From Candidatus Thorarchaeota archaeon (GTDB lineage: Archaea > Asgardarchaeota > Thorarchaeia > Thorarchaeales > Thorarchaeaceae), in the NCBI GenBank assembly GCA_048882045.1, contig JBHLRZ010000050.1:1-12922 (forward strand): a DNA stretch of 12,922 nt, written 5' to 3'. Under the pieces are notes generated by a model that did no database searches, was not told where the DNA came from, and worked only from the letters and a program-made list of their open reading frames with translations. This document shows, piece after piece, positions 1 to 12,922 of this stretch. Made by a program: the position numbers and the translations under genes. Within the stretch, counting starts at the first letter, position 1. Every line of letters starts with the position of its first letter.

Positions 1-920
1 ATCATCCCAATGGTCCCATGATCTCCCTGTACTCCTCCCTTGATCCTCTGAGTTATTGGGGGTAGCCCTTCAATGACAATCTCATCGTACTGCGGAGTGG
101 CTTCAGCATATGCCTGGAAGTCCAGTTTGACTATCTGTTCGCCACTCTTTATACCCACTCCGACACTCTTGAGACCGAGCACATCTCCCTTCTTGATGGT
201 CGTAAACGAGTTGGTCACTTCCTTCTCAGCAATGAATGCTTCTGGGGGTAGCTCCTTGATCTCATCCAACCCAAGGTTCAATCCAGCATCAATCATCTGA
301 ATTGACTCTACAAGACCAACGTGTCCTGTGATCTCCCCAGTATCAATCTTCTTTCTGAACTCCTCTATAGTCATCCCTGTTCCGATCTTCTTCTGGAATG
401 ACGGTCTTCTGTGACTTGAGTTCATGTGACGTGTGACAGTGATAGTGTCCACATTCTGACATGGACCTGTGAGTACGATAGGTAACAGGTCCATGAGATA
501 ACCTGGGTTGATCCCAGTTCCCACCACAGTCTTGCCCACTTTCTTAGCAAGTCTATCCAGCTTCTTGGCTATGGTTGGTTGTTTCTTATATGGAAATGAA
601 AGTTCCTCACAGATTGATATCACGTCCAGTCCATTCTCAAGACAGGTCTCGATGGTTGATGTCACAGCCTCAAGAGCAGATGCTGTGGCAACTATGGCCA
701 CATCTGCTGGTGTAGCCTTGAGGACCATAATCAGATCATCCATGAGCGTGAGATCACTTTCAACTTCTTCAACCAGTTCTCCAATTGTCCTGTCCTTCAA
801 GTCTGGGTTTGCGTCGACCACTGCAACCAGCTCGAGGTTGTTCCTCTTCATTACTGCACTAGCAATATGGCGCCCCAGGGACCCGAATCCCACCTGTATC
901 ACTCTGAATGGTTTTGACAT
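1..920 (-). CDS. NAD(P)-dependent amine dehydrogenase / 2,4-diaminopentanoate dehydrogenase (Ord)-like, DapB-like Rossmann protein; 3' end lies outside the window
   Basis: Not in the ORF track because it has no stop in the window. Manual translation from ATG 920 gives MSKPFRVIQVGFGSLGRHIA (GxGxxG)...LVAVVDANP...DVISICEELSFP...VVGTGINPGYLMDLLPIVLT...FQKKIGTG...ITGHVGLVES...GGVQGDHGTIGM, open for 306 codons. The CEE, GTGINPG, GHVG and GGxxGD motifs are typical of the Ord/native amine dehydrogenase family. Confidence 0.85.
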   Translation of the reverse strand, partial: MSKPFRVIQVGFGSLGRHIASAVMKRNNLELVAVVDANPDLKDRTIGELVEEVESDLTLMDDLIMVLKATPADVAIVATASALEAVTSTIETCLENGLDVISICEELSFPYKKQPTIAKKLDRLAKKVGKTVVGTGINPGYLMDLLPIVLTGPCQNVDTITVTRHMNSSHRRPSFQKKIGTGMTIEEFRKKIDTGEITGHVGLVESIQMIDAGLNLGLDEIKELPPEAFIAEKEVTNSFTTIKKGDVLGLKSVGVGIKSGEQIVKLDFQAYAEATPQYDEIVIEGLPPITQRIKGGVQGDHGTIGM

Positions 921-1084
921 GGTTCTGTGCCTCGCTAGAAAGAAATTGAAAGAACTGAGTAATCAGTCTATCGAGATTGGCAGAATCAATCTTCAACAGC
1001 TCAAAAATTCATGCATCCTACGTTGATGAAAAGACTCATTTCAAAAGGGAGCTGTTGTCTATGGGAGAAAGCTGTGTCCAATTT

Positions 1085-1091
1085 GGAGGTG
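1085..1091 (+). promoter_or_regulatory. Shine-Dalgarno site GGAGGTG
   Basis: Matches the archaeal SD consensus GGAGGTGA and lies 8 nt upstream of in-frame TTG 1100. Confidence 0.6.
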
Positions 1092-1099
1092 GATACACA

Positions 1100-1879
1100 T
1101 TGTATATGGTCGCATCTTTGATTCTTCTTAGTGTGGTTTCATTTGTTCTCGCCTACCTTTGGCATCAGAGAATCAAAGGATTCGATACTCTGTTGTCTTC
1201 CATCAAATCTAAGTTTGACAGCGACAGTGTCGATAGTTCTCGTGACCGAGGATATGGACAGTGTATCTCTAACAATTGGGTCTTGGATAATATAGTACGA
1301 AGAAAAGAGTCCAGGGTTGGGGACTCGATACGCAGTTTCATCAATGAAAGGACTGTCATTGGGTTCTTTATAATGGGCATTCTTATCCATCCAGTAACGG
1401 CTTTCCTCGTAGTCCTGTTCTATAGAGTCTTCGCGATTCTAGGCGTATCCATCATAGTCCTTATCATAGCAATCTTTCTCGTTATAGCATCTGGAAATGT
1501 CAAGGCATCCCATGGGCTCCTCTCGTGGCTAAGGACGAAAGACTACACCGAACTGAATGCGAACGATGTAGTCTATGCAGAGGTGTCTTTCAAGACCCTC
1601 ACTTATTGGAGGAGGAATCTTGTTGCCATTGCTTTGTCTTCATTGATGCTGGCACCATGGGGCGAGCTCATCCCACAAGGAATTGCTCTTGCAACCTCAG
1701 GTTTTCTCATCACAATCTTTACTCTGGTCTATCCACCTGTAGCAGCAATCTCTCATGAACTCGCAATCATCATGATTCTTTATCTGATCCCACTAGGTGT
1801 TGCTTTGCTGTATCTCATCTCTAGAGCGGCAAATCGAGTTTCAGCGTATCTCAATGGAGACCTCCTCAGAAATCTATGA
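1100..1879 (+). CDS. Hypothetical polytopic membrane protein (about 6 hydrophobic segments)
   Basis: The track ORF is 977..1879. A strong SD (GGAGGTG, 1085-1091) lies 8 nt before in-frame TTG 1100 (ATG 1106 is an alternative), directly ahead of the first hydrophobic segment VASLILLSVVSFVLAYLW. The TTG at 977 would leave only 56 bp for two divergent promoters. No family recognised. Confidence 0.75.
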   Translation: MYMVASLILLSVVSFVLAYLWHQRIKGFDTLLSSIKSKFDSDSVDSSRDRGYGQCISNNWVLDNIVRRKESRVGDSIRSFINERTVIGFFIMGILIHPVTAFLVVLFYRVFAILGVSIIVLIIAIFLVIASGNVKASHGLLSWLRTKDYTELNANDVVYAEVSFKTLTYWRRNLVAIALSSLMLAPWGELIPQGIALATSGFLITIFTLVYPPVAAISHELAIIMILYLIPLGVALLYLISRAANRVSAYLNGDLLRNL

Positions 1880-1896
1880 TAATAATAACAGTAAAC

Positions 1897-2436
1897 TCAG
1901 TGCATCGAAAAAGATAGTACGAACACATACCACCCTGAGCTCTCAAGAAATCCCTCCTCGTACCCCCTCTTTCTGCAGAGATTAATGGCTGCAATATGGT
2001 CTGTATAGTATACAAAACCATCAAATCCATTCTCTGAAAAATAATCCTCGAAGAAGTCGAAGACCTGATGACCCAACCCTTTTCCTCGGTGATCAGTCTT
2101 CATCCAAAGTTCGTGCAGTTCAACCAGATTGTCTTTCTCTCCACCAAATAGCTGATGAAGACTGCTCCTGTCATCATCATCCCGAGGGTCGCCCGGAATC
2201 ATCTCCTCGGTAGTGGTTTCATGCCAAACGCAGTGACCGATAATCTCCCCGTCATCAGTCCAAACTATCAGATGATTAGGGTCTCTCATAATGTATCCTT
2301 CCTCATCTGGGCCGAGCTCAAATGGTCCTGGCTCTCTGCCAGTTCGCCTCACATAGAAATCACGAAGATCAGACAGTGTGCAATAGTACTTCTTGAATTC
2401 CTCAATGGTATAGGCTCCGACAAAGAAGTCTAGCAT
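1897..2436 (-). CDS. GNAT-family N-acyltransferase
   Basis: 179-aa ORF with the acyl-CoA-binding motif A (ELHELWMKTDHRGKGLG, RxxGxG) and the C-terminal motif B-like AAINLCRKRGY. Starts 11 nt after the MaoC gene stop. Confidence 0.85.
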   Translation of the reverse strand: MLDFFVGAYTIEEFKKYYCTLSDLRDFYVRRTGREPGPFELGPDEEGYIMRDPNHLIVWTDDGEIIGHCVWHETTTEEMIPGDPRDDDDRSSLHQLFGGEKDNLVELHELWMKTDHRGKGLGHQVFDFFEDYFSENGFDGFVYYTDHIAAINLCRKRGYEEGFLESSGWYVFVLSFSMH

Positions 2437-2447
2437 AGATCCACTCT

Positions 2448-3317
2448 CTAGATACTAAACGAAGCAGTCCCTTGAGTTAAGACTGAAACACCCTTTTCAT
2501 CGGTAGTTTCGAAATGCACAACCTGCAATCCCTCATCATTGACTCCCCCATCGTATACCTCGGTTGTGATGGTCTGATTCAGGAGTACAGGGCTCGAAAA
2601 ACGGTTGCTCATGCTCTTCAATCGAGTGGGGTCTCCGTCGAGAAGTCCGTCTACAATCGCCTGAGAAGCAATAGCCATCGTACACAGTCCATGGAGGATG
2701 GCACTGGGAAGTCCCACACTCCTAGCAATCTCATCGCTTTGATGGATCGGATTTTGGTCTCCTGAGGCCTCAGCATATCTTACGCCTTGGTCAGCAGTGA
2801 CCTTCACACTCATCTTCGTAAGCAGCTTTCCTCTCTCGGGAGCTTGAGCTTCCGGTGGAGCCTTTTTTCCTCCATCCGTCTTCTTGCCCCTCACTAGGAT
2901 CCGATAGTCCATCTGCACTACGATGTCATCATCACGTCTGCAGTATATCTCAAAGTCCAGTATCTCGTTCACACCACGTGTTTCAATGTTGACAATCTTT
3001 GCAGTCGTAAAGATTTCGTCACCTGGACTGAGAGCACTCCTCCATTTCATCTTGTGCTCTGCATGTACTGCTCGCAGGATGTTGAGGTCCATTCCTTCAG
3101 AGTCATCACCCAGTTGACTCAGTATGCCTGGTAGAAAGACGACAGGATATATCGGGGGCGGAACCAGTTCAGAGTCTGGTGCACTATATACCGGATTCTC
3201 ATCGTTGGTAGCCAGTGCATATTTTCGAATGCTCTCAGGCTTGACAAATTGGGACTCCACTCGATATTCCTTACCTAGAAACTCTCGATTCAGTTTTGGA
3301 TTCTCTTCAGTCATCAT
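2448..3317 (-). CDS. Double-hotdog MaoC/PhaJ-type (R)-specific enoyl-CoA hydratase / 3-hydroxyacyl-CoA dehydratase
   Basis: The C-terminal hotdog has an intact hydratase-2 motif (YAEASGDQNPIH...AILHGL). The N-terminal hotdog has a degenerate copy (YALATNDENPVY, lacking the His) and the segment RAVHAEH. The halves are joined by a K/P/G-rich linker (GKKTDGGKKAPPEAQAPE). ATGA overlap with the ligase stop, with GGAGG just upstream. Confidence 0.9.
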   Translation of the reverse strand: MMTEENPKLNREFLGKEYRVESQFVKPESIRKYALATNDENPVYSAPDSELVPPPIYPVVFLPGILSQLGDDSEGMDLNILRAVHAEHKMKWRSALSPGDEIFTTAKIVNIETRGVNEILDFEIYCRRDDDIVVQMDYRILVRGKKTDGGKKAPPEAQAPERGKLLTKMSVKVTADQGVRYAEASGDQNPIHQSDEIARSVGLPSAILHGLCTMAIASQAIVDGLLDGDPTRLKSMSNRFSSPVLLNQTITTEVYDGGVNDEGLQVVHFETTDEKGVSVLTQGTASFSI

Positions 3318-4996
3318 TGACCCTCCAACTTGGCTTGTTCTTCCTCCCTAAGGATTTTCTTGTGAATCTTCATTATGAGTGTGAGGGGAAGCTCATCTCT
3401 GAACTCGACATATTTTGGTACGGCATATGGCTTGACCTTGTCCTTGAGGAACTCGATTATCTCATCTTCAGTTACTTTGCCTCTGAACTCAGGTTCGAGC
3501 TGGATGAAAGCTTTGACACGTTCACTCCCAGGTCTCTCAGGATCTGGTACGCCAATAACACCAGCCACCTCAACAGCTGGATGTTCATGGAGGATGTCAT
3601 CAATGACACGACTGTACACCTTGTTACCTCCGACATTGATCATGTCCTTGATTCTGTCCACCACTGTGAAGTAGCCGTCCCCATCCATCTGAACCATGTC
3701 TCCCATCCTCAACCAGCCACCCTCCTCGAGACCTGAACCTGCGGTCGGCCAATATCCCGCCATGATCTGTGGGCCTCTCACCCAGAGCTCACCAGGATCT
3801 CCAACAGGAGGTTCCTCCCCGGTTTCCGGGTCGACGACTTTAATCTCTGTGTCAGGCACGGGAACTCCAACTCCTCTTTTGACCTGTTTCATGAATCCTG
3901 TCACTTTCGAGAAGGCTGAGATGTTTACAGTAGTCCCTGCTGTAGTTTCTGTCGCGCCATATCCCTCGCCCATCGGAACCCCGGATATCTTCTCAAATTC
4001 CTCGGCAAGCTCTGGTGGTAGCGCTGCTGCGGCTGAGTAGTAGAAGATCTGTCCTTTCTTCAATGGCATATCACAGAATGCGATATAGTGGGCTGGTACT
4101 GCAAAGACAATGGCAGGTCGATACTCATTGATGACCTCTACAATCTTCATCATGTCGCGAGGGTCCATCAGGAATATCTTGAGCCCCCACGAGATACTTG
4201 CATGTATTGCCCAGTGTCCATAACTGTGGAATATTGGCACACAGATCGCTGTCGCCCCTTTCCCAACGATGCCCACTTTTAGTGGATCCATCATCCAGTG
4301 TACTGTCTGGACGACATTGGATGTGAGATTGAAGTGAGTGAGCATGGTCCCCTTTGGAACTCCTGTAGTGCCCCCGGTGAAGGGTAGTAGTGCGATGTCC
4401 GTCTTTGGGTCGATCTCGATCTCCTCGGTATGAGGTTCATGATCTGCTATCAGGTCATCCATGAGGTAGTATCCTGGCTCTGTTATCTCCTCTATTTGAG
4501 GGGCTTCATAGTCTGGAAAGAGCTTGGTAGGTGCGTAGATGACAGTCTTTACATTTGTGTCTGGTTTTACCTCATTCACACGGGGAATTCGTCTATAGGA
4601 ACAGACAACAAACTCTGTGTTACTCTCCTTGAGCTCGTGCTTCAAGTCATCAGCCTTATGAAGAATGCTCAATGGGACATGGATGGCTCCAATCTTCATG
4701 CAAGCATAGTCTACAATAATGAACTCAGGGCAGGATGGAAGAACTGTGGCAACAGCAGTGCCTTTACTGACACCAAGATCAACGAGTGCTGAAGCCAGAC
4801 GGTCAACTTTGTCCTTCAACTGCGGATAGGTGATCTCCTCATCCGCATAGACACACGCTATCACGTCTCGGTATTCTCGGGCTGAATCTTCTAGGAACTT
4901 GTAGACATTGATCTCAGGATATGGTTCCATAGAGTGCTTCAGTTTGTACGGACCCAGGAAGTAGGCTTTAAGCCAGGGCTTGTCTTGATAACTCAC
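3314..4996 (-). CDS. AMP-forming acyl-CoA synthetase (long-chain fatty acid-CoA ligase, FadD-like)
   Basis: P-loop FTGGTTGVPKG, GYGATET, GELWVRGPQIMAGYW, DRIKDMINVGG, VPKYVEFRDELP and the C-terminal catalytic Lys. The track starts at GTG 5005, but that GTG lies inside the SD AGGTGA (5007-5002). GTG 4996 has the same 5-nt spacing as the SCP2 gene and is preferred. Confidence 0.92.
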   Translation of the reverse strand: MSYQDKPWLKAYFLGPYKLKHSMEPYPEINVYKFLEDSAREYRDVIACVYADEEITYPQLKDKVDRLASALVDLGVSKGTAVATVLPSCPEFIIVDYACMKIGAIHVPLSILHKADDLKHELKESNTEFVVCSYRRIPRVNEVKPDTNVKTVIYAPTKLFPDYEAPQIEEITEPGYYLMDDLIADHEPHTEEIEIDPKTDIALLPFTGGTTGVPKGTMLTHFNLTSNVVQTVHWMMDPLKVGIVGKGATAICVPIFHSYGHWAIHASISWGLKIFLMDPRDMMKIVEVINEYRPAIVFAVPAHYIAFCDMPLKKGQIFYYSAAAALPPELAEEFEKISGVPMGEGYGATETTAGTTVNISAFSKVTGFMKQVKRGVGVPVPDTEIKVVDPETGEEPPVGDPGELWVRGPQIMAGYWPTAGSGLEEGGWLRMGDMVQMDGDGYFTVVDRIKDMINVGGNKVYSRVIDDILHEHPAVEVAGVIGVPDPERPGSERVKAFIQLEPEFRGKVTEDEIIEFLKDKVKPYAVPKYVEFRDELPLTLIMKIHKKILREEEQAKLEGQ

Positions 4997-5026
4997 CGTA
5001 ATCACCTATGCCTTAGACATTGGTCC

Positions 5027-6892
5027 TCAATAAATCTGGTCAATGAGCCACTCGAGACCCAGCTCAGTCAGTTTCTCCTTGGTCGGCTTTCCATCCTGAT
5101 CCCAGCCACGAAACTCATAGTAGCTGTCGAGAATCGGGTCTAGATTAACAACAAGTCCCTTTGCTGGTCCCTCGGGCATTGGGTCCTTTAGGAGTCGTGG
5201 CGGAAGAGTATCATCAGCTCGAGTTGCCCCTTCTCGAATGTTGTAGACCTTCTCCATGTTGTAGATTCTCTCTCCAGTCCTTCTGAAGTCCTCAGCTGTG
5301 TATTCGATTCCCATCAGGTTGGATAACAGAACAGCCCAGTCTTCGGCGGTCATAACTATGCCCATGAACTTACAGGCTCCGACAGCATCAAAGATCTGAA
5401 AAGCATCCTCGAAGTCCTTCAGGATTACTGACTTCTCTGGTATCTCTTTCTGTGGGTCACCAACATCCGCATCATCCACAACCATGAATGGCATCGATAG
5501 GAAGGCTGGTCCCTCTATCCATGCTGTAATGTGGTCTCCACCACGGTTTGCTGTGGCATAGGCCAGGCCTGTTATCTTCGCAGCTCGGCTGTCATATGCT
5601 GGAAGCTCCAATCCCTTCACATTCATTGCAAAGTGCTCTGAACCTTGTCCGAACTTCTCTGCCATTCTCTTTGTACCAAGTGCCAGGATGTCACCAAATC
5701 CCTCCCGCATAGCTATCTTTGGAACGATGTCGACAATGATGTCCTTGTCGCCAAATCTGAACTCTAAACCACCAGTTTCTTCTTTGGTGACGATTCCTTT
5801 CTCAAAGCACTCCATCACAAAAGCCACTGAAGTTCCTGCTGAAATCACATCGAGACCATAGTCATTACAAAGGAAGTGCGCCATGGAGATTGCTTCAAGA
5901 TCATCGACTCCACATATGCTGCCAAACGCACCGATGGTCTCGTATTCCGGTCCCTCTCCTCTGATCCTGCCTCCTTTGATGTCGGATACTCGTCCACAAG
6001 CAATCGGGCAGGCAAAACAGGGCTTTCGTTCAACAAGAATGGTGTCGTTCAAAGCAGTGCCATTGATGTTCTCGGCACCCTCGAAGATTCCGGTCTGAAA
6101 GTTTCGAGTGGGTAGTCCTCCCACTACTTGACACAGGTCCACCATTGTGGCTGTTCCATAGACCTCGAGGGTCATCTTGAGCATACTCTGGTTTACCCAG
6201 TCAAACCTCTTCTTGGCCTCAGTTCGGTACTCCTCGGGATTGGCGACAGGGATTTGTGCCTTACCATAGGACACCACGGCCTTCAGGTTCTTCGAGCCCA
6301 TCACGGTTCCAAGACCGCACCGACCTGCTGCACGACCGTAATAAACATCATCGCAGTCGTTCATGATCGCAGCATAGAGTACACCGTTCTCTCCAGCAGG
6401 ACCAATACACGATACATTGTGCTTTGGTCCGTGTTTTTCCTTCAGAATCTTCGTTGTTTCTGAGGTGGTCTTCCCCCAGATTTCTGAAGCATCATAGAGC
6501 TCTGCTTTTCCATCTTCGGTGAGAAGGTAGACAGGTTTCGGTGAAACTCCTTCAAAGATGATGCCATCAAACCCCGACCGCTTGAAGTCCTTTGCCCAGA
6601 ATCCTGCAGAGTTCGCCTGGCCCCAGAAACCAGTCAGGGGTGATTTAGCCACAACACTGTATCTCCCTGCGCTTGGAGAGGGCGTTCCTGTCAACGGTCC
6701 AGTCATGAAGATCAATTTGTTCTCCGGACCGAGAGGGTCGATTCCTGGATTGGTCTCTCTAATCAGATAGTATGTTGCAAGACCTGCACCACCCAGATAT
6801 TTCCTCAGTACTTCGTCGTCTGGAAACTCTTCTGTTATAGTCCCGTCGGTGAGGTTGACACGCAGAAGCTTTCTCATATATCCCTTTAGCAT
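5027..6892 (-). CDS. aor: Tungsten-dependent aldehyde:ferredoxin oxidoreductase (AOR family)
   Basis: 621 aa. Motifs include KYLGGAGLA, DPLGPENKLIFMTGPLTG, KSPLTG, AAGRCGLGTVMGSKNLKAV, the [4Fe-4S] ligands CFACPIAC plus the distal DAVGACKF, GPEYET, GLDVIS, KGLELPAYDSR, NRGGDH and YYEFRGWD...LTELGL. Confidence 0.95.
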   Translation of the reverse strand: MLKGYMRKLLRVNLTDGTITEEFPDDEVLRKYLGGAGLATYYLIRETNPGIDPLGPENKLIFMTGPLTGTPSPSAGRYSVVAKSPLTGFWGQANSAGFWAKDFKRSGFDGIIFEGVSPKPVYLLTEDGKAELYDASEIWGKTTSETTKILKEKHGPKHNVSCIGPAGENGVLYAAIMNDCDDVYYGRAAGRCGLGTVMGSKNLKAVVSYGKAQIPVANPEEYRTEAKKRFDWVNQSMLKMTLEVYGTATMVDLCQVVGGLPTRNFQTGIFEGAENINGTALNDTILVERKPCFACPIACGRVSDIKGGRIRGEGPEYETIGAFGSICGVDDLEAISMAHFLCNDYGLDVISAGTSVAFVMECFEKGIVTKEETGGLEFRFGDKDIIVDIVPKIAMREGFGDILALGTKRMAEKFGQGSEHFAMNVKGLELPAYDSRAAKITGLAYATANRGGDHITAWIEGPAFLSMPFMVVDDADVGDPQKEIPEKSVILKDFEDAFQIFDAVGACKFMGIVMTAEDWAVLLSNLMGIEYTAEDFRRTGERIYNMEKVYNIREGATRADDTLPPRLLKDPMPEGPAKGLVVNLDPILDSYYEFRGWDQDGKPTKEKLTELGLEWLIDQIY

Positions 6893-6924
6893 ATCGAACT
6901 CAATCCAGTTGATGTAAGACTTTG

Positions 6925-7374
6925 TTAATCGTAGAACTCGGTATCTATTGTTGTGGCACTGACTACCAACTCTTTGGCAGCCTCTGTAGCACGTAGTACC
7001 TTGGGCATGTCACCAGTGACTCTTGCCTGTCCTGAGAGTAATGCTCGAATCGGGTCCAATTCTTTCTTCAGAATCTTTTCCCAGACATCAATTCTCGCTG
7101 AATAGACGAACTCAACCTCAAAAGGTTCGCCAGTGGGAGTATCTCCCTTCTCAAGCATCTTGTATTTTTCACCCTCTTTCAGAATGGCACATCCGGTGCA
7201 TTTCCCTTTGTGAAGGCCTACCCACATCAAGATCTGCTTCTTGAGCCCTTCGTGTGGGTCTACTTGAAAGATGAAGTCACCAGTCCACCAGTCTGCAGCC
7301 TTTGCATAGTTCTCGTTGGAGTTGACAGCATCTATGTAGAGTTCAGCCCATTCTGGAGATGCAAATTTCACCAT
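6925..7374 (-). CDS. SCP2 (sterol carrier protein 2) lipid/acyl-CoA-binding domain protein
   Basis: MVKFASPEWAELYIDAVNSNENYAKAADWWTGDF...WEKILKKELDPIRALLSGQARVTGDMPKVL matches the prokaryotic stand-alone SCP2 pattern (F.S.EW...N...Y..AA..W.G; LDP..A...G....GD). ATG 7374 lies 5 nt after SD GAGGTGA and is preferred over the track's GTG 7383. Confidence 0.88.
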   Translation of the reverse strand: MVKFASPEWAELYIDAVNSNENYAKAADWWTGDFIFQVDPHEGLKKQILMWVGLHKGKCTGCAILKEGEKYKMLEKGDTPTGEPFEVEFVYSARIDVWEKILKKELDPIRALLSGQARVTGDMPKVLRATEAAKELVVSATTIDTEFYD

Positions 7375-7379
7375 GTCTT

Positions 7380-7387
7380 TCACCTCA
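7380..7387 (-). promoter_or_regulatory. Stop codon overlapping the SD of the next gene (TGAGGTGA); translational coupling
   Basis: The minus strand reads CAC TGA GGTGA AAGAC ATG, so the TGA of the upstream gene forms part of GAGGTGA. Confidence 0.7.
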
Positions 7388-7798
7388 GTGTTTTACCTTA
7401 TCAAGAACCAATATCTTCGGCAGAGCCAAGAGCTTGCCATATGCTCTTCCCTTGAATCTGAGTTTTCTCTTTCCGAAACGGTTCTTCTTCATCATCATGT
7501 GAGTAACAGAATATTGTCCATTACAGAAGAACATCAGATCCTCAGGATCTGCGATCAGCTCGAGATCACACTCGTCTAGAGCATCCTTAGATACTGTATA
7601 GTTGCCGCCTTCAGCAATGAGATTGATCCACAGAATCTCATCTTCTTCGACGTGAAGTCCGATGTTAATTCTGCCTTCGAAAGAGTCCAATCTTTTTGTG
7701 TTCTTTGGGTTCTCTCTCTTGTCGGCAATTATCCCATCGATTACGGACTTTATAGTCAGAAATAATGTGTCCTTCTGAGCGTCATCCATTGTTCTCAC
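7385..7798 (-). CDS. Divergent SCP2-fold-like protein
   Basis: 137 aa (GTG 7798; ATG 7789 is an alternative). The pattern WINLIAEGGNYTVSKDALDECDLELIADPEDLMFFCNGQYS...KLRFKG...KLLALPKIL parallels the SCP2 C-terminal half. Coupled to a clear SCP2 gene. The fold assignment is by eye only. Confidence 0.65.
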   Translation of the reverse strand: MRTMDDAQKDTLFLTIKSVIDGIIADKRENPKNTKRLDSFEGRINIGLHVEEDEILWINLIAEGGNYTVSKDALDECDLELIADPEDLMFFCNGQYSVTHMMMKKNRFGKRKLRFKGRAYGKLLALPKILVLDKVKH

Positions 7799-7856
7799 GT
7801 TTCAACTGACATTTGTGAACGCCCATTTCAATATTGTCTTTGACGGATACATTGAT

Positions 7857-8003
7857 TCAGTAGCAAGAACCATAGACGCTTCTCCACAGGCGAACCTCGA
7901 TACAGCTCCTATGTTTCTCTCTCTCTTTGATGAGCTTTTCTGATTTAGGATCTGCATACCTTTCTTCCTGCGTAGGCATATCGGACCACATAGCATAGGA
8001 CAT
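7857..8003 (-). CDS. Putative 48-aa small protein
   Basis: ATG 8003 to TGA 7857: MSYAMWSDMPTQEERYADPKSEKLIKEREKHRSCIEVRLWRSVYGSCY. It is shorter than any ORF in the track, has purine-rich coding-like codons and a charged helical core, and fills otherwise empty space co-oriented with the operon. Confidence 0.5.
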   Translation of the reverse strand: MSYAMWSDMPTQEERYADPKSEKLIKEREKHRSCIEVRLWRSVYGSCY

Positions 8004-8104
8004 ACACACTACCGTATATCAGGTTCACTCGGTCGACGCGAGCTATCTTCAGGTACATATCTGTCAAACGAAATACCAAGCATATTGCCCCATCAGTCCG
8101 TGCA

Positions 8105-8210
8105 ATTACAGGTTATGATTTCAATTAAAGAACAGTTTCGATTAAATAACACTCTGGCCTCCCGAAAAATGCTCGAAATGATAGAATAATTGACAACAAT
8201 GTTAAATGGA
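8105..8210. promoter_or_regulatory. AT-rich divergent promoter region with a TATA-like element (ATTAAATA, 8141-8148)
   Basis: Non-coding AT-rich stretch between divergent transcription units. Which gene the box serves cannot be determined from sequence. Confidence 0.35.
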
Positions 8211-8333
8211 AAGTGAGCGTATTCTAACAAACTGTTGCGAGGGAGAATTCTAACCTCTGTGACATTGAATTCGAGTAACTAACAACCTAGACGTAAGCAT
8301 CGACCACGTTCGTCGCAACGAGGAGAGTTTCCT

Positions 8334-11300
8334 ATGTTGAGGAATAGTCGAGTTTGTCTACTTGTTGTTACATTTGGTTTCATGTTGATCTTGATTGGTA
8401 CCGCGTCTATCGTTACTCCCGTTGTCGATGTCAATAGAGTGTTTCAATCTCCGAGAGAAAATATCTTAGGTCCAGAGATAGATCCTGTGATTCTCGCTTC
8501 TCACACTTCACATGACCCAATCCGTATCGAAGGTGACGCTGACTTTGCCGCACAGGCTTCTGCAGAGGGGTGGCCTGGTACTGGAATAGAAGTAAATCCC
8601 TATGTGATTGAAGGACTCAGGATTGAAATCACAAGCGCCAATCAGAATGGTATTTTGATCCTTGATACAACTGTTCACTTCGAGATTAGAAATTGCTACT
8701 TCACAGGTGCACATGGCACAGACGAATATGGAGCTGTCAGTGGCATCCATCTTCTTCATGCTTCAAATGGGTATATTTTTGGTAATCTCTTCGTAGATAA
8801 TGGAGTAGGCATTGGATTAGGTGTTGTAGATCCTGATATTTCTGGGCTTGAGTCCAACATGAACCGCATCGAGGAGAACAATTTCACCAACAGCGGCATA
8901 GGTATTGCAGTCTTCTGGTCCTCAAACAACGAGTTATTGGGAAACTGGTTTAGAGAGAGTGAAATCTTCCTCTGGAATGCCTTTGATAACGTTATAGACT
9001 CCAACATTGGCGCTCCTGGATGGATTTCACTTCTTGGCTCTTCAATGAACACTATCAATGGAAATGATCTTGGCATGGGAGGTCAAATTACAGTCTTACA
9101 AATCGACTCTCCATATATAGTAGGCTCCGATGACAATACAATTACGAACAATGTGGTTTCAGGGATTGATCTTTATGAGTCGGATTACAACCTAGTTGAT
9201 ACAAATACTATCTCTCTAGGTAATGATGGAATTTACATCTCTAGATGTATAGGCACAACAATCACGAACAACAAAGTATTCCTCTGCAACTCGGGAATAC
9301 GGGTCGATGAATCTGGACGGACAGTCATCTCCAACAATGGGATTATGAATAACGGCCAAGGTCTTGTCCTATATGGCAGTCGAGACACTGATGTCAATGG
9401 AAACGGGTTCATCCATAATGATGTAAATGCTGAGGTGGCTGGTTCACTTGGTGGCGAGGTCCTTCATAACAACTACTGGTTTGATTATACAGGGGTCGAT
9501 GCCAATGATGATGGCATCGGGGACACTCCTTATGTTGGTGTGGGTTTTGAAGACCTGACTCCCCTGATTCGACACAGCTACTATCGCATGGAAATCACAA
9601 TTGATGGTGATCTTGATTTCGAAACACAAGCACTAGCAGAAGGATGGTCCGGTGATGGATCGAGCAGTCACCCTTACATCATCGAAAACTACTGGATATC
9701 TGCTGAAGATTATGGTCATGGCATCAGTATAAAGAATCTCTTTTCCTCAGAGTTTGTTATTCGCAATTGCTACCTAATATCTGGTATTTATGGAGTCTAT
9801 CTAGATGAAGTAGAAACTGTTGCGCATGTGGAGGACTGCACTTTCTTCCTTAATGAATATGGAATCTATGGGAAGACCCTGATGAATAACGAGGGTTATA
9901 CGTACATCATGAGGAGTGATTTCTACTACAACAATATCGCAGTGTACCAATCCATGAGAGGCGCTGGAATCTACGAAAATAATTTCGTCGAAAGTGTTGC
10001 TGGTGTTTACATAGAATGGACAATGCTACCTGTGGACCTTGTTCAAAATGTATTCTCAGAGATTCAGGGAAACGCAATCCATCTCTATGAATCAATTGTC
10101 AACGAAATTAGGGAGAACCAAATCTCTTCCTTGGAAGGGTATGGTATTCTCTTGGATGCTTGCGAAAAGGCTTATGGTTCAGCCATCCTAGGTAACTTCG
10201 TGCTGAATAGCCAATATGGTATCTATCTAACTCAAGGAGCAGGTAGTTTAGAAACTCGAGATTTTTGGGTAGCAAATAACATGTTTAGGGGTGTCATTGC
10301 CGATGCTGTCGACGATGGTCTTGGAAATATCTTTGAAACCAATGTGTTTTGGAGCTATAGTGGAACTGACGATAATCAAGACGGTATCGGTGACACATCT
10401 TACATCCTAGAAGGAACAGCAGGCAATCAAGATTCATACCCATTAATGGGGTTGTGGTGGCAAACTCCTCCATCTGACCAAATGATTGACCTCGGGCAGT
10501 CATTTGAGTACGACCTTGACTTCGAGCCTTATGTACTTTATATTGGACCCTCTTTCGAGGAGTACTTTTGGACAGGTCAGGTCTGGTCCATAAGTGATAC
10601 TGAACATTTTATGATTGACAGTCAAGGCACCATCACTAATATCGCACCGCTCTCTGGAGGAATCTATCCTCTCGAGGTGACTGTCAGGGGTGGTGGCGTA
10701 CTGAGAGGAGAATTTACACTGACTGTCATTGCTCCAAACACTCCTCCTGTGGCTGCAGATGATGCCTACGAAACAAACGAGGATGAGATACTGATAGTTC
10801 CAGCTCCTGGCATACTGCTTAATGATGATGATGTGGATTACGATCCGCTTGAGATATACTACACAATACCCGCCCTGATAGGTGGGCTCTCTGTCAATCC
10901 AGATGGCTCTTTCACTTACGAACCTGCTCCAGATTGGTTTGGAGAGGAATCCTTCACGTATGTGCTATTTGATGGAACCGATTACAGTAACGAGGCAACT
11001 GTGACAATCACTGTCTTACCAGTGAACGATCTTCCTGTTGCAGTAGATGATGCTTATTCAGTTGATGAGGACAATCAGCTGGTCGTTTCCATGCCTGGAG
11101 TCTTGCTGAATGACTTTGATGTAGATGGAGATCCCTTCGCAGGAATCTCGATTGTCATTGGCCCCTCCAATGGTGCGCTTGAACTCTTTGCAGATGGGTC
11201 TTTCGTATATACCCCCGGTCCAGATTTCTCTGGAATTGATATGTTCACCTATATTGTATCTGAAACTGGTGGTGGTCCAACTAGCAATATAGCCACAGTA

Positions 11301-12922
11301 ACCATCACAGTGAACCCGGTGAATGATGCTCCTGTAGCAGATGCTGGAGGTTCTTATTTTGCTGATGAAGGGTCATCGATAACATTTGATGCATCCAGTT
11401 CCAGTGATGCAGACGGAGATCAACTACAGTTTCGATGGGACTTTGATGGTGATGGGAATTGGGATACAGAGTGGAGTACTGATCCCACAGCATCATACAC
11501 TTGGGAGGATGACTTTGTTGGTGCAGTTACAGTGAATGTCACTGATGGCGAATTCTTCATCATAGCATCTGCAACTGTGACTGTCTACAATGTTGCCCCC
11601 TCTGTTGATGCAGGTGAAGATCAGACAATCAATGAAGGTGATAGTATTGACTTTAGTGGATCCTTCACGGATTTGGGGATTCTCGATACTCATTCGATAG
11701 TTTGGGACTTTGGTGATGGTTCACCAGTTGCTGCAGAAACTCTCTCGCCTTCCCATGTGTTTTCAGACCCTGGAGTCTATCTCGTCACTCTGACAGTGAC
11801 AGATGATGATGAAGGCGTTGGTGTCGATTCATTAACTATAACAGTTCTTGACTTGACTCCACCAATGACTACTGCGAGCTTAGACAGACTTCCTGATTTT
11901 GCTGGTTGGTACCATTCAGGTGTCATCGTTACACTAGAATTTACAGATACAGGATCTGGTGTGGCAACAACTGCCTACAGATATGAGGGAATTCCGTGGA
12001 CTGAGTACACTGGACCGTTCATTTTTTCGCTAGAGGGAGGAAAGATACTAGAATTCAATTCAACTGACTTTGCTGGAAATGTGGAATTAACAAAAACTCT
12101 GGAGATTCTGATTGATAAGATGGCTCCTGTACCTACTATTTCTCTGGATGGGGTTTTGGGTGAAGATAATTGGTACATCTCAGATGTAACAGTGACATAT
12201 TCTGTAGCGGATGGGGATTCTGGAGTGGGGTGGTGTTATTTCGTGTTCTACAATGCTCAGGGAACTGAGTGGAATCTTGAAGAAACCTACTATGATGGAT
12301 TAGCTAGTGCTGAATTCATCCTTACAACTTCTCTAGAAAGCGGAGAACTATGGGCTTGGATGAATGTTTCTGATGTTGCAGGAAACTGGGTTATTGATGA
12401 ATTAGTTTTCAAGGTCGATAAGACCCCTCCTGAAACTTTGATGACAATCGAATCCTCTCAATGGGGAATGGAAGATTCGGGCATTATCTGGACTAAATAT
12501 CCAGTCACTCTATGTTTTGACTGGGAGTTCTCTTCGGATGCCACATCCGGATTTGCATTGGTTGATGACACTGTTCATCCAAATCTCTATGGTGTGATGT
12601 ACCGAATTGACGGTGGAGAATGGGTCTATCTGAATGAGGAACAGATCAATCCATGGCTGATTGGTGATCCCTGGATGTTATACCCAGAGTTTCAAGGCCG
12701 AATTCCATTAACCACAATGAACTCAGAAGGACTCCACATCATTCAATGGTCCTCAATAGATGTCGCTGGTAATGTCGAGCCAATTCATGAGGTCACCTTT
12801 GGAATAGATATGACCATTCCTAATGTGATTCCGACAATCAGTGGTTCACAAAACGAAGGTTGGTTCAGTACAGATGTCAACGTGAAATTCTCTGCCACAG
12901 ATTCACTGTCTGGACTGGTTGA
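8334..12922 (+). CDS. Large secreted/cell-surface protein: signal peptide, 2x right-handed beta-helix (NosD/CASH-like), cadherin/Ig-like repeats, 2x PKD, Ig-like (OmpL47-type) repeats; 3' end lies outside the window
   Basis: Not in the ORF track because it has no stop in the window. ATG 8334 follows SD GAGGAG (8320-8325). N-terminus MLRNSRVCLLVVTFGFMLILIGTAS is signal-like. The same frame is open to the end of the window (...FSATDSLSGLV), 1529 codons. Motifs include GWPGTGIEVNPYVIE, NNYWFDYTGVDANDDGIGDTPY, NTPPVAADDAY...DGSFTYEP, WDFDGDG, WDFGDG and D.AGN. Confidence 0.92.
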   Translation, partial: MLRNSRVCLLVVTFGFMLILIGTASIVTPVVDVNRVFQSPRENILGPEIDPVILASHTSHDPIRIEGDADFAAQASAEGWPGTGIEVNPYVIEGLRIEITSANQNGILILDTTVHFEIRNCYFTGAHGTDEYGAVSGIHLLHASNGYIFGNLFVDNGVGIGLGVVDPDISGLESNMNRIEENNFTNSGIGIAVFWSSNNELLGNWFRESEIFLWNAFDNVIDSNIGAPGWISLLGSSMNTINGNDLGMGGQITVLQIDSPYIVGSDDNTITNNVVSGIDLYESDYNLVDTNTISLGNDGIYISRCIGTTITNNKVFLCNSGIRVDESGRTVISNNGIMNNGQGLVLYGSRDTDVNGNGFIHNDVNAEVAGSLGGEVLHNNYWFDYTGVDANDDGIGDTPYVGVGFEDLTPLIRHSYYRMEITIDGDLDFETQALAEGWSGDGSSSHPYIIENYWISAEDYGHGISIKNLFSSEFVIRNCYLISGIYGVYLDEVETVAHVEDCTFFLNEYGIYGKTLMNNEGYTYIMRSDFYYNNIAVYQSMRGAGIYENNFVESVAGVYIEWTMLPVDLVQNVFSEIQGNAIHLYESIVNEIRENQISSLEGYGILLDACEKAYGSAILGNFVLNSQYGIYLTQGAGSLETRDFWVANNMFRGVIADAVDDGLGNIFETNVFWSYSGTDDNQDGIGDTSYILEGTAGNQDSYPLMGLWWQTPPSDQMIDLGQSFEYDLDFEPYVLYIGPSFEEYFWTGQVWSISDTEHFMIDSQGTITNIAPLSGGIYPLEVTVRGGGVLRGEFTLTVIAPNTPPVAADDAYETNEDEILIVPAPGILLNDDDVDYDPLEIYYTIPALIGGLSVNPDGSFTYEPAPDWFGEESFTYVLFDGTDYSNEATVTITVLPVNDLPVAVDDAYSVDEDNQLVVSMPGVLLNDFDVDGDPFAGISIVIGPSNGALELFADGSFVYTPGPDFSGIDMFTYIVSETGGGPTSNIATVTITVNPVNDAPVADAGGSYFADEGSSITFDASSSSDADGDQLQFRWDFDGDGNWDTEWSTDPTASYTWEDDFVGAVTVNVTDGEFFIIASATVTVYNVAPSVDAGEDQTINEGDSIDFSGSFTDLGILDTHSIVWDFGDGSPVAAETLSPSHVFSDPGVYLVTLTVTDDDEGVGVDSLTITVLDLTPPMTTASLDRLPDFAGWYHSGVIVTLEFTDTGSGVATTAYRYEGIPWTEYTGPFIFSLEGGKILEFNSTDFAGNVELTKTLEILIDKMAPVPTISLDGVLGEDNWYISDVTVTYSVADGDSGVGWCYFVFYNAQGTEWNLEETYYDGLASAEFILTTSLESGELWAWMNVSDVAGNWVIDELVFKVDKTPPETLMTIESSQWGMEDSGIIWTKYPVTLCFDWEFSSDATSGFALVDDTVHPNLYGVMYRIDGGEWVYLNEEQINPWLIGDPWMLYPEFQGRIPLTTMNSEGLHIIQWSSIDVAGNVEPIHEVTFGIDMTIPNVIPTISGSQNEGWFSTDVNVKFSATDSLSGLV
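10737..11321 (+). repeat. Two tandem ~96-99-aa cadherin-like / Big_9 (tandem-95) repeats within the surface protein
   Basis: Repeat 1 from 10737: NTPPVAADDAYETNED...PGILLNDDDVDYDPL...DGSFTYEPAPDWFGEESFTY...SNEATVTITV. Repeat 2 from 11025: NDLPVAVDDAYSVDED...PGVLLNDFDVDGDPF...DGSFVYTPGPDFSGIDMFTY...SNIATVTITV. Confidence 0.85.
11322..11849 (+). repeat. Two PKD domains within the surface protein
   Basis: NDAPVADAGG...FDASSSSDADGD...WDFDGDG (Trp at 11436) and NVAPSVDAG...WDFGDG (Trp at 11703)...HVFSDPGVYLVTLTVTDDD. Confidence 0.85.
11850..12922 (+). repeat. At least four Ig-like (OmpL47-type) repeats within the surface protein
   Basis: Units begin DLTPP (11850), DKMAP (12114), DKTPP (12417) and DMTIP (12807). 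All four contain D..SG; the three complete units also contain D.AGN. Confidence 0.75.

Follow-up and report, generated by a model that had tools for sequence, protein, structure and literature searches.

Aldehyde:ferredoxin oxidoreductases (AORs) are reversible enzymes that also reduce unactivated acids; in the literature searched, neither SCP2 nor ligase partners are described for the characterised members, and no paper was found that connects SCP2 with AOR or reports an SCP2-AOR pathway, in line with an earlier note on this DNA, to which no characterised SCP2-assisted AOR pathway was known. The peroxisomal MFE-2 (D-bifunctional protein) combines an SDR dehydrogenase, a hydratase 2 and an SCP2 domain and acts on branched and very-long-chain acyl-CoAs, and UbiJ is the SCP2 protein of the ubiquinone-synthesis (Ubi) metabolon. 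The DNA analyzed here, a stretch of 12,922 nucleotides from the genome of an uncultured Thorarchaeota archaeon (the window), contains an AOR gene placed between the genes of two SCP2-fold proteins and that of an acyl-CoA ligase, followed by a MaoC and a GNAT gene. Two SCP2-fold proteins, AOR and ligase make up a core that has remained linked in genomes across the Asgard archaea; its probable function is the conversion of an aldehyde of poor solubility to an acyl-CoA.

The ORF check of the window found all six genes, g1 to g6, co-oriented on the minus strand, at the place where the earlier note had put them. The g1-g2 gap is 10 nt, the stop of g1 lying within TGAGGTGA (a stop/SD overlap), g2 and g3 are 32 nt apart, the ligase stop and the g5 start share an ATGA overlap of 4 nt, and the g5-g6 gap is 11 nt, all as previously reported; the g3-g4 gap, reported as 30 nt, has this value with the GTG at 4996 as the g4 start, and is 21 nt with the GTG at 5005, which agrees with the “MIT..” start of the nearest relative (L015). 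As for the limits of the cluster, given as 1897-7798, the first is correct, while g1 starts with the ATG at 7789, in agreement with the “MD..” start of its homologues, 7798 being the position of a GTG upstream of it. A T-rich tract is found 3′ of g6. Tight spacing on the same strand, together with the stop/SD and ATGA overlaps, indicates an operon-like packing, and g1-g6 are, as judged from the sequence, a real operon-like unit around the conserved four-gene Asgard module. Within the window there is no gene for an aldehyde-forming enzyme and no ferredoxin gene.

The first gene, g1 (7385-7789, minus strand; 134 aa), codes for a divergent protein of a family, A2, seen so far solely in Asgard genomes and metagenomes, with more than 235 homologues found. 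It scores 18.3 bits with the Pfam SCP2 model (PF02036), under the gathering cut-off of 21.3, and its profile has no match by sequence in the PDB; however, the top PDB matches retrieved by Foldseek with its AF2 model (pLDDT 84) are all SCP2 proteins (E ~1e-4, TM 0.52-0.65), including 2cx7, AF1534 (3bn8) and Yarrowia SCP2, and g1 is accordingly modelled as having the SCP2 fold. g2 (6925-7374, minus strand; 149 aa; family A1) is of the Thermus TT1886/TTHA0401 type. The Pfam search gave no match for the window protein itself, and Pfam SCP2 matches many of its homologues; its AF2 model (pLDDT 92) matches 2cx7/1wfr at E 5e-10, with TM 0.77/0.89 and 28% identity, and the family profile reaches the Thermus SCP2 (2cx7/1wfr) at E 4e-19, with the Cys of H-G-x-C-x-G aligned. 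By predicted fold and by sequence kinship to a solved SCP2, g2 is a member of this family, distinguished by a family-specific, charged loop (~20 residues) and by the invariant motif G-x-C-T-G; the family was found in 197 of the 301 genomes sampled from the phylum. Thus, the label “SCP2-like + SCP2” of the earlier note proved correct for both proteins, whose sequence relationship to each other is not detectable, and which are presumably carriers.

g3 (5027-6892, minus strand; 621 aa) contains the AFOR_N (260.9 bits, cut-off 29.8) and AFOR_C (467 bits, cut-off 27) domains. Its best PDB match is the Pyrococcus furiosus AOR (1aor, 539 bits), with whose 4Fe-4S cluster ligands Cys292, Cys295, Cys299 and Cys507 align, and whose Glu/His are matched by the segments EGPEYE and GGDHI; in the family of g3 (A3), no variation is seen at C292, C295 and C299, and hardly any at C507. 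No Fe-S or FAD subunit gene adjoins g3, which is an AOR-family member and a predicted tungsten-type aldehyde oxidoreductase. The phylogenetic analysis, suggested in the earlier note, placed the 63 SCP2-linked Asgard AORs, which are 68-94% identical, in one clade (support 99) apart from the other AORs, including the nine further copies of this genome, which have at most 41% identity. The sister of this clade is a sequence (P0221, 59%) whose stop is overlapped by a ligase gene, and after it the next AOR representative is just 49% identical.

The product of g4 (3314-5005, minus strand; 563 aa) shows the AMP-binding (287 bits) and AMP-binding_C (57 bits) domains, the motifs TGGTTGVPKG, GYGATE and DRIKD (A3, A5 and A8) and the C-terminal A10 Lys, and it is predicted to be an AMP-forming, FadD-like acyl-CoA ligase of the ANL superfamily. 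The best NCBIfam model, PRK06187, gives 357.8 bits, under its cut-off of 476, and all other models likewise remain under theirs, so that g4 falls into no curated long-chain FadD equivalog or subfamily and the chain-length class is not fixed by the sequence. The best PDB matches are 8weu/8wev, 3g7s and 4CL; as the nearest solved relatives are of mixed type, comprising fatty-acyl, feruloyl and 4-coumarate ligases, they leave the substrate class unsettled, an aromatic or a medium-chain acid being equally possible.

Of 79 Asgard loci with a g2 homologue, 73 have the orthologous AOR, the ligase or both at a distance of no more than 3 kb. Three gene orders occur among the linked loci (A, 14 loci; B, 18; C, 41), which indicates that the linkage outlived rearrangement, and the synteny spans Thor-, Loki-, Hod- and Hermod-type genomes. 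The refuting conditions that the earlier note had set on synteny and on the grouping of the AORs thus came out in its favour. The g4 orthologues, 59-89% identical, adjoin the AOR in nearly all loci, and in 15 Thorarchaeota loci, all of order B, the two enzymes are fused: a single reading frame with no intervening stop codes for both, with ~35 linker residues between them. Such a fusion couples what one enzyme makes to what the other uses, and speaks for a sequence from aldehyde to acid to acyl-CoA. g1 adjoins g2 in 36 loci; of the 26 loci in which the two are apart, 23 have g1 in a divergent pair with a Fe-ADH gene, an arrangement of Loki-type genomes that suggests the addition of an alcohol-to-aldehyde step. 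The two g2 paralogues of this genome are also near alcohol or aldehyde enzymes, one in a TPP enzyme-Zn-ADH-SCP2 row and the other followed, after ~5 kb, by a Fe-ADH-AOR pair.

The catalytic motifs are intact in AOR, ligase, MaoC and GNAT. We consider it somewhat probable that the operon-like unit, built on the four-gene module, serves a carrier-assisted, ferredoxin-linked conversion of a hydrophobic aldehyde to acid and acyl-CoA: the SCP2-fold proteins g1 and g2 would bind a substrate of poor water solubility, the AOR would oxidize the aldehyde function of this substrate, reducing ferredoxin and yielding the free acid, and the ligase would convert the acid to the acyl-CoA at the expense of ATP. 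The oxidative direction and the hydrophobic nature of the substrate are parts that we infer, as is the role of g5 discussed below.

A different substrate has to be considered. Fermentation of amino acids would supply aromatic or branched-chain aldehydes of moderate hydrophobicity, like those of P. furiosus AOR, and the module would recycle these to acyl-CoA, its substrate then not being a membrane-type lipid. The closest match of g3 is indeed the broad-range P. furiosus enzyme, at the 539 bits given above, and g4 resembles feruloyl- and 4-coumarate-CoA ligases; moreover, in relatives an Ord-like dehydrogenase gene lies directly 3′ of g6, and downstream of the operon the genus has genes for an Ord-like amino-acid dehydrogenase and for an aminotransferase of class III. 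Asgard archaea are described as peptide and amino-acid degraders with many AORs, highly expressed and unclassified (PMC11291895), which also fits such a substrate. However, two dedicated SCP2-fold proteins would be odd for small soluble aldehydes, the Ord and aminotransferase neighbours are confined to this genus, and no aminotransferase orthologue was found in the assembly of this genome; an amino-acid-derived aldehyde is regarded as unlikely.

The earlier note had read the six genes as one coherent route; this is supported for carrier, AOR and ligase, as a conserved unit with AOR-ligase fusions, but not for the two last genes, which are joined to them only in part of one genus. g5 (2448-3317, minus strand; 289 aa) contains the FAS1_DH_region (59 bits) and MaoC_dehydratas (98 bits) domains; its C-terminal hot dog has the hydratase-2 motif S-G-D-Q-N-P-I-H, with the catalytic Asp and His, while the N-terminal one is degenerate, and the best PDB matches are 3kh8 and the MFE-2 hydratase 2 (1s9c), which indicate that it is a double-hotdog (R)-specific enoyl-CoA hydratase of the MaoC/hydratase-2 type. 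g6 (1897-2436, minus strand; 179 aa) scores 42.7 bits with Acetyltransf_1 (cut-off 20.7) and has the acetyl-CoA loop R-G-K-G-L-G (R/Q-x-x-G-x-G/A), and is thus a predicted small N-acetyltransferase of the GNAT family; no relative was found by sequence in the PDB, and the atlas search returned generic GNAT clusters only. Within the genus g5 and g6 travel together, in either order, and the MaoC and GNAT genes are recent local additions to the module; since they are not conserved with it, their role in the pathway is weakly grounded. In this genus, g5 would probably act on the same acyl chain once it has reached the enoyl-CoA level, hydrating it in an (R)-specific beta-oxidation. GNATs of the AcuA/Pat type acetylate the catalytic Lys of a ligase, and g6 might act in this way on g4; alternatively, it may belong with the Ord-like dehydrogenase and aminotransferase genes located 3′ of the operon in relatives. 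The “acyl transfer” previously assigned to it was a guess.

That the six genes are instead one obligate route, including hydration and acyl transfer by the GNAT and acting on long-chain, isoprenoid, ether-lipid or steroid-like aldehydes, would agree with the tight packing of all six and the ligase-MaoC ATGA overlap, with the recurrence of the same six genes in the close relatives L015, L018 and L021, and with the combination of SCP2 and hydratase 2, which recalls the peroxisomal MFE-2. However, two loci of the same genus, L014 and L022, have neither MaoC nor GNAT behind the ligase, the order of these two genes varies in relatives, and both are absent from every order-B and order-C locus; in nine members of the genus the MaoC orthologue is located apart from the ligase and GNAT, adjoining an SDR gene in all three whose flanks were scanned. 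As, in addition, nothing points specifically to ether lipids, plasmalogens, steroids or any other particular lipid class, an obligate six-gene route appears very improbable.

No more plausible is a reductive direction, in which fatty aldehydes would be formed from the acids by the AOR with reduced ferredoxin, and alcohols from these by an ADH, the SCP2 proteins holding the products: the reversibility of AORs, their reduction of unactivated acids and the pairing of g1 homologues with Fe-ADH are consistent with it, but a ligase using the same free acid would compete, and yet its gene is the one most tightly linked, even fused, to the AOR, and no conserved acyl-CoA-releasing thioesterase lies alongside the module. 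Equally remote is a structural or scaffold function of the SCP2-fold proteins, as in UbiJ or the alkylsulfatase SCP2 domain, or one unrelated to the enzymes, in place of a diffusible carrier, which could account for the invariant Cys motif and the family-specific loop of g2, both without an assigned role, and has precedents in SdsA1/Pisa1 and UbiJ, both among the fold matches, where SCP2 domains are fixed substrate-recruiting parts, but fits the shifts of g1 between AOR and ADH neighbourhoods less well than a shared soluble partner does; a search for longer proteins, in which SCP2 was not found fused with AOR or ligase, gives a weak argument against it as well.

Returning to the carrier-assisted oxidation, a tentative and rather doubtful extension is that of a dedicated, Asgard-wide SCP2-carrier system, in which alcohols, aldehydes and acids that do not dissolve in water would be passed from one soluble enzyme to another, the enzymes being Fe-ADH, AORs of a special clade and the acyl-CoA ligase. 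If true, it would provide a ferredoxin-linked, oxygen-independent entry for long-chain or isoprenoid compounds, and it would represent the first AOR system dependent on a lipid carrier, with a logic as in the eukaryotic peroxisomal SCP2/MFE-2 machinery.

Among the known systems, UbiJ (6h6o), a fold match of both g1 and g2, provides a working analogy, that of a small SCP2-fold protein aiding soluble enzymes on a water-insoluble intermediate; the pathway and the partner enzymes differ. The Thermus thermophilus SCP2 TT1886/TTHA0401 is a relative of g2, as indicated by the profile and structural matches and by the common H-G-x-C-x-G, and a g2-family paralogue of this genome adjoins a Zn-ADH, whereas g2 has the charged insertion of ~20 residues and the AOR-ligase linkage. 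With the peroxisomal MFE-2 and SCPx, the operon shares the hydratase-2-type double hot dog of g5 and the SCP2-fold proteins, and the g5 orthologue adjoins an SDR gene in relatives; here, however, these functions are coded by separate genes, SCP2 is linked primarily to the AOR-ligase pair and the linkage to the hydratase is confined to one genus. g3 also matches the catalytic subunit of the AorABC-type AOR of Aromatoleum aromaticum (8c0z, 457 bits); unlike the window operon, AorABC-type and Fer4_11-linked AORs, a context common to the nearest outgroup representatives (P0222, P0223, P0225 and P0259), are accompanied by an electron-transfer subunit of the Fer4_11 type, and in many cases also by MoaD and flavoprotein genes, and have no SCP2 and ligase neighbours. 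Finally, g3 resembles P. furiosus AOR and other single-subunit AORs in its two-domain organization (~50% identity), in the aligned 4Fe-4S Cys ligands and Glu/His segments of 1aor, and in having no adjoining Fe-S/FAD subunit gene, but it belongs to a separate Asgard clade, whose genomic partners are SCP2-fold proteins and an acyl-CoA ligase, the latter fused to the AOR in some genomes.

The six-gene cluster proposed in the earlier note was recovered on the minus strand by ORF listing and domain scans. It comprises g1 (7385-7789, 134 aa) and g2 (6925-7374, 149 aa), coding for predicted SCP2-fold proteins, g3 (5027-6892, 621 aa) for a tungsten-type aldehyde:ferredoxin oxidoreductase (AOR), g4 (3314-5005, 563 aa) for an ANL acyl-CoA ligase, g5 (2448-3317, 289 aa) for a double-hotdog MaoC protein and g6 (1897-2436, 179 aa) for a GNAT protein. 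The boundaries first proposed hold apart from two starts: g1 begins at ATG 7789, in agreement with the 'MD' start of all homologues, and g4 likely at GTG 5005, in agreement with the related locus L015. From g1 to g6 the intergenic gaps are 10, 32, 21 or 30, -4 and 11 nt; the Shine-Dalgarno-like string TGAGGTGA contains the g1 stop, and g4 overlaps g5 by ATGA. The window is the beginning (12,922 bases) of contig C50 in a 3.6 Mb genome of 93 contigs, 93% complete, and all close homologues carry Thorarchaeota or other Asgard archaea labels. An Rfam scan of the window gave no match, and thus no Moco-type riboswitch; nothing relevant was found by a repeat search around both operon ends, and a promoter/terminator scan, whose consensus is only bacterial and the host an archaeon, remained near shuffled expectation. 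Divergent from the operon, after a 535-nt spacer, a surface-type protein gene (8334-12920, plus strand; >1529 aa) with NosD/beta-helix, cadherin-like, Big_9 and PKD domains runs off the window end.

The conserved part of this cluster is the association of the AOR and the ligase with g2. When one genome per species was scanned, a g2 homologue was found in 79 loci, all from Asgard archaea, and 73 of them have, at a distance of up to 3 kb, an AOR (>60% identical to that of the window) and/or a ligase (>55% identical to that of the window); in the remaining six the contig breaks off near g2. Three gene orders occur: g1-g2-AOR-ligase, as in the window, in 14 loci, all from close Thorarchaeota (order A); an AOR-ligase pair divergent from g2-g1 in 18 thorarchaeotal loci (order B); and AOR-ligase-g2, with g1 7-9 kb away, in 41 loci of Loki, Hod and Hermod types (order C). 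AOR and ligase are fused in 15 order-B loci, where one frame contains both, with about 35 linker residues and no stop between them; in the window they are unfused and the module is extended by a hydratase-2 enzyme and the GNAT. Individual loci show further arrangements. In Thorarchaeota E44_bin77 (L019, SOKL01000101.1, 1265-2632) a GNAT homologue directly follows g1-g2 on a 2.6 kb contig, with no AOR, ligase or MaoC in between; the enzyme genes may have been deleted, or this may be another type of arrangement. Two g2-like and two AOR genes occur in L023 (JAEOUA010000005.1, 577-14461). One of these AORs, 37% identical and of the type found on contig C15 of the genome under study, stands immediately upstream of g2, and the orthologous AOR-ligase pair is downstream; the C15-type AOR adjoins g2 also in L024 and L028.

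Both g1 and g2 are, according to structure prediction, SCP2-fold proteins, because both models match SCP2 structures and the g2 family profile finds one by sequence. The g2 model (pLDDT 92) superimposes on the Thermus SCP2 structures 2cx7/1wfr (E 5e-10, TM 0.77-0.89, 28% identity), and Thermus SCP2 is matched also by the profile (E 4e-19); the top matches of the g1 model (pLDDT 84) are exclusively SCP2 proteins (TM 0.52-0.65). Pfam SCP2 scores 18.3 bits on g1, under the cut-off, and no Pfam match was obtained for g2; HHalign detected no relationship between the two families. A G-x-C-T-G motif (7198-7212, g2 residues 55-59) is invariant across the g2 alignment and aligns with H-G-A-C-R-G of Thermus TT1886, which shares the cysteine; this residue might be part of the cavity wall or be reactive towards aldehydes. 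Of 301 genomes sampled in the phylum, 197 have the g2 family; among the 90 of high quality the count is 67. The predicted complex of the AOR with g2 scored 0.02, which counts neither for nor against an interaction, and a search of longer proteins for a g2-like domain found none, which the tool itself rates as weak evidence.

SCP2-fold genes of these families stand repeatedly beside oxidoreductases of the alcohol or aldehyde level, as indicated by the neighbours of g1 and by the g2 paralogues. Where g1 is not adjacent to g2, it forms a divergent pair with an iron alcohol dehydrogenase gene in 23 of 26 loci. A g2 paralogue (149 aa; Pfam SCP2, 36 bits) follows a TPP-dependent enzyme and a Zn-ADH in L097 (G000:C22:42183-45371), a row which is a second unit of SCP2 and alcohol dehydrogenase in this genome; another, on C15, is found about 5 kb upstream of an Fe-ADH-AOR pair. 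The latter locus (L096, G000:C15:53098-61063) starts with the SCP2 gene (138 aa); next come a radical-SAM/SPASM cassette, which includes two small ORFs and a methyltransferase-TPR gene, and then NMO-like, Fe-ADH and AOR paralogue genes. The cassette looks like an insertion into an SCP2...ADH-AOR neighbourhood that predates it.

Few Asgard oxidoreductases are as numerous or as highly expressed as AORs, most of which are unclassified (PMC11291895). The window enzyme is about 50% identical to Pyrococcus furiosus AOR (539 bits), its similarity falling stepwise through Aromatoleum AOR, FOR, WOR83, BamB and WOR5. The three-Cys motif is intact in it, as are the fourth Cys and the Glu and His segments. 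In a FastTree phylogeny of 144 AORs, the 62 linked Asgard sequences and the window AOR form a single clade (support 99), and all nine AOR paralogues of this genome fall outside it. A search of 1.8 billion cluster representatives gave a best match of 59% identity (812 bits), followed by one of 49% (578 bits); the former is sister to the linked clade (support 100), and on its short contig a ligase gene overlaps the AOR stop. Relatives beyond it are Fer4_11-linked AORs, with neither SCP2 nor ligase neighbours. Small genes adjoining outgroup AORs (L093, 151 aa; L091, 148 aa) were considered as g2 counterparts and are not g2-like.

The best-supported model is a carrier-assisted oxidation, in which an aldehyde would be converted to the acid and then to acyl-CoA. 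The natural fusion argues for this oxidative direction, since the free acid is the intermediate common to AOR and ligase; low-potential ferredoxin supplied by the AOR would compensate for the ATP that the ligase spends, on the basis of the established thermodynamics of the acid/aldehyde couple. The ligase keeps motifs A3, A5, A8 and A10, scores under every cut-off of the curated NCBIfam models, and its nearest solved relatives are a mixture of fatty-acyl, feruloyl and 4-coumarate ligases. The presence of SCP2 proteins and of a FadD-like ligase points to substrates with long or branched chains. Amino-acid-derived aromatic or branched aldehydes are also in play, given the likeness of the AOR to the P. 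furiosus enzyme and of the ligase to 4CL/feruloyl ligases, and the amino-acid genes that adjoin the operon. An Ord-like (DAP_DH_C) dehydrogenase gene (3-920, minus strand) is truncated by the contig start. Its counterpart in relatives stands, together with a class-III aminotransferase gene, co-oriented behind the AOR operon, the gaps being 21-143 nt; within the genus the transcription unit may therefore extend further. The pair stands straight after the ligase in L014, and behind the operon in L015, L018 and L021. The aminotransferase was rejected as an aldehyde source in this genome, whose assembly contains no orthologue at E 1e-20; it may simply be unassembled, because the contig begins inside the Ord-like gene.

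The literature searched contained no paper with both 'sterol carrier protein' and 'aldehyde ferredoxin oxidoreductase', nor one combining SCP2, tungsten and acyl-CoA, and the Asgard papers found mention many unclassified AORs and no SCP2-AOR-ligase module, in line with the original remark that no characterised SCP2-assisted AOR pathway is known. The linked clade carries built-in clues to its function, namely a constant ligase partner, naturally occurring fusions and two proteins of lipid-carrier fold, so that its substrate can be tested directly. Should the carriers indeed hand over hydrophobic aldehydes, carrier-assisted oxidation would account for the entry of fatty or isoprenoid alcohols and aldehydes into the beta-oxidation of strict anaerobes, which would gain low-potential electrons as well.

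The proposal that all six genes form one route is not supported by the comparison: MaoC and GNAT homologues were found in none of the order-B and order-C loci. They are recent, movable additions, as indicated by their patchy presence and variable position within the genus. The g5 orthologue occurs in 18 of 28 genomes of the genus. In seven loci it follows the ligase, and the GNAT precedes it in some and comes after it in others; in L102 it has GNAT and Ord-like neighbours and no ligase in 900 bp upstream; and in nine it is away from both ligase and GNAT. Neither gene was found within 3 kb downstream of the ligase in L022. GNAT g6 has the acetyl-CoA loop; a sequence search against the PDB returned no relative, and an atlas search only generic GNAT clusters. 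In the window a 300-aa ORF (977-1879, plus strand), convergent to the operon, separates the GNAT from the Ord-like gene, which are only 20-55 nt apart in L100 and L015; it has no Pfam match and nothing above lead level in the atlas search. L102 has a 61%-identical copy elsewhere, on the upstream side of its GNAT gene, and the ORF resembles a movable accessory gene.

The hydratase-2 Asp/His motif of g5 is confined to the C-terminal hot dog, and the protein resembles hydratase 2 of MFE-2. An SDR gene lies beside its orthologue in all three flank-scanned loci of the nine (L104, L107 and L110); this neighbour is of the adh_short_C2 type, convergent with MaoC in L104 and L110, and its orthologue in the present genome (69% identity) is at the start of contig C81. 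Together, MaoC and SDR amount to the two catalytic parts of MFE-2. The pairing fits a role of g5 in (R)-specific beta-oxidation.
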